From assembly GCA_043788295.1 (NCBI GenBank), contig JAYVUC010000120.1:168-64167 (forward strand): a stretch of DNA of 64,000 nucleotides, in the 5' to 3' direction. The stretch comes from Phycisphaerales bacterium. Its GTDB lineage: Bacteria > Planctomycetota > Phycisphaerae > Phycisphaerales > UBA1924. The notes under the pieces were generated by a model, which saw only the letters and a list, made by a program, of their open reading frames with translations, did not search any database and was not told where the DNA came from. Positions within the stretch are counted from its first letter, which is position 1; each line of letters opens with the position of its first letter. The position numbers were made by a program, and so were the translations under genes. Below are positions 1 to 64,000 of the stretch, piece after piece.

Positions 1-23
1 ACGAACGACTCAAACAGCCGAAC

Positions 24-1613
24 CTATGCCGGCCTGATGCCGCGATAAAGCGCCTGCACCCGTTCGATTTCCTGCTTCTTCACTACCTCAAGGATGTACC
101 GCGGAATCCGCCACTGGTTCTGCAGGCTCGTGACCGCCGCACAGTGCTCGCTCACAGCCCGGTACAGAAACTTGAACGCGTCCCGCGGCTGGTGCATGTG
201 CTCCAGCGACTCCGTGAGATCGTTGAGCGATACATCCTCGGCGAAAAGATCGATCAGATTCAGGCCCGCCCCGGGAAGCTGCAACCCCACCGACGCCGCC
301 TTCGTACTCGCCCGCAGGCGGCTGTTGCAAAGGTCGTACAGCGTCGCGCCCGACCACGAGAGACGATCGACAAACCCCTGCTTGTCGAGCCGCGCCTCCT
401 GGAAGAAAGAGTTGGACTCCTTGTACAACGCGTGGCGGAGTTCGATCGGCAGCAGCATCTTCACGCCAATGCCGTCGAGCTGCAGCAGCCGATTGTTCAG
501 CAGCGGCCAGATCACGGCCTTCATGCGGTCCATGTCGCCGCTGATCAGCGGCGGCTCGTCCACGCGATCAATGACCACCACGATCCCCGCATAGCACAGC
601 GACACCATCGCGCGGCGAAGGCGGTCGAGCAGGGCGTACCGTGTCTCGGGCGCGTCGGTCGTCGGCGCGTGCGAGCGCGTGCGCCCATCGACCATGCCAA
701 GCGAGCGGGCGAAACTGGCAAACCCGCGGCCCGCCGAAGGAATCTGCTTGCGCATCCGGCGGCCCATCTGACGAATGGCAATCACGCGGCGCGAAAGATA
801 CGCAATGAGCATGAGCCCGTACGCGCCCGCCCCCGTGATAAGCGCCCACTTCACCCATTCGGAGTGCCGAACCGCGTCGGGCTGATCCTTCGACCAGATG
901 TAAAACGCAATGACCGCGAGCGGCCAAAGGACCAGCAGCACACGCGCCGCCACGTCACCCGGCGAAACGCGAATCCCCAGCCGGCGACGCAGTCGCCGCG
1001 TGCGCTCATCGGCCTGCCCCGGGCGGTCGTACAACGCCTGAAGCAGCAGCAAATCACGCCGCACATCCGGATCGAGCCGACGGACAGCCTTCTTTGGCTC
1101 GGGACCGATCGAGATCATCTGCTCGATCGACGCTTCAGGCTGCGGATCGCCCAGCATCGCGTCGGTGAGCCGCCCCATGACCGCCGCGAGAATCGCATCA
1201 AGATGGTCGGCGAGACGAATGCGCTGGAACGAATCCAGCGGTGTCTTGCCGTTGTACCGCTCGTGAATCCGCACGAGCAAGGTGTTCAGCTCATCGTGAG
1301 CTATCAGCAGCACCTTCGCGTCGGGGTTCTCCGCGTTGTGCTCGCGGATGCGCGCCGCGATCTGCAGCCGCATCGCCGTCTTGCCGCTCCCCTTCTCGCC
1401 GAAAACGACGGCCGAACTCGGGGCCCGCAAATCGCCCATCACACGATCAAAGTCCGCGTGATACGCCGCGTTGCCGCCCAGATTGACGGGCACCGACAGA
1501 GCCTTGGCCCCCTGCCCGTTCATCCGCCCGAAAACCCGGTCCGTGCGTGCCTCCTCGCCCTGAAACGGGTTCTCGACGAGATTCCAATGTTGGAGGAATT
1601 CATGGAGAGTCAT
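24..1613 (-). CDS. KAP-like P-loop NTPase with membrane-helix insertion (hypothetical ATPase)
   Basis: ORF 24..1739 trimmed to the ATG at 1613 (MTLHEF...); the upstream 42 codons run through a low-complexity repeat. Walker A FGEKGSGKTAM. Two hydrophobic helices (VLLVLWPLAVIAFYIW, WALITGAGAYGLMLIAYL) lie between Walker A and a Walker-B-like VVVIDRVDEP. Confidence 0.6.
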   Translation of the reverse strand: MTLHEFLQHWNLVENPFQGEEARTDRVFGRMNGQGAKALSVPVNLGGNAAYHADFDRVMGDLRAPSSAVVFGEKGSGKTAMRLQIAARIREHNAENPDAKVLLIAHDELNTLLVRIHERYNGKTPLDSFQRIRLADHLDAILAAVMGRLTDAMLGDPQPEASIEQMISIGPEPKKAVRRLDPDVRRDLLLLQALYDRPGQADERTRRLRRRLGIRVSPGDVAARVLLVLWPLAVIAFYIWSKDQPDAVRHSEWVKWALITGAGAYGLMLIAYLSRRVIAIRQMGRRMRKQIPSAGRGFASFARSLGMVDGRTRSHAPTTDAPETRYALLDRLRRAMVSLCYAGIVVVIDRVDEPPLISGDMDRMKAVIWPLLNNRLLQLDGIGVKMLLPIELRHALYKESNSFFQEARLDKQGFVDRLSWSGATLYDLCNSRLRASTKAASVGLQLPGAGLNLIDLFAEDVSLNDLTESLEHMHQPRDAFKFLYRAVSEHCAAVTSLQNQWRIPRYILEVVKKQEIERVQALYRGIRPA

Positions 1614-1705
1614 AGGGGATGCGACAAAGAGACAAAGAAACAATGAGACGAATTGAACGAGGAGGGGAGCAAAGCGCAGAGAGCCGCGGGCATCCGCCCC
1701 CACTT

Positions 1706-1737
1706 CGTCTCTCCGTCTCTCCGTCTCTCCGTCTCTC
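1706..1737. repeat. Tandem octamer (CGTCTCTC)x4 inside a strand-asymmetric purine/pyrimidine tract
   Basis: Four perfect contiguous copies read directly. The surrounding 1620-1740 is also rich in AGAGAC/GTCTCT-type words (gacaaagagacaaagaaac). Confidence 0.9.
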
Positions 1738-1748
1738 ACGCACTCGCA

Positions 1749-3179
1749 TCAGTGAGCCACCTTCTGCCCCAGCCTGGGCGACAGCATCGCGAGCGCCTTC
1801 TCCAGCGTGACCTTGTCCTTCGCCTCGGCGTTGAGGCGCAGCAGCGGCTCGGTGTTGCTCTTTCGGATATTCGCCCACCACCCGTGCTTGGCAAAGCAGT
1901 CGATCGTCACACCGTCCAGCTCATCGAGCTTGCCGCCAGCCGCCGAACCGGGCCCGTATTCCTTCCTGAGTGAGGCCAGCGCGCCGTCCTTGTCCTCGAT
2001 AGTGAAATTGATCTCACCCGACTGCACATACCGGGCAATAGGCTTGATGAGGTCGCTCAGGTGCTTCCCGGTCTGCGAAAGTATCGATAGAATCACGCTC
2101 ATCGCGATCGCGCCCGAGTCGGCGTTGTAGTTGTCGCGGAAATAAAAGTGCCCCGAAAGCTCACCGCCGAAGATGCACCCGTGCTCCGCGAGTGCCGCCT
2201 TCATGTTCACATGCCCGACCTTGCCACGCACCGGCTTGCCGCCAGCCTTGGTGATGTCCTCCTCGACCGCCTTGGTCGAGCGCAGGTCGTACGCGATACC
2301 GCTCCCAGGGTGATCCTTGAGAAAATACTTGCCCATGAGCACCGTCAGGTGGTCGCACCCCACGATGTGCCCCTTCTCATCCACCGCGAAACACCGGTCC
2401 GCGTCGCCGTCGTAGCAGAAGCCCACGTCGGCCTTGTGCCTGAGCACCGCCTCCTGCGTCCACTTCATGTTCGCGGCCACCAGCGGATTGGGCTCGTGAA
2501 CGAACGTGCCCTTGGTGTTGTCGAAGTGCAGCGGGATGATCTCAAGCCCAGGCGGCACGCCCAGCGACGACTCCTTGCCGAAGATCTTGGGAATCATCGT
2601 CCCCGCCATCCCGTTGCTGGCGTCGATCACCACCCTCAGCTTTTTCCCGGGCGAGAGATTCAGGAAGCTCCGAACGTGCTCCGTGTACGCCACCCAGAGT
2701 TCACGGGCCTCGTACCGCCCGTTCGACGACTGCATCGTCTGTTTGTCCACCATCGCGGCGTACTTGCGGACATCCGCCAGCCCCGACGCCTCGCCCACGG
2801 GCTTGGCCTTGCGCTTGCTGATCTTGAACCCGTTGTAGTTCGGCGGATTATGGCTCGCCGTCACCATCACGCCGCCCGCGCAGTCGAGATGATTCACCGC
2901 GAAATAAATGAACGACGTGTCGACCATCCCGACATCGATCACGTCCCCCCCCTGATCGCGGATGCCCTGCATCACCGCCCGAGCCAATCCCGGCGAGTGC
3001 GACCGCATGTCGCGCCCCACCACCACGTTCCTCATCATCGGGCTAGTGTCACCCGCAGCCGCCGCATCGTGCAGCAAAAACTTGCTGCTCCCAAACCCGA
3101 TCTGCCACGCCATCTGCTCATTGAGCATGTCCGGCACGGTCCCGCGAATGTCATACGCCTTGAAGATTCGGCCCAGCAT
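1749..3179 (-). CDS. Phosphomannomutase/phosphoglucomutase (alpha-D-phosphohexomutase)
   Basis: 476 aa. Active-site loop TASHNPPNYNGFK, metal loop FCYDGDADRC, N-terminal FKAYDIRG. Confidence 0.9.
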   Translation of the reverse strand: MLGRIFKAYDIRGTVPDMLNEQMAWQIGFGSSKFLLHDAAAAGDTSPMMRNVVVGRDMRSHSPGLARAVMQGIRDQGGDVIDVGMVDTSFIYFAVNHLDCAGGVMVTASHNPPNYNGFKISKRKAKPVGEASGLADVRKYAAMVDKQTMQSSNGRYEARELWVAYTEHVRSFLNLSPGKKLRVVIDASNGMAGTMIPKIFGKESSLGVPPGLEIIPLHFDNTKGTFVHEPNPLVAANMKWTQEAVLRHKADVGFCYDGDADRCFAVDEKGHIVGCDHLTVLMGKYFLKDHPGSGIAYDLRSTKAVEEDITKAGGKPVRGKVGHVNMKAALAEHGCIFGGELSGHFYFRDNYNADSGAIAMSVILSILSQTGKHLSDLIKPIARYVQSGEINFTIEDKDGALASLRKEYGPGSAAGGKLDELDGVTIDCFAKHGWWANIRKSNTEPLLRLNAEAKDKVTLEKALAMLSPRLGQKVAH

Positions 3180-3400
3180 GTGAGATAGGTCTCCGAGATA
3201 GGGCAGGGGCGGTTACGGCTGACCACGCCCCACAGACTCAATGGCCCCCAGCATAGCCGATCACTTACCCAAATATCTTCCGAACAAACCTGAACGGCAT
3301 CCAAACATCGAACAATCGCCCTTTACGAAGGGGCCCAGGGGCGGTATGGTGCGCACGCGGCGACCTCGAGGGCCAACAATCGTCGGAGGAGCAAGGACTT

Positions 3401-4588
3401 ATGCGGAATCGTGCAGCCTGTGTTTGCGGCGGCGTTCGTGCGCTCGCGGCAACGGCTCTCTCAACCTTGGCGGGTACAGCGGTTGCCCAGCCCCAGGTTC
3501 TGACTGTGACACCAGCAGCCGACACCACCATCCTGGTCAACAACCTCGCACCTTCGTTCGACCTCAGTAACGGCAAGGGGCCGATTTTCTGCGGGCGCAC
3601 CTACACGCGGGCGGACATCGTGCAGCGCGGGCTCGTGCGCTTCGACCTCAGCCAGATCCCGCCGGGATCGACGATCACAAGTGCCGCTCTTACGCTGAGC
3701 CTCATTCGTGGCGGTTCCGGTGCGTCGAGCCCGACGGTCGAACTGCACCGCCTCCTCGCGTCGTGGGGTGAGGGTGAGTCGGAGGCCTCGGGCGGGAGCG
3801 GCGCGAACAGCCTGCCGGGCGACGCGAACTGGCACAAGCGTTTCTATCCCGACGTGAGCTGGGCGAACGAGGGCGGCGACTTTGACACTGCTGTCAGCTC
3901 ATCGCGGGGAGTCTCGCGCACGGGCGGCCCGATGACGTGGGCTTCAACCACGCGGATGGTGAGCGACGTGACGGGCTGGGTGAACAACCCCGGGACAAAC
4001 TTTGGATGGCTCATCCGCAACAACGAGTCAGCGCGCGGGACCGCGCGGCAGTTTGCGAGCCGCGAGAGCACCTCGGGAGGGACGCGGCCCTCGCTGCGCA
4101 TCGAGTACGTGCCCTGCGTGGCTGCCGTACTTTCGGGAAGCGGTTCGGCATCGATCTGCCCCAGCGGATCTGCGAGTTTCAGCACTACCGCGACTGGCAC
4201 GGGGCCGTTCGCATTCGCGTGGCGCAAGGGAACTACCGCGGTCGCGACAAGGCCCGGCGTCACGATCACAACCTCGCCCGACGGCAAGTCGTGCACACTC
4301 ACCTTCGCATCGGCGGCGTTGACCGACGCGGGGCGGGGTGCTGGCGGGTATTCGTGCGTGGTGACGAGCCCCTGCGGCTCGGTTTCGAGCACGACATGGG
4401 ACCTCGCGGTGTGTGCGGGCGATTTCAACTGCGACGGCGCGGTGGATTTTTTTGACTACGACGCCTTCGTGACATGCTTTGAGGGGCAAGGGTGCCCGGC
4501 GGGAAAGACGGCGGATTTCAACGCCGACACCGCCGTCGACTTCTTCGACTTCGACGACTTCGTGCTGGCGTTCGAGTCGCCCTGCTGA
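3401..4588 (+). CDS. Secreted protein: DNRLRE/beta-sandwich-like N-domain, Ig-like domain, C-terminal double EF-hand/dockerin-like Cys module
   Basis: Signal peptide (ALAATALSTLAGTAVAQP) and GGAGGAG RBS. LVRFDLSQIPPGSTITSAALTLSL...ASWGEGE pattern. Ig-like YSCVVTSPCG. Ends CAGDFNCDGAVDFFDYD...DFNADTAVDFFDFDDFVLAFESPC-stop. Confidence 0.75.
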   Translation: MRNRAACVCGGVRALAATALSTLAGTAVAQPQVLTVTPAADTTILVNNLAPSFDLSNGKGPIFCGRTYTRADIVQRGLVRFDLSQIPPGSTITSAALTLSLIRGGSGASSPTVELHRLLASWGEGESEASGGSGANSLPGDANWHKRFYPDVSWANEGGDFDTAVSSSRGVSRTGGPMTWASTTRMVSDVTGWVNNPGTNFGWLIRNNESARGTARQFASRESTSGGTRPSLRIEYVPCVAAVLSGSGSASICPSGSASFSTTATGTGPFAFAWRKGTTAVATRPGVTITTSPDGKSCTLTFASAALTDAGRGAGGYSCVVTSPCGSVSSTTWDLAVCAGDFNCDGAVDFFDYDAFVTCFEGQGCPAGKTADFNADTAVDFFDFDDFVLAFESPC

Positions 4589-4596
4589 ACCAGCGG

Positions 4597-6789
4597 CTAC
4601 GGGATGTCGAGCGGGCCATCGACGCGGCTCACCGGCACGCCCGGCGGCAGCGCGTTGATGAACAATCGGCCATAGCGAGCCGTGACGAGCCGAGGGTCGA
4701 GCACGACCACTCGCCCGCGATCTTCCTTGCTGCGGATCAGGCGTCCGAAGCCCTGCTTGAAGCGGATGAGAGCACGGGGGATAGCGTCTTCCATGAACGG
4801 GTTGCCGCCACGCAGGCGGATCAGCTCGCCCCGCGCCTCGGTGAGCGGGCGATCGGGCGGATCGAATGGCAGCTTGGTGATGATGACGTTCCGCAGCGCC
4901 CTGCCCCGCACATCAACACCCTGCCAGAAGCTCGCGGCACCCAGCAGCACGCTCGAATCGTTCTCGCGGAATCGCCGCAGGATCTCCTCGCGCGAGCCGT
5001 CGAGCCCTTGCGCGAGCATCGGGTACCCCAGGGCGTCGAGTTCCGATCGCAGTGCCCGCGCGACGGCGTTGAGCGTGGCGAAGCTGGTGAAGAGCACGAA
5101 CGCCCCGCCACAGGATTCCTTGACGTGCTCCAGAATGCACACCGAGAGCTTGTCTGTGTACGACGCTGTTGATCCGCCGGTGGGTGGCGGCACAAACTCA
5201 TCGTCGCTCCCGCCCGATCGCGGCTTTCTGCCCGCGCTCGCGGCATCGACACGCACGTCGACGATGAGCTGCACCTGAGCCGCGTAATCGAAGGGGCTGC
5301 CGACCTGGAGCGTCCGCACCGTTCGCTCGGTGAGCGCGTCGCAGCCAAGTCGCGTCATGGCGTGGCTGAACGCGGTCTCGGCGTGCTCGCTGCTCTCGCC
5401 CGAGTCGGTGGCGCGGGCCCGGGTCGCCAGCGTCGCGCTGGTGAGCACCACGCTGTGCTCACGCGAGAAAAGGTGCTGTTTGAGCAGCGGCGCGACCTCG
5501 ACGGGGGCGCACGCGACCGAAACGCGCCGCGACCGGCCTCCGAGCAGCTCCGAATCGCCGCCCGCCTCGACCCAGTACGCGCAGCCCGGCAGTTTTTGCT
5601 CCGCGAGCGTCACCGCAGCCTCGGCGATCATGCGGGCTCGCTGCGAGTATGAGTTCAGCTCGTACTGATCCGGCTCGTTCTTCGCCGCGTCTCGAAGTCC
5701 ATGCAACGCAAGCGAGAGCTGCGACATCGCGTTCGCAAGATCGGGGGACAAGAGCCCAGGCTGCCGGTAACGGATCGTGCCCGGCTCGGCCGACCACGAC
5801 GAGCCCCGACGCGGGAGCAGATCGACCGCCGACTCGAAGAACATTCGACTGGCAGCCTCGGCCCGGGCCACGAGATTGATCGCCGCGTCCACGCGCGCCA
5901 CGTCGGTGGTGTGCCCCGAAAGGTGCGGGAGGAAACCCTTGCCCGTCCGCCCCGCGTGGAGCGTGTGCAGCAGGTGGTTGATCCGCCCCTCGGTGAGCGT
6001 GACGCCGAAGTGCTCGCTGGCGACGTCCTCGACGTTGTGGGCCTCGTCGAGCACGACGTGGTCGTACTTGGGAAGGAAGCCGACGTCCTGCGCACGCAAT
6101 GCAAGGTCGCTGAAGTAAAGCGCGTGGTTGCAGATGAGCAGATTCGACCGTTCGAGCCGGTGTCGTGCGTTCTGATAGAAACAGATGTTGTGCGTCGGAC
6201 ACTTGCGCCCCATGCAGTTGCCCGTGTCGCTCTCCACCTTGTCCCACACGCCTGGCCTCTCCAGCGGCGGGAGCGTGCTGAGCGTCCCCTCGAGCGTCTC
6301 GGCAGCCCAGTCCTCAATCACATGCAGCGATCGGCGTGCGGCGGGGTCGCCAAAGAGCTTGTCCTGCCGCTGACTCGCCTGACGCAAGCGACGGATACTG
6401 AGATAGTTGCCGCGACCCTTCACCAGCACGGGCCGAATCTTCGCACGCTGAAAGTCCTCGTCGTCGGTGAGATCGGGCGAGGCGGCGGGGTCGAGCAGTT
6501 CCCGAAGCAGCGGGATGTCCTTCTTGACGAGCTGCTCTTGAAGAGCGATTGTGTGCGTGGCGATGACGACCGTTTCACCCGCGATCGCCCGGAGCATCGC
6601 GGGCACCAGATACGCGAAGCTCTTGCCAACGCCAGTGCCGGCTTCGACCAGAAGGATCGACTTCTCGTCGAACGCACGGGAAATCGCCTGTGCGACCTCG
6701 CCCTGCTCGGGGCGCGACTCGAACGACGGGCCCAGCCGATCCGCGACTGGGCCACCGGGCCCAAGGAGTTCGCGGGCAGCCATAGTCAT
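4597..6789 (-). CDS. dinG: DinG/Rad3-family ATP-dependent DNA helicase (Fe-S type)
   Basis: 730 aa. Walker A EAGTGVGKSFAYLVPA, DEAH box VVLDEAHNVED, Cys cluster CMGRKCPTHNICFY. Confidence 0.85.
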   Translation of the reverse strand: MTMAARELLGPGGPVADRLGPSFESRPEQGEVAQAISRAFDEKSILLVEAGTGVGKSFAYLVPAMLRAIAGETVVIATHTIALQEQLVKKDIPLLRELLDPAASPDLTDDEDFQRAKIRPVLVKGRGNYLSIRRLRQASQRQDKLFGDPAARRSLHVIEDWAAETLEGTLSTLPPLERPGVWDKVESDTGNCMGRKCPTHNICFYQNARHRLERSNLLICNHALYFSDLALRAQDVGFLPKYDHVVLDEAHNVEDVASEHFGVTLTEGRINHLLHTLHAGRTGKGFLPHLSGHTTDVARVDAAINLVARAEAASRMFFESAVDLLPRRGSSWSAEPGTIRYRQPGLLSPDLANAMSQLSLALHGLRDAAKNEPDQYELNSYSQRARMIAEAAVTLAEQKLPGCAYWVEAGGDSELLGGRSRRVSVACAPVEVAPLLKQHLFSREHSVVLTSATLATRARATDSGESSEHAETAFSHAMTRLGCDALTERTVRTLQVGSPFDYAAQVQLIVDVRVDAASAGRKPRSGGSDDEFVPPPTGGSTASYTDKLSVCILEHVKESCGGAFVLFTSFATLNAVARALRSELDALGYPMLAQGLDGSREEILRRFRENDSSVLLGAASFWQGVDVRGRALRNVIITKLPFDPPDRPLTEARGELIRLRGGNPFMEDAIPRALIRFKQGFGRLIRSKEDRGRVVVLDPRLVTARYGRLFINALPPGVPVSRVDGPLDIP

Positions 6790-7625
6790 GCGGGCCTGGC
6801 CTTGTGTGCGGATTCGGGCTTGGTTTCGGGCTTGCCACCGATGGGCACGCGGGATGGCTCGCCGTCGCCGCGCGGATACGAACGCGGGGTGGCCGACGAC
6901 TTCTCAAGCACCACGACATGGCCCGTGGGTGTCTGGATCGTCGAGACGTACACCGCCTTCAACTCGTGCAGGGCTTTGGCCGCCTCAACAATCTCCTCGG
7001 GTGCCTGGGCGCCCTTCGTGAGAAGAACTCGACCGCCGATCTTGCAGAGCGGAACCGTGAGTTCCGCGAGAACATTCAGCCGCCCAACCGCCCGCGCGAG
7101 CACGGCGTCGTACACCTCGCGGTGTCCCTCGGAGCCTCGGGTCTGCCCGGCGATCTCGGCCCGCTCCTGGGCCACATGGACATTCCTGAGTTGCAGCAGT
7201 TCGGCGGCCCGTGTGAGAAACGCGGCCTTGCGACCCGACGATTCAAGAAGCGTGAACGAAAGCCCGGACATGCAGCACGCGAGCGGCAACCCAGGCAACC
7301 CGCCACCCGAGCCCACGTCGATCACGCGCGAGTCGTCGGGGAGTTCGGCGAGCATGCCCATGAGCGTGAGGGAGTCGAAGATGTGCCGCGTCCACGCCTG
7401 CTCGGGGTCGCGTACCGCCGTGAGGTTCATCGACTCGTTGGCCTGCAAGAGCAAGGCGAGATAAACCCCGAGCCGCTCGACATCGCCCGGATCGAACAGG
7501 ATGCCCTGCGCCTCGCACGCATCAAGAAAGCCCGCTGGCGGCACGAGCGCGGCCGGAGCCTTGTCGGGCAGGATCGCGGCGACTTCACGGGGGGAACCCT
7601 TGGCGCGGTCTTGGCTTGGGTGCAT
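6786..7625 (-). CDS. rsmG: 16S rRNA (guanine527-N7)-methyltransferase RsmG (GidB)
   Basis: SAM motif VIDVGSGGGLPGLPLA. Its stop overlaps the dinG start by 4 nt (same strand, likely operon). Confidence 0.85.
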   Translation of the reverse strand: MHPSQDRAKGSPREVAAILPDKAPAALVPPAGFLDACEAQGILFDPGDVERLGVYLALLLQANESMNLTAVRDPEQAWTRHIFDSLTLMGMLAELPDDSRVIDVGSGGGLPGLPLACCMSGLSFTLLESSGRKAAFLTRAAELLQLRNVHVAQERAEIAGQTRGSEGHREVYDAVLARAVGRLNVLAELTVPLCKIGGRVLLTKGAQAPEEIVEAAKALHELKAVYVSTIQTPTGHVVVLEKSSATPRSYPRGDGEPSRVPIGGKPETKPESAHKARPA

Positions 7626-7775
7626 GGGAGATGGTACGGGGGTCGGCTGGCGATCAGAATCCTGACTGGAGCCTGATTCTCATCCTAGAATTGGCGGTTG
7701 CGGGCTGTCGGGATGGAATTTAGGCAGTTTTGGGAGTTGGGGCTTGCCGTTTGCCGAGAAACTGTTAACCTATAG

Positions 7776-8165
7776 GTGAACAAGGTGTCAACCGGGCCGC
7801 AGGTGATGACGATTCGGAGTTGGCCCACTGGCGGCACCTTTAATCTACTGGGAGATGGAGCCATTCGGGACTGGAATGATCTTGGTATACGGGAGCAGGA
7901 AAAAGTCTTAAAGCGAGCTGAGATGGCGAGCATCAAGGGAAATCCACTCGACAAGACAAAGATCAGGTGGATCCAAGGAGTGGGAGCGGAAGGCAGTCTG
8001 GAGCTCAAAGTTCAGAATCCGCCATTGCGGGCAATCGGTGTGAAGTTGGGCGAACAGTGGTATTTCACTTGGATTGGCCGAAAGCCCAAGGAGCGCGAAG
8101 TCCATGGTTTTGGGAAGCGGGCAGTTGGACTCCGAGACGAGTTCTTGAGGTGGCGGGGAAAGTGA
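7776..8165 (+). CDS. RelE/HigB-like (Gp49-type) toxin candidate
   Basis: 129 aa (GTG 7776; alternative ATG 7806). Pattern ...GSLELKVQNPPLRAIGVKLGEQWYFTWIGRK... resembles Gp49/RelE-fold killer proteins. Sits 7 nt upstream of an XRE HTH gene in an AT-richer islet. Confidence 0.5.
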   Translation: MNKVSTGPQVMTIRSWPTGGTFNLLGDGAIRDWNDLGIREQEKVLKRAEMASIKGNPLDKTKIRWIQGVGAEGSLELKVQNPPLRAIGVKLGEQWYFTWIGRKPKEREVHGFGKRAVGLRDEFLRWRGK

Positions 8166-8172
8166 GCGTTGA

Positions 8173-8616
8173 ATGAAACCCAAGCGAGTTTGCATGATTG
8201 ACGAAAGAAGCCGGTACGCGAACCAGGCTCGATTCCTCGAAGAGGTTTCGGAGGGCCTTCGAGCGCTGATGGAGAAGGAAGGGCGGACCAAGGCGTGGCT
8301 TGCCGACGCGCTGGGATGTAGTCGGCCGGCGGTGTCGAAGATTCTCGAAGGGTCGCACAATTTCACGCTTGAGAAGCTCGCCGATGTGTGCCTTGCCCTG
8401 GATCGCGGGGTGCATGTGACGTTTGGAGCAAATCCGGTGGAGATGCGGCTTGTGCAAGATGAGGCAAACATGAGTTTTCGGTACGTGCCCACGCCGAAGA
8501 ATGGATCGTCGAGCTCACCCTTCCAGATTGACGTGTACCGCGCTGCGGAGAAGTTGGCGAGGACCAAGTCTCAATCACAGAGTTCCTCGCAGCTGGGCCT
8601 GCCAATCGTCGCGTGA
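8173..8616 (+). CDS. XRE-family HTH antitoxin candidate (HigA-like) with long C-terminal tail
   Basis: 147 aa. HTH WLADALGCSRPAVSKILEGSHNFTLEKLADVCLAL, followed by a ~60-aa Ser/Gln-rich tail (possible chaperone-addiction region). Confidence 0.7.
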   Translation: MKPKRVCMIDERSRYANQARFLEEVSEGLRALMEKEGRTKAWLADALGCSRPAVSKILEGSHNFTLEKLADVCLALDRGVHVTFGANPVEMRLVQDEANMSFRYVPTPKNGSSSSPFQIDVYRAAEKLARTKSQSQSSSQLGLPIVA

Positions 8617-8623
8617 GATCGCC

Positions 8624-9124
8624 ATGGAAACAAAGCGAATCCAAGACCGTATTTCAGCGCAGGCGGCGCTCATCAAGATGGGCACAATCGGTGTTCCTGT
8701 TCAGCTCATCGAATTTCGAATTCTCAAACGCAGCTATGAGATCAGTCCACGAATTGAGGTTCCTGGCTCGGTTCAGTTGCAGACCGGACAGGGATTTGAT
8801 GTTCTTAACGAGAATATTCAAGTCTCCACCGAATTCCGCACGGTGCTCAGTCCCAAGAATTTTGATGGCAAGGCAACGGACAATTTGTCGCTTTCAGTAT
8901 CCCAGTCGATCGGGGTCTCATACCTATTCCCCGAGACTGCCGACATGGACGCGAGGATCATCTTCGCTTTGATCGGCGGCGTGATGACGGCGTGGCCTTA
9001 TTGGAGAACCTTTGTCCATTCCTCCACCGCCGAAGCAGGAATGCATGTCCGGTTTGCGCCCTTGATACAACCGTTGGAAGCAGCGGGGATGGCGGGATTC
9101 AGAGACCAGACTGCTGCGTCGTAG
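8624..9124 (+). CDS. SecB-like chaperone candidate
   Basis: 166 aa from ATG 8624 (within ORF 8501..9124). The C-terminal segment IGGVMTAWPYWRTFVHSSTAEAGMHVRFAPLIQP parallels the SecB signature segment (E. coli ...[29 protein letters not shown], as I remember it). Size and position match SecB-like partners of HigBA modules. Confidence 0.5.
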   Translation: METKRIQDRISAQAALIKMGTIGVPVQLIEFRILKRSYEISPRIEVPGSVQLQTGQGFDVLNENIQVSTEFRTVLSPKNFDGKATDNLSLSVSQSIGVSYLFPETADMDARIIFALIGGVMTAWPYWRTFVHSSTAEAGMHVRFAPLIQPLEAAGMAGFRDQTAAS

Positions 9125-9166
9125 CGGTTCTGATCCGAATTGTTTGGATCGCTCGAACAACTTTGC

Positions 9167-10405
9167 TCAATCCTCCCCAAACTCGAACGACTGATTGAAG
9201 ATCGGCTCGGGCCTGCGGAGTGCGATGTTGACGATGAGGCCCGTCATGAGCCACGCCGAGAGCATGCTCGAGCCACCGTAGCTGACGAACGGGAGCGTGA
9301 CGCCGACGATGGGAGCGAGGCCCACATTCATGGCGATGTTGACCATCGCCTGGAAGCCCACAAACGCCGCGAGCCCGACGGCGATCAGGCGGCCGAAGGG
9401 ATCGTTGGTCGAGCCAGCGACCAGCAGCGCCCCCACAACCCACATGAGCATCAGCCCCAGCGTCGCGGCGATGCCCCAGAACCCAAAGCGATTGCCGATG
9501 ACGGCGGTGATCATGTCGTTGTGGCGTTCGGGCAGGGCGTTGAAGTGCAGAAGTGCCTTGGAATGCTCGGGTGAAACGCCCGAAATGCCGCCCGCGCCGA
9601 TCATGGTCTGCGCGGTCAGGCTCTGAAAGTTGATGTCCTTGTCGGCCGAGGAATCGCCCTGGTACTGCTTCCAGAGGCCAACGAGCCGCTGCTTTTGGTG
9701 GGGCCTGAGAAACTGGAAACAAAGCGGCGCAGCGAGCGCGGCGACAAAAACGATGATCGTGAGGTGGCGCAGCCTCGCGCCGGCCGCGACGAGCATGGCG
9801 AAAAGACTCGGGATGAAAAGCAGCGCACCGCCCAGATCGGGCTGGAGCGTGATGAGCCCGACGGGGATCATCGTCACGAGACCAATCGGCACAAGCCCCC
9901 AGAATCTGCGATGTGTCGTGCGATAGCGGAGATACCACGCGACGGCGAGCACGTAGACGACCTTGGCGAGCTCGGCGGGCTGAAGATCGGCAAAGCCGAA
10001 GTTGATCCAACCGCGCGCCCCGTTGTGCGGCTTGACGATCCACGTCGGCACGAAGGGGATGAGCATGAACACGAGCACCGCGACGGTGAGGCCACCCAGG
10101 ATCATGGTGAAATGCCCGAAGCTGCGATAGCTGGGGATGGCGATGATAATCGCCGCGAGAATGCCCGTGACCGCGTAGACCGCCTGGCGCACGACAACGC
10201 CCCCGCCGCCCATGCCCGCGCGCGCGTTGCCTGCGACCGCCTCCGCCGGAACGATCACGTCGGAAATATGGATGCAGTACATGCCCAGGAGCGTCAACGC
10301 GACCGATGCGATGACCACCAGCCAGCCCGGATTCTTCGGGCTCAGTGCGGCGAGCACGAGGCCAAGACCATTCCCGCGACCGCCGAATGCGCTGGCACGG
10401 GCCAT
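9167..10405 (-). CDS. rodA: Peptidoglycan glycosyltransferase RodA (FtsW/RodA/SpoVE family)
   Basis: 412 aa polytopic membrane protein. FVSYGGSSMLSAWL motif. Immediately downstream of PBP2. Confidence 0.9.
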   Translation of the reverse strand: MARASAFGGRGNGLGLVLAALSPKNPGWLVVIASVALTLLGMYCIHISDVIVPAEAVAGNARAGMGGGGVVVRQAVYAVTGILAAIIIAIPSYRSFGHFTMILGGLTVAVLVFMLIPFVPTWIVKPHNGARGWINFGFADLQPAELAKVVYVLAVAWYLRYRTTHRRFWGLVPIGLVTMIPVGLITLQPDLGGALLFIPSLFAMLVAAGARLRHLTIIVFVAALAAPLCFQFLRPHQKQRLVGLWKQYQGDSSADKDINFQSLTAQTMIGAGGISGVSPEHSKALLHFNALPERHNDMITAVIGNRFGFWGIAATLGLMLMWVVGALLVAGSTNDPFGRLIAVGLAAFVGFQAMVNIAMNVGLAPIVGVTLPFVSYGGSSMLSAWLMTGLIVNIALRRPEPIFNQSFEFGED

Positions 10406-12826
10406 TCAGAGATACCCCTCGTCGATCAGCGCGTGAACGATCTGATTGCAGATGGCTCCCGAGACCTTGCCCCCGCTTCCCGCGTATTCCATCATCACCG
10501 CGACGGCGAATCTGGGGCGGCGATCTTCGGCCTTGCCCACCATGAACACGTACCACGAGTGGTCGCCCTCGACGCGCTCACGCGGCGCGGGCCCGTCGGG
10601 TCCATCGCTGTCTATGAACTCAAGCCCTGCGGCTGTTCCTGTCTTGCCCCATATCCAAATTTTCGTCGGGTCTGTGTCGAAGGTCACCTCGCGGGCGCCA
10701 TTGACGACGATGTGGTGCCCCGTGCCCTGCTCGTCGTTGATGCTCCGCCCAAGGCCCGTGAGTGCCTCGATGATGACCGCAGGATCGAGGTTGAGCGGGA
10801 TCGGATCAGTGCGCGGCGCATCCCTGAGCACACGCGGGTTCATCCAAACGCCCATGCGAGCGATCGTCGCGTACGCGTTGGCCGCGTGCAGGGGCGTCCA
10901 CTCCACTGGCCCTTGCCCGATCGCCATCATGATGCCGTCCTGCGGGGTCATCTTCGCCTGCGATTGTGGGCGCCCCGCGATGCCCGCGTATTCGGTCCCG
11001 ACACCCAGATCCCATCGCTTGCCGACCCCAAAGTCGTGAAAGGCGTCGGCCACGCCCTGATACCCCATCCGCTGGCCCAATGTGTAGAAGAAAATGTTGC
11101 ACGAGACGCAGATCGCGTCCTCGGCGTGCAACGGGTGCCCGATCTGCTCGGTGTGGTTGGGAATCGGGCTCTCGCCGATCTGCCACTTCTTGTAGAGCCA
11201 ACACCGGAACGCGTTGGGCTGATTGGGGAACAGATGCCCAGTGCAGTCGATCGACTCGCCAGGCGTGTAGAAGCCGCGTTTGGCAGCCCCCACAAGCATC
11301 AGCGGCTTGGCAATCGAGCCCGGCGGATAAGGCTTGGCGATCGCCCGGTTGAGCGCGGGCCACGGACCAGCCGGGTCGAAGACCTTCGTGCCCTCGGCCA
11401 GAATCTCGCCGCGGCTGAACGTGGGCGTCGAGACCATCGCCAGCACCTCGCCCGAATCGACATCCAGCACCACCGCAGCACCCGCGAGCGGCGTGCCGAC
11501 GGGACGGAACGCGGGGTTGGGGATTCGCTGCCCGTGGCCGTCGGCAATGGATTCGGGCGATTTGTTCCAGGGCTGAACGACCGCCAGGCCGATTTCGGGC
11601 GTCATGGCGGCCTGAATCCGGGCCTGAAGCACCACGTCGATGGTCAGTTGAACATCGCGGCCCCGCATCGCCTCGACCGTGCGCGACGTGCCGGTCTCAA
11701 GATGCACGATGCGCTGACCTCGCAGCCCGCGAAGATCGGACTCCATCGACGCTTCCACGCCGCTCGAGCCCACGCGTTCCGCAAGGGCGGGATCGTAAAA
11801 GCCACGATCCGCGTCGTCCTCGCTCAGCACGCGCTCGCGGAACACGCGGTCGAGCTCGATGCGCGTTGCTCGCCGCCGGATATCCTCATCCTGCGCGTGG
11901 TCGCGGAGCCAGCCGATGAGATGGATCGCAACGCCTTCGAGCTCGACCGACGCCGATTTGCCCTCTGCTCGCAAGGGGCCTGGAAGGTGCGAGCGATCGA
12001 CCTGCACCCTCATCGTTTCCATCGGGTACACGCGATCGCCCGACGCGACCACTCGCAGGCCCGGGATCAGCTCAAGCCGCTCGACAACCGGCTCCTTGCG
12101 ATCGTTCTCGCCCACGATGACATCGACCTTGGTGCCTTCGAGGTGGTCGAGCTCGACCGCCACCGCGTCGTTCACCCGGGCGGTGAGCGTGTGGGCGACG
12201 CCCTGTTCCCAGATCGGTTCGCCGATGCGACGCTCGATCGCACGCAGTGCCGTCTCATTGAGTTGATCTCCGCGGGCGGCCGCCTCGTCCATCTCGCGGG
12301 CGCGCCGTTGCTTCACCACCGCGTCGTAGTGCTTGGAAACAAGCTCGATCACCTCGCGCCGTCGACCTTCAAAGTCGGCGGGCGAGGTCGAGACAACGCG
12401 GGCGAGCCTCGTCCACGCCGCCTGCTGGTGGGCGTCGTACGCGACCTGAAACCTGGCGATCGTCACTTCCCGCTGCGCGAGCGTCATCTCGTCCCACTGG
12501 CCCCGGTACGCCTTTCGAGCAGCGACGCGTGCCTGCTCCCGGGGCCATTTCCCTTCAATCACGTCGAACAGGATCGCGAGGTCGAAACTCGGCCTGTCTT
12601 CGGCGAGCACGCGATCCTTGCGATCGAGGATTCTGCCGCGAACCGTGGGCGTCCAGTGCCTTGCGATGAGCCGCGATTCGGCACGTCCCAGCAGCTCGTC
12701 ATGTCTCAGCACGCCCAGCCGAAACGCCTGCCAACCGATCGCACCCATGCCCGCGGACGCAACGCCAGCCAGCAGGAGCAGCCTGCGGTGGAACATGCTG
12801 GGGAACATCCTGCGGAACAAGGGCAT
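10406..12826 (-). CDS. mrdA: Penicillin-binding protein 2 (elongation transpeptidase)
   Basis: 806 aa. SxxK (GSIAKP), SxN (VSCNIFFY), KTG (WGKTGTA). Contiguous with rodA. Confidence 0.9.
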   Translation of the reverse strand: MPLFRRMFPSMFHRRLLLLAGVASAGMGAIGWQAFRLGVLRHDELLGRAESRLIARHWTPTVRGRILDRKDRVLAEDRPSFDLAILFDVIEGKWPREQARVAARKAYRGQWDEMTLAQREVTIARFQVAYDAHQQAAWTRLARVVSTSPADFEGRRREVIELVSKHYDAVVKQRRAREMDEAAARGDQLNETALRAIERRIGEPIWEQGVAHTLTARVNDAVAVELDHLEGTKVDVIVGENDRKEPVVERLELIPGLRVVASGDRVYPMETMRVQVDRSHLPGPLRAEGKSASVELEGVAIHLIGWLRDHAQDEDIRRRATRIELDRVFRERVLSEDDADRGFYDPALAERVGSSGVEASMESDLRGLRGQRIVHLETGTSRTVEAMRGRDVQLTIDVVLQARIQAAMTPEIGLAVVQPWNKSPESIADGHGQRIPNPAFRPVGTPLAGAAVVLDVDSGEVLAMVSTPTFSRGEILAEGTKVFDPAGPWPALNRAIAKPYPPGSIAKPLMLVGAAKRGFYTPGESIDCTGHLFPNQPNAFRCWLYKKWQIGESPIPNHTEQIGHPLHAEDAICVSCNIFFYTLGQRMGYQGVADAFHDFGVGKRWDLGVGTEYAGIAGRPQSQAKMTPQDGIMMAIGQGPVEWTPLHAANAYATIARMGVWMNPRVLRDAPRTDPIPLNLDPAVIIEALTGLGRSINDEQGTGHHIVVNGAREVTFDTDPTKIWIWGKTGTAAGLEFIDSDGPDGPAPRERVEGDHSWYVFMVGKAEDRRPRFAVAVMMEYAGSGGKVSGAICNQIVHALIDEGYL

Positions 12827-12857
12827 GCGTTTCTCGGGCGAATGGAACCGGTCGGGC

Positions 12858-14024
12858 TCAAACGCCCATCAGAATCTCTATCGTCCGCTGATCGAGCTTC
12901 TCATAAGGCAGCGGTCTTGCGGCAAGGCTCGCCCGATCAAAGTTCATCGCCAAGAGTGTTTCGGCCCGGCTCCGCTTGTACTCCGTGGTCAGCGCGTCCA
13001 CGTCCTTGCCCGATCGGTGGATCTGCTTCAGGATCGACTTCACCGTTGCATCGGCGTTCCACTGATCCGCCTTGTCGCGGAGAATGAGATACGTCCGCAT
13101 GCACCCCCGAGCAAACTCGATCACGTCCGCCCGGTCGGACGTGCGGTACGCGTGGGCGTCGAAATGCTTGAAACCCGCGTACTTTGCGTCTTCCAGGAGC
13201 TTCACGAGAAAGAACGCGTGCTTGAGGTTCGCCGAGCCAAAGCGGAAGTCCTGGTCGTAGCGCCCGAACTCCTGGTCGTTCAGGTCGATGTGGAAAAGCT
13301 TGCCGGCACTCAGCGCCTGGGCGATGGCGTGCGTGAAGTTCAGCCCCGCCATGTGCTCGTGGGCGACCTCGGGATTCACCCCCACCATGTCCGGATGCTT
13401 CAGGGTGTTGATGAACGCCAGGTAGTGCCCCGTGGTGGGGAAAAACATGTGCCCACGCGGCTCGTTGGGCTTGGCCTCCATCGCAAACTTGTACTCAAAG
13501 CCCCTGTCCCGCGAGTATTCGCACAGGAAGTTCATGGCGGATCGGAATCGCTCCTCGGCCTGCCCCGGATCCTTGGTCGCGTCGCTCTCGCACCCCTCGC
13601 GCCCGCCCCAGAAGACGTAGATATGAGCCCCGAACTCCGCCCCAAGCTCCATCGCCCGCATTGTCTTCTGGATCGCGTACGCCCGAATCTCCGCGTCGTT
13701 GCTGGTGAACGCCCCGTCCTTGAACACCTTGTCGCCAAAGAGGTTTGTCGTCGCCATCGCAACCTTGATCTTGGCTTTCTTGAGAGCCTTGGCGAAGTCG
13801 CCCTTGATCTGCTCGCTCTCGGCGGGTGTTGCGTCGATGGGAACCAGGTCGTTGTCATGGAAATTGACGCCGTGAACCCCCCCAACCTCGCCCAGCAACT
13901 CAACGATTTCCGCAGGGGACATCGGAGCCCTGGTGGGCTCCCCAAAGGGGTCACGGCCCGTGTTTCCGACGGTCCAGAGGCCGAATGTGAACTTGTCCTT
14001 GGCGGTGGGTGTGAAATCGGGCAT
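12858..14024 (-). CDS. xylA: Xylose isomerase (class I, short type)
   Basis: ORF 12858..14090 trimmed to the ATG at 14024 (MPDFTPTAKDKFTFGLWTVG...), giving 388 aa. Motifs FTFGLWTVG and FAMEAKPNEPRGH. Confidence 0.9.
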   Translation of the reverse strand: MPDFTPTAKDKFTFGLWTVGNTGRDPFGEPTRAPMSPAEIVELLGEVGGVHGVNFHDNDLVPIDATPAESEQIKGDFAKALKKAKIKVAMATTNLFGDKVFKDGAFTSNDAEIRAYAIQKTMRAMELGAEFGAHIYVFWGGREGCESDATKDPGQAEERFRSAMNFLCEYSRDRGFEYKFAMEAKPNEPRGHMFFPTTGHYLAFINTLKHPDMVGVNPEVAHEHMAGLNFTHAIAQALSAGKLFHIDLNDQEFGRYDQDFRFGSANLKHAFFLVKLLEDAKYAGFKHFDAHAYRTSDRADVIEFARGCMRTYLILRDKADQWNADATVKSILKQIHRSGKDVDALTTEYKRSRAETLLAMNFDRASLAARPLPYEKLDQRTIEILMGV

Positions 14025-14119
14025 GTTGGGTTTGTGTCCGGTCTGGGGCTTGCTTGGAATTGCGGCGTGGACGACAGGGAACCCTTGCATCGGGCGACGG
14101 GTTCTAGTAGGCTACGCCG

Positions 14120-15904
14120 ATGAAGACTCTACCGCAGGTCCGGTCATGGCGTTTGTGGTCGTCGGTCGCGATGGGCGTGATCGCCGGGATGGGAGCCAGC
14201 CAGGCCCGAGCCCAATCGGACAACTGTGCGAATGCACAACCGCTGCCGATGGGTTCGGTGGCAGTCAGCACGACCGGGTTCACCCTGGACGGCGCGAGTG
14301 CCTGCAACGCCCTCTCACCCGATGGCTGGTACTCGGTGACCAGCCCAACCGACGCGGTGCTCGTGGTCGAGGCCTGCCAGAGGATTGCTTCACCCACACT
14401 TTCCCTGCACACCGGCTGTCCGGGCACGGTCGCCAATATGCTCATTTGCAGCTACAAGGATTCGTACGCGTGCAACGGCATGTCAAGGATTGAAATGTCG
14501 GTGGCGGCAGGGCACACGTACTACCTTCGGATCGCCGGCGGCGGGAACATCGTTCTCAAGACATTTTTGACGGCTCCCTGGATCGTGGGCGGCCAAGGGC
14601 CCGACGTGATCTCGGGAGACATTCCCGAGATGGCCCGGTACCAAAATGCAAACGGCTTTGCCGCCATGGCGCTCGGGTCTGCCGCGTGCAACCCCGGAAC
14701 GGCCAACGTCGTCTGGACCAACCAGAACAACAGCAACCAGCACCCCGTGATCTCCACGAGCATGTACCGCCTCAAGGACGGGATCATGGAGCAGATGGGC
14801 TACGCGTGGATGAAGCACGGCTGGGCGTCGGGAACCGAAACCTGGTGCGACTACTGCCCCGACGGCGGGGTGCATCCGTATCTGATCCCGGGCTGCACCG
14901 ACAGCTACGACGTGCCACAGAACGGCACGCAGAGCATCCTTGGCCCGAGGTCTGAGATCAATCCGACGACGGGCTTCTTCCCATATCCGCCGTCAAACCC
15001 GGCAAACATCGTGGACACAACGACACGGCGCATCCGCGTCCCGCAGGCGTCGATCGACCCGGCACTGAATCCCGGCGCGAAATACTTCGCAGAGCTGCAC
15101 TATGTTGCCGCCGACGACGCCGCCGCCGGCAACGCGATGAACAACGCCTCGTACCGCAAGATCTCGTTTGCGTCGGCCTCCGCCGCCCCTGCCTTCGCCG
15201 GTGAGACGCAGCGCACCAGGCCCGCGATCCTCGCCTGGGCCGACAACGACCCCACCGTCACCGCCGTCGCCGTCGACACGACCGAGGGCGGCTACAACAC
15301 GCGGTATTGGGTGGCGAGCAAGGCATGGGAGACAAGTCCCGGACATTGGCGGTACGCCTACGGCATCTTCAACCTCAACTCCAACCGGGCGGCCGCGGGG
15401 CTCGTGCTTCCCAAGTTCAACGGCGTGCAGCTCACGGGCCCGTCCTGGCTCACGCCCCCCGCCCATCCGGGCGAGGTGTATTCGACGACTCCCTGGGCTG
15501 TCACGAACAGCGCGCACACCTTCGGTTGGGAGTGCACGCAGACATTTGCGCAGAATCCAAATGCCAACGCCCTGCACTGGGGCATCATGTACACGATGGT
15601 GATCAACTCCACCTCACCGCCCACACAGGGGCTCGCCAAGCTCAAGCTCTTCGCGCCGCCCACCTTCGGCGACCCCAGCGAGCCCGCCGAACTCTCGGTG
15701 TTGCTCCCCGTCCCGTCGGGGGCCCGCTGCCCCGCTGATTTCAACGCCGACGGAGCGGTCGACTTCTTCGACTACGACGAGTTCATCGAGTGCTTCACGG
15801 GACTCTCTTGCCCGCCAGGCGCGACACCGGACTTCAACCATGACACTGCGGTGGACTTCTTCGACTACGACGACTTTGTGGTCGCGTTTGAGACGCCCTG
15901 CTGA
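14120..15904 (+). CDS. Secreted protein with N-terminal Cys-rich module and C-terminal double EF-hand/dockerin-like Cys module
   Basis: Signal peptide (AGMGASQARAQ). N-terminal SDNCANAQPL...YYLRIAGGG module. Ends CPADFNADGAVDFFDYDEFIECF...DFNHDTAVDFFDYDDFVVAFETPC-stop. Confidence 0.75.
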   Translation: MKTLPQVRSWRLWSSVAMGVIAGMGASQARAQSDNCANAQPLPMGSVAVSTTGFTLDGASACNALSPDGWYSVTSPTDAVLVVEACQRIASPTLSLHTGCPGTVANMLICSYKDSYACNGMSRIEMSVAAGHTYYLRIAGGGNIVLKTFLTAPWIVGGQGPDVISGDIPEMARYQNANGFAAMALGSAACNPGTANVVWTNQNNSNQHPVISTSMYRLKDGIMEQMGYAWMKHGWASGTETWCDYCPDGGVHPYLIPGCTDSYDVPQNGTQSILGPRSEINPTTGFFPYPPSNPANIVDTTTRRIRVPQASIDPALNPGAKYFAELHYVAADDAAAGNAMNNASYRKISFASASAAPAFAGETQRTRPAILAWADNDPTVTAVAVDTTEGGYNTRYWVASKAWETSPGHWRYAYGIFNLNSNRAAAGLVLPKFNGVQLTGPSWLTPPAHPGEVYSTTPWAVTNSAHTFGWECTQTFAQNPNANALHWGIMYTMVINSTSPPTQGLAKLKLFAPPTFGDPSEPAELSVLLPVPSGARCPADFNADGAVDFFDYDEFIECFTGLSCPPGATPDFNHDTAVDFFDYDDFVVAFETPC

Positions 15905-16063
15905 GTTGGCTCCCGTAGCCTTGCCCGCACATTCGATGTCTGTGACGCCCACGACGACTGTAACGCCGATCGGTGGGTTGTTTTTGCTCGGGGTCGGTCG
16001 GCAGCCCCTTGGATCGGTGTGCGTGCGTCGATGATCTGAGGCCACCGGACCACACGTGCCGGG

Positions 16064-16984
16064 ATGGCAGAGGGGTTCCCCATGCCCGCACATCGTTCAA
16101 GAACCGACAAGTGGCGCGAGAGTCTGCACCAGATCTACGAGCGCAACGGCGGGATCGAGATATCACCCACGCGTGCCGCGGGCGGCGACGCCGATTCAGG
16201 AGCGGTCGATCTCGTCTGGCGTGTCCGCATCCTGGGGCTCAACCACAGCGAGATCTTTGTCGAGCAGCCCAGCGCCCTGAGCGAACGCATCCCCATCGCC
16301 GATGGCGCCATTCTCACCGTGGGACTCACCGTCGGGCAGAATCGCTGGATGTTCTCGACCAAAGTCGTCGGCCAGATGAAAGTGCCAACGCGGTTCGGGC
16401 CGCCCATCGCGGGGCTCGTGCTGGCGATGCCCGAGCACGTCGAACGCTGTGCCCGCCGAAACTTCATGCGCGTCTCGACCGCGAGCGTCAACCTGCCCGA
16501 GGTGGAATGCCACCTGCTGCTTGACACATCAACAGCGATCCGCGCCGAGCGTGAGAACCGCGAGGCGATCGAAGAGGCCGAGGCACGGCTCCTGACCACC
16601 CCGCACGGACAGACCGCCACGACCGCCGGGGTTGGCGTTGCCGCCAAGATCGGCCCGACACCCCTCCCGCTCGTAGGCCCCATGTTCCGCACGCGCCTCT
16701 TGAACGTGGGCGGAGGCGGTGCGGGCCTGCTTTGCAGCAAGGGCGAGACATCGAGCGTGGACAGCTCCCGCGCGTACTGGCTCCGCGTCAACCTCACGCC
16801 CGAGGTGCCTGTGCCCCTCGGCATGTGCGCCCGCATCGTCCACACCCACCTCGACAGCGAGCAGAACACCTACTGCGGCGTCGCGTTTGATTTCAGCCAC
16901 GCCCCCGAGCACCGCACGTTCATCGCGCAGCAAATCGCCGCCTTCACCCGCAGGGTGCAGGAAAGGGCGGCGAAAGCGGCGTGA
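16064..16984 (+). CDS. PilZ-domain (c-di-GMP-binding type) protein
   Basis: RxxxR (RCARRNFMRV) followed by NVGGGGAGLLC (D/NxSxxG-like). Start uncertain (16064 or ATG 16082). Confidence 0.65.
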   Translation: MAEGFPMPAHRSRTDKWRESLHQIYERNGGIEISPTRAAGGDADSGAVDLVWRVRILGLNHSEIFVEQPSALSERIPIADGAILTVGLTVGQNRWMFSTKVVGQMKVPTRFGPPIAGLVLAMPEHVERCARRNFMRVSTASVNLPEVECHLLLDTSTAIRAERENREAIEEAEARLLTTPHGQTATTAGVGVAAKIGPTPLPLVGPMFRTRLLNVGGGGAGLLCSKGETSSVDSSRAYWLRVNLTPEVPVPLGMCARIVHTHLDSEQNTYCGVAFDFSHAPEHRTFIAQQIAAFTRRVQERAAKAA

Positions 16985-17014
16985 GAGCGAAATTGTCCTG
17001 GACTACAGGGCTAC

Positions 17015-18631
17015 TCAGGCGTCGCGTCCGCCCATGAGCTTCTTCAACCAGGGCCCGGCGAGGATGATCACGAGTCCCGCCGAGCACGAGGTAATGACAA
17101 ACAGGAAGAAGTAGTCGGCTTGCGTGTTTGCGGTCGAGTTACCCGCGAGGTGCCAGGGGAGCGTCTTCTCGCCGTCGACGATCGGCTTGACCATCGCGGC
17201 CAGCTTGCCCGCGCCCAGGTTCGCAATGAAGCTCGAGATAAACCAGACCCCCATGAGCAGCGAGGTTGACTCTGTCGGCGCAGCCTTGGTCACGTACGAA
17301 AGCCCGGTCGGGCTCAGCACGATCTCGCCCATGGTGTGGACAAAATACGTGCCGACAACCAGCCAGAGGCTTGCTTTGACCGGGTCCTTGGCCTGAATCG
17401 CCGCGGCCACCATGAACAGATAGCCCAGCCCGACGAGCATCAGGCCGAACGCGATTTTGTAAGGCTGGGCCGGGTTTTTCTTCTTTCGTGACAACCAGGC
17501 CCACATGACTCCTGTGATCGGCGCAAAGGCAACGATCAGCCAGGGATTCACCGACTGGAACCACGTCGTGGGGATCACGAACGATCCCACCTGACGCTCG
17601 GTCAGGCGGTCGGTGAAAAGGTTGATCGAAGAGCCGGCCTGCTCGAACGAGAGCCAGAACACGGCATTGAAGAGCATGAAGATGAAAATTGATGCGACCG
17701 GTCCGCGATCCTCCGGCCTTTGCTTGATCGTGAACCAGCTCGCCCACAGAATCGCGGCTCCCGCGATGCTGTAATAGACCCGTGGATCCGAAACGAACTC
17801 ATCGACCTTTTTCAGATACCCCAGGTGGAAGGCGATCGCCACGAGCGCCGCGAGCACGATCCCCGTCGGAATCAGGACCGGAGCGTTGCGAGCCTTCTCC
17901 TCATCCTTGGGAAGCCCGATGCCAGCGAGAAGTTTCGGCCTCAGGAAGACATACAACGCCAGGCCCAGAATCATGCCTACAGCGGCCGTCGCGAAGCCCC
18001 AGTGCCACCCTACCCGCTCGCCGAGCGTTCCGACCGCCAGAACCTGCAAGGCCGAGCCAAGGTTGATACCCATGTAGAAGATGCCGAACGCACTCTCTCG
18101 ACGCGGGTCGCCATGCGCGTAGAGCTGCCCCACCATGACCGACACGGAGGGCTTGAAATGCCCCGTCCCGATCACGATCAACGCGAGCCCGAACACAAAG
18201 AGCGTCATCGCCCACTGGGTGTGCTCGATCGCCCCCAGCCCTGACAGGCCCAGCACGATGTGCCCCAGCGCAATCAGAAGACCTCCGACGATCATCGACC
18301 GATGCGTTCCGATCAGCTTGTCGGCGATCATCCCGCCGATGATGGGCGTGAGATACGCCAGCCCCGTGTACCACCCGTAGGCGTTGTTTGCGTCGGGATC
18401 GGTCCAGCCGGGGCCCGGATTGAACCCTTCGGGAGAACCGGCGAGCGGGTTTCGCATGCCGCCCGTCGGGCTGGTGAGGTAGAGCACCAGAATCCCGCGC
18501 ATCCCGTAGTAGCTGAATCGCTCCCACATCTCCACGAGGAAGAGCAGGAACAGCCCGGCCGGGTGCCCGAGCAGCGTGGCTCTGCTCTGGAGTGCGGAGG
18601 GGGGAGCGAACGACGAGGATGGAATCGCCAT
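17015..18631 (-). CDS. Proton-dependent oligopeptide transporter (POT/PTR2 family)
   Basis: POT signature EMWERFSYYGMRGILVLYL. Polytopic. Start set to ATG 18631 (MAIPSS...). Confidence 0.85.
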   Translation of the reverse strand: MAIPSSSFAPPSALQSRATLLGHPAGLFLLFLVEMWERFSYYGMRGILVLYLTSPTGGMRNPLAGSPEGFNPGPGWTDPDANNAYGWYTGLAYLTPIIGGMIADKLIGTHRSMIVGGLLIALGHIVLGLSGLGAIEHTQWAMTLFVFGLALIVIGTGHFKPSVSVMVGQLYAHGDPRRESAFGIFYMGINLGSALQVLAVGTLGERVGWHWGFATAAVGMILGLALYVFLRPKLLAGIGLPKDEEKARNAPVLIPTGIVLAALVAIAFHLGYLKKVDEFVSDPRVYYSIAGAAILWASWFTIKQRPEDRGPVASIFIFMLFNAVFWLSFEQAGSSINLFTDRLTERQVGSFVIPTTWFQSVNPWLIVAFAPITGVMWAWLSRKKKNPAQPYKIAFGLMLVGLGYLFMVAAAIQAKDPVKASLWLVVGTYFVHTMGEIVLSPTGLSYVTKAAPTESTSLLMGVWFISSFIANLGAGKLAAMVKPIVDGEKTLPWHLAGNSTANTQADYFFLFVITSCSAGLVIILAGPWLKKLMGGRDA

Positions 18632-18700
18632 GCGTGGGGTATCCTGAGAGGGCCGGAAACCTCCGGCCCAAGTCGGTAGCATACTGCCAAGTGCCGCGGC

Positions 18701-19558
18701 GTGCTACATTCCACGCGCATGTCGGCCCCACCCCCACCCCCACTCCTCCCCCCATTCCTACCCCGCAAATCACTCATCGGCATGGTCCACGTCGGGGCCC
18801 TCCCCGGCTCGCCGTTCGCCGCCCTGCCCATCGCCGATCTCGCCCGCCAGGCCGCCGCCGAGGCCAAAGTCCTCGCCGACGCGGGCTTTGACGCCCTCAT
18901 CATCGAGAACATGCACGACGCCCCGTACGTTCATGGCTCCCCCACACCCCACGGCCCCGAGATCACCAGCGCCATGACCCGCGTCGGGCTCGCCGTCCGT
19001 GACGCGGCCCCGAATCTGCCCCTGGGCATCCAGATTCTCTCGGGCGGCAACCGCGAGGCACTCGCCGTCGCCTTGGCCATCGGCGGCACGTTCATCCGCT
19101 GCGAGAACTTCGTCTTCAGCCACGTCGCCGACGAGGGGCTTTTGGCCCAGGCCGAGGCCGGGCCGCTCTTGCGTTACCGGCGCTCGATCGGCGCCCAGCA
19201 CATCAAGGTCTTCTGCGACATCAAGAAGAAGCACGCCTCGCACGCCCTCACCGCCGACCTCTCCATCGCGGAGGCGATCGAGGGTGCCGAGTTCTTCGGG
19301 GCCGACGGCGTCATCATCACCGGCACCGCCACCGGCAAACCCACCAGCCTCGCCGACCTCGCCCAAGCCCGCGCCGCCACCAAACTCCCCCTCCTCGTCG
19401 GCAGCGGCGTCAACCCCGGAGAGCTCGCCCCGCTCTTCCAGCACGCCGACGCACTGATCGTCGGAAGCTGGATCAAGGTGGACGGCTCATGGAAGAACCC
19501 CGTGGACCCACGCCGTGCGGCTGAACTCGTCAAAGAAGCCAATCGCATTCGGTCTTGA
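18701..19558 (+). CDS. BtpA/SgcQ-family TIM-barrel protein
   Basis: LIGMVHVGALPGSP... N-terminal pattern and length typical of the BtpA family. Start may be ATG 18719. Confidence 0.75.
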   Translation: MLHSTRMSAPPPPPLLPPFLPRKSLIGMVHVGALPGSPFAALPIADLARQAAAEAKVLADAGFDALIIENMHDAPYVHGSPTPHGPEITSAMTRVGLAVRDAAPNLPLGIQILSGGNREALAVALAIGGTFIRCENFVFSHVADEGLLAQAEAGPLLRYRRSIGAQHIKVFCDIKKKHASHALTADLSIAEAIEGAEFFGADGVIITGTATGKPTSLADLAQARAATKLPLLVGSGVNPGELAPLFQHADALIVGSWIKVDGSWKNPVDPRRAAELVKEANRIRS

Positions 19559-19569
19559 TGCCTTCCGGT

Positions 19570-19590
19570 GGCCCGGTTCTCCGAACCGGG
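19570..19590. repeat. Repeated hairpin GGCCCGGTTCTCCGAACCGGG (copy 1), likely btpA terminator
   Basis: 7-bp stem CCCGGTT/AACCGGG. Identical 21-mer (24 with the preceding GGT) at 44007..44027. Confidence 0.8.
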
Positions 19591-19759
19591 TCTCTGGTAG
19601 CACCGCTCTTCAGAGCAGTGTTGTGGCTACTGGTGATTCCGAGTCCGGCCGGTGCAGTCGGGAATGGTCCAACTTGGTGACGGCCAAGACCTGATCGCGC
19701 CGTCGCACCAATTTACGGCGGCCGCCCTCCGTCAGCCTGCTGAAGCGGACTGAGAAGGC

Positions 19760-19799
19760 GGCCCCGGTTCATTCCTTTCTCAAGGGCTGAACCGGGGCC
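19760..19799. repeat. 12-bp perfect hairpin GGCCCCGGTTCA-N16-TGAACCGGGGCC
   Basis: Read directly. The stem is related to the 19570 hairpin. Lies 3' of the minus-strand FN3-like gene. Confidence 0.7.
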
Positions 19800-19812
19800 A
19801 CGTGTGCTTGCA

Positions 19813-19855
19813 TCACCACATTCTCTTCTCTGTGCCTCTGTGTCGCTTGTGGTGA
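19813..19855. repeat. Copy of the CTCTGTGCCTC...TGTGGTGA element (same family as 31752..31871)
   Basis: TCACCACA (19813-20) pairs with TGTGGTGA (19848-55). Shares the 11-mer CTCTGTGCCTC with the right arm at 31840..31871. Confidence 0.6.
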
Positions 19856-19871
19856 CTCTTCTTCTGTGTCT

Positions 19872-20561
19872 TCACGCCGCCATCTTCACCGGCGCACTCT
19901 CGGTCGAGGCGATGAAGATGGAACCGCCCCCGCCCACGCGGCCGAAGCGGATGGTGAGGGCCTCGCTCCAGGCCGACGACTGCGAGCCGCGTTTGGACTT
20001 GATCGCGTAGGAGACGCTCTGCGTGCCCACGGGGACGGTCTCGTCGATGAAGGTCTTGCCGCCGACCGAATCGAGCAGCACGAATGCCCCACCATCGATC
20101 GAGCGACGCACCGAGTAGATGACGCCGCTGACGCCCTGGGGCTGGCTGGCCTTCCACTTGACGATGACGTTGCCCTGGCTGTCGAGCGTCGCGACGAGCG
20201 TGCTGGGGGCGACGGGGTCGGGGGCGGTGCCGGGTGCGGCGTTGGGCTCAAGGCCCGCCTGTCCCCACAAGGCCGCGTTGTTGGAGTTCTCGATGAACGC
20301 CTTCATCACGTTCACGGTGTCGCGCCCGATGATGAGCATGCTGGCGACCTGCGTGTCCTGCGCGGTCGTCGCGTTCTTGGCGGCCTGCTTCGCGGCCTGG
20401 GCCGCGTTGTAGGCGTTGCGGGCGGCCTTGGTCGCGTTGTCCACCGCCGTCACCTGCGCCGCCGTCGTGCCAAACGCGGTGGGCGTGGCGGCCCAGAGCG
20501 GCACGTGCGTCTCGAACCACACGATCTGATCGAGTTTGGGCTGGGAGGGGATGTTGGGCAT
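19872..20561 (-). CDS. Hypothetical protein with C-terminal fibronectin-III-like domain
   Basis: ORF 19872..20876 trimmed to ATG 20561, which is preceded by AAAGAGG. The C-terminal half (VKWKASQPQGVSGVIYSVRRSIDGGAFVLLDSVGGKTFIDETVPVGTQSVSYAIKSKRG) reads like FN3. The N-terminal half is Ala/Gln/Asn-rich and of unknown function. Confidence 0.55.
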   Translation of the reverse strand: MPNIPSQPKLDQIVWFETHVPLWAATPTAFGTTAAQVTAVDNATKAARNAYNAAQAAKQAAKNATTAQDTQVASMLIIGRDTVNVMKAFIENSNNAALWGQAGLEPNAAPGTAPDPVAPSTLVATLDSQGNVIVKWKASQPQGVSGVIYSVRRSIDGGAFVLLDSVGGKTFIDETVPVGTQSVSYAIKSKRGSQSSAWSEALTIRFGRVGGGGSIFIASTESAPVKMAA

Positions 20562-21027
20562 GACGGCCTCTTTCTGCGGCGTGGCCGCGTGATGTGATGG
20601 AAATGCTTGGAGAGCATCGGGCGCGACAGCCCGCAACTTCGCCCCAAGCGGAATAGACGCCATATTCGACGCACCACGCGCCCCGATAGACGGCACAGGC
20701 GGCGCAGACGGCATAGGCCCAACCACACAGGCCGCGTACGGCTTCAGGCGGGCCGCATCGGCTTGTCCGACGGGATGGCCCCGAAGAAGTACAAAACGGC
20801 GTGGAAGCGCCGACAAAACACATGGCGCTTCAGAACACCAATCCGATCCAAGAGAAATACCACGCCATTCCACCAAAACACGAAACGGAGAATTGGAAAA
20901 AGGACATCTATTTTCTCGCGAACGACACCATCGAATGAAAACACCGGGAGGTTCGGGAACTTTGCGGGTCGGCGATTCCAGTCGCCGCCAACCTTGCCGT
21001 TCGGTCGTGCCCGCGTAGGATCACCGC

Positions 21028-23010
21028 ATGGCAGTGACCATTCACGGCAACATGAACTGCAGGGAATACGACGCGGCGCTGGCTCTCCAACCTATTCTCA
21101 GAGAGTTGCTGGGCAGCGATCAGAATGAGGCGCGAATTGTCGTTGGGGCGTTCACACCAGGAGTCGGCCCAGTTGAGGAAATGGACCTCGTGGTTCTGGC
21201 AAGATGTATCAGGCCAATCGCGATACCGACCGAGTTTCTACCTCAAGACTTGCAATCGAAGCCTGCCGTGCTTAGCGATTTCGCATTGGCCATCGAAGTG
21301 AAGGAGCTTCCGCCCGAAAGGATCACTTTCGAGGGGACGGATGTCAAGGTCAGATATCACCACCGAGTTACGGGCCGACTCGAGGAGAAATCCGCGACAA
21401 CGCAGGTACAGAAGCAGCCCCATGTACTCCGCGAGTTCATGGAGAGGCATCGCGGCGAGAAGGCCTCGCCTTGGTGGCTGTCCGCGTTGTGGCTCCGCAA
21501 TGTTCCCACAGCACAAATTCCTGCTCATTTCACCAATGTGCTCGGAGCGTCGCCGCAGGCAAACGACTTTCTCCGCCTTCTGGTCGCCCTGCGCGAAGAA
21601 GGTCTTCGCTACAGCATGAAAGAAGGGCACTTCAAATCCTATCTCAGCTGCTGCTCCAAGAAGCAGTGTGCCGAACTCATAGGTGCGATGGAACTTTTCA
21701 CGCGCAAGATTGAACCCACGGAGCAAGAGCGGAAGAAGATTGAGAAAATCACCAAGCGAACCACGTCAAGAGAGATGCCGGGCTATCTCTCGGAAGTCGG
21801 CACGCTTCTCTTGCGATTTCGTGGCCGGGGTGGCTCCGGCAAGACAGTTCGCCTTTTGCAGCTTGCTCACCAACTGCGAGAGGAGAAAGGAAATCGCGTC
21901 TTGTTCCTCACGTACAACAAAGCGCTCGCCGCCGACTTGCGACGTCTCCTTGCGATCATGGGCATACGCGAGAAATCTGACGGAGCGACGATCAGCATTG
22001 AAACGAGTCAGAAGTACTTTTACGCAGTACTACGAGCTTGGAAAATGGCCCCAGATGGATCATTTGAGGATCAAGGATATGGCGAGCGCTTCGAACTAGC
22101 AAAGCAAGAACTCGCGACGCTAATCGGCAAAGAAGTGGCCACATCACTGCGGAAGGAATCGGTGTGGAACGATGAATCATTTCTTACCGACTGGAACATT
22201 GTCATGATTGACGAGGCCCAAGATTGGTTCGACTACGAACGAGATATTCTCTCGTCAGTTTTTGGGCCTGAACGACTCGTCATCGCCGATGGGGTTGATC
22301 AGTTGACTCGGCGAGATGGACGATGTGACTGGCTTGCAAATGTGCCGACTGATCGGCGCAAGTCTGTAAATCTCACCAAGAGCCTGCGTCTCAAGTCCAA
22401 TATTTGTCGCTTTATCCGAGCTTTTGCCGACGAGGCGGATCTTCCATGGGATCTAGAAATCAACGAGGAAGTTCTAGGTGGTCGAATCATCCTAATTCAT
22501 GGACCGTACACGCGAGAGCAACACGACTACGTGATGAGCGGGCACGCGCGTCTTGGCAACAAGCCTATCGACGCACTGTTTTGCGTCACCACGGCAGCCG
22601 GTGCCGCAGGCGGCAACGTTGCGCAACGACTCAAAGAGTGGGGAGAAAAAGTCTGGGATGGCACGTCGAAGGACATACGCGACACCTACCCGGATGATCT
22701 GGCTCAGTTTCGAGTTGTGAGGTACGAGTCTTGCCGTGGGCTCGAAGGCTGGACAGCCGTCTGCCTCGACTTCGACCGGTTTTCACAGCGTCAGTTCCAG
22801 ACTCGGAAGGAACAACCCGCCGATTCGTTGTACCAAGATCTCGATACTACCGCGAAGCAATTTGCCGCACGCTGGGGGATGATCCCCATGACGCGAGCGA
22901 TCGACACGCTTGTCCTGCAGGTTAGTCCAGCGACGCCGATTGCAGACATACTTCGCCGATTGGCTGCGAAGCATCCGGACTTTGTTGAACAGCGCGGAGA
23001 ATCGACGTGA
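21028..23010 (+). CDS. NERD/PD-(D/E)xK nuclease domain fused to SF1 (UvrD-like) helicase
   Basis: 660 aa, visibly AT-richer. N-terminal EMDLVVL...FALAIEVKE (D...ExK). Walker A FRGRGGSGKT, Walker B IVMIDEAQDW, C-terminal RYESCRGLEGW and IPMTRAIDTLVL. Confidence 0.75.
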   Translation: MAVTIHGNMNCREYDAALALQPILRELLGSDQNEARIVVGAFTPGVGPVEEMDLVVLARCIRPIAIPTEFLPQDLQSKPAVLSDFALAIEVKELPPERITFEGTDVKVRYHHRVTGRLEEKSATTQVQKQPHVLREFMERHRGEKASPWWLSALWLRNVPTAQIPAHFTNVLGASPQANDFLRLLVALREEGLRYSMKEGHFKSYLSCCSKKQCAELIGAMELFTRKIEPTEQERKKIEKITKRTTSREMPGYLSEVGTLLLRFRGRGGSGKTVRLLQLAHQLREEKGNRVLFLTYNKALAADLRRLLAIMGIREKSDGATISIETSQKYFYAVLRAWKMAPDGSFEDQGYGERFELAKQELATLIGKEVATSLRKESVWNDESFLTDWNIVMIDEAQDWFDYERDILSSVFGPERLVIADGVDQLTRRDGRCDWLANVPTDRRKSVNLTKSLRLKSNICRFIRAFADEADLPWDLEINEEVLGGRIILIHGPYTREQHDYVMSGHARLGNKPIDALFCVTTAAGAAGGNVAQRLKEWGEKVWDGTSKDIRDTYPDDLAQFRVVRYESCRGLEGWTAVCLDFDRFSQRQFQTRKEQPADSLYQDLDTTAKQFAARWGMIPMTRAIDTLVLQVSPATPIADILRRLAAKHPDFVEQRGEST

Positions 23011-23174
23011 CCCTTCAGCAGGCTGCCCGAGAGTTTGGGAGCGTGCCACGGCGATCCCCCCTCCGCGTCCCTTTGCGCTCCTCCGCTACCTCCGCGTTCG
23101 GCCTTTCCCCCCCACCCCAACCCCCCCACCCTCTCGCCTGAACCTACCCTCCCTTCATGCGAGAACCATCGGAC

Positions 23175-23315
23175 ATGCCCCTCAACAACCCCGCACGCGG
23201 CGAACGGCTGCAGCGGGTCATGGCCGACGCGGGCGTGGCCGCCCGGCGTCAGTGCGAGGCGATCATCGAGCAGGGGCTGGTGAAGGTCAACGAACGCCGG
23301 GTGGCATTGACCTGA
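23175..23315 (+). pseudogene. S4 RNA-binding domain fragment (N-terminus of an RluB/RsuA-type pseudouridine synthase?)
   Basis: 46-codon ORF MPLNNPARGERLQRVMADAGVAARRQCEAIIEQGLVKVNERRVALT-stop matches the S4 N-terminus of pseudouridine synthases. No catalytic domain follows in any frame before the ABC-F gene. Confidence 0.4.
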
Positions 23316-23413
23316 AAGCGTGCCACTGACCTCGTCGTTCCTGCGGCGAAGTCAGTGCGGACAGCCCTGCAAGTGTGGTGAACCCAAAGTCACTGACGTG
23401 CCCTTCCCCCCCA

Positions 23414-25315
<1,902 letters not shown>

Positions 25316-25324
25316 ACGACACTC

Positions 25325-25356
25325 GCAAGGATCACCCTATCGGGATGATCCTTGCC
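25325..25356. terminator. Hairpin GCAAGGATCACCC...GGGATGATCCTTGC between convergent genes
   Basis: Lies 10 nt after the ABC-F stop and 14 nt from the stop of the minus-strand small gene. Member of the GGATCA-hairpin family (also 50053, 50464). Confidence 0.55.
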
Positions 25357-25369
25357 ACCCCCACCCTGC

Positions 25370-25522
25370 TTACGCCTTCGCTTTGGCGGGCGCAGCGGCC
25401 GTGACAGCAGCCTTCACCTGGCTGTCGGGCACATGCACTTCGACAACGCCGCTCTTCCACTTGCGGCTCTTGCCGTTGCGCTTCTTGCTCCGCCAGCGGA
25501 CCTTTTTCTTGATGATCGCCAT
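25370..25522 (-). CDS. Small, highly basic protein (50 aa), function unknown
   Basis: MAIIKKKVRWRSKKRNGKSRKWKSGVVEVHVPDSQVKAAVTAAAPAKAKA. AGGAG lies 5-6 nt upstream of ATG 25522. Confidence 0.45.
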   Translation of the reverse strand: MAIIKKKVRWRSKKRNGKSRKWKSGVVEVHVPDSQVKAAVTAAAPAKAKA

Positions 25523-25698
25523 GACTGCTCCTGATCCCATTTCCCCGAAACTGATCCCAAACCTCGCCCTGACGGGCTTGGCACCTGGGAGGGAATGATT
25601 CGCTCGCTCATGCCTCGGGACCACTCGCCACGGAAGATCGCCGTGCGATTGACGTACTTTCAAGCACGCCCGCGGTCTGCGGGGAGTACGCTCGTCCC

Positions 25699-26991
25699 AT
25701 GCCCACCGACCTTGCTGCCCACGCTCGCCGCCAATTTCCAGCACTTGACCGCGGCACGATCTTCCTCGACAACGCTGGCGGGTCGCAGATTCCCATCCAG
25801 GCGATCGACGCGGTCCAACGGTACTTTATCGAGAGTTTCTCGCAAATGGGAGGCGAGTACGACCAGTCGGTCAGGGCAGCCCGAACCGTCAAGACCGCCC
25901 ACTCGGTCGTCAAGGCCTATCTCAACGGCGGGACGCCCGGCTGGGGCCGCCCCGCGGGCTTTGAGGCCGGCCAGGGCTCGGGCGATGTCATTCTGGGCAC
26001 GTCGACGACCGCGCTCATCCATCTCATCGCCAATGCGTACGCCGACGCGCACAGCCAGAGACCGGGCCGAAACCAGATCATCGTCTGCACCGCCGCCCAC
26101 GAGGCGAACGTGTGGCCCTGGGCAAGGTTGTCGGGACGCGGGTTCGAGATCGTGCCGTGGCACCTTGAAGCAGAGGGCCTCGGGCTTCGCTCCGGGATGC
26201 GTCCCAACATCGGGACGCTCAGGACGTTGCTGAATGATCGGACGCTGCTGGTCGCGTTCCCGCAGGTCTCCAACATTCTGGGCGAGACGTGGGACGCAAG
26301 GGCCGTCGCCGACGCTGCGCACGCCGTCGGTGCGCGGGTGATGATCGATGGCGTCGCGTACGCCCCCCACCACGCGCCCGACGTTGTTGCCCTGGCCTGC
26401 GACTGGTTCGTCTATTCAACCTACAAGGTGTACGGCCCGCACATGGCGGCCCTGTTCGGCACGCACAACGCCTGGGCAGGATTGACAGGCCCCAATCATC
26501 CATTCATCCCCCGCGAGGAAACACACCGCAAGTGGGAGCTTGGTGGCGTCTCGCACGAGGGGTGTGCGGCGATCGCTGCACTGAAGGACTTTGCCGCTGT
26601 GCTGTGCGGCGAGGATACGAACGCTCCGATCGAGCGAGGCGTCTTTGAGCGGGCGTTCAAGATCATCGAGGAACTCGAGAGGCCCCTGACCGAGCGGCTG
26701 CTCGCGCACCTTCGCACGAGGAGCAAGGTGAAGATAATCGGCTCCGCCGAGGCCGGCCCGGATCGCATCTGCACCGTCGCGTTCACAGTCGAGGGCCGCA
26801 AGAGCGCCGACATTGCAAAGGCCGCCAACGCCAAGGGGCTGGGAATCCGCTTCGGCCACTTCTACTCACGCAGGCTCGTCGAGCGTTTGCGACTCGACCC
26901 CGACGACGGCGTCGTTCGGGTGAGCCTTGCCCACTACAACACGCCAGCGGAACTTGACCAGCTTTCCGCGCACTTCGACGACACCCTTTGA
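25699..26991 (+). CDS. Class-V aminotransferase-fold PLP enzyme (cysteine desulfurase-like)
   Basis: 430 aa. FLDNAGGSQIP, SNILGE, PLP-Lys context FVYSTYKVYGP. Confidence 0.8.
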   Translation: MPTDLAAHARRQFPALDRGTIFLDNAGGSQIPIQAIDAVQRYFIESFSQMGGEYDQSVRAARTVKTAHSVVKAYLNGGTPGWGRPAGFEAGQGSGDVILGTSTTALIHLIANAYADAHSQRPGRNQIIVCTAAHEANVWPWARLSGRGFEIVPWHLEAEGLGLRSGMRPNIGTLRTLLNDRTLLVAFPQVSNILGETWDARAVADAAHAVGARVMIDGVAYAPHHAPDVVALACDWFVYSTYKVYGPHMAALFGTHNAWAGLTGPNHPFIPREETHRKWELGGVSHEGCAAIAALKDFAAVLCGEDTNAPIERGVFERAFKIIEELERPLTERLLAHLRTRSKVKIIGSAEAGPDRICTVAFTVEGRKSADIAKAANAKGLGIRFGHFYSRRLVERLRLDPDDGVVRVSLAHYNTPAELDQLSAHFDDTL

Positions 26992-27010
26992 GTGCGAATA
27001 AACTCCCACC

Positions 27011-28018
27011 GTGAACCTTGAGCGCCTCCGACAGCTTGCCGTCCCGATCGATGTGCTCGCGCACCCGGTCACACAGCTCATCGTTGCGATCGTCGTGGGC
27101 GCGATGGTCCTGTCACCCCTGGGTCTTTGGCTCTCGTCCAGGCGTGCCAGCCGCACCCCGGAATCCCGGATGACAGCCCGCACCCGCGTGCGCACCTGGC
27201 TCCTCATCGCACCGGCGATCCTGGCTCCGATCCTTCTGGGCCAGCTCTGGACCATGATCGCTATCGGCGTGCTCGCCGTCTTTTGCTACCGCGAGTTCGC
27301 AAGAGCAACCGGGCTCTTCAGAGAACGTCTGACCTCGGCGATGGTCGCGGCGGGGATCATCGTCTACGCGCTTGTCACGATCGACCATTGGCCCCAGCTC
27401 TCTTCGACACTCATGGGGCTCGTGCCTCTGGTCATCGCGTGCGTTTCGATTCTCGCGGACCGCCCCGCGGGATACATTCAGCGCGTGGGGCTTGGATGCG
27501 GCGCGTTCCTGCTCTTTGGGATCGGCATCGGACGCCTGGGATCCTTCGCACAGGACGACAACTTCAGGCCCATCATCCTGCTGCTGCTTTTTTGCACGCA
27601 GCTCAACGATCTTGCGGCGTTCGCCTTTGGCACCACCATCGGCGGGCCGAAGCTCGTTCCAAACACCAGCCCCGGCAAAACGCTCGCGGGCCACATCGGG
27701 GGAACCATCCCCGCCGCCACCGCCGCATACGTGCTGGGCGGGCTGGTCTTCGCCGGCACATCCATGGATACGCCGCTGCGCCTGGGCGGGTTTGCGATTC
27801 TCGTCGCGATCCTTGGCCAGCTCGGCGACCTGTTATCATCCTCGATCAAACGCGACATCGGCATCAAGGACATGGGCACACTCCTCCCGGGACACGGCGG
27901 GCTGCTCGACCGTTTCAATAGCGTCCTGCTCGTCGCCCCCGGCGCGTATCACTACATCCACTACTTCAACGGCGTCGCCAGGATCGCCCCCGAGCGCATC
28001 TTGACTGGGAGCTGGTAA
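27011..28018 (+). CDS. cdsA: Phosphatidate cytidylyltransferase
   Basis: GTG start. SPGKTLAGHIGG and signature SSIKRDIGIKDMGTLLPGHGGLLDRFNS. Confidence 0.9.
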   Translation: MNLERLRQLAVPIDVLAHPVTQLIVAIVVGAMVLSPLGLWLSSRRASRTPESRMTARTRVRTWLLIAPAILAPILLGQLWTMIAIGVLAVFCYREFARATGLFRERLTSAMVAAGIIVYALVTIDHWPQLSSTLMGLVPLVIACVSILADRPAGYIQRVGLGCGAFLLFGIGIGRLGSFAQDDNFRPIILLLLFCTQLNDLAAFAFGTTIGGPKLVPNTSPGKTLAGHIGGTIPAATAAYVLGGLVFAGTSMDTPLRLGGFAILVAILGQLGDLLSSSIKRDIGIKDMGTLLPGHGGLLDRFNSVLLVAPGAYHYIHYFNGVARIAPERILTGSW

Positions 28019-28752
28019 TGCCCGACTGGCAATACAAGCCCGCCAAGGACCTTACGCTCAACTCCGTCGAACGCTTCCGGAGCGAACGCCGAGAGCCAGG
28101 GCTTGTCTCATACCTCACCAATCGCGTCGCGACGGGCGGCCTGCGAGCGTACTTCCAGATTTATCATCGCCTTCGCATCGAGGGCGCGGAGCACCTTCCG
28201 CGTCAGACGCCGTTCGTGCTGATCTCGAATCACACGAGCCACCTCGACGCCCTCGTGCTCGCCGCGTGCCTGCCGCGCTCAGTGCGCGGCTCCACCTACC
28301 CGATTGCTGCGGGCGATGTGTTCTTTGAGACCCCGCGGCTGGCTGTCTTCTCGTCGATGGTCCTCAACGCGCTCCCGATGTGGCGAAAGAAGATCGGCCG
28401 CCACGCGCTGGACGATCTCCGCACGAAGCTGCTCGTGGGTGATTGCGGGTACATTCTTTTCCCCGAGGGCACCAGGAGCCGCGATGGCCGCCCCGGGCCC
28501 TTTCGTCCTGGGCTTGGAATGCTGGTCGCGGGCACGTCGGTACCCGTGGTGCCGTGCCATCTCGAAGGCTGCCACAAGGCGTTATCGTCGGAACACATGG
28601 TGCCGCGCCGCGAGCAGATCCGCCTGCGCGTGGGCCCCCCGATCTCGTTCGCAAGCGCCACGCAGGATCGAGAGGGCTGGACGCTTGTCACCAAGACGGC
28701 TCAGGACGCAGTCTCCGCGCTCTCTGGGCAGCCCCTGCCCATGGCGAATTGA
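28018..28752 (+). CDS. plsC: 1-acyl-sn-glycerol-3-phosphate acyltransferase
   Basis: NHTSHLDA (HxxxxD) and FPEGTRS. Start overlaps the cdsA stop (TAATG). Confidence 0.85.
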   Translation: MPDWQYKPAKDLTLNSVERFRSERREPGLVSYLTNRVATGGLRAYFQIYHRLRIEGAEHLPRQTPFVLISNHTSHLDALVLAACLPRSVRGSTYPIAAGDVFFETPRLAVFSSMVLNALPMWRKKIGRHALDDLRTKLLVGDCGYILFPEGTRSRDGRPGPFRPGLGMLVAGTSVPVVPCHLEGCHKALSSEHMVPRREQIRLRVGPPISFASATQDREGWTLVTKTAQDAVSALSGQPLPMAN

Positions 28753-28757
28753 ACCGC

Positions 28758-30530
28758 TCACTCTTTCGCTGGCGCGAGCCGCAGAAGCTTCTGGCCCATC
28801 CGCCCCAGCGGCCCGGGCAAAACACGGCACGCCTCCCACAGCACGTCGGGCATCAGCACGCGGGCGAGCGTGGCGAAGGCGATGGTGATCGTCGCGCCCA
28901 GAATGAGGAATCGCGCGCCCTCGATGATCCTCGCGTCGGCCCCCGCGCTCAGGCCGAATCTATGCACGAGCGTGGCGAACCAGCCTGCAAAGCCACTCGA
29001 TGCGGCAATCGTAATCTCACACACCGTCTTCTTGTCGTTCCAGTGTCGCTGGATAAGCCCTGCAAGGCTCAGCCAGTTGTCGAGGCTGTACGCGATGGCC
29101 CCGCTCAACACCGCCAGAAGCCAGGGCCAGGTCATCTCGACGAGAACGGCGCGTCGCCGGGCTCCAACCTGATGCATCACCCACACCGTCGCCCAGATTC
29201 GTGCCACCGCCAGCGTGCCGCCCGTGACACACGCGAGCGACACCGCGTCAACGGTGATCACATTGGGAAACCAGCCCTTGGCCGCCACGAACGCTACGGC
29301 CCCGCCTGCGACAGTAAACACAATCCCCTCGGCGAATGATAAAAGGCACCAGGCCTTGAACTTTCCGGTCCCCACCTGAACCGCCGTCGTGAGTCCGTAC
29401 AAGAGCTTGAAGGGCGAGAAAAGCCCGAAGATGGCGACGACCGGAGTCGCCGCAGCCCACTTGCCATTGAACACGAACCCCTCGAGCGGATCCATCATCA
29501 CCGCCATCGCAAGGCTTGCGAACGATCCGATCATCATGAGCCCCGACATGGTGCGCATGGTCGCCGCGCGAAGCCGCGGGATGTCGTCCTTGAGCCGCGC
29601 CATCACGGGCGTCAGCACGAGCTGCATGTTCGACGAGAGCAACGCAGCGAGCTGGGCCGAGATCTCAAAGGCCCAGAAATAATCGCCCGTCACCCCCGTC
29701 GCAGTCACCACCGCCACGCCACCCCAGCGAAGGAGTGGCTGCATCACAAGATAGGGCCCGCGGTCAATGAGCAGGTTTGCAATCGACCCGTAGATCAACC
29801 ACTCGGCCTCTTTGTAGAGATTCATCCATGTTCCGAACTCCGGCGATCGCTTCCAGGGCGAGTCCTTGGCAAGCCACCAGCCCATCAGGGTCTCGGTGAT
29901 GGCGGCCAGAACCGCGGGAATGACGAAGCTCATTGTCCCGCACGCGGCCAGTGCGAGGCTCACCGCACCAATCTGCCGAATGATTCCCGAGGCGATAACG
30001 ATCCAGCTTGTCGCGGCGAACTTGAAGTCGAGCCTCAGCTTGGCCTGCAGGATCGACCCAGGCGTTCCAAGCGGGACGGCGATCGCCAACACGATGAACA
30101 TCGGGACAAGCCGGTCCTCGTGGTACCACAGGTGTGCGACGGGCCATGCCAGCCCGCCGATCAGCAGGGCCACCGCGGTGTTGAAGACCATCGCAAACCA
30201 GAAAATACGCCCCGACAAGCTGGGGTATTCCTCCGGCTTCTTCTGCACCAGAAGGTCGCGCACACCGCCGTCCTGACAGATCGTGATCAGTTTGCAGACT
30301 GCAACCGCGATGGCATAAAGGCCAAAGTCCTCTCGCGTCAATAACTTGCCAAGGGCGATCTGAGAGCCGATGCCGAGCACCTTAATCAAAATTGTGGCCG
30401 ACATCATCCACGTCGCGCCCGTCCCGAACGCCCGCCCGATCCTGCCCGCGTCGGGCGCGATCGCAACCTGCCCGAGGGGGAGCTCGGTCGATTGCTCTGT
30501 GGGCATGGGTGGCAAAGGCATCGGCGGCAT
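28758..30530 (-). CDS. Polysaccharide/oligosaccharide flippase (Wzx-like, MOP superfamily)
   Basis: 590 aa with more than 12 predicted TM helices. N-terminal pattern ...ATWMMSATILIKVLGIGSQIALGKLL typical of polysaccharide biosynthesis proteins. Sits among sugar-nucleotide genes. Confidence 0.65.
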   Translation of the reverse strand: MPPMPLPPMPTEQSTELPLGQVAIAPDAGRIGRAFGTGATWMMSATILIKVLGIGSQIALGKLLTREDFGLYAIAVAVCKLITICQDGGVRDLLVQKKPEEYPSLSGRIFWFAMVFNTAVALLIGGLAWPVAHLWYHEDRLVPMFIVLAIAVPLGTPGSILQAKLRLDFKFAATSWIVIASGIIRQIGAVSLALAACGTMSFVIPAVLAAITETLMGWWLAKDSPWKRSPEFGTWMNLYKEAEWLIYGSIANLLIDRGPYLVMQPLLRWGGVAVVTATGVTGDYFWAFEISAQLAALLSSNMQLVLTPVMARLKDDIPRLRAATMRTMSGLMMIGSFASLAMAVMMDPLEGFVFNGKWAAATPVVAIFGLFSPFKLLYGLTTAVQVGTGKFKAWCLLSFAEGIVFTVAGGAVAFVAAKGWFPNVITVDAVSLACVTGGTLAVARIWATVWVMHQVGARRRAVLVEMTWPWLLAVLSGAIAYSLDNWLSLAGLIQRHWNDKKTVCEITIAASSGFAGWFATLVHRFGLSAGADARIIEGARFLILGATITIAFATLARVLMPDVLWEACRVLPGPLGRMGQKLLRLAPAKE

Positions 30531-30694
30531 ACTACGGGGGACCGACTCGGGTTATCGACAAGCCAGACTCAACTCCTGATACTCACAGCCTCAGTATCTC
30601 AAAACCTCCTCTCCGACCGATGCACTTGCCAGGACTTGGGACCGATATAGTCGTGACCCTTGGGCACATCGCCCAACGCCGGAGATCGATTTTC

Positions 30695-31720
30695 ATGACA
30701 GCGGCCGCGACAAATCTTCCATCATCATCGGCCTCAATTGCTCCCCCAATGTCCTGGACTGGAAAGAAAGTCATCGTCACAGGCGGCGCAGGGTTTTTGG
30801 GGCGATTTGTCTGCCAGAAACTGCGCGAACGCGGCGTCAACCCGGCAGACATCTTCGTCCCGCGCCGCTCCCAGTTCGACCTCACCACCGAGACCGACGT
30901 CGCTCGACTGATCCGAACATCATTCGGCAAAGACAAGCCCGATGTCATCATCCACCTGGCCGCCGAGGTCGGTGGCATCGGCGCCAACCGCGCCAACCCA
31001 GGCCGATACTTCTTCGCCAACATGGCGATGGCCCTGCACCTGATCGAACAAGCCCGGCTCGACGGCCTGCACGAACGCGGCGGGAAGTTTGTCCAGGTCG
31101 GCACCATCTGCGCATACCCCAACCTCACTCCCGTCCCCTTCCAAGAGGAAAACCTCTGGAATGGGTATCCCGAAGTCACCAACGCGCCCTATGGCGTTGC
31201 CAAGAAGGCCGCCTGGCAGATGCTCGAGGCCTACCGCCTCCAATACGGCTTCATCGGCACCTATGTTCTCCCCGTCAACCTTTACGGGCCCTTTGACAAC
31301 TTCGACCTGAACTCCAGCCACGTCATCCCAGCCCTGATCCGCAAAGCCATCGAGGCCCAGAAGCGTGGCGACAAGGAAATCGTCTGCTGGGGGACGGGCT
31401 CGGCAAGCCGCGAGTTCTTGTACGTCGAGGACGCGGCCGAAGGAGTTCTCCGTGCCGCCGACGTGATGACCGAGCCCACGCCGATCAATCTAGGGGCCGG
31501 ATTTGAGATCACAATCAAGGCCCTGGTCGAACTCATCGTCAGGCTCGTCGGGTTCGACGGCAAGATCGTCTGGGATTCCACCAAGCCCGACGGGCAGCCA
31601 CGCCGAAGCCTCTCCACCGAGCGGGCAGCCAAATTGCTCGGCTGGCGGGCGTCGATGGGCTTTGAGGATGGGCTCCGTAAGACCATCGAGTGGTACCGGG
31701 CCAATCCGGCGACACACTGA
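30695..31720 (+). CDS. fcl: GDP-L-fucose synthase (GDP-4-keto-6-deoxymannose epimerase/reductase)
   Basis: ORF trimmed to ATG 30695. Rossmann VTGGAGFLG, YGVAKK, NLYGPFDNFDLNSSHVIPALIRK. Confidence 0.85.
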   Translation: MTAAATNLPSSSASIAPPMSWTGKKVIVTGGAGFLGRFVCQKLRERGVNPADIFVPRRSQFDLTTETDVARLIRTSFGKDKPDVIIHLAAEVGGIGANRANPGRYFFANMAMALHLIEQARLDGLHERGGKFVQVGTICAYPNLTPVPFQEENLWNGYPEVTNAPYGVAKKAAWQMLEAYRLQYGFIGTYVLPVNLYGPFDNFDLNSSHVIPALIRKAIEAQKRGDKEIVCWGTGSASREFLYVEDAAEGVLRAADVMTEPTPINLGAGFEITIKALVELIVRLVGFDGKIVWDSTKPDGQPRRSLSTERAAKLLGWRASMGFEDGLRKTIEWYRANPATH

Positions 31721-31751
31721 CCCAAGAGCTTTGCAAATCTTCTTTGAGAAT

Positions 31752-31871
31752 GTTCACCACAGGGACACAGAGGCACAGAGAAGAAACACGAGAGGAGGGA
31801 TCAGGTTGAGACAGGCTTGCACATCTCTCATTCTTGCTCTTCCTCTGTGCCTCAGTGTCTCTGTGGTGAAC
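31752..31871. repeat. 120-bp element with ~32-bp imperfect terminal inverted repeats (GTTCACCACAGRGACAC.GAGGCACAGAG)
   Basis: Left arm 31752..31783 versus the reverse complement of 31840..31871 matches at about 28 of 32 positions, with a 56-nt spacer. A related copy lies at 19813..19855. Confidence 0.8.
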
Positions 31872-31885
31872 TGCCTCTTGACAGA

Positions 31886-33067
31886 ATGCCCCATATGACC
31901 ACCACGTCCGCCACACCCGCGAAGGTCTGGATCCTCCAGCCCGCCGTCGAGCATTACCGCACAGCCATCTTCGATGGGCTCAACGAGCGGGGTGCCACAG
32001 ACGGTGCGTACAGCGTCCAAGTCCTGGGCACGCTCAAGGACGGCAAGGCGATCGGAGGCTCTGCCCGCCCCTACTTCATCTCGTGCACGCGAATCCCCTT
32101 TCGCGTCGGGCCCGTGCTCTTCTTCAAGGCTCCCGAAGCCGTCCGGCTCTTCAACGAGTCCAAGCCCGATCTGCTCATCACCGAGGCCCACATCCGCAAT
32201 GTCACCGTCTGGAAGATGGCGAGCCTGTGCCGCAAGACCGGCACGCCCGTCATCGGCTGGTCGAAGATCCACAGCTACAGCAAGGCAGCCGGATTCATCT
32301 CGCCGCTGAAAAAGCTCTTCTACAGCAGGTTCGACCGCATGATCTGTTACGGCGAATCCAGCAAGGCCGAACTCGTGCAGATGGGTTACCCGGCGGACCG
32401 GGCGATCGTCGCCAACAACACCATCGACACGCGAAAGATTTTCACGCAGGGCGACCAGCTGCGAGCGAGGGGGGAGGAGATTCGCCGCGAGCGAGGGCTC
32501 GTGGGCAAGAAGCTGCTGCTGTGCATCGGGCGCATGGAAGCCGACAAACGCCACATGGACCTGCTCGACGCCTGGCCCAAGCTCAAAGCCCTCGACGTGA
32601 ACCTCGTGATGGTGCTCATCAGCGGCGGGCCGATGCTCGACGAGATCAAGGCCCGGGCCGCCGCCCTCGACCCGCAACGCATTATCGTGACGGGTCGCGT
32701 CCCCGAGGGCGACGACTACGCATGGATTGCCACCAGCGACGTGAGCGTCTACCCAGGCGCGGTGGGGCTTGCGATCAACCAGAGCCTCGCGTTCGGCAAG
32801 CCCACGATCATCGCCGACGAGATCGGCGCTGACAGCGAGATCCTCGTGGGTGCCTCTGGCGCGGGCACCCAAACCGGCTGGCGCTACCCGCGCGGCAACC
32901 TGGACGCCATGGTCTCGACCGTCGCCACGATCCTCAATGGCGGCGACGCCGTGCGCCAGATCGCCGACCGAGGACACGTCCTCATGCGCGACAAGGTGAC
33001 CCTCGACAACATGATCGGCGCGATCGACAAGAGCATCAGACTGGGCCTGGCGCTGCGGCTGAAGTAG
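31886..33067 (+). CDS. Glycosyltransferase (GT-B fold, family 4-like)
   Basis: Start set after the inverted-repeat element (ATG 31886). C-terminal GT1/GT4 pattern YPGAVGLAINQSLAFGKPTIIADEIGADSEILV. Confidence 0.8.
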   Translation: MPHMTTTSATPAKVWILQPAVEHYRTAIFDGLNERGATDGAYSVQVLGTLKDGKAIGGSARPYFISCTRIPFRVGPVLFFKAPEAVRLFNESKPDLLITEAHIRNVTVWKMASLCRKTGTPVIGWSKIHSYSKAAGFISPLKKLFYSRFDRMICYGESSKAELVQMGYPADRAIVANNTIDTRKIFTQGDQLRARGEEIRRERGLVGKKLLLCIGRMEADKRHMDLLDAWPKLKALDVNLVMVLISGGPMLDEIKARAAALDPQRIIVTGRVPEGDDYAWIATSDVSVYPGAVGLAINQSLAFGKPTIIADEIGADSEILVGASGAGTQTGWRYPRGNLDAMVSTVATILNGGDAVRQIADRGHVLMRDKVTLDNMIGAIDKSIRLGLALRLK

Positions 33068-33273
33068 GCTTCGCCATTGAAACGTTTGACAGCCTCCTTC
33101 CGAGAACCCTTCCAGTCCCCAACCTACCCTGCGAACGGCTGTGCCCAAGCCCTGATTTGGCCGATGCATCACACGAGCGCGACACTTTCGGGTACGAGCG
33201 AACTTTTCGGACTTTCTAACGTATTTCCCGTTCCACCGAGCACCGGCGAGGTACCGACACACGAGGTTTCACA

Positions 33274-34605
33274 ATGCGGATCGCGATCTTTGGTTTGGGC
33301 TATGTCGGGGCTGTTTCCTGCGGATGCCTCGCCGATCTTGGTCACACCATCATCGGGTGCGACGTCAGCAAGGCCAAGGTTGACCTCATCAAGGCCGGCC
33401 AGGCCCCGATCGTTGAGGAAGGCCTGCCCGAGCTGCTCGAAAAAGCCCTCAAGAACGGGCGCCTCACCGCCATCATGGACGCCGACGAGGCGGTCCGCAC
33501 ATCGGACGCTGCCCTCGTCTGCGTCGGGACGCCCAGCACACCCAGCGGCGGCGTGAACGCGGTCTATCTCGAAACTGTCTGCCGCCAGATCGGCGAGTCG
33601 ATCAAGAAGCACGCCCCCAAGCACTACATCATCATGAGCCGCTCGACGAGCCTGCCGAACGTCCACGAAAGCCTCATCCGCATCCTCGAGCAATCGAGCG
33701 GGCGCAAAATGGGCGAGGGCATCGGCTACGTCTGCCATCCCGAGTTCCTGCGCGAGGGCGTCAGCGTCTACGACTTCTACAACCCGCCCAAGATCGTCTT
33801 CGGCCCCACCGACGCCAAGACCGCCGACATCTGCAAGTCGATGTACCCCGCCGACAACCACCCGGGCCTCAAGACCTGCCCGACGTTCTTCCTCTCGCCC
33901 AGCGAGGCGTCGATGGTGAAGTACGCCGACAACTGCTTTCACGCCCTCAAGTGCACGTTCGGCAACGAGATCGGCATGATCTGCAGAACCCTCGGCGTCG
34001 ACAGCCACCGCGTGATGGATGTCTTCTGTGCCGACACGAAATTGAACATCTCGGCCAAATATCTCAAGCCCGGGTTCGCGTTTGGTGGGTCGTGCCTGCC
34101 CAAGGATCTTCGCGGCATCATGGACGCCTCGCGCGACACCGCCACCGCCCTCCCCATGCTCGCCGGCACCCTCGTGAGCAACGAGGTGCAGATCAAGTCG
34201 CTCCTCAAGCGCGTCGTCCACGAGAGCCGCCCCAAGGTCGGGATCATCGGCCTGGCGTTCAAGGAAGGAACCGACGACGTGCGCGAGAGCCCGATCGTCG
34301 CCGTGGTCGAGGGCCTCTGCGGCAAGGGTCACCCGATCAAGATTTACGACGAGCACCTGTCGGTGCAGGCCCTTATCGGCGCCAACCGCAGCTTCGCGTT
34401 CCAGATGGTGCCGCATTTGGCGGAACTCATGACGCAAAACCTGCACGAAGTCGTCACCTGGGCCGACACGCTGATCGTGACCCACCGCCTCAAGCCCGCG
34501 ACCTGGGCCGCCGTCAACTTCAAACCCGGCCAGCGGGTCATCGACCTGATGAACATCCCTGAACTCCGCAAGGCGGGCAAGGGGTATGAAGGGCTGTATT
34601 GGTGA
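33274..34605 (+). CDS. Nucleotide-sugar 6-dehydrogenase, GDP-mannose 6-dehydrogenase (AlgD)-like
   Basis: The N-terminus MRIAIFGLGYVGAVSCGCLADLGHTIIGCDVSKAKVDLIKAGQAPIVEEGL closely parallels AlgD as I remember it. Catalytic GFAFGGSCLPKD. Confidence 0.85.
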   Translation: MRIAIFGLGYVGAVSCGCLADLGHTIIGCDVSKAKVDLIKAGQAPIVEEGLPELLEKALKNGRLTAIMDADEAVRTSDAALVCVGTPSTPSGGVNAVYLETVCRQIGESIKKHAPKHYIIMSRSTSLPNVHESLIRILEQSSGRKMGEGIGYVCHPEFLREGVSVYDFYNPPKIVFGPTDAKTADICKSMYPADNHPGLKTCPTFFLSPSEASMVKYADNCFHALKCTFGNEIGMICRTLGVDSHRVMDVFCADTKLNISAKYLKPGFAFGGSCLPKDLRGIMDASRDTATALPMLAGTLVSNEVQIKSLLKRVVHESRPKVGIIGLAFKEGTDDVRESPIVAVVEGLCGKGHPIKIYDEHLSVQALIGANRSFAFQMVPHLAELMTQNLHEVVTWADTLIVTHRLKPATWAAVNFKPGQRVIDLMNIPELRKAGKGYEGLYW

Positions 34606-34653
34606 GCCAAGTCGTTCGGGCCTAGCGTCCTGCTACCGCATAGGATCGTCCAT

Positions 34654-35217
34654 ATGGGTCTAGAAGCCGCACTTCCCGCCGATACCGTCCTCACCACGCA
34701 GCTCCGCCGCGTCATCAACTGGGCCCGCCGATCGTCGATCTGGCCTATGCCGTTCGCCACCGCGTGCTGCGGGATCGAGCTGATGGCGACGGCGTGCAGC
34801 CGCTTTGATCTCGCCCGTTTCGGGGCCGAAGTCATGCGGTTCAGCCCGCGTCAGGCCGACCTGATGATCGTCGCGGGGCGGATCGGCATCAAAATGCTCC
34901 CCGTGCTTCAACGGGTCTACCAGCAGATGCCCGAGCCCAAGTGGGTGATCTCGATGGGCGCGTGCGCCAGCACGGGCGGCGTCTTCGATACCTACGCCAC
35001 TGTTCAGGGATGCGACCAGTTCCTGCCCGTCGATGTATACATTCCGGGCTGCCCGCCCAGGCCCGAACAACTCATCGAAGGGATCATGGCGATCCAGCGG
35101 CACATCGATCAGGAAGGCATGCCCCCGCAGGGCGGCAAGCGCGTGCCGCTCGGTCTTGTCGTGCAACCCACGCACGCGGTTCGGCCCCAGCCCGTCGGGC
35201 TCACGCTGGGCACCTGA
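34654..35217 (+). CDS. nuoB: NADH-quinone oxidoreductase subunit B (isolated copy)
   Basis: Cluster-N2 cysteines [30 protein letters not shown]. No other nuo genes are adjacent. Confidence 0.85.
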
Positions 35218-35263
35218 GTGTTTGGCTTGGCACTTCGTTTCCAAAGGCTCATGCAATGAAAAA

Positions 35264-35286
35264 CCCCCAGGCTCCGAGCCCGGGGG
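35264..35286. terminator. Bidirectional intrinsic terminator
   Basis: CCCCCAGGCTC-C-GAGCCCGGGGG stem flanked by an A-run (5') and a T-rich run (3'), between convergent nuoB and the protease gene. Confidence 0.65.
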
Positions 35287-35316
35287 TGCTTTGTTGTACC
35301 AATACACAGCCTCAGA

Positions 35317-38022
35317 TCAGCAGGGCGTCTCGAAGGCCACGACAAAGTCGTCGTAGTCGAAGAAGTCGACCGCCGTGTCACCGTTGAAGTCGGCGGTCTT
35401 GCCGGGCGGACAGGTCACGCCCTCGAAGCAGTTCACAAAGTCGTCGTAGTCGAAGAAGTCGACCGCGCCGTCGCCGTTGAAGTCGGCAGGACACGCGACG
35501 GGGGTGCACCCGATGGAGAGGAAGCCCGAGCCGGCGTCGTGATTGAACCCGCCGATGCGGAGCAGATAGAGCTGACCCGAGACAGCGTGGAAGGTCACGT
35601 TGGACTGCAGGCCGCATGAATCGTCGTTGCAGGCGATCGCACTGCCGGGGCCCGCGGGGCAGCCGCCGGTGTAGATGGCGATCTTGGTGTCAAACGAGCT
35701 GCCGCAGGTGGAGATGGTCGCGTTGCCGTTGCAATCGGCGAACCACCGGACCCAGAAGTCGTTATCGACCTGCGGGTATCCAAAGAAGCCGCAGATGGAC
35801 TCCGCGGGTCCATCGGTCGTGCAACCGCAGGAGTTGAAGGAGTAAAATCCAGACCCGATCGTGACCGCACCGGCGCAGTTGTCGTTGGAAGGACGGCTGA
35901 GTGCGGCGTGCATCACAAAGTTGCCGCTCGCGCCGCCGTAGCCCGCGATGCGGATCTTGTAGGTTGAGTTGCGAGTCACGGCGAAGGAAATCGAGGACTG
36001 GAGGCCGCCGTTGTCGTCGTTGCAGGCGACCTGGTTGCCCGTGTTGCCCGGGCAGCCCGTGTGGGCAGAGAGGACGGTGTCGAACGCGCTGCCGAAGGTA
36101 TCGACTGTGAAGTAGCCGTCACAGGTCGCGGTGTAGCTGTACCAGACATCGGGGCCTTCACCGGTGCGGCACGTGTCGCTTCCGTCGAGTGTGGCGCCGA
36201 ACGTTGTTCCCGTGTAGGTTCCGCCGTCGACGATCGCCTGGGCGTTCCCGCAGTTGTTGGTCGAGGGGACCGGGGCTGCCTGGATGTTGGTGGAGAAACC
36301 GTAGTAGTTGCGCGTGTCGTTGTAGAGATAGACACGGATGTAGTAGTCGTGCGAAGCGGGAGTCGTGTTGGTGTAGGTAAACGTCTCCGTGCCGGCTGTC
36401 CCGGTCGAGCTCGCAACGAGCGCACCGCCGCAACCGTCAAACATCGTCATGTCGATGTCGCCCCACGCGTGCGTGAAGCTGAGGCTGGGCGTCACGGTGC
36501 CGCCCGCGGGCACCGTCACCTTGTACCAGTCCTCGTTGGTGGATTTGACGGTGAGATAGCCCCAGTACGTGTTGCCCACGCCGCCCAGGTTCCTCGCCGC
36601 GGCGCATGTGTTGTTGGCCTCGTACCCGTCGTCGGTGCCCGCGCCCAGGAATCCGTTGATGCCCGAGCTGTAGCTGAGGTCGAAGCGTCCGTAGGTGCCG
36701 CGATTGAGCGCCGGATCAACAACACACGCGGACCTGCCGCAGTGAAGCTGTCCGACGACTCGGTAGTCGCCGCCGCCGAAGTTTCGGTATTCCGCACTGC
36801 CCGACGAGCCCGGCTCGGTCGTGCCGTTGGTGTAGTTCACGCGGATCTGGTTGGCGTTACTCGACGGCTCGCACGTCGGGCTGGTCGCCGCCAGGCCCGC
36901 AAAGTACCGCTTGTACTCGCCGCCGGGATGGTGGACCCCGTAGACCGTCTCGCCCACAGCGGGCATTGAGGTGGTCCACCCCTGCCACCAAAGATTGCGG
37001 GGGATGGTGCCCTCGATCATGAGAAACGAGTAATCGCTCGCGGCGTTATTCGACAGGAGCGTCGCGTACGTAGACCTAGGCACGGTGTTGATGTCCGGTG
37101 GCGCGCCGTTGCACGAGCTGGACTGGTAGTACCAGTAGCATTCAAGCGAGTTTGCGGCGGCGACCGTGCTGATGCAGTGGTTCGCGGTCAGAAAGTACGG
37201 CGTCAAATCACCGTTGAGGGCGTTGAGCAACTGTCCCGAGCACACAAATCCGCCGCCGTCGACGAAGTACATCCGGGCCACACCCGCCGCCACGTTTGCG
37301 AACGCCGGATAGCACGTCACATCCTGCTCGCAGGGGAGCGCCCGATCCTCGAACGGATTCCCGCCCGTGACCGGATCGCGGTACATGTGCTGCACACCCG
37401 AGATGGTGAACGGCACATGCGCCAGCTCAACGCCCGCGGGCACGAACAGCTCAACCCGTGTCGTCTCTTCAAACGTCGAACCCGCCCAGAAAATACCGGT
37501 CTGGCCGAGACCCTTGCCCTCGTAAGGGCCCTGGGCCGCGTCGGGGCGGCCGGGCGCATAGACACTCACACGCGCCCCTTCGGGCAGGTCGAAGTTCGAG
37601 AATTGGAGCCGCAGCCCGTACGCCAGCTCCGACCGCACCTGAGCAACCCAGAGGCGCCCACGACCCGGAACATCGAACCACTGACCCGAGGCAAAGTCGA
37701 AGGCGATCGGATTGGACACACTGACGCGCAGTGGCCGATCGAACTCACGATTGGCGAACAGCACCATGTCCTCGGCCATGAGAGCCTCGTTGTCGAGGTG
37801 GGCGAGGGTGAAGGTGGGCAAACCATCGACCGGCAGCGGCACACCCATCAATTTGGATAGGGGCGCGGTAGGCACCTTGGCCGCTGCGTCCTCGATGCCA
37901 CGCATGCCCGCGATACCATCTTCTGGCTGCGCCAAGGCCGCTGGCGAGGTGCCGAACGCCGCGAGCGTTCCGGCGACCAGGCTCAACCAGCAACACAAAC
38001 GTCCCGACAGTCGTTCTTTCAT
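35317..38022 (-). CDS. Secreted trypsin-like (S1, lysyl-endopeptidase-like) serine protease with PPC-like and Cys-rich modules and a C-terminal double EF-hand/dockerin-like Cys module
   Basis: Start set to ATG 38022 (MKERLSG..., signal peptide, AAGGAGAAG RBS). His motif FLTANHC, Ser motif EPGSSGSAEY. DWYKVTVPAGGTV (PPC-like). Two ...ACNDD... modules. Ends CPADFNGDGAVDFFDYDDFVNCF...DFNGDTAVDFFDYDDFVVAFETPC-stop. Confidence 0.75.
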   Translation of the reverse strand: MKERLSGRLCCWLSLVAGTLAAFGTSPAALAQPEDGIAGMRGIEDAAAKVPTAPLSKLMGVPLPVDGLPTFTLAHLDNEALMAEDMVLFANREFDRPLRVSVSNPIAFDFASGQWFDVPGRGRLWVAQVRSELAYGLRLQFSNFDLPEGARVSVYAPGRPDAAQGPYEGKGLGQTGIFWAGSTFEETTRVELFVPAGVELAHVPFTISGVQHMYRDPVTGGNPFEDRALPCEQDVTCYPAFANVAAGVARMYFVDGGGFVCSGQLLNALNGDLTPYFLTANHCISTVAAANSLECYWYYQSSSCNGAPPDINTVPRSTYATLLSNNAASDYSFLMIEGTIPRNLWWQGWTTSMPAVGETVYGVHHPGGEYKRYFAGLAATSPTCEPSSNANQIRVNYTNGTTEPGSSGSAEYRNFGGGDYRVVGQLHCGRSACVVDPALNRGTYGRFDLSYSSGINGFLGAGTDDGYEANNTCAAARNLGGVGNTYWGYLTVKSTNEDWYKVTVPAGGTVTPSLSFTHAWGDIDMTMFDGCGGALVASSTGTAGTETFTYTNTTPASHDYYIRVYLYNDTRNYYGFSTNIQAAPVPSTNNCGNAQAIVDGGTYTGTTFGATLDGSDTCRTGEGPDVWYSYTATCDGYFTVDTFGSAFDTVLSAHTGCPGNTGNQVACNDDNGGLQSSISFAVTRNSTYKIRIAGYGGASGNFVMHAALSRPSNDNCAGAVTIGSGFYSFNSCGCTTDGPAESICGFFGYPQVDNDFWVRWFADCNGNATISTCGSSFDTKIAIYTGGCPAGPGSAIACNDDSCGLQSNVTFHAVSGQLYLLRIGGFNHDAGSGFLSIGCTPVACPADFNGDGAVDFFDYDDFVNCFEGVTCPPGKTADFNGDTAVDFFDYDDFVVAFETPC

Positions 38023-38206
38023 CACAGCGACTTCTCCTTGCTCCAAAGGATCCCAGAAAGCGGAGCGACAACGCCCCGCTCCTGGAAAGCGCAGCTTACC
38101 ACGTACCATTCTGACCCGACCCGGTCGATTGTTGCAAATTGGCGAATAATGTGGCCGCCCGAGCCCCCCGAACGGGCCGCCGTGCTGCTCGCGGTCGTGC
38201 ATTGGG

Positions 38207-39565
38207 TCATTTTCCGATGCAGAAGGAGGCGAAAATGCGTCCTAGAACCTCATCGGGGCTGATTCGACCCAGTAGCTCGCCCAGGGCGTCGGTCGCGACA
38301 CGCAGGCTTCCGGCGACAATTTCGGGATTCGTGACGCGAGGCTGAGCCCCAACAGCGCCGAGGGCTTCCCGCATCGCCTCCAGCGACTTCAAGAGAGCTC
38401 GGCGGTGGCGAGGCACGAGCATCGCGGGCGTGTCAGCCGCCTTCCACGCCGCCTGTGCGATGGCGCGTCGGAGGGTGTCAATATTGCACCCGTCGATCGC
38501 GCACACCGAGATCACATCCGGGCCCACGCGAGTGATTTCGTTGAGGTCGGCCTTGGTTCTCACCTTGATGATTGCGCATCGAGGCCCAAGCTCGGCAGGC
38601 GTGTCGAACGCGCCGCGCGGATCGCAGTGCAGGACCACATCCGCCTCCCGCACCGATTGAACCGCCGTCTCCTGGGTTGCTGCTTGCGTCTCGCCGATCG
38701 CGTGGGTGCCAGGTCCATCAAACCCCGCGATGTCCACGAGCTCGACCGACGCCGCGCCGGGCACGTCGGATGAAAGATCGAGCGTCTCCGCCAGCGCATC
38801 GCGCGTCGTGCCCGCCGTCGGAGACTCAACAGCCCGCCGCCGTCCGAGCAGCCGATTGAAAAGCGTCGACTTCCCGGCGTTGGGGCTACCAAACAGCACC
38901 ACACGCGAGAGCGTTCGTCCAGACTCGGCGACCCTCTGAGGCCCGATCTCCACATCGATCGCCCGCGCAAGGACCATCAGCTTTGCCCGCAGATTCGCCG
39001 GCGAGATGGCGACGACATCTTCCTGATCGGTAAAGTCGATCCCGGCCTCGACCAGCGCGAGCAGCGTGGCGCACTCTTCCATCCATGCACGCCAGCGGGC
39101 GCCCGACGCTCCGCCCAGCACCTCTCGCGCCGCTGCCAGCTCGGCCCCGTTCCGCGCGGCGATGATCGCGGCCACGCCCTCGGCCTGTTCGAGCGTGAGT
39201 CGATCGGCAAGGTACGCCCGGGCGGTGAACTCGCCTCCCTGGGCGGCTCGCACGCCATGCGTTTGGATCAATCGTGAAAGGATCCGCTCAATGAGTGCCG
39301 GATTCCCCGGACATTGAATCTCCGCGCTGTCCTCGCCCGTGTACGACGATGGCCCCGGGAAGAAGGCGAGATTGACCGGGATACGAATCGAGTCCGTGAG
39401 TTTCAACATCACGGCACGTATACCGCGGCTCAAATCACGCTCACCCGCGAGCGCGCCAAGAACCGCTCGCGTTCCCAAGCCCGAGACCCTGATCAGCCCC
39501 CGGGCCGAACGGGCGTGCGGCGAGGCGACTGCGGCGATTGTGTCGCCACTCAACACGCCAAGCAC
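38207..39565 (-). CDS. mnmE: tRNA modification GTPase MnmE (TrmE)
   Basis: G1 [14 protein letters not shown], terminal FCIGK motif. GTG start. Downstream of yidC on the same strand. Confidence 0.9.
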
Positions 39566-39576
39566 TCCGTCGTAGG

Positions 39577-39627
39577 ACGCCTCTCCGGGGCGTGCTTTGT
39601 ATTAGTAGCACGCCTCTCCGGGGCGTG
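39577..39627. repeat. Two copies (33-nt period) of hairpin core ACGCCTCTCCGGGGCGTG
   Basis: Identical 18-mers at 39577..39594 and 39610..39627, between the yidC stop and the mnmE start. Degenerate relatives at 53064..53101. Confidence 0.85.
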
Positions 39628-39706
39628 TCTTGCATTGCTGCCGGACCAAGAAGCAAGCGCACGCCCCGGAGGGACGTGCCACCAAAGCCGCTCCGGAGAA
39701 TCCGTA

Positions 39707-41941
39707 TCAGAGCTTCTTTCGCACATATCGATCAGGGTCCTTGCCGGTAGTGCCCGCGATTTGCTTGGCCCTCTTGGCCTGCTGCGCGGTGGCCATCTCC
39801 TGGAGCCTGCCAAAGAAGCCCTTGCCCTTATTGGCCTTGGCCTCGCGGATCTTCTGGACGTTGAGCAGGTCATGCTTCTCGATGTGCCGCTTGATCCACT
39901 TGGATTCCAGGATTCCAAGCGCCGAGTTGGCGAAGAAGTAGAGCGTGAGCCCGCTGGGGGCGTTGTACATCATGATCGGGAACATGAACACCGTCATCCA
40001 CCGCATCATTTTCGCCTGCGTTTCCTGCTCGGGCGTCTGGGCTGTTGTCGGGGGCGGCGTCATGTACTTCTGCTGAACGTAGAACAGCACGCCCAGGAAC
40101 AGCGGCATGATGTTGAGCGAAGAGATCGGGCCCATGAGCCCCGAGATGAACGGAATGCTGAACGCACGCGCCGGGAAGTACCACAGACGGTCGGGCTCGG
40201 CCAGATCACCCAGGAACCACACGACGTTGCCGGGCGACCCGAGCATCTGGAAGATGCCGTAGAACGCGCCCTCGTGCCGGAGCTCGATCGCAAAGAAGAG
40301 CGTCGCCGACAGAGCCATCCACACGGGCGTCTGCAGGAACATCGGCAGACAGCCCAAAGCCCCGGCGGGATTGATCCCTTCCTCGCGCCAGAGTTTGGCG
40401 GTCTCTTCCTGCTGCAACTTGGGCTCGTTGGCGTACTTCTCTTTGATCTTGGCCATCTTGGGGGCCATGCCCTGCATCTGCTTCCCGAAACGCTGGAGCC
40501 TGATCTGCGACCAGCGTGTGATCGGGTGCAGAAGCGACTTGACGATCACGACGAGTAGGATGATCGCGACGGCCCAGTCGCCCGACATCGTGTGCAGGAA
40601 AGTGAGCAACCCGAGCAACGGCTGGGTGAGCCATGCGAAGGTGCAGCACCCGCACGGACCGCCGAAGGTGAAGTAGATCAGCCCATCCAGGCCGGCGTTC
40701 TTGCCCACGGGATCCTTGTTGATCTCGCGGGCCGACATCGGACCTGTGAAAAAGCCCTGCGACATGTCGAGCGACTTGCCGGGCTCGACCATCCGCTTGA
40801 TCCCGTTGAGCCGCAGCGCGACCGCGCCCCCGTCGGCGTCATATGCGAAAAGCCGATCGACCGAGTCGATGTTGGGCAGGTTTTTCACCAGCATCGTGCC
40901 GGCGGGCGACTGAGGCAAAAGCGGGATGGTGACGGCGGCGAAGTAGCGATTCGTCGCGCCCGTCCACACCAGCTCGTACTTGCGCTCGGTCGCGTGGGTG
41001 GTGGGCCAGAGTGGCTTGTCGAGAGGCGTCGAAGCGTCGGGCTTTGAACCGCCAACCACGCCGTTGCGATCGAGAAGGAACGCCGAATCGTCGGCGAGAA
41101 CGAGCTGCCGCGTCGGGTCCGACGAGGCATCGACCAGATACCCGAATCGCGCACGTCGCTTGTCGCCGCCATATGTCACGTCACCGGCGGACAGTTCGAG
41201 CGGCCCGATCTGATACCACTGCACACTCCGGGGCTGCCGCGCGATGTTGGTGAACTCCTGATTCACGCGGATGATGTACGAGGCGTCAGGCAGCTCGAAC
41301 TTGCGATGGACTCGCCCGACGGGCGTGTTCGACCCCTCCTCGACGATAATCGCCTCAAACTCGCCCGGGCCGATCTCCTTCCACGCCCACGGCTCCGCGA
41401 GTGAGACATAGGCCGAGTCGATCTGCACACCCAGCAGCGAGAGGGGTGTGAAAGTCTTGCCATCGGGCATCGTCCGCTCGTGCTGCATCTCGACATTCAC
41501 GTTGCGTTCGATCGAGGTGAAGTGCTGAGTCAACTTCACCGAAGCGATTCCCGCGCCGCGGAGAGAAAACGTCACCTCCAGCAGCTTGGCAGATTTGGAG
41601 TCGAGACTCCCCAATGGCGCGAGTGCTCCCGCACCCTCCTGCCTTTGGGCAACGAGTTTCGCGGTCACTGCGGGCGGCGTCGCCGCACTGGGGACCGGCA
41701 CAGGCTGGGCAGCCGGCACACTCGCCGGGGGTGTCGGTGGCACCGGCTCGGGCGTCGAACTGGCTGGCGGCTGCTTGGAATCGGCAGCACTCGCAGAAAT
41801 CGCTGGCAGCTTCTCACTCGACAGGGGCTGGCGACTGGTGTTGCGAAAGACCGACCATGCGACGAGACCGCAGAGCGATGTCAACACCGCAAAAACCGCA
41901 ATTCGGGCCGCGAGACTCGGAGTTTTGGCCATAGGAGTCAA
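39707..41941 (-). CDS. yidC: Membrane protein insertase YidC
   Basis: 744 aa. Large periplasmic domain plus a C-terminal 5-TM core with GALGCLPMFLQTPVWMAL. Confidence 0.9.
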   Translation of the reverse strand: MTPMAKTPSLAARIAVFAVLTSLCGLVAWSVFRNTSRQPLSSEKLPAISASAADSKQPPASSTPEPVPPTPPASVPAAQPVPVPSAATPPAVTAKLVAQRQEGAGALAPLGSLDSKSAKLLEVTFSLRGAGIASVKLTQHFTSIERNVNVEMQHERTMPDGKTFTPLSLLGVQIDSAYVSLAEPWAWKEIGPGEFEAIIVEEGSNTPVGRVHRKFELPDASYIIRVNQEFTNIARQPRSVQWYQIGPLELSAGDVTYGGDKRRARFGYLVDASSDPTRQLVLADDSAFLLDRNGVVGGSKPDASTPLDKPLWPTTHATERKYELVWTGATNRYFAAVTIPLLPQSPAGTMLVKNLPNIDSVDRLFAYDADGGAVALRLNGIKRMVEPGKSLDMSQGFFTGPMSAREINKDPVGKNAGLDGLIYFTFGGPCGCCTFAWLTQPLLGLLTFLHTMSGDWAVAIILLVVIVKSLLHPITRWSQIRLQRFGKQMQGMAPKMAKIKEKYANEPKLQQEETAKLWREEGINPAGALGCLPMFLQTPVWMALSATLFFAIELRHEGAFYGIFQMLGSPGNVVWFLGDLAEPDRLWYFPARAFSIPFISGLMGPISSLNIMPLFLGVLFYVQQKYMTPPPTTAQTPEQETQAKMMRWMTVFMFPIMMYNAPSGLTLYFFANSALGILESKWIKRHIEKHDLLNVQKIREAKANKGKGFFGRLQEMATAQQAKRAKQIAGTTGKDPDRYVRKKL

Positions 41942-41980
41942 GCGTAGCCGTACCGAGAGCGTGAGGGCTCGCTTCTCGCC

Positions 41981-42769
41981 TTACTTCTTCTCGACGGGCT
42001 TCACGGCGGGCTTCACGGCGGGCTTGGCAGCCCCGGCTGGCTTGGCCACTTCGGCTGGCTTGGCGATCTCGGGCGCCTTGGCCGCGAGCAGCTCGTCGAT
42101 CTTCCGCGTCACCGCAGCGTTCATCGGATCAGTCTTGGGATCAAACCTCGCCACAACGTTGCCGCTCTTGTCGACCAGGAACTTCTGGAAGTTCCACTCG
42201 GGATCGCCGCCGATGGGCTTAGGCTGGGCCGAGATCGTCTTGTAAAGCTCGACCTGATCCTTGCCCTTCACCGAAATCTTCGAGAAGAGCGGGAAGGTCA
42301 CGTGAAACTTGCCGGTGGTGCAGAATGTCTTGATCTCGCTGTCGCTGCCGGGCTCTTGTTCGCGGAAGTTGTTCGCGGGGAAGGCCAGGATCACAAAGCC
42401 CTTGTCCTTTTTTTCCTGGTACAGCTTCTCAAGGTTCTCGTATTGCGGCGTGTTGCCGCACTGGCTCGCGACGTTGATGACCATGATGACCTTGCCTTTG
42501 TACTGGGCGAGATCCTGCTCTTTGCCGTCGATGTCCTTCATCTTGAACCCCAGAACGAAGGGGCTCACGGGTTTGGCTGCTTCGGCGGGCTTGGCGATGG
42601 CGGGCTTGAGTTCGGTAGGGGTGACCGTCGAGGGCACCTTGACTGCGGGCGTGGCAGGAACTGCGGGCTGGGCTGTCGGAGCCGGCGTTGTCGCGGGCTG
42701 GGCCGTCGCCGCGCCTGCCAGGATGAAAAGACTCGCCGCCGCCATGCCACGAACGATCAGATTACTCAT
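41981..42769 (-). CDS. Secreted glutathione-peroxidase-family protein (Cys type) with Lys/Pro/Ala-rich C-terminal tail
   Basis: Start ATG 42769 (AGGAG RBS, signal peptide). NVASQCGNTPQY, LAFPANNFREQEPG, WNFQKFLV. Tail AKPAEVAKPAGAAKPAVKPAVKPVEKK. Confidence 0.85.
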   Translation of the reverse strand: MSNLIVRGMAAASLFILAGAATAQPATTPAPTAQPAVPATPAVKVPSTVTPTELKPAIAKPAEAAKPVSPFVLGFKMKDIDGKEQDLAQYKGKVIMVINVASQCGNTPQYENLEKLYQEKKDKGFVILAFPANNFREQEPGSDSEIKTFCTTGKFHVTFPLFSKISVKGKDQVELYKTISAQPKPIGGDPEWNFQKFLVDKSGNVVARFDPKTDPMNAAVTRKIDELLAAKAPEIAKPAEVAKPAGAAKPAVKPAVKPVEKK

Positions 42770-42878
42770 CGAAAGTCTCCTGTATGAGGCCAAACGATAG
42801 GCCGGGTATGTCAGACTGCTGAAAAATGCGACGACCGCCCGTTTGGGCGGCCGCCGGTTCACTTGCGTGAGCGTTGAA

Positions 42879-43031
42879 TTACTTCTTCTCGGGCACGGGG
42901 GTCGCGGCCGGGGTCGCGGCCGGGGTGGCAGCGGGCTTCTTGGGAGCCTCAGCAGCCTTATCGCAGCCGACAGCCACCATGCCAATGCCAACGACCGCGA
43001 CGAACGAGAGAACCTTTGCGAAATTCTTCAT
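42879..43031 (-). CDS. Small lipoprotein candidate (50 aa) with PAAT repeats
   Basis: MKNFAKVLSFVAVVGIGMVAVGC-DKAAEAPKKPAATPAATPAATPVPEKK. The lipobox-like AVGC was read from the reverse strand. Not in the ORF track (under 60 aa). Confidence 0.45.
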   Translation of the reverse strand: MKNFAKVLSFVAVVGIGMVAVGCDKAAEAPKKPAATPAATPAATPVPEKK

Positions 43032-43100
43032 CTGAGAGACTCCATAAGTGACTGGTGATCCAAACCCTGAGTAGGTGATTATCGGCGAACACTCACCGAT

Positions 43101-43967
43101 ATGTCAAGCGGCTACCCTACATCTGTGGTCAAGCTTACCAGAACTGTCCGCTTTGCGTGCAATTCTACCGCACCAACCCCTGACGGTTCCAGTTTTTTTG
43201 GGGATAATGGGTACGCAGGGGCTCCTGCTCTCGTTGAATTGGGCCGTTTTGATGAGTTGGAAGTGTCCTGTTCGGGTACCATTGATCCGGTACTCCAGTA
43301 CTTGATCGACATCAAGGCGGTTGATCGGGCGGTCAGGCACACTGTTATTCCGATTCTGTCGGCCGCGTTTCACCGGGAAAGGTCCGGCGCCCACATCGCG
43401 CGCAAGGAGTGGCCCGGATCGGTCATGGCCGATTTCGTGCCGCTGCTGGCAGCCGCCTTGGGTGGCCTGTTGCACAACGTCGTTTGGAAACTCACGCCTT
43501 TCATGAGCTTGACGATGCACACACCCAACTCCGCTCAACGTGTCGTCGCCCTGCTCCGTCAACGCTTTGAGTTTGCGGCGTCGCATCGGCTGCATGTGCC
43601 GACGCTCTCGATTGAAGAAAATCGCCGGGCCTTTGGCAAGTGCAACCACGAGAGTGGGCATGGGCACAACTACATCTTTGAGCCGTGCGTCGAGCTTCCT
43701 GTCGGCGATGCGGTGCCGCTGCATGTGGGCGAGCTCGAACGCATCGCGAAGGAAGTCATCCTCGACCGCTTCGATCACAAGTACCTCAATATCGACACGG
43801 CGGAGTTCCGCGAGGGGTCTGGGGCGGTGCCGAGCGTCGAGAACATCGCCAGGGTGTTCTTCGAGCTATTGGCACCCAGGATCGACGGTACAGGCCGGGG
43901 CGCGAAGTTGCGAAGCGTCACGGTGTGGGAGAGCGACCGGACGAGCGCGACGTTTCCCGCCGAGTAA
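43101..43967 (+). CDS. 6-pyruvoyl-tetrahydropterin synthase / QueD-family protein (long, two-lobed form)
   Basis: FAASHRLH and CNHESGHGHNY zinc/catalytic motifs. Confidence 0.7.
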   Translation: MSSGYPTSVVKLTRTVRFACNSTAPTPDGSSFFGDNGYAGAPALVELGRFDELEVSCSGTIDPVLQYLIDIKAVDRAVRHTVIPILSAAFHRERSGAHIARKEWPGSVMADFVPLLAAALGGLLHNVVWKLTPFMSLTMHTPNSAQRVVALLRQRFEFAASHRLHVPTLSIEENRRAFGKCNHESGHGHNYIFEPCVELPVGDAVPLHVGELERIAKEVILDRFDHKYLNIDTAEFREGSGAVPSVENIARVFFELLAPRIDGTGRGAKLRSVTVWESDRTSATFPAE

Positions 43968-44006
43968 CTTTCGGTGGCCCAGTTCGCCGAACCGTGGCTT
44001 GCAGGT

Positions 44007-44030
44007 GGCCCGGTTCTCCGAACCGGGGCC
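44007..44030. terminator. Repeated hairpin GGCCCGGTTCTCCGAACCGGGGCC (copy 2), bidirectional terminator
   Basis: Between the convergent QueD-like and apt genes. Same 21-mer as 19570..19590. Confidence 0.7.
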
Positions 44031-44036
44031 TCGACT

Positions 44037-44567
44037 TCAGCAGCGAACAACCGAGTGCAAAGGGCCCAGGCCACCCAATTTGTCGCGGCCTTTGAGCGCT
44101 TCGATCTCGATCAGCACTGTCATGCCGACGATGGTCGCCCCGAGCCGCTGCACGAGGTGCCCGCACGCCGAGAGCGTTCCACCGGTGGCGAGAAGATCAT
44201 CGACCAGGAGCACTCTCCTGCCCGGGGCGATGGCGTCGGCATGGATCTCGAGGCGATCGCGCCCGTATTCCAGCGAATACTCGACTGCCTCGACCTTTCG
44301 CGGGAGCTTGCCGGGCTTGCGAGCGGGGACGAAGCCCGTGGAAAGAGCCTGCGCGATGGCGGTGCCGAAGATGAAGCCGCGCGATTCGGCCCCGATCACC
44401 AGCTCGACACCCTGCCCGCGAAAGGGGTTGGTCATGAGCTCAACAGCGAGCGCGAGCCCCTTGGGGTCGGCAAGCAGCGGGGTGAAATCCTTGAACATGA
44501 TTCCCGGCTTTGGAAAGTCGGGCACGTCCAAGATGAGGGCTTCGAGGGCTTTGATGGCGGTCATCAC
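44037..44567 (-). CDS. apt: Adenine phosphoribosyltransferase
   Basis: 176 aa. PRPP motif VLLVDDLLATGGT. Confidence 0.9.
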   Translation of the reverse strand: MMTAIKALEALILDVPDFPKPGIMFKDFTPLLADPKGLALAVELMTNPFRGQGVELVIGAESRGFIFGTAIAQALSTGFVPARKPGKLPRKVEAVEYSLEYGRDRLEIHADAIAPGRRVLLVDDLLATGGTLSACGHLVQRLGATIVGMTVLIEIEALKGRDKLGGLGPLHSVVRC

Positions 44568-44619
44568 GAGCGGAGGATAGCGATGTCTTCGGGCCCATGC
44601 ACACGACTACAGTCGAGCC

Positions 44620-44997
44620 ATGGCATCACACGAATCATCCAAGGGGCCGCGTGTGGCGAGGGCGCTTGAGATCATCGAGCCGATGGGCAAGCGCGTGCTC
44701 ATCCGCAAGGATGAGGACAAGAAGCAGACCAAGAGCGGCATCCACCTGCCCGACAAGATCGAGATCCCGACCATCACGGGCCGCGTGATCGCTATTTCGG
44801 CCCAGGTCGATCGCGACGTCGATTACCCGATCCGCAACTACGACCGCGTGCTGTTCAATCCAAAGCACGGCGTGCCGGTGGACTTCGAGGGCGACAATCG
44901 GCTTTACGTCGTGCCCGTTGAGGATGTCGTGGCGGTTTTCCGTCAGCCCGCCGATGAGGCCGACAAGACCAGGGGCAAGGATGCCAGGGACTCATGA
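44620..44997 (+). CDS. groES: Co-chaperonin GroES (no groEL adjacent)
   Basis: IEPMGKRVLIRKDEDKKQTKSGIHLPDK...GRVIAIS pattern. C-terminal acidic/basic extension. Confidence 0.8.
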   Translation: MASHESSKGPRVARALEIIEPMGKRVLIRKDEDKKQTKSGIHLPDKIEIPTITGRVIAISAQVDRDVDYPIRNYDRVLFNPKHGVPVDFEGDNRLYVVPVEDVVAVFRQPADEADKTRGKDARDS

Positions 44998-45006
44998 AGG
45001 CGAACG

Positions 45007-45036
45007 CATGAACGCCAGACCCATGAACGCCAGACG
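45007..45036. repeat. 15-nt tandem repeat CATGAACGCCAGAC(C/G) x2 (a third degenerate copy upstream)
   Basis: Read directly between the groES stop and the aroA start. Confidence 0.8.
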
Positions 45037-45057
45037 CACGAAAGGCGGCGACGCGAG

Positions 45058-46521
45058 TTGAGCGGCGACGCATCGCACAATCTTTGCCTGCCGCTGGCCC
45101 AGATCCCCGATCCGCTGCCGCTTCCTCCCCCGCGCACTCGCGGCGTGAGCCCGTTCGATGTCTCGGTGCGGCCGCCGGGGTCCAAGAGTCTCTCCAATCG
45201 TGCGCTGCTGCTCGCGGCACTCACTCCAGGCACATCGGTCCTCCGCGGCGCGCTTGTTGACGCCGACGACGCCGTGCGGATGATCGACGCGCTTCGTCAG
45301 CTCGGTGCGACGATCAAGTCGGATGTTGATCGCTTGACTGTGACGGGTGTGGGCGGGAGGTGGAAGCCCGTCGATGATCGCGGCGCGCCCGCGAAGGCCG
45401 ATGTGCTGCTGAATCTCAACAACGCGGGCACCGCGACGAGGTTTCTGGCGGCGGCCGCACTGCTCTCGCCCGTGCCGATCGTCATTGACGGCAACGCCCG
45501 GATGCGTGAGCGGCCCATCGGCGAGCTTGGCGACATTCTCAGGAAACTCGGCGCGACGATCTCGTACGCGGGCACGCCGGGCTATCCGCCCATGCGGATT
45601 GTGCCGCCGGCTGTGCCGCAGAACGCGACCGTGCTCGATATCCCCACGACCCAGTCGAGCCAGTTCATCTCGGCGTTGCTGCTGATCGCGCCGTGGCTCC
45701 CCCACCACCTGACGCTCAGGCTTGTGGGCGAGGTCACCAGCGGTTCGTACATCACCATGACGCTGGGGCTTTTGCAGCGGCTGGGCGCGGCGGTGCAGAC
45801 GGGCGGTGACAACCGAGTGATCCGCGTGGGGCCCGCGAGCACGAGCTCGGCGGGCACACCGGGCGGAGGGATTCCGCCGTTCGAGTACGACACCGAGCCC
45901 GACGCGAGCGGGGCGACGTACTTCTGGGCGGCGGCGGCGCTCTCGCCCGACTCGACCTCCCGCGTGCTTGACCTGGACGGCAAGTCGCTGCAAGGGGACA
46001 CGGGGTTTGTCGAGCTGCTCGGGCGCATGGGCGCGACGAGCACCGTGAAACCGGCAGCTGCGGGCACGGCCGGCTCGCTCGCGGTGCGCGGGCCGCGGAC
46101 ACTCTTGGCGTTGATGGCCGACATGTCCGACATGCCCGATGCGGCGATGACACTCGCGGTGGTGGCAAGCTTTGCGTCGGGTGTTTCGGTGCTGCGCGGT
46201 CTTCGCACGCTGCGGGTGAAGGAGTCTGACCGGATCGTGGTGATGCAGACCGAGCTGGCCAAGATCGGCGTGAAGGTCCAGAGCCCCGTCGCGGGCGATG
46301 CGGGCGCGATGACTATCACGCCGCCGGGCGGGGGACGCGGAGCGGGCGTGGATTGCTCGACCGGTGTCGCGCCGGTCTACTTTGACACCTACGACGATCA
46401 CCGCATCGCCATGTCGCTCGCGCTGGTCGCGCTGCGGCGTCCCAACGTCTTCATCAACCACCCGCAGTGCGTGGCAAAGACCTACGCGAACTACTGGCGC
46501 GACCTTGCGGGACTGTTCTAG
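45058..46521 (+). CDS. aroA: 3-phosphoshikimate 1-carboxyvinyltransferase (EPSP synthase)
   Basis: PPGSKSLSNRALLLAAL. TTG start per the ORF track; the exact start is uncertain. Confidence 0.9.
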   Translation: MSGDASHNLCLPLAQIPDPLPLPPPRTRGVSPFDVSVRPPGSKSLSNRALLLAALTPGTSVLRGALVDADDAVRMIDALRQLGATIKSDVDRLTVTGVGGRWKPVDDRGAPAKADVLLNLNNAGTATRFLAAAALLSPVPIVIDGNARMRERPIGELGDILRKLGATISYAGTPGYPPMRIVPPAVPQNATVLDIPTTQSSQFISALLLIAPWLPHHLTLRLVGEVTSGSYITMTLGLLQRLGAAVQTGGDNRVIRVGPASTSSAGTPGGGIPPFEYDTEPDASGATYFWAAAALSPDSTSRVLDLDGKSLQGDTGFVELLGRMGATSTVKPAAAGTAGSLAVRGPRTLLALMADMSDMPDAAMTLAVVASFASGVSVLRGLRTLRVKESDRIVVMQTELAKIGVKVQSPVAGDAGAMTITPPGGGRGAGVDCSTGVAPVYFDTYDDHRIAMSLALVALRRPNVFINHPQCVAKTYANYWRDLAGLF

Positions 46522-46994
46522 GTCTCTACAGAGCCCCCGGCGCAAGCCGGGGGGAGGTTGGGTGAAGTGGGATCGGCTGGGGGATGCCTGAGATACCCGC
46601 GTTCAATCATCGCCCGCGCCATCGATGCAGCGGCCTCGATGGAGATGCGGGCGTCGTGCGGCGTTGCGTGGGCACGTACCGCCTGATTCCAGAGCTTCAT
46701 CCACTGAGCGAAGTGGGCAGGCGTCAGGTCGAGCCCCTCGTGGATCTCGATCGGCCGCCCGCTATAGGTTCCAGACTTGAGCAAGGCCGACGACCAGAAG
46801 GCCTCGATGCGCGCGAGGTGCGCTGGCCAGTCGTGGACATGCCGCATGAAGACGGGACCAAGGAGCGGGTCGCAGCGGCACGCTCGATAAAAGTCCCGCA
46901 CGATCGCGACGATCCCCGCCGATGTCAACGCTCGCTCGCGCAACTTGTCAGTTGATGTGTGCGCTTCGGTGAGTGGGAGAGGAACGTCGGACAT
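46518..46994 (-). CDS. Group III truncated hemoglobin-like protein
   Basis: Start ATG 46994. DPLLGPVF...WPAHLARIEAFWSSALLKSGTYSGRPIEIH...FAQWMKLWNQAV matches the Ctb-type trHb pattern. Confidence 0.7.
   Translation of the reverse strand: MSDVPLPLTEAHTSTDKLRERALTSAGIVAIVRDFYRACRCDPLLGPVFMRHVHDWPAHLARIEAFWSSALLKSGTYSGRPIEIHEGLDLTPAHFAQWMKLWNQAVRAHATPHDARISIEAAASMARAMIERGYLRHPPADPTSPNLPPACAGGSVET
46529..46552. repeat. 24-nt element CAGAGCCCCCGGCGCAAGCCGGGG (7-bp stem, GCAA loop), copy 1
   Basis: Immediately 3' of the aroA stop and inside the last ~11 codons of the minus-strand trHb gene. Identical 24-mer at 61407..61430. Confidence 0.9.
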
Positions 46995-47194
46995 GGAAGA
47001 ACACTCTAGCGGGGCGCGAACTCGATGGCCGTCGTTCACGCCTTGTCAGTGACCCATCCGGCCATCGAATGCATGGGCACGATGAGTTCTCGGATGCTGA
47101 AGCGATCCAGCCCGATCGTGTGCCACCCAATATTTGACTGGAGTCTCGAACACAACCCTGTATACTGCGGTTTGGGCATTTGGGCCAGGGTTCG

Positions 47195-47211
47195 CCCGGA
47201 ACTGTTCCGGG
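47195..47211. promoter_or_regulatory. Perfect palindrome CCCGGAAC-T-GTTCCGGG in a divergent promoter region
   Basis: 8-bp arms, 33 nt upstream of ATG 47244. Same GGAAC/GTTCC half-sites as the 21-bp array at 48516..48698. Confidence 0.35.
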
Positions 47212-47243
47212 CCATCTGGCGCGTGCTCAAAGGGAGTCGCACC

Positions 47244-48410
47244 ATGGAGCGTCACACACACGCCACACTTGCCCGTCTTGCATTCGCGGCACTCGCGCTC
47301 ACTGCCGCCGTCGGGCTTCTCGTCGCCATGGGGCCGCTGAACCCGCCTGCGGGGCCGGTCACATCAACCTACAAGACACTCACCGAGGTCGAGCCTCGCA
47401 TCGCCATCAACTTGACCAACACGCCCGGCGATGCCGACAGCCTCTTCAAGATCACCCAGCCCGGGTCGTACTACCTCGCGGGCAACATTACGGGCGTAGC
47501 AGGCAAACACGGGATCGAGATCGTCGCCAGCGGCGTGACCCTCGACCTTAAGGGCTTTGACTTGTCGGGCGTGCCCGCGATGGGCGCATTTGACGGCGTC
47601 AGTGTCACCGTGACCACGCTTAGAGATATCGCGGTGGCCAACGGCTCGGTCCGCAACTGGGGCGACGAGGGAATCGACCTTGGCACCTCTCTGGCAGCTA
47701 ACTGCCGCGTGGAAGGTGTAAACGCCAGTGGCAACACGGGCAACGGCATAAGCGTCGGGAGCGGCACCACGGTCTCAAACTGCTCAGCATCTTCAAACTC
47801 ATCCAGCGGAATCAGCACCGGCAACGGCTGTTCGATCACGAACTGCGCGATAAACCTCAACACCGTGAACGGCATCAATGCGAGCAGCACCTGCAGCATT
47901 ACCAACTGCTCAGCATTTGATAACACTGGTCACGGCATCGGCATCTCCGACGGCAGCACGGTCTCAAACTGTGCGGCATCCTTCAATACACTCAGCGGCA
48001 TAGGCCCGCGCACTAACGTCCTCCTTACCGGCAGCACGATTGCCGACTGCGCCGTCCGTGGCAACACCGGTGACGGAATTCTGTTTGCTTCGAATTGCAT
48101 CGTACGTGGCAACACCTGCGCTGGGAACGGCAACGGCGGCGACGGCGCGGGAATCCACGCCACCGGCGCCGACAACCGCATCGAGGGCAACAACTGCTCC
48201 GGCGGCGACCGCGGCATCGACGTGGGCGCCGCCGGCAACATCATCATCAAGAACACCTGCTCGGGCGCCACTCTCAACTGGACCATCGCCGCCAACAACG
48301 TCTGCGGCCCCATCCTCGACCGCACCGCCCCCGCCAGCGCGGCCATCAGCGGCAACAGCGCCCCCAGCAGCCTCGCCACCACCGATCCCCATGCCAACTT
48401 CTCTTACTAA
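47244..48410 (+). CDS. Secreted right-handed parallel beta-helix repeat protein (paralog 1)
   Basis: Start ATG 47244 (GGGAG RBS, signal peptide). About 22-aa repeats of type GNGISVGSGTTVSNCSASSNSSSGI. Ends TTDPHANFSY. Confidence 0.75.
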   Translation: MERHTHATLARLAFAALALTAAVGLLVAMGPLNPPAGPVTSTYKTLTEVEPRIAINLTNTPGDADSLFKITQPGSYYLAGNITGVAGKHGIEIVASGVTLDLKGFDLSGVPAMGAFDGVSVTVTTLRDIAVANGSVRNWGDEGIDLGTSLAANCRVEGVNASGNTGNGISVGSGTTVSNCSASSNSSSGISTGNGCSITNCAINLNTVNGINASSTCSITNCSAFDNTGHGIGISDGSTVSNCAASFNTLSGIGPRTNVLLTGSTIADCAVRGNTGDGILFASNCIVRGNTCAGNGNGGDGAGIHATGADNRIEGNNCSGGDRGIDVGAAGNIIIKNTCSGATLNWTIAANNVCGPILDRTAPASAAISGNSAPSSLATTDPHANFSY

Positions 48411-48515
48411 ACCTCGCCCATCCGCCGGCCCGACGCGGGGCGCGCTGACGGGGCCTCACGGCCCGGCCGCGCGGCTCCAGGCATCGGCCACGGGCTGGAA
48501 GAGCCGCGTCACACC

Positions 48516-48698
48516 GCGTTCCCGGCGGCCGGGAATGAGTTCCAGAACGCCGGGAACACATCCCAGGCCAACCGGAACGCATTCCCAATCGTTGGGAATG
48601 TGCTCCCAGTCACCGGGAATGTGTTCCAGACCACCGGGAACACGTTCCAGAGGTCCGGGAACACGTTCCCGACGAACCGGAATGCGATCCGGCACGAC
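48516..48698. repeat. About 8.7 contiguous 21-bp imperfect-palindrome repeats (RYRTTCC-N7-CCGGGAAY)
   Basis: Units start at 48516, 48537, 48558, 48579, 48600, 48621, 48642, 48663 and 48684 (partial). There are no spacers. Intergenic, between the two beta-helix paralogs. Confidence 0.9.
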
Positions 48699-48770
48699 TA
48701 AAATCAAGCGAATGGTGCGCCTGTGTCCACGAACACCGTCTCCAAACCCCAGTAGCAGAGAGAATCAACC

Positions 48771-50030
48771 ATGAAGATCAAGAAGACCCCCGCCCGCACC
48801 GTCCTCTCCCTCTCCGCCCTCGCCCTGCTCGTGACCGGCGGCCTGCTCTACGCCGGCCCCCTCGACCCGCCCGCCGGGCCGGTGACGAGTACCTACAAGA
48901 CGCTCGCCGAGGTCGAGCCGCGCACCGCCATCAACTTGACCAACACGCCCGGCGATGCCGACAGCCTCTTCAAGATCACCCAGCCCGGGTCGTACTACCT
49001 CACAGGCAACCTCACAGGCGGATCCAGCAAGAAGGGTGTTGAGGTCGCGAGCGACAACGTGACGCTCGACCTGAACGGCTTCGCGCTCCTGGGTGTCGCC
49101 GGGTCACTCAGCGGCATTGGAACCGACGTTGGGCACAACAACGTCACGGTCCGCAACGGCGCCGTCACCGGGTGGGGCGGTGACGGCGTGGAGCTCGCCA
49201 CCGGCAGCGCCTCGCTCGGGCAAGTCGTCGAGAGCGTGGCAGTCCGATCCTGCGGGGTTGGCATTCGCGTCCGCAACGGCGTGGTGAGGAGCTGCACGGT
49301 GTCGGCATGCCCCGGCGGGGCAATCCTCGGGCTTGACAAGTCCACGGTGGAATCCTGCCACACCATCGGGGGCTCCATCGGGATTTCCACCGGCGACGGC
49401 TCCGTGATCAGGTCATGCATCGTTGAGCAGAGCACCGGAGATGGGATTTCCGCGGGCACGGACGGGGTAATCGCTCACTGCACGGCCCGTGCAAACGCGG
49501 CTTTTGGCCTGGGCGTGAGCCTCGGCGGGCGGGTGGTTGATTGTGTGGCGCGCGACAACACATCCGGCGGCATTTTCGCCGATGCGGGGAGCGTGGTGGA
49601 AGGTTGCAGCGCCACCTCGAACAACACCGAAGGCATCGTCGTCTTCGCCGGATGCCTGGTGGTCGGCTGCGCCGCCGAGAGCAACGGTCTTTCGGGCATT
49701 AAAGTGACCTCCAACTGCGGCGTCCGCGACAATGTCTGCAAGGGCAACGGCACCCTCGGCATCGGCGCGGGCATCTTCGCCACCGGCGCCGACAACCGCA
49801 TCGAGGGCAACAACTGCACCCTCGCCGACCGCGGCATCGACATCAGCGGCGCCGGCAACATCATTATCAAGAACACTTGCTCGGGCAACACCATCGACTG
49901 GGTCATCGTCGCCAACAACGTCGTCGGCCCCATCCTCGATCGCCGCGCACCGGCCAGCGTCGCCATCAGCGGCTTCTCCTTCGTCGGCTCCCTCGCCACC
50001 ACCGATCCCCATGCCAACTTCTCGTACTGA
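48771..50030 (+). CDS. Secreted right-handed parallel beta-helix repeat protein (paralog 2)
   Basis: Signal peptide. Same N-terminal (GPLDPPAGPVTSTYKTLAEVEPRTAINLTNTPGDADSLFKITQPGSYYL) and C-terminal (TTDPHANFSY) ends as paralog 1. Confidence 0.8.
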   Translation: MKIKKTPARTVLSLSALALLVTGGLLYAGPLDPPAGPVTSTYKTLAEVEPRTAINLTNTPGDADSLFKITQPGSYYLTGNLTGGSSKKGVEVASDNVTLDLNGFALLGVAGSLSGIGTDVGHNNVTVRNGAVTGWGGDGVELATGSASLGQVVESVAVRSCGVGIRVRNGVVRSCTVSACPGGAILGLDKSTVESCHTIGGSIGISTGDGSVIRSCIVEQSTGDGISAGTDGVIAHCTARANAAFGLGVSLGGRVVDCVARDNTSGGIFADAGSVVEGCSATSNNTEGIVVFAGCLVVGCAAESNGLSGIKVTSNCGVRDNVCKGNGTLGIGAGIFATGADNRIEGNNCTLADRGIDISGAGNIIIKNTCSGNTIDWVIVANNVVGPILDRRAPASVAISGFSFVGSLATTDPHANFSY

Positions 50031-50052
50031 TGCTGCGAAGGGGGCACGGCTG

Positions 50053-50082
50053 GCGAGGATCATCCGCTTCGGTGATCCTCGC
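50053..50082 (+). terminator. Hairpin GCGAGGATCA-N10-TGATCCTCGC after beta-helix paralog 2
   Basis: 10-bp perfect stem 23 nt after the stop. GGATCA hairpin family. Confidence 0.6.
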
Positions 50083-50191
50083 GCGGCGAACACACCCTCG
50101 GATCCGCCGGCCACGGAGCCCGAAGGGCTCGTTGTCAATAGCCGGGGGCCCCACCCCCGGTCTCGCCGTAGAAGTACCCACGACCCCGTGA

Positions 50192-50383
50192 GGGGTCGGC
50201 CTTCCCACACCATCAGTAACCACTTGCGCAACGGCGGCCGCCGACGGGGCCCAGTACATCATCCAAGGCCAGCGCGGCACGATGGTCGGCACCCCCAGCG
50301 ACGCCGTCACCGTGCAGTTTGGATCGGGCGGGTTGTCGTTCAGCGCGAGCGACAACGTCGCGCCGATCCAGCTCGCGGCGTGA
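50192..50383 (+). pseudogene. Remnant homologous to the C-terminus of the FN3-like protein at 19872..20561
   Basis: Stop-to-stop frame encodes ...AQYIIQGQRGTMVGTPSDAVTVQFGSGGLSFSASDNVAPIQLAA-stop. The intact gene ends ...VSYAIKSKRGSQSSAWSEALTIRFGRVGGGGSIFIASTESAPVKMAA-stop. The frame has no in-frame ATG start, and an upstream in-frame stop at 50189 closes it. Confidence 0.45.
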
Positions 50384-50463
50384 GCCCCTCAACAGCCCTG
50401 ATACGCAGACGCCCGGGCCATGGAGGTCCGGGCTTTTCATTTGGGCGGGGGGAACGACGCGGT

Positions 50464-50489
50464 GAAGATCACCCTTCGGGATGATCCTC
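50464..50489 (-). terminator. Hairpin GAAGATCACCC-TTCG-GGATGATCCTC downstream of the aldehyde dehydrogenase gene
   Basis: Imperfect stem. GGATCA hairpin family. 23 nt beyond the stop at 50512. Confidence 0.45.
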
Positions 50490-50511
50490 GCCACCCGGCG
50501 AAGCCGAAGCT

Positions 50512-52107
50512 TCAGAAATCCACATACGCGCTCAACCCCTGCACACCGCCCTCGCGGCCAAATCCGCTCTCCTTGAAGCCGCCGAAGGGGCTCGCCGGGT
50601 CAAACTTGTTGTATGTGTTGAGCCAGACCACGCCGGCCTTGAGCTGGCGGGCGATCTCGAAGATCTTGCTCCCCTTGTCGGTCCAGACGCCCGCCGCCAG
50701 GCCGTAGGGCGAGTTGTTCGCCCGCGAGATCGCCTCCTCGGGCGTGCGGAAGGAAAGGACGCTGAGCACCGGGCCGAAGATCTCCTCGCGGGCGATCGTC
50801 TGCGAGGGCTGCACGCCGGTGAAGAAGCAGGGGCGACAGTAGAAGCCTTTGGCGAAACCTGCGGTTGGAGAGGTACACGGGTTGGAGCTCGTGGGCTCGG
50901 GGCAGTGCAGCACCGCCCCCTCGTCCGCCCCGACCTTCAGGTAGTGCTCGATGCGGTCAAGCTGCGCCCGCGAGTTCACCGCGCCCACGTCCGTGTTCTT
51001 GTCCATCGGGTCGCCCGTGCGGATCGACCGCAGGCGGTGCGCGAGCTTCTTCGTGACCACGTCCAGGATCGACTCCTGCACAAAGAGCCGCGAACCGGCA
51101 CAGCAGACCTCGCCCTGATTGAAGAAGATGCCGCTGATGATCCCCTCGACCGCCTGATCGATCGACGCGTCCTCGAAGATGATGTTCGCGCTCTTGCCGC
51201 CGAGTTCCAGCGAGAGCTTTTTGGTGGCACGCATCTCTGAGGCGTGCTTCTTCGAGCCTTCGACCGTCACGCCCGCCCCGGAGGTTCGGGCCACCATGAG
51301 CGCAATCCTCTTCCCCACCTCCGTCGAGCCCGTGAACGCGATCTTGTCGATCCCGGGGTGCTCCACGATCGCCGCACCCGTGCTGCCGTCGCCCGTCACG
51401 ATGTTCACCACGCCCGGCGGCAGGTCGATCTCGCGCATGATCTCCGCGAGCACCAGCGCCGTCAGCGGCGTCGTCTCCGCCGGTTTCAGCACCACCGTGT
51501 TCCCGCACGCCAAGGCCGGTGCGATCTTCCACGCCGCCATCAACAGCGGAAAGTTCCACGGGATGATCTGCCCGCACACACCCACAGGCCGCGGCGTGCG
51601 CCCCGGAAACGCGTACTCCAGTTTGTCGGCCCATCCGGCGTGATAGAAGAAGTGGGCCGCCGCCAAGGGCACATCCACATCGCGGCTCTCCTTGATCGGC
51701 TTGCCGCTGTCGAGGGTCTCGATGATCGCCAGCTCCCGCGCCCGCTCCTGCATCCGCCGCGCGATGCGAAAGATGTACTTCGCCCGCTCGGCCGCCGGAA
51801 GCCCCGCCCACAGCGGCAGGGCTTTGCGGGCCGCCTTCACCGCCGCGTCAACATCCGCCGCCGACCCCTGAGCGACTTCCGCAAGCTGCTCTTCGGTCGC
51901 GGGGTTGATCGTGGCAAAGTGGCCGGATGATTTGGTGGTGAACGTGCCGTTGATGAAATGGCCATACCGCTTGGCGATGCTGACCTTCACCGTCTCGGGC
52001 GCGGGGGCGTAGTCCCATCCGGGCTGCGCTGCTGACACCTGCACGCGTGGCGACTTCGTCGTGATCGCCGCTGCGCCGTTGTTGATGCTTTTGCTCATGG
52101 TGGTCAT
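50512..52107 (-). CDS. NAD(P)-dependent aldehyde dehydrogenase
   Basis: 531 aa. FTGSTEVGK, LELGGKSANIIF, catalytic FFNQGEVCCAGSR. Confidence 0.9.
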   Translation of the reverse strand: MTTMSKSINNGAAAITTKSPRVQVSAAQPGWDYAPAPETVKVSIAKRYGHFINGTFTTKSSGHFATINPATEEQLAEVAQGSAADVDAAVKAARKALPLWAGLPAAERAKYIFRIARRMQERARELAIIETLDSGKPIKESRDVDVPLAAAHFFYHAGWADKLEYAFPGRTPRPVGVCGQIIPWNFPLLMAAWKIAPALACGNTVVLKPAETTPLTALVLAEIMREIDLPPGVVNIVTGDGSTGAAIVEHPGIDKIAFTGSTEVGKRIALMVARTSGAGVTVEGSKKHASEMRATKKLSLELGGKSANIIFEDASIDQAVEGIISGIFFNQGEVCCAGSRLFVQESILDVVTKKLAHRLRSIRTGDPMDKNTDVGAVNSRAQLDRIEHYLKVGADEGAVLHCPEPTSSNPCTSPTAGFAKGFYCRPCFFTGVQPSQTIAREEIFGPVLSVLSFRTPEEAISRANNSPYGLAAGVWTDKGSKIFEIARQLKAGVVWLNTYNKFDPASPFGGFKESGFGREGGVQGLSAYVDF

Positions 52108-52108
52108 C

Positions 52109-53041
52109 TCACGCCTCGCTCACGTCGTACCCCGCCGCGTACTTGCCCGTCGCCAGCCACCGAAGCTGCCGCACGATGTCGTTGCAGAGTGTGCTGGCCC
52201 CGAAGCGGAACAGCTCGGGCGTGAGCCACTCGTCGCCCAGCGTTTCCTTCACCATCACGAGATAGTGCAGCGACTGCTTGGCCGTGCGAATGCCCCCCGC
52301 GGGCTTCATGCCGACCTTTCGTCCCGTCTCCATGTGCCAGTCGCGGATCGCCTCGAGCATCACGAGCGTCACCGGCATCGTGGCGGCGGGCTGCACCTTG
52401 CCCGTCGAGGTCTTGATGAAGTCCGCCCCGTGCTCGTGTACATGTCCCACGTCCGCCATCGCCCGGATCGCAAGCTCGCTCGCCCGCCTCACGTTGTCGA
52501 GCGTCTCAAGCTCGCCCGTCTCCAGAATCACCTTCAGGTGGGCCGTGCCGCACGCGACCTTCACCTGGCGAATCTCGTCGGCCACCTCGTCGTACCGACC
52601 CGCGAGAAACGCGCCGCGGTTGATGACCATGTCGATCTCATGGGCCCCCGCCGCCACCGCCTGCCGCACATCCTCAAGCCGAATCTCCAGCGGAAACTGC
52701 CCGCTGGGAAACCCAGTCGCGACGCTGGCGATCTTCACCACCCCGCTCGCACCCCCACCACCCAACCGCGTCAGTTCGTCGCGCACCGGCTTCACCATGC
52801 TGGGATAGACGCAAATCGCCGCGACGCTGGGCACCGTCGGATCGCCAGAATCGGGGCGAACAGCCTTCTGGCAAAGCCCCCGCACCTTCTCGGGCGAGTC
52901 CTTGCCTTCGAGCGTGGTCAGATCGAGCATCGACATCGCCAAGCGCAGGCCACTGAACTTCGCCGAGGTCTTGATCGACCGCTTGGTAAAGCTCGCCGCC
53001 CGTTCGGCGGCCATGACGGCATTGACGGTTGCAGAAGCCAT
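52109..53041 (-). CDS. deoC: Deoxyribose-phosphate aldolase (long form)
   Basis: Start ATG 53041. LDLTTLEG, Schiff-base lysine context FIKTSTGK. Sits 1 nt upstream of the aldehyde dehydrogenase gene. Confidence 0.85.
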   Translation of the reverse strand: MASATVNAVMAAERAASFTKRSIKTSAKFSGLRLAMSMLDLTTLEGKDSPEKVRGLCQKAVRPDSGDPTVPSVAAICVYPSMVKPVRDELTRLGGGGASGVVKIASVATGFPSGQFPLEIRLEDVRQAVAAGAHEIDMVINRGAFLAGRYDEVADEIRQVKVACGTAHLKVILETGELETLDNVRRASELAIRAMADVGHVHEHGADFIKTSTGKVQPAATMPVTLVMLEAIRDWHMETGRKVGMKPAGGIRTAKQSLHYLVMVKETLGDEWLTPELFRFGASTLCNDIVRQLRWLATGKYAAGYDVSEA

Positions 53042-53063
53042 GCACCATGATAGTTCGGCTGGT

Positions 53064-53101
53064 GGCACGCCTCCTGGGTGGCACGCCTCTCCGAGGTGTG
53101 C
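53064..53101. repeat. Two degenerate copies of the CACGCCTC..GG.GTG hairpin family
   Basis: GGCACGCCTCCTGGGTG followed by GCACGCCTCTCCGAGGTGTGC. Compare 39577..39627. Confidence 0.6.
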
Positions 53102-53123
53102 TTCTGTAACGCTTGCTTTCGCT

Positions 53124-54026
53124 TCACGCCGTCGGCAGCAGCCACCGCGCGATCGCCTTCGCCGGCCGCTCGTCATTCCACAGATCGAGGTGCCCGCCGC
53201 CTTCAATCGCGACCAAAGTGCCCCCCGCCGCCCGCGCGATCTCCTCGCCATCGGTACTCGGGCAAATCGCGTCGAGCGTGCCGTGGATCACAAGCAGCGG
53301 CACCTTCAGCCGCGCCGCGTGGGCCGCACGATCGAAACGGTGCCACGCGAGCCCCGAGCCGGCGTCGACGCTGACGCACACCATCGCGATGGGCAGGTTC
53401 CACCGAAACGGCATCCCGATCTGCCGCAGCACGCTGTGGGCGGGCGTTGCCGGCACGCGATACGGCGCCTCGGCGATGACGCCCGCGATGCACGCCGGGC
53501 AGGCTGCGTCCGCCGCTGCGACGATCGACACTCCCGCCCCCAGCGAGAATCCGTACAACACAATTCGCGGCGGCAAGGTCGATCCCTCTCCCGCGATCGC
53601 GCTCACGAGTGCGAGCAAATCTATATGCTCTCGCGCCCCAAGTGTGAATCGAGCGTTCGGCGGCGAGTCGCCATGCCCAGGCAAGTCCCACAGGATCACC
53701 CTTGACGCGATTTGCGTCAGGCCCTTCACGCGCGAAAGCATCGTCACCCTCGAATCACCCCAGCCGGGTGTCACGATCACGATCGGCCCGCCCGCCGCAT
53801 CTCCCCCCACGTCCCACACGGGCAGCTCGACGCCCCGCGATGTAAATGTCCACGACCGGTACGCCCGCGAGGGTGTCAGCTCGCTCGGATCACCCGGCCT
53901 GTTCCGCGCCACGGCCCACGAATATGTGCGGCGCGGTGGGCGCGTCAGCGTCCGGATCGTCGCGTGCACGCCGATCGCCATCGCCACGATCAAGCCCGCA
54001 GCCAGGAGTTCGATCAGCCCGATCAA
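53124..54026 (-). CDS. Alpha/beta-fold hydrolase
   Basis: N-terminal TM helix. Nucleophile elbow LYGFSLGAG. HG oxyanion context VTPGWGDS. Confidence 0.7.
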   Translation of the reverse strand: MIGLIELLAAGLIVAMAIGVHATIRTLTRPPRRTYSWAVARNRPGDPSELTPSRAYRSWTFTSRGVELPVWDVGGDAAGGPIVIVTPGWGDSRVTMLSRVKGLTQIASRVILWDLPGHGDSPPNARFTLGAREHIDLLALVSAIAGEGSTLPPRIVLYGFSLGAGVSIVAAADAACPACIAGVIAEAPYRVPATPAHSVLRQIGMPFRWNLPIAMVCVSVDAGSGLAWHRFDRAAHAARLKVPLLVIHGTLDAICPSTDGEEIARAAGGTLVAIEGGGHLDLWNDERPAKAIARWLLPTA

Positions 54027-54027
54027 C

Positions 54028-56151
54028 CTACAGCCCCAGCACGTTCTTGATGTCGTTGAACGTGACGATCAGGAACATCGCCCCGATCATCACGAGTCCG
54101 ACGATGCCCGTCGCGTTCTGCACCCCCACCGGTACGGGCCGCCCGCTGAACTGCTCGTACACGATGAACAGGAACTGCCCTCCATCGACGATCGGCAGCG
54201 GGAGGAAGTTCACAACCGCAAGATTCACGCTGATGAGCGCGAGGAAGAAGAGCGTCCACGCGAAACCCTTGGACGCGACAGCCGTCCCGAGTGCCGCAAT
54301 CCCGACAGGCCCTTTGAGATGCTCGACCTTCACGGTGCCCTGGAAGAGCCGCGCGAATGTGAGATACGTGTTGAGCATCACCTGCCGCGTCTCGTGAAGT
54401 CCGCGACTCACCGCACCGGCCGGCGATTTCTCCCGCAGAATGAACTCTTCCATGTCGAAGATCGACGCGGAAACGGGCGGCTGCCACGAGAGCTTGTGCA
54501 GCTCCGCGATCTCCGACTTGGTGAGCAGCCATTCCACCGCCTTGCGTGCCGCGCCGGGCCCGGGCAATTCAAGCTCCATCGCGACGCGCGACCCGGTGTC
54601 CGAGTCCATGTCGGCCCGCGTGGCGTCGAGAAGTGCCGCACGAATATCGCCGAAGCTCGCCACGGTCCGCCCCGCGACAGCAATCACACGCGTGCCGGGC
54701 TGCGTGATGATCCGCGACGCGGGTGTTGGCGTCGTCTCCTCGGGCTTCTTGGGGTCAATGACCTTGGCAAACGGCATCGCCAGCAGCGTCGAGTCCTTCG
54801 CCGTCGTGCCGGGAAAGAAACCCACCACTCCCTTGCGGCTCACATCCGCGACGATCTTCACGGGCTCGCGATCCTTGCCCCGCAGCACCACGATGTCGAT
54901 CGTCTTACCCGATGCCGCCCGAATCTCCGCGATCCCCGACGAAAGACCGGGAAACTCAACCGCTCCAACACGCGCAAACGTGTCCCCACTTTGAAGCCCT
55001 GTCTTGGGCGCATCCTCAGCATCTGTCGCAACAGTCATCACCGGGGTCAGCCCGAGCAAATGCTCCACCGGCACAACCCGTCCCTTGGTGCCCGGCACGA
55101 GATCCAATTGCATCTCTGGCCTGGGAACCAAGGTCGCAACAAGCGACTTGCCCGCGTCATCGGCAAACTCAAGCGCAACAGGTTGCCCGCCGCTGGCGCG
55201 GAAGGCCTGCACAAAGCCGTTGGCCGAGGTCACGAGTCTGCCGCCCGCACGCCTGAGCATCATGCCGCTCTTGACGCCCGCGAGGCCCGCCTGGGCGAGG
55301 CTCTTCTCGAACTTCTCCGCGTCGGTGCCCTTGAGCACCGCAAGCCTTGCCGACCTCGGCGGCTCCACGCCGATCTCCAGCAGCCCCGAAAGCCGCCCTT
55401 CACGCGGCATCACGTTGAACTGCAACGGCACTGATACGCCGGGGCGTTCCACCACCAGCTCGACGGCTTCCCCCGCCCGCGACATAGATGTTGCGAGCAT
55501 GAGGTCGTTGAACGACGAGGGTCGGTCGCCGTTGATCGAGATGATGGCGTCGCCGGGCCGAAGCCCCGGCTCGGTGATTCCCGCCGCGTTCGCGTTCGCC
55601 GCGATTGTGGTCGCTGCCGGGCCGTCGATCTCAAGGGTACCGATCTTCGCAGGCATCATCGCCAGCCCCATGTTGAATACGATGATAAAGAGTCCTGCCG
55701 CCGTGATCAGATTCATCATCACGCCCGCCGAGATCACCACCATCCGCTTCCAGGGCACGCACCGCTGATAGCTGTCGGGTTCGGTGCTCACCGCCCCGGG
55801 ATTCGCGTCGTCCTGCCCCAGCATCTTCACGTATCCGCCAAAGGGCAGCCAGTTGAGGCGGTATTCCGTCGGGCTGATGTCGGCGAGCTCGCGTGCCCCC
55901 TCAGCTTTTTTCAGAGCCCAGAGCCTCAGATACTCGGGCTCGCTCGATCCGCGACGCAAGCCCAACCCCTTGCGAAACGAGACGATCGCGCCGCCGAAGC
56001 CGATGGCAAACGCGAGCACGCGAATCCCCGCCCAGCGGGCCGCCATGAAGTGCCCGAGCTCGTGGACGAAGATGATCGCGCTGAACCCCAGCACGATGAG
56101 CAGAAAATCAAGGACGGTACCGAGTGAGGAGAGCAGCGAAGTCATGCACAA
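54028..56151 (-). CDS. rseP: Site-2 protease RseP (M50 zinc metalloprotease with PDZ domains)
   Basis: FVHELGHFMAAR (HExxH) and NLAVVNFLPLPIVDGG. Long PDZ-containing central region. Confidence 0.85.
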   Translation of the reverse strand: MCMTSLLSSLGTVLDFLLIVLGFSAIIFVHELGHFMAARWAGIRVLAFAIGFGGAIVSFRKGLGLRRGSSEPEYLRLWALKKAEGARELADISPTEYRLNWLPFGGYVKMLGQDDANPGAVSTEPDSYQRCVPWKRMVVISAGVMMNLITAAGLFIIVFNMGLAMMPAKIGTLEIDGPAATTIAANANAAGITEPGLRPGDAIISINGDRPSSFNDLMLATSMSRAGEAVELVVERPGVSVPLQFNVMPREGRLSGLLEIGVEPPRSARLAVLKGTDAEKFEKSLAQAGLAGVKSGMMLRRAGGRLVTSANGFVQAFRASGGQPVALEFADDAGKSLVATLVPRPEMQLDLVPGTKGRVVPVEHLLGLTPVMTVATDAEDAPKTGLQSGDTFARVGAVEFPGLSSGIAEIRAASGKTIDIVVLRGKDREPVKIVADVSRKGVVGFFPGTTAKDSTLLAMPFAKVIDPKKPEETTPTPASRIITQPGTRVIAVAGRTVASFGDIRAALLDATRADMDSDTGSRVAMELELPGPGAARKAVEWLLTKSEIAELHKLSWQPPVSASIFDMEEFILREKSPAGAVSRGLHETRQVMLNTYLTFARLFQGTVKVEHLKGPVGIAALGTAVASKGFAWTLFFLALISVNLAVVNFLPLPIVDGGQFLFIVYEQFSGRPVPVGVQNATGIVGLVMIGAMFLIVTFNDIKNVLGL

Positions 56152-56183
56152 TGATATCGGCCCGCGGGCCTCGAAAAATGAAA

Positions 56184-56211
56184 GGAGCCGAGGGACGCTT
56201 CCCTCGGCTCC
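56184..56211 (-). terminator. Intrinsic terminator of the thioredoxin-fold gene
   Basis: Perfect 12-bp stem GGAGCCGAGGGA-CGCT-TCCCTCGGCTCC, followed on the minus strand by TTTCATTTTT. Confidence 0.7.
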
Positions 56212-56257
56212 ATGTTCAAACGCAGATCACGTCAGCCTCACCCCCGCGAACAAGTGC

Positions 56258-57016
56258 TTACTTGCTCGAGTACTTGACGCCGCAGCCGTAGGGCTTGGTC
56301 GTCGAGGTCGTGACCTTCTTGCCGGCGAGAAGCTCGTCGATCGCCTTGGCGGCATAGTTCGTCTTGCCCGGCTTGCCGTCGCTGCTGTCATCGTCGATCG
56401 CACCGGCGTACGCCAGCGTCCCGTCGGCAGCGATCACGTAGGTCGCGGGTGTGTTCTTCGCTCCAAAGGCCTTGCCCGTCGCACCCGTCGTGTCGAGCAG
56501 GATCGGATAGTCCATCGACCAATCCTTCTTGGCCTTCTTGTTGGTCTCAAGGCCCGCGCCCTGGCCGTCAGCCGCGTTGCTGTTCACCGCCATGACGACG
56601 ACCTTCTTGTCCTTGTACTTCGTCGCAAGGTCGTTGAACGTCTTGGACTCGTTGAAGTGCTTCACCACATAGGGGCACTCGGGGTTGAACCAGAAGAGAA
56701 CAACAATCTTGCCCTCCTTGGTCAGGTCGGCCAGCTTGTGCTCCTTACCGTCCGTGTCCTTCAGGACAAACGTCGGGGCAACGCTGCCCACCGTCGCGGC
56801 GGTGGTGGCCTTCTTCTCGTCCTTCTTCTCATCCTTCTTGGCAGCCTTGTCGTCCTTCTTGGCCTCTTCCTTCTTGGTGTCCTTCTTCGTGTCGTCGGTC
56901 TTGGGCGTCTCCTTCGGAGGCGTCGTGGGCTGGGCCTGGGCCAGCGCGGGCACGGCACACAGCATAGAGGCCGTTCCAAGAGCGATCAGAGCGAACAGAT
57001 TTTTCGATTTCAACAT
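56258..57016 (-). CDS. Secreted thioredoxin-fold (redoxin/TlpA-like) protein with Lys-rich linker and single-Cys CPYV motif
   Basis: Signal peptide. KETPKTDDTKKDTKKEEAKKDDKAAKKDEKKDEKK linker. VVLFWFNPECPYVVKHF. Confidence 0.6.
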   Translation of the reverse strand: MLKSKNLFALIALGTASMLCAVPALAQAQPTTPPKETPKTDDTKKDTKKEEAKKDDKAAKKDEKKDEKKATTAATVGSVAPTFVLKDTDGKEHKLADLTKEGKIVVLFWFNPECPYVVKHFNESKTFNDLATKYKDKKVVVMAVNSNAADGQGAGLETNKKAKKDWSMDYPILLDTTGATGKAFGAKNTPATYVIAADGTLAYAGAIDDDSSDGKPGKTNYAAKAIDELLAGKKVTTSTTKPYGCGVKYSSK

Positions 57017-57096
57017 GATTCCGAATCTCCCGCCCCGTTTATTCGGGGCCCCGCGAATACTCGACCGGGCACACGCCAGCCGATTCTTCGCGTCAA

Positions 57097-57993
57097 CTAC
57101 TTTTTTGTGTCAGTCCCTTTGACGCCCGCAGGCCCATCCTGTTTCGTGGATGTCGCCGCCGGAGTCTCGATTGTGAAATACCTCGACTCTTTGCCCTTTC
57201 GCACCGAAATAATGCCTCGGACAGGACGAATCTTGCCCTCCCCGGGATTCATCTCGATCTCAAGCACCCCACCCTTGCCCTCGCACCCCGCGACGCGATC
57301 CTTGGGTGGGCTGGAGTTCTCCGCCGGGAAGTACGCGATCGCGTCCGCGTCCTTGGCAGTGATTTTCAGCACGCCGTGCTCCATCACCGCCGAAAATCCG
57401 TCCATGGCCGTCGCCACTTTGGGGAGCGCCGACTCCACCTCAGTGATCATTTTTGCGTCGGGCGTCGCCTTCGACTGTTCACCCACAACGATGGAGGTCT
57501 CGAGCTTCGCACTGCCCATGCGGCACACGTTGGCACATTCCATCCACTCAAGCGACAGCCCGATCGTCAACGTTTCGCCAACTTTGGCGTCCTTCGCGAG
57601 CGTCACAGGCACCAGCAGCACCGCACGCGTCTCGTAAATATGGTCCACGATGTCGCCCGGCTCCACATGCCTCGTCGGCGCAGGCCATTTGATCTCACCA
57701 AGCGTCACACCCTTGGGAAGTGATTTCTCGACGATCTTGGGTGGCTGCCCCGTGTCGTTGATCCCATCCCAGTAAATATGCCACTTGGGGGCGATCTCGA
57801 ACACAATCGCGAGGGTCGCGCTCGCGCCCGGCTTGAGCGTCGAAACATCAGTGGCAAGGGACGCCCTCGCCCCTTTCAACGCAGCCTTCACAGGCTGCCC
57901 AAGCACGGCCGGCGGCGCGTCGGCAAGCACATCGCCCATGCCACAGATGGGCACAAGTGCGAGGCCAGCGAGCAGATTGACTCGAACGCTCAT
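57097..57993 (-). CDS. DsbD N-terminal-domain-like (thiol:disulfide interchange) protein
   Basis: Start ATG 57993 (signal peptide). PKWHIYWDG motif and LEWMECANVCRMG. Confidence 0.6.
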   Translation of the reverse strand: MSVRVNLLAGLALVPICGMGDVLADAPPAVLGQPVKAALKGARASLATDVSTLKPGASATLAIVFEIAPKWHIYWDGINDTGQPPKIVEKSLPKGVTLGEIKWPAPTRHVEPGDIVDHIYETRAVLLVPVTLAKDAKVGETLTIGLSLEWMECANVCRMGSAKLETSIVVGEQSKATPDAKMITEVESALPKVATAMDGFSAVMEHGVLKITAKDADAIAYFPAENSSPPKDRVAGCEGKGGVLEIEMNPGEGKIRPVRGIISVRKGKESRYFTIETPAATSTKQDGPAGVKGTDTKK

Positions 57994-58094
57994 TCGGCGA
58001 AAAGTCCAAACCCCGGAGCGTCGGCCTATGAAGCCGAGGGCGTCCATCGCCTGGTCGTTCGCCCTCGTCGGGCCGAACCGGGGTAACCTGACAC

Positions 58095-58604
58095 ATGATG
58101 GTACACAGACTGATCGTATGGGTTTTGATCGGTATATCCTTGCTCACGCTGGGGACTTCGCTCGGCGGGTGCGAGACCAGTGTGACCGACAAGGACATCG
58201 TCCGCATCCAGTTGCCGCAATTTCGGGCTCTGGTGGACGAGGCTGCCAAGTCCGGCGGCGAGATTCTCATCGCCGACGCACGGACCAAGGACGAGTACGC
58301 CGCTGCTCGCGTTCCCGGTGCTCGAAATCTGCGTGCCGAATCGCTCCGCCCCGGCGCGAGCGAGTACATCCGACTCGAGCGATTCACAACCATCGCTATC
58401 TACGGTGCCGACGCTCGCAGCGGCGCAGCCTCCGCGCTCGCCAAACGCCTCATGGAGTTTGGGAGCGGCAAGATTTACTGGTACGTCGGCGGGATGCGCG
58501 AATGGAAGGCGATGAAAATGCCGCTCGATGAGTCCGCGACAGCCGCCCCCGAAGCAAAGCCCACTGCCGCCCCCGGCAATCTGCCCTCACTCAAAGGCAG
58601 GTAA
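58095..58604 (+). CDS. Rhodanese-like domain lipoprotein lacking the catalytic Cys
   Basis: Lipobox-like LGGC. ILIADARTKDEYAAARVPGARNL. The active-site loop reads IYGADARSGAAS (no Cys). Confidence 0.65.
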   Translation: MMVHRLIVWVLIGISLLTLGTSLGGCETSVTDKDIVRIQLPQFRALVDEAAKSGGEILIADARTKDEYAAARVPGARNLRAESLRPGASEYIRLERFTTIAIYGADARSGAASALAKRLMEFGSGKIYWYVGGMREWKAMKMPLDESATAAPEAKPTAAPGNLPSLKGR

Positions 58605-58632
58605 CGCACTCCAAGCCCACGCAGGAACCACC

Positions 58633-59046
58633 ATGGCTGACACGATTTTCGGCAAGATCATGCGCGGCGAAGTTCCTTGCCACCGCGTCTACGAGGACGA
58701 TCTCGTTCTCGCTTTCCTCGACGTCTTCCCGCTGAGTCGCGGGCACACCCTCGTCATCCCAAAGCAAGCTGTTGCACAGATCGACCAGCTCTCGGACGAA
58801 TCCGGTGCCGCGATCGGCCGCGTTCTCCCACGCATCGCACGGGCAGTCGTGAAGGCCACCGGGGCCGCCGCGTACAACATTCTGCAGAACAACGGCTCCC
58901 TCGCCCACCAGGCCGTCATGCACGTCCACTTTCACATCATCCCCAGGTACGAAACCGGCGAGGGCCTCGGCATCACCTGGAAAGCAGGCAAACTTGACCC
59001 CGCGCCCGCCAAGGAACTTGCCGCCGCAATCGCCGCCAGCCTGTGA
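58633..59046 (+). CDS. HIT-family (histidine triad) nucleotide hydrolase
   Basis: ATG 58633. FGKIMRGEVPCHRVYEDD and HVHFHIIPR. Confidence 0.9.
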   Translation: MADTIFGKIMRGEVPCHRVYEDDLVLAFLDVFPLSRGHTLVIPKQAVAQIDQLSDESGAAIGRVLPRIARAVVKATGAAAYNILQNNGSLAHQAVMHVHFHIIPRYETGEGLGITWKAGKLDPAPAKELAAAIAASL

Positions 59047-59070
59047 AACCGCTCCCCTAGAATCTCGGCT

Positions 59071-60819
59071 ATGCGACGCGGGACCGTCTATCTCGAAACC
59101 TTCGGCTGCCAGATGAACGAGCTCGACAGCGAGCTGGTCGCCGGATCGTTGGCGTCGCTCGGGTACCGCTTCACCGAAGACCCCGCAGCCGCCGATGTCG
59201 TCCTGTACAACACCTGCTCCGTACGCGAGCACGCCGAACAAAAGGTCTGGAGTCGCCTGGGCGAACTCGCCCTCCGCAAACGCGATCAACCCGGCCTCGT
59301 CGTGGGCGTGCTGGGCTGCATGGCCGAACGCGACGGCGCGCCGCTCATCCGCCGCATGCCCGTCGTCGACATCCTCTGCGGGCCGGGCGAGCTCGACAAA
59401 CTTCCAGGCCTGGTCGACAACGCCGTGCGCACCCGTGCAGGCATGATCGAGGCCGATGCCGCTCTCAGCGCCGACGATGATCTCGTCTCCGCGAACATGG
59501 TGGCGTTGCAGGGCAGCACCAGCCGCCGCACCGCCACGCTGGCCGCCGCCGAAGACACACTCGAACTGCTGGACCTCTCGCGCGCCATCTCGCCCATCGA
59601 CTCCGCCTCGACAAGCATCACCGGCCGCCACAGCGACCACGCTGCGGGCGGCAAGCGATCCGCCTATGTCCGCATCACGCGGGGCTGCAACAAGTTTTGC
59701 ACCTACTGCGTCGTGCCCTTCACCCGCGGGGCGGAGGTCCACCGCCCGCCCAAGCACATCGTCGAAGAATGCCGAAGGCTCGCGGACGCGGGTGTGATCG
59801 AGATCACGCTCCTGGGCCAGACCGTCAACCACTACCGCTTCGAGCACGGCGCATCCATCACCGTCGGTGGCATCCTTCAGCCGCAAAAGGGGCGGGCCTT
59901 CACGGGTGGGCACTCGCGCGACCCTCTCGCCGGCGCGAACGTCACCACCTTCGCAGATCTGCTGGCGATGATCCACGATCGCGTCCCCGCGATCAAGCGC
60001 CTGCGGTTCGTCACCAGCTACCCGCGCGATTTCGGCGACGACGTGCTCGAAGTCATGCGCGACCACCCGCGCATCTGCCGATATCTCCACGTCCCCGCCC
60101 AGACCGGCAGCGACCGCCTGCTCAAGGCCATGAACCGCGGGTACACCGTGGGCGAGTACATCGAGTTCATCGATCGCGCCCGCGCCATCCTCGATCAGCC
60201 GCACCTGGGCCGCCCGCTCACCATGAGCGGCGACTTCATCGTGGGCTTCCCCGGCGAGACCGACGCCGACTTCGACGCCAGCGTGAGCCTCATCCGCCGC
60301 GCACGCTACAAGAACGCGTTCATTTTCAAATACTCGCCCCGCCCCGACACCGTCGCATTCGACAAGCTCACCGACGATGTGCCCGAAGAGGTGAAGCGCC
60401 GCCGCAACAACGAGCTGCTGGCGATCCAGAACCAAATCAGTGACGAGATCAGCCGCGAGCAGGTGGGGCGCGAGCTCGAGGTCTTCGTCGAGGGCCCGAG
60501 CAGGCGTCAGGCCAAGAAGTCCAGGACGACGCAAGGCGACACTTCCAATTCGTGCCGCACGGCCGGCACTATCGCCCTCACCGTGAACGGCCTCGGCACA
60601 AACACAATTGCTATTGCCCTCGCCAACGACCTTCAAGAACAATCCGAGCCATCACCCGCCGATTCCGCCATCCAATACGCCGGGCGCACCGACGGCGACC
60701 TCATCGTCTTCTTCGACGCCCCGTCCACGCCTGACCTCTCGGGCAGCATCGTGCCCATGAGGATCGCGAGTGCCTCCGCCCTCGCGCTCTTCGGCCAACA
60801 ACTCTCACGCAGCACCTGA
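59071..60819 (+). CDS. miaB: tRNA-i6A37 methylthiotransferase MiaB (with lineage-specific insertions)
   Basis: YLETFGCQMN. Radical-SAM ITRGCNKFCTYCVVP. TRAM-like C-terminus interrupted by a ~60-aa insert. 582 aa. Confidence 0.9.
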   Translation: MRRGTVYLETFGCQMNELDSELVAGSLASLGYRFTEDPAAADVVLYNTCSVREHAEQKVWSRLGELALRKRDQPGLVVGVLGCMAERDGAPLIRRMPVVDILCGPGELDKLPGLVDNAVRTRAGMIEADAALSADDDLVSANMVALQGSTSRRTATLAAAEDTLELLDLSRAISPIDSASTSITGRHSDHAAGGKRSAYVRITRGCNKFCTYCVVPFTRGAEVHRPPKHIVEECRRLADAGVIEITLLGQTVNHYRFEHGASITVGGILQPQKGRAFTGGHSRDPLAGANVTTFADLLAMIHDRVPAIKRLRFVTSYPRDFGDDVLEVMRDHPRICRYLHVPAQTGSDRLLKAMNRGYTVGEYIEFIDRARAILDQPHLGRPLTMSGDFIVGFPGETDADFDASVSLIRRARYKNAFIFKYSPRPDTVAFDKLTDDVPEEVKRRRNNELLAIQNQISDEISREQVGRELEVFVEGPSRRQAKKSRTTQGDTSNSCRTAGTIALTVNGLGTNTIAIALANDLQEQSEPSPADSAIQYAGRTDGDLIVFFDAPSTPDLSGSIVPMRIASASALALFGQQLSRST

Positions 60820-60839
60820 ATTGTCATCCCGCTTTCAAG

Positions 60840-61436
60840 ATGGCAGCCCAACCTACTCCCACTTCGCCCGCTCCACGCCCGACCGACCCCGCGTTCGTCG
60901 AACTGGTGTACGAGCAGCTTCGGAGGCAAGCCCAGCTCGCGATGGCGATGGAGAATCCGGGGCACACGCTGCAGGCCACCGCGCTCGTGCACGAGGTGTT
61001 TCTCAGGTTGGCGCAAGGCCGAAACGTGCCTTGGGCGAACAAGGCCCACTTCTACGCCGCTGCTGCCGAATCCATGAGCCGTCTGCTCATCGATCACGCG
61101 CGAGCCAAGCAGGCTCAGAAACGCGGCGGCGGGAACGGCGCGGGTCCTGTGGACGGTGCTTCGTGCGCGACCGATCTCATCGCAAACGTGGCGGATTTGG
61201 CGACCGCGGAAAATCCCGAGACCATCCTGAGGCTTGCAGCCGGTATTTCTCGCTTGGAGGCTGAGAACCCCGAGGCCGCCGCCCTGGTCCGCCTCCGCTT
61301 CTACGCGGGGCTGTCCCTCGACCAGACGGCGGAAGCTCTTGGGCTCTCGCCCGCCACGGTGGACCGGCGGTGGGCCTTTGCGCGGGCTTGGCTACACCGC
61401 CATCTGTCAGAGCCCCCGGCGCAAGCCGGGGAGTGA
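60840..61436 (+). CDS. ECF-type sigma-70 family factor (kinase-associated type)
   Basis: Region 2 [12 protein letters not shown]. Region 4 [29 protein letters not shown] Ser/Thr kinase gene follows 28 nt downstream. Confidence 0.85.
61407..61430. repeat. 24-nt element CAGAGCCCCCGGCGCAAGCCGGGG, copy 2
   Basis: Identical to 46529..46552. Encodes the last residues (SEPPAQAG) of the ECF sigma ORF. Confidence 0.9.
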
Positions 61437-61464
61437 GCGTCTTGTGCGGGAATCGGATGAAGCC

Positions 61465-63225
61465 ATGAAATCCAACATTCAAGCCATCTTTGAGTCCGTC
61501 ATTGCCCTGCCCCAAACCGAAAGACCCGCAGCGGTCAAGAGGCTGTGCGCGAACGACGCGGCGGCGCAGACCGAAGTGAACGCCCTGCTCAAATCACACG
61601 ATGAAGCCGGCGCATTCCTGGGCAGCCCGACCGCCGACCTCGCCACCGCCGACCGCATCACCGAAACCCCAGGCCAGCGAATCGGCCCCTACAAGCTCCT
61701 CCAACTCATCGGCGAAGGCGGCTTCGGCTCAGTCTTCCTCGCTGAGCAGACCGAGCCCGTCCGCCGCCGCGTCGCTCTCAAGATCATCAAACTCGGCATG
61801 GACACGCGACAGGTCATCGCACGCTTCGAGGCCGAGCGTCAGGCCCTCGCCCTCATGGACCACCCGCACATCGCCAAAGTCCTCGACGCCGGCGCCACCG
61901 ACAGCGGCCGTCCCTACTTCGTGATGGAGTACGTCGTCGGTGACTCCATCACGGCCTTCGCGGGCGCCCATGCCCTCACGATCCGCCAGCGCCTCGAACT
62001 CTTCGCCCAGGTCTGCTCGGCCGTCCAGCACGCCCACACCAAGGGCGTCATCCACCGCGACATCAAGCCCGCCAACGTGCTCGTCAGCATGACCGACGGC
62101 AAGCCTTTCGCCAAAGTCATCGACTTCGGCATCGCCAAGGCAACCGCCCAGCCTCTCACCGAGAAAACCCTCTTCACCGAACACCGCCAGCTCATCGGCA
62201 CGCCCGAGTACATGAGCCCCGAGCAGGCCCAGGGCTCCGCCGACATCGACACGCGAACAGACGTCTACGCCCTGGGCGTCCTGCTCTACGAACTGCTGAC
62301 CGGCGCGACGCCCTTCGACGCAAAACGCCTGCGATCGGCTGCATGGGGCGAAATGCAGCGCATCATCCGCGAAGAAGAGCCCCCCACGCCAAGCATGCGC
62401 GTCACTGCCTTTTCAGAGCCCGTAGCGCAAGCACGGGTCCGCCTCGGACAACCCGACGCGTCGAACGACCCGCAGGCCCCACGCAACGAAAGCCAGACCT
62501 CACTCCCGCAGGTCGCGCCAGCGACGAACACAACCGGACACCCCGCGCCCACCCTCGCTCGCGCGTCGGGCTCTGACCGAGCCGCCCTCAGCCGTCAGAT
62601 CAAGGGCGAGCTCGACTGGATCGTGATGAAAGCCCTCGACAAAGACCGCTCGCGCCGCTACGAAAGCCCCAGCCAACTCGCCGCCGACGTCACTCGCCAC
62701 CTCGCCGGCGAACCCGTCGTGGCGGCCCCGCCAAGCCGTGCGTATCGCGTGCGGAAGTTTGTGAGAAAGCACAAGGGACCGGTGGTGGCGACAACAGCCG
62801 TCGCGGCAGCACTGCTGATGGGGATCGCGGGCATAGGTTTGGGCCTCTATCGCGCCAAGCAGGCCAACGCCATACTCCAACGACACCATGATCTTTCGGT
62901 CGCCTCGGCCGAAGAGATTATGCTGACGTTCAGCACGTACCTCAAGCTCGATGACCATTTCTTCAGCGACGACAAGTCTTTCGATGTCAGGGAAGTGCGC
63001 AGCAGCGATGGGACGCTCCGAGGCCGTATCGAAGCAAAGGTGACCAAGGATGCGACGGGCAAGCTTCGTGTGATTGCGCATGAATACGACGCCCAGGGGC
63101 GCAGAGCTGACAACGGACTCCTCATCGAAGAACTCGGCAAGATGACCATTGCATTCTTCAAAGCGTACGAACGTGACATCGACGAGCTCAAGGCCAAACT
63201 TCATGCGGCAGAGTTGCCCAGGTGA
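61465..63225 (+). CDS. Ser/Thr protein kinase with one TM helix and extracytoplasmic C-terminal domain
   Basis: ATG 61465. [42 protein letters not shown] helix [22 protein letters not shown]. Confidence 0.9.
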
Positions 63226-63307
63226 TGTGGGCGGAGTACAAACCTTGTTGAAGGCAGAAGAGCCACTCGGAGCGTGGCGGTACCCCGACAGTCTCTCAAC
63301 TCACGAT

Positions 63308-63666
63308 TCAGGGCCGATCGAGTTCGGCCTTGAGTGCTTGGAACAGTAGCGTGAGGGCGAGCTCGATCGTGTCCCAGAGGATGTTGAAGTTGACGGTGTC
63401 GTAGCCATGGATGAGCCGGTTCCCCATGGTGCGGCTCCCTCGCCATTCGATGGACGCAAGGCGAGCCTGGGTGTGGTCGCTGACCTTGGTGGAAGCTTCC
63501 CCAATGATTTCGATCGACTTGATGATCGCGAAGAGCCGAAGCTCGTGTGCGAGATGGCTTCTCGTGACGTGCCTTGGGCAAAGCGAATCGCACGCTGGGC
63601 GGCTTCGAGCATGTGTCCAAGCCGCACGCGATCGGTGGCGGAAGGTTGGCGGTGGTCAGGCGGCAT
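63308..63666 (-). pseudogene. HepT-like (DUF86/HEPN) toxin gene, frameshifted and with altered Rx4H motif
   Basis: N-terminal ~40 codons (MPPDHRQPSATDRVRLGHMLEAAQRAIRFAQGTSREA) lie in one frame. The remainder (HELRLFAIIKSIEIIGEASTKVSDHTQARLASIEWRGSRTMGNRLIHGYDTVNFNILWDTIELAL...) lies in another. The span of 359 nt is not a multiple of 3. The expected MRNxLxHxY reads MGNRLIHGY. Confidence 0.6.
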
Positions 63667-63961
63667 GGAGTGTTCGTGAGCCCGCCAGAACTTTGTCGCG
63701 AAATCGCTCAGAGAGGTCCAAAGGCGTGCGGAGATCGACTTGCCTGCCGAGAATGTCGGTGAGGTCAGCCTGAAGCCCCGCGAGGGTGAAGAGGGTTGGC
63801 CGAACGCCTGGAAGGAACTCGACGAGCACATCGACATCGCTCTGAGGCATGAAATCATCGCGGAGAATGCTGCCAAAGAGAGTCAGACGTGCGATGCCGT
63901 GCCGCCGGCAGAAGTCAGCGATGGTGGCCGATGGGATGGTGATCGGTATTCCGCCGCACAT
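63656..63961 (-). CDS. MntA-like nucleotidyltransferase (antitoxin partner of HepT)
   Basis: LFGSILRDDFMPQSDVDVLVEF (GS...DxD). Overlaps the HepT start by 11 nt. Confidence 0.75.
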   Translation of the reverse strand: MCGGIPITIPSATIADFCRRHGIARLTLFGSILRDDFMPQSDVDVLVEFLPGVRPTLFTLAGLQADLTDILGRQVDLRTPLDLSERFRDKVLAGSRTLHAA

Positions 63962-64000
63962 GCGGTGATTATTCCGCCGCGATCCGGGCGATGAAGCCGC

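Follow-up and report, generated by a model that had tools for sequence, protein, structure and literature searches.

The window (the whole 64,000-nt stretch of DNA analysed here) comes from a Phycisphaerae-type bacterium and carries two tandem genes for secreted beta-helix proteins, and the intergenic region between them holds an array of 21-bp units followed by a −10-like hexamer (Table 1). The two proteins are 52% identical, in agreement with the preliminary description of this DNA, which had called the flanking genes paralogous, had placed the end of the array about 70 nt ahead of the paralog-2 ATG with TAAAAT directly behind it, and had reported an ECF sigma gene in the window; all of these statements were borne out. 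The start of paralog 1 is most likely the ATG at 47244 rather than 47025. Homologues of paralog 2 number at least 2100 and belong chiefly to Phycisphaerae/Planctomycetota. Besides the beta-helix genes, the array has aroA, a globin-like gene and an aldehyde dehydrogenase as neighbours in the window, and the genes scanned within ~10 kb are housekeeping ones (GroES, YidC, aroA, GPx, and an M50 site-2 (RseP-type) protease), with no DNA-binding gene found among them.

Table 1. Features at and around the array, in window coordinates
Feature	Position	Strand	Remarks
Perfect 17-bp palindrome CCCGGAAC-T-GTTCCGGG, single	47195..47211	.	33 bp upstream of paralog-1 ATG
Paralog 1, beta-helix protein	47244..48410	+	TAA stop ~100 bp ahead of array
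Array of 21-bp units	48511..48698	.	Sequence reading, TRF, motif counts
Nine-unit reading of the array	begins 48516		Final unit degenerate
Solitary right half-site GTTCC	48518-48522		Ahead of first core
Cores GGAAYNNRTTCC, n = 8	starts 48532, 48553, 48574, 48595, 48616, 48637, 48658, 48679		Step exactly 21 bp
TAAAAT, −10-like hexamer	48699..48704	+	Directly after last unit, 66 nt before paralog-2 ATG
Decayed unit AAAATCAAGCGA	48700-48711		After last core
Paralog 2, secreted right-handed beta-helix protein, 419 aa	48771..50030	+	ATG 72 bp past array
ECF sigma gene	60840-61436		PF07638
Candidate peptide, heptad repeat G-N-x-F-Q/P-x-x		+	Continues the paralog-1 frame past the TAA
Candidate ORF, 51 aa	48664-48509	minus
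Candidate ORF, 83 aa, E-x-V/I-P	48707-48456

Anatomy and conservation of the array

Direct reading and TRF (period 21) both returned the contiguous units and exact 21-bp phasing reported earlier. The array can be read as eight GGAAY-NN-RTTCC cores in phase or, equivalently, as nine RTTCC-N9-GGAAY units joined by 2-bp linkers, the cores between these units being the second palindrome that had been noticed at each junction. Five of the eight cores are exact and the remaining three carry one mismatch each. In motif counts over the window, GGAAYNNRTTCC occurred exactly five times (0.21 expected by chance), always within the array, and TTCC-N9-GGAA seven times (1.06 expected), with six of the seven copies within it. 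A lag-21 self-match of 0.69 at 48494-48739 marks the sole such intergenic array in the 64-kb window. The array is confirmed to be real and beyond chance, and we read it as a non-coding intergenic element.

The mismatches to the consensus are distributed very unevenly, with 3/64 in the GGAA/TTCC half-sites vs. 40/104 in the remaining unit positions (Fisher P = 3.6e−7), which upholds the conserved outer half-sites RTTCC/GGAAY of the preliminary description. Likewise, pairwise unit-to-unit identity is 0.91 in the half-sites and 0.44 at the other positions; each unit comprises a conserved part of 12 bp and a variable part of 9 bp. As this decay spares the half-sites, it argues for purifying selection and not for drift. 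It is quite unlikely that the array is a neutral drifting or contingency minisatellite, or a slippage-prone switch altering the promoter spacing of paralog 2. Such an origin would fit the head-to-tail units without spacers, the 86% identity of the adjacent units 6 and 7, the position upstream of a gene for a secreted, surface-type protein, and the many near-identical 21-bp arrays located at contig ends in other genomes, as is the case with expanding repeats (some of these could by chance be ordinary 21-bp minisatellites). However, the decay is confined to non-half-site positions, the gain or loss of a whole 21-bp unit upstream of the hexamer would leave the −35/−10 spacing unchanged, and the paralog-2 protein cluster has a single member. 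The slippage switch proposed earlier is improbable because the units are only 62% identical on average (mean identity 0.62).

The last unit and the hexamer together read GGAAT-N15-TAAAAT, a geometry that also closes a Treponema array (locus L060), and TAAAAT itself may be a decayed GGAAT half-site. No convincing −35 was found for TAAAAT, and a consensus promoter scan made no call at it. The single palindrome upstream of paralog 1 has the half-sites of the array, spaced 1 bp closer, and is the only GGAAYNRTTCC copy in the window (0.23 expected, at least one in 20% of shuffles); its tie to the array is suggestive only.

Related arrays in bacteria and phages

The broad search for related arrays that had been called for was run as a genome-wide scan, the counts of which refer to the matches listed and are lower bounds. 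Similar strictly 21-bp arrays were recovered in Planctomycetota, Verrucomicrobiota, Thermoanaerobaculia, Bacteroidota and Spirochaetota as well as in phage contigs. Among the matches listed, about 20 diverged arrays kept a period of 21 bp without indels over 5–12 units, and this period was held in every related array regardless of core sequence. In a pooled unit matrix (17 arrays, 141 units), a G/C centre occupied spacer position 17 in 94% of the units, the only feature of the matrix that is independent of orientation; the dyads of the matrix, one centred on the core and one on the spacer, are 10.5 bp apart, and its mirror symmetry is partly forced since the arrays were pooled without orientation. 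Conservation restricted to the half-sites, as in the window array, was also seen in paralogous arrays of Verrucomicrobiota (L026 and L038). Other PVC genomes carried from 2 to at least 6 arrays each, with at least 6 in one Verrucomicrobiota MAG. The scan was dominated by the GGAATTAATTCC repeats of a Thiotrichaceae MAG, which were set aside as a different repeat family (22–34-bp periods, genome-wide).

Wherever the flanks were callable, 60–200 bp separated the end of the array from a start codon (according to ORF tables, 64 bp in L060, 66 in L031, 106 in L118, 105 in L046, 112 and 131 in L063, 121 in L038, and 144 in L044). The adjacent genes elsewhere are unrelated in function (ROK, DNA polymerase III delta', topoisomerase I, a sigma-54 activator, CstA, and a BspA-type LRR protein), which makes a dispersed element more likely than a regulon, and BLAST clustering found no gene common to the neighbourhoods of all array loci. 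A generic repeat scattered over unrelated genes, which the preliminary description had named as the outcome that would speak against a dedicated role, would agree with the neighbours in other genomes; the 64-kb window itself has one array. A dedicated link of the array to the beta-helix family was not supported: the closest relative of paralog 2 (79% identity) belongs to a tandem cluster of seven genes that has 72-bp spacers, no motif and no array upstream, and no intergenic array was present in the other metagenomic beta-helix relatives recovered with usable flanks.

A subset of the array loci contains X227, an uncharacterised FN3-type gene that was detected by profile search only and has an array upstream in every examined homologue; X227 loci number at least 397. 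These upstream regions are orthologous and in register, with cores of the form GGARY..RYTCC in L122, L124, L125, L145 and L118, and GTCGC..GCGAC at identical unit positions in L147 and L123. The swap from GGAAC..GTTCC to GTCGC..GCGAC affects every core of the orthologous arrays, while the gene-proximal spacers (GACTGAAGT, RRGCCGATG) persist through it, and at a distant homologue of X227 (L149) the 21-bp array has TTGTACAA cores. A constant period combined with interchangeable palindromes is what co-evolution of a protein and its sites predicts. X227 itself was considered as the binder and rejected: its AlphaFold model (pLDDT 85) consists of a helical hairpin and an FN3 sandwich with structural matches to FN3 only, and X227 keeps 90% identity between L122 and L147, the arrays of which differ in specificity, which makes such a role unlikely. 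Two X227 paralogs flank restriction- and Abi-like cargo. Taken together, the X227 observations suggest that Phycisphaerales phages and integrative elements carry a new module for regulation, replication or partition.

GGAAC is the textbook −35 core of ECF promoters, and the array could in principle be a series of tandem promoters read by the ECF sigma factor encoded in the window, a role offered in the preliminary description. Besides this gene, a sigma factor encoded on one X227 phage contig would suit such a role. Its likelihood is nevertheless close to nil, and the claim fails on spacing, as the nearest CGTT follows GGAAC after 1 or 22 nt, whereas an ECF promoter needs 16–17 nt. Moreover, half of the array units have GGAAT instead of GGAAC, the motif is palindromic, and sister arrays of the same architecture use GTCGC or TTGTACAA cores.

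Some phages have three-unit GGAACCAGTTCC arrays with 21-bp spacing at replication-origin positions, i.e., within a replication-initiator gene (phrog_1408; L136), just upstream of a DnaB-like helicase gene (L128), or adjoining inverted DnaA boxes (L131, L132). X227 arrays adjoin a helicase gene (L124, L122) or a DUF3987 replicase-like gene together with an integrase (L145). In addition, the 38 bp past the window array and the tail of the L118 array are ~50% identical without gaps (hand count), with CAAGCG and GAACAC at matching offsets, and the joint swapping of cores is reminiscent of incompatibility or immunity groups. All of this would be consistent with an iteron- or centromere-type site, orphaned or transplanted, for the replication initiator or partition adaptor of a phage or plasmid; such a site would be stranded in the chromosome without local function or would titrate the protein of the element. 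We regard this origin as unlikely for the window array, given that rep, par, integrase and phage genes are all absent from the window, where the neighbours are housekeeping genes, that, apart from CTAAAATCAA, AT-rich unwinding stretches are lacking, as are DnaA boxes for 5 kb around, that several genomes hold many arrays, up to the six or more of the Verrucomicrobiota MAG, and that X227 arrays are found beyond replication genes, after a capsid gene and beside a terminase gene.

A further explanation lies at the level of nucleic acid folding, where each RTTCC-N9-GGAAY unit would form a 5-bp stem with a 9-nt loop, in a transcribed multi-hairpin leader or spacer RNA or as ssDNA hairpins, and the row of hairpins would govern the stability, processing or translation of the downstream mRNA or bind an RNA-binding protein. 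The window array and the X227-linked arrays open with a right half-site and close with a left one, and the arrays therefore consist of whole RTTCC-N9-GGAAY units. The "stems" of orthologous arrays change together while the proximal "loops" are conserved, the array region folds far better than shuffles (z = −6.5), and the X227 arrays are probably transcribed, since in phage operons their flanking genes run in the same direction and a GC hairpin and a ribosome-binding site come after them. Even so, hairpins are an improbable basis for the array. Tests for hairpin covariation were null in the spacer arms, across the spacer (pairing z = +0.6) and within the core, without compensation at the level of units; a stem of 5 bp closing a 9-nt loop is marginal, and the predicted fold pairs distant units, as any palindromic array would. 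One stem sequence is common to all units of an array, which argues for sequence recognition and not for pairing alone, and a 21-nt period that is invariant across unrelated cores is natural only on B-DNA. Of the covariation described earlier, the complementary inner arms of units 1 and 4 stood, but arm complementarity overall was at chance, both in the window (12/32 vs. 12.0 expected) and over 18 arrays (181 vs. 181.9 expected), and the covariation claim therefore fails. Rfam (Rfam 15, gathering threshold) gave no match in the window and none at the arrays of 18 array loci.

That the array is, or recently was, protein-coding was considered seriously for one frame in particular, the plus-strand frame c, because its GC3 is 0.84 (count from sequence; 0.79–0.89 in real genes), it is in frame with paralog 1, and it gives a weak, sub-threshold match to PF22116/DUF6944 (E = 1e−3, 18.8 bits vs. 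a cut-off of 32). This frame extends from the paralog-1 stop to a TAA at 48699, and it is one of three candidates (Table 1); several frames are open across the array, the 21-bp unit of which corresponds to 7 codons. However, frame c lacks a start codon, open frames are usual at 64% GC, and the GC3-like pattern coincides with DNA-level base preferences at spacer positions in the pooled matrix. The minus-strand frame b is open in nearly all arrays examined (with an edge stop in L095), but it would have to be written with GAA, GTT and ATT, rare codons in genomes with a GC3 of 0.8–0.9. No Pfam match above threshold was obtained. Among orthologous arrays the stops fall in differing frames, substitutions between L124 and L125 amount to 7, 6 and 6 by codon phase (hand count), i.e., they have no period-3 bias, and the concerted core swap would change N-x-F to R-V-R in every unit, which is implausible for a protein. 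On these three grounds a coding heptad repeat was rejected for the family, and for the window array we consider coding very unlikely.

A proposed platform for a dimeric DNA-binding protein

Of the roles offered in the preliminary description, the most fitting is that of operator sites for a dimeric regulator arranged in phase, on account of the selective half-site conservation, the family-wide 21-bp period, the dyads every 10.5 bp and the concerted core swap. Further points in its favour are the position of the arrays ahead of start codons, the RogA precedent (below) and the motif pair, found at 13 loci in viral contigs vs. 4 and 0 loci for two control palindromes of matched composition. Starting from what is directly established, namely the anatomy and half-site conservation of the array and the family-wide phasing and concerted core swapping in related arrays, we propose, with belief and doubt about equally weighted, that the array is a helically phased platform on which a dimeric DNA-binding protein with sequence specificity assembles into a cooperative filament. 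With about nine palindromic sites two helical turns apart, the sites and both kinds of dyad axes would lie on one face of the helix. The protein, the gene of which would reside in another part of the genome or on a mobile element of the host, would occupy the half-sites as a dimer, and bound dimers would polymerise cooperatively along the array. The resulting filament would span the region from ~100 bp after the paralog-1 stop to TAAAAT, covering the expected −35 region, and could thereby control whether paralog 2 is transcribed, with repression or silencing as the simplest mode, and also stop read-through out of paralog 1. In the window, such an array would account for the control of one of the tandem paralogs independently of the other. 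We infer the binding of a protein, the formation of dimers and of a filament, and the direction of the regulatory effect; control of paralog 2 as the role of the array in the window is likewise inferred.

More tentatively, and with doubt clearly outweighing belief, the array could belong to an undescribed, widespread class of cis-elements. This class would comprise 21-bp-phased interchangeable palindromes in Planctomycetota, Verrucomicrobiota, Acidobacteriota, Bacteroidota and phages, the specificity of which would co-evolve with a candidate family of filament-forming DNA-binding proteins acting as readers, and its arrays would head a mobile cassette in which the array is followed by the FN3-type X227a, variable defence-like cargo and the paralog X227b. 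If true, chromosomal copies such as that in the window would put host surface-protein genes under the regulator of a mobile element or phage. Very little has been charted of how Planctomycetes and Verrucomicrobia regulate their genes, and a conserved, readily spotted cis-architecture of nine palindromes two turns apart, with variants of switched specificity, offers a direct handle for fishing out its reader protein.

Comparison with known systems

Plasmid partition sites share several traits with the array. The parC sites bound by the partition adaptor ParR consist of four 20-bp repeats in pSK41 and ten 11-bp repeats in R1, and sopC of F has 12 repeats of 43 bp, each with a 7-2-7 inverted repeat, bound by SopB. 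The likeness lies in the contiguous head-to-tail dyad repeats, helically phased and in 4–12 copies just upstream of a gene, and in a specificity that varies between related elements; the cooperative filament or superhelix and the repression of that gene's promoter are features of parC and sopC that are proposed here for the array. The array differs in its location in a housekeeping region of the chromosome and in that several genomes have many arrays, and no parA/parM/parR-type genes were found beside the window array or beside the array loci scanned against Pfam or PHROGs.

Replication iterons are also spaced by two helical turns: lambda ori has four palindromic 19-bp iterons inside gene O, and theta plasmids have 17–22-bp iterons ~22 bp apart. 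The three-unit phage arrays in an initiator gene, upstream of dnaB and beside DnaA boxes extend this likeness, and features of an iteron origin are present only at those arrays (L136, L128, L131, L132). The window, by contrast, is without an initiator gene, an AT-rich unwinding element or a nearby DnaA box, its array has 8–9 units instead of 3–5, and X227 arrays are not consistently beside replication genes.

Phased regulator binding is known from BvgA at fha/ptx and from DevR/DosR at the "Dev boxes", where consecutive dimers are placed ~21–22 bp apart on one face of the helix up to the −35, while in mycobacteriophage L5 elongation between genes is blocked at the "stoperators", intergenic repressor sites that occur repeatedly. 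These systems use 2–4 phased sites or scattered single asymmetric sites, whereas the arrays have 8–12 contiguous palindromes; their regulators are known, whereas that of the window array is a predicted one. CRISPR arrays, with repeats of 23–47 bp and unique spacers of 26–72 bp, differ from the 12-bp conserved and 9-bp variable parts of the window array.

At the level of the motif, a precedent exists in Caulobacter crescentus, where RogA, a LexA/cI-like protein that represses GTA activators, binds a promoter region with two GGAA-N4-TTCC inverted repeats; homologues of RogA were reported only in alphaproteobacteria (PMC9632790); with two sites vs. a phased eight, the likeness is one of motif and not of homology. 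REP/BIME elements (PMC3733652) resemble the arrays in having palindromic units clustered intergenically and, as in the other genomes with arrays, several copies per genome at unrelated genes, but they are 20–40-bp hairpins in alternating orientation, as opposed to 21-bp units in strict phase and one orientation. In addition, the array has neither the GTAG/CGTC tag nor hairpin covariation. Literature searches on the array motif returned no matching element apart from the motif-level precedent of RogA (PMC9632790), which, together with the Rfam negatives and with this one exception, agrees with the earlier statement that no described element matches the array. The strictly 21-bp-phased palindrome arrays of related bacteria and phages apparently form an undescribed class.

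The array and its genomic setting

The preliminary description had placed a palindromic array between two beta-helix genes, and this array proved real and non-random: eight GGAAYNNRTTCC cores lie in phase (5/8 exact, 3/8 with one mismatch), with five exact matches observed versus 0.21 expected by chance. TTCC-N9-GGAA occurs seven times versus 1.06 expected, six of the seven inside the array, and reading the same stretch as nine RTTCC-N9-GGAAY palindromes with 2-bp linkers between them, as first described, is equally valid. TRF called a period of 21, and a lag-21 self-match scan of the window gave 48494-48739 as the sole intergenic array of such kind; the pattern is far above chance level. The units, with a mean pairwise identity of 0.62 (0.91 at the GGAA/TTCC half-sites vs. 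0.44 at other positions) and mismatches to the consensus at 3/64 half-site positions vs. 40/104 elsewhere (P = 3.6e-7), are old yet under selective maintenance.

Coordinates of the array, its surroundings and related loci (L-numbers designate array-bearing or relative loci in other genomes or phage contigs; all other positions refer to the window)
Feature	Location	Remark
21-bp array, strict phase	48511-48698	read directly from sequence
Eight GGAAYNNRTTCC cores	starts 48532, 48553, 48574, 48595, 48616, 48637, 48658, 48679	
Lone right half-site GTTCC	48518-48522	precedes the eight cores
Decayed unit AAAATCAAGCGA		3' of the eight cores
TAAAAT hexamer	48699-48704	at array's end, 66 nt 5' of paralog-2 ATG
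Paralog 1	probable start 47244, end 48410 (+)	secreted right-handed beta-helix protein, 52% identity to paralog 2
Paralog 2	48771..50030 (+)	secreted right-handed beta-helix protein
Single perfect 17-bp palindrome CCCGGAAC-T-GTTCCGGG	47195-47211	33 bp 5' of paralog-1 ATG
ECF sigma factor, Planctomycete-type (PF07638), then overlapping 663-aa ORF	60840-63225	
Diverged arrays, Phycisphaerales	L040, L046, L051, L095, L118	
Diverged arrays, Verrucomicrobiota	L025, L026, L038, L061, L063, L087, L089	at least six from one MAG
Diverged arrays, Thermoanaerobaculia	L044, L059, L085	
X227 loci	L118:3531-4214, L124:6001-6684, L145:8001-8696, L147:8001-8684, others	
X227 array core GGARY..RYTCC	L118, L122, L124, L125, L145	
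X227 array core GTCGC..GCGAC	L147, L123	
X227 array core TTGTACAA	L149	distant X227 homologue
GGAACCAGTTCC sites	L136	within replication-initiator gene (phrog_1408)
GGAACCAGTTCC sites	L128	immediately 5' of DnaB-like helicase
GGAACCAGTTCC sites	L131, L132	adjoin inverted DnaA boxes

The array begins ~100 bp past the paralog-1 stop. Upstream of paralog 1, the single palindrome has half-sites identical to those of the array at a separation shorter by 1 bp, and may be a single operator or hairpin. The wider neighbourhood is of housekeeping character (GroES, YidC, aroA, glutathione peroxidase, aldehyde dehydrogenase, DeoC aldolase, M50 site-2 (RseP-type) protease), and no DNA-binding gene was found among the genes scanned within ~10 kb of the array.

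The closest paralog-2 relative (79% identity) belongs to a seven-gene tandem cluster whose 72-bp spacers lack the array motif, and intergenic arrays were likewise absent from the other metagenomic relatives for which usable flanking sequence was recovered; the beta-helix gene family, which has > 2100 members in Phycisphaerae, therefore does not carry the array by inheritance. In the nearest relative's cluster (L120:8729-18376; seven paralogs, spacers ~70 bp) each spacer ends in a GAAGGAAC-type ribosome-binding site, and an apparent eighth copy, uncalled, lies past 18376.

Promoter, RNA and coding readings

The ECF sigma gene noted earlier in the window is present (60840-61436, PF07638), 12 kb from the array, and the overlapping 663-aa ORF is possibly an anti-sigma factor or kinase partnering it. 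The accompanying idea that GGAAC could serve as an ECF -35 core failed on spacing, the next CGTT being 1 or 22 nt away instead of the required 16-17, and a tandem ECF promoter array can practically be dismissed.

The predicted RNA fold of the array is strong (z = -6.5), but it joins distant units, as is expected of any palindromic array. Covariation of the inner arms, also proposed initially, did not hold: spacer-arm complementarity in the window was 12/32, where 12.0 was expected, and across 18 arrays it was 181, where 181.9 was expected. Half-site deviations of single units showed no compensation either across the spacer (z = +0.6) or in the junction core (z = -1.4). Neither the window nor the arrays at 18 related loci matched an Rfam family. 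We thus consider an array of RNA or ssDNA hairpins unlikely.

Since 21 bp correspond to seven codons, a protein-coding array was carefully examined. The + frame c (G-N-x-F-Q/P-x-x) has a GC3 of 0.84 (counted by hand), shares the reading frame of paralog 1 and stops at TAA 48699, the minus strand carries an 83-aa ORF with E-x-V/I-P heptads, and DUF6944 was matched below threshold. Against coding, wobble-like positions show DNA-level base preferences in a pooled matrix of 141 units (spacer centre G/C in 94%, position 14 almost never T, position 20 rarely A), the mirror symmetry of which is partly forced, as arrays were pooled in arbitrary orientation. Moreover, stop codons fall in differing frames among orthologous arrays, the differences between the X227-linked arrays L124 and L125 amount to 7, 6 and 6 by codon phase (hand count from listings), and the only frame open in nearly all examined arrays would have to use the codons GAA, GTT and ATT, GC3 being 0.8-0.9 in these genomes. 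Interchangeable palindromes swapped in concert are likewise hard to square with coding, which we regard as highly improbable.

Related arrays and the X227 gene

When one genome per species was scanned for pairs of cores spaced by 21 bp, at least 119 loci were retrieved. Among the matches listed, ~45 represent the GGAATTAATTCC repeat of one Thiotrichaceae MAG, which is genome-wide, has 22-34-bp periods and is unrelated to the array, while numerous further matches are genuine 21-bp arrays, 5-12 units long. In this MAG (JAABRD01; L001, L004, L008, L009, L028, L072, L079 and others) GGAATTAATTCC and GTTGGAGTAC modules form arrays at dozens of loci, with 22, 28, 29 or 34-bp periods and orientation flips mid-array; the family occurs in Thiomargarita too. 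Diverged arrays with conserved core and variable spacer concentrate in three groups among the matches listed, and near-identical ones (Bacteroidota, Treponema, Geomesophilobacter, Roseiflexaceae) may include ordinary minisatellites with a chance motif. In viral contigs the motif pair was found at 13 loci, whereas two control palindromes of matched composition gave 4 and 0. The neighbours of chromosomal arrays share nothing (ROK, DNA polymerase III delta', topoisomerase I, sigma-54 activator, CstA, BspA-type LRR protein). Beside two arrays of one Verrucomicrobiota MAG, ~486 bp (L026:5285-5784, L038:4776-5275) holding a GTCCTATAGGAC-like palindrome are 80% identical; the similarity spans all reading frames, which indicates conserved non-coding DNA.

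By profile search, arrays from Phycisphaerales, Culturomica, Treponema and IMG/VR phage contigs were located directly 5' of a conserved ~227-aa gene, named X227, with 397 homologues (mostly Phycisphaerales, all annotated 'hypothetical') and no matching Pfam or PHROG family. The structure model (pLDDT 85) combines a helical hairpin with an FN3 sandwich, therefore X227 itself is probably not the DNA binder. The gene occurs in true phage genomes, near a protease-capsid fusion, tape-measure protein, terminase, Sak4, SSB, helicase and sigma factor, and in integrative elements, adjoining an integrase and a DUF3987 gene. X227 is followed 2-3 kb downstream by a 219-aa paralog, and the variable cargo in between (AAA_21 + DUF3226, a restriction enzyme of NmeDI type or type II, or a radical-SAM enzyme) is defence-like, suggesting a possible defence hotspot. 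Homologue lengths of 227, 234, 241 and 248 aa increase by 7 aa (21 bp) each time, and the L095 copy (L095:6626-7381) has two separate 7-residue insertions, suggesting that 21-bp duplications may have happened within the coding sequence as well. In two phage contigs (L124:4756-5874, L122:4756-5874) similarity of the helicase ORF stops after ~298 residues and the ORF continues into the array, suggesting that the 3' part of this gene may have been interrupted or replaced by an array-X227 cassette.

A 21-bp array precedes X227 at all the loci examined, in constant register relative to the ATG. The X227 proteins of L122 and L147 are 90% identical, and their arrays kept the gene-proximal spacers (GACTGAAGT, RRGCCGATG) with all cores replaced. 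Such palindromes, swapped in concert at a fixed two-turn period, would be the signature of protein-binding sites co-evolving with their protein; those of iterons, centromeres and immunity operators switch likewise. In-concert change at this period is hard to square with neutral repeats, and a minisatellite or slippage switch appears quite improbable. In Treponema (L060:6790-6910) as in the window (48679-48704) the array finishes with GGAAT-N15-TAAAAT, followed in the former by a GGCAAAATTTTTGCC hairpin, an AAAGGAG ribosome-binding site and X227.

Origin-like arrays and a candidate operator array

Three GGAACCAGTTCC sites at 21-bp intervals are found in each of four high-GC phage contigs, at an initiator gene, a helicase or DnaA boxes, so some members at least of this site class are probably iterons. 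In two of them (L131:~4030-4200, L132:~3958-4130) GGGGGGAAC-NN-GTTCCCC repeats adjoin the inverted DnaA boxes TTATCCACA / TGTGGACAA, and the region resembles the replication origin of a phage or plasmid. These phage arrays speak for the window array being an orphan iteron or centromere, but the window has no initiator gene, no unwinding element and no DnaA box within 5 kb of the array, and we hold this origin to be unlikely.

An operator array, i.e., phased palindromic protein-binding sites, was among the roles initially proposed and is the best supported of the readings, with roughly even chances of being correct. The array would act as double-stranded DNA, with core-centre and spacer-centre dyad axes 10.5 bp apart, so that symmetric dimers at each site would meet their neighbours on one helix side. 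Arrays start with a right and finish with a left half-site, which suggests RTTCC-N9-GGAAY as the putative unit site. As the window array spans the -35 place for the TAAAAT hexamer and parts the two paralogs, the simplest expected effect of its occupancy would be repression of paralog 2 together with a block to read-through; that a protein binds, that it does so cooperatively and which sign the regulation has are all inferred.

Phased palindromic protein-binding site arrays are a known kind of element. In agreement with the initial impression of no described counterpart, the present class seems new, in Rfam and the literature searched, in its breadth, specificity switching and link to the X227 cassette. 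The array junction, GGAA-N4-TTCC, matches the operator reported for RogA, a LexA/cI-like repressor (PMC9632790).
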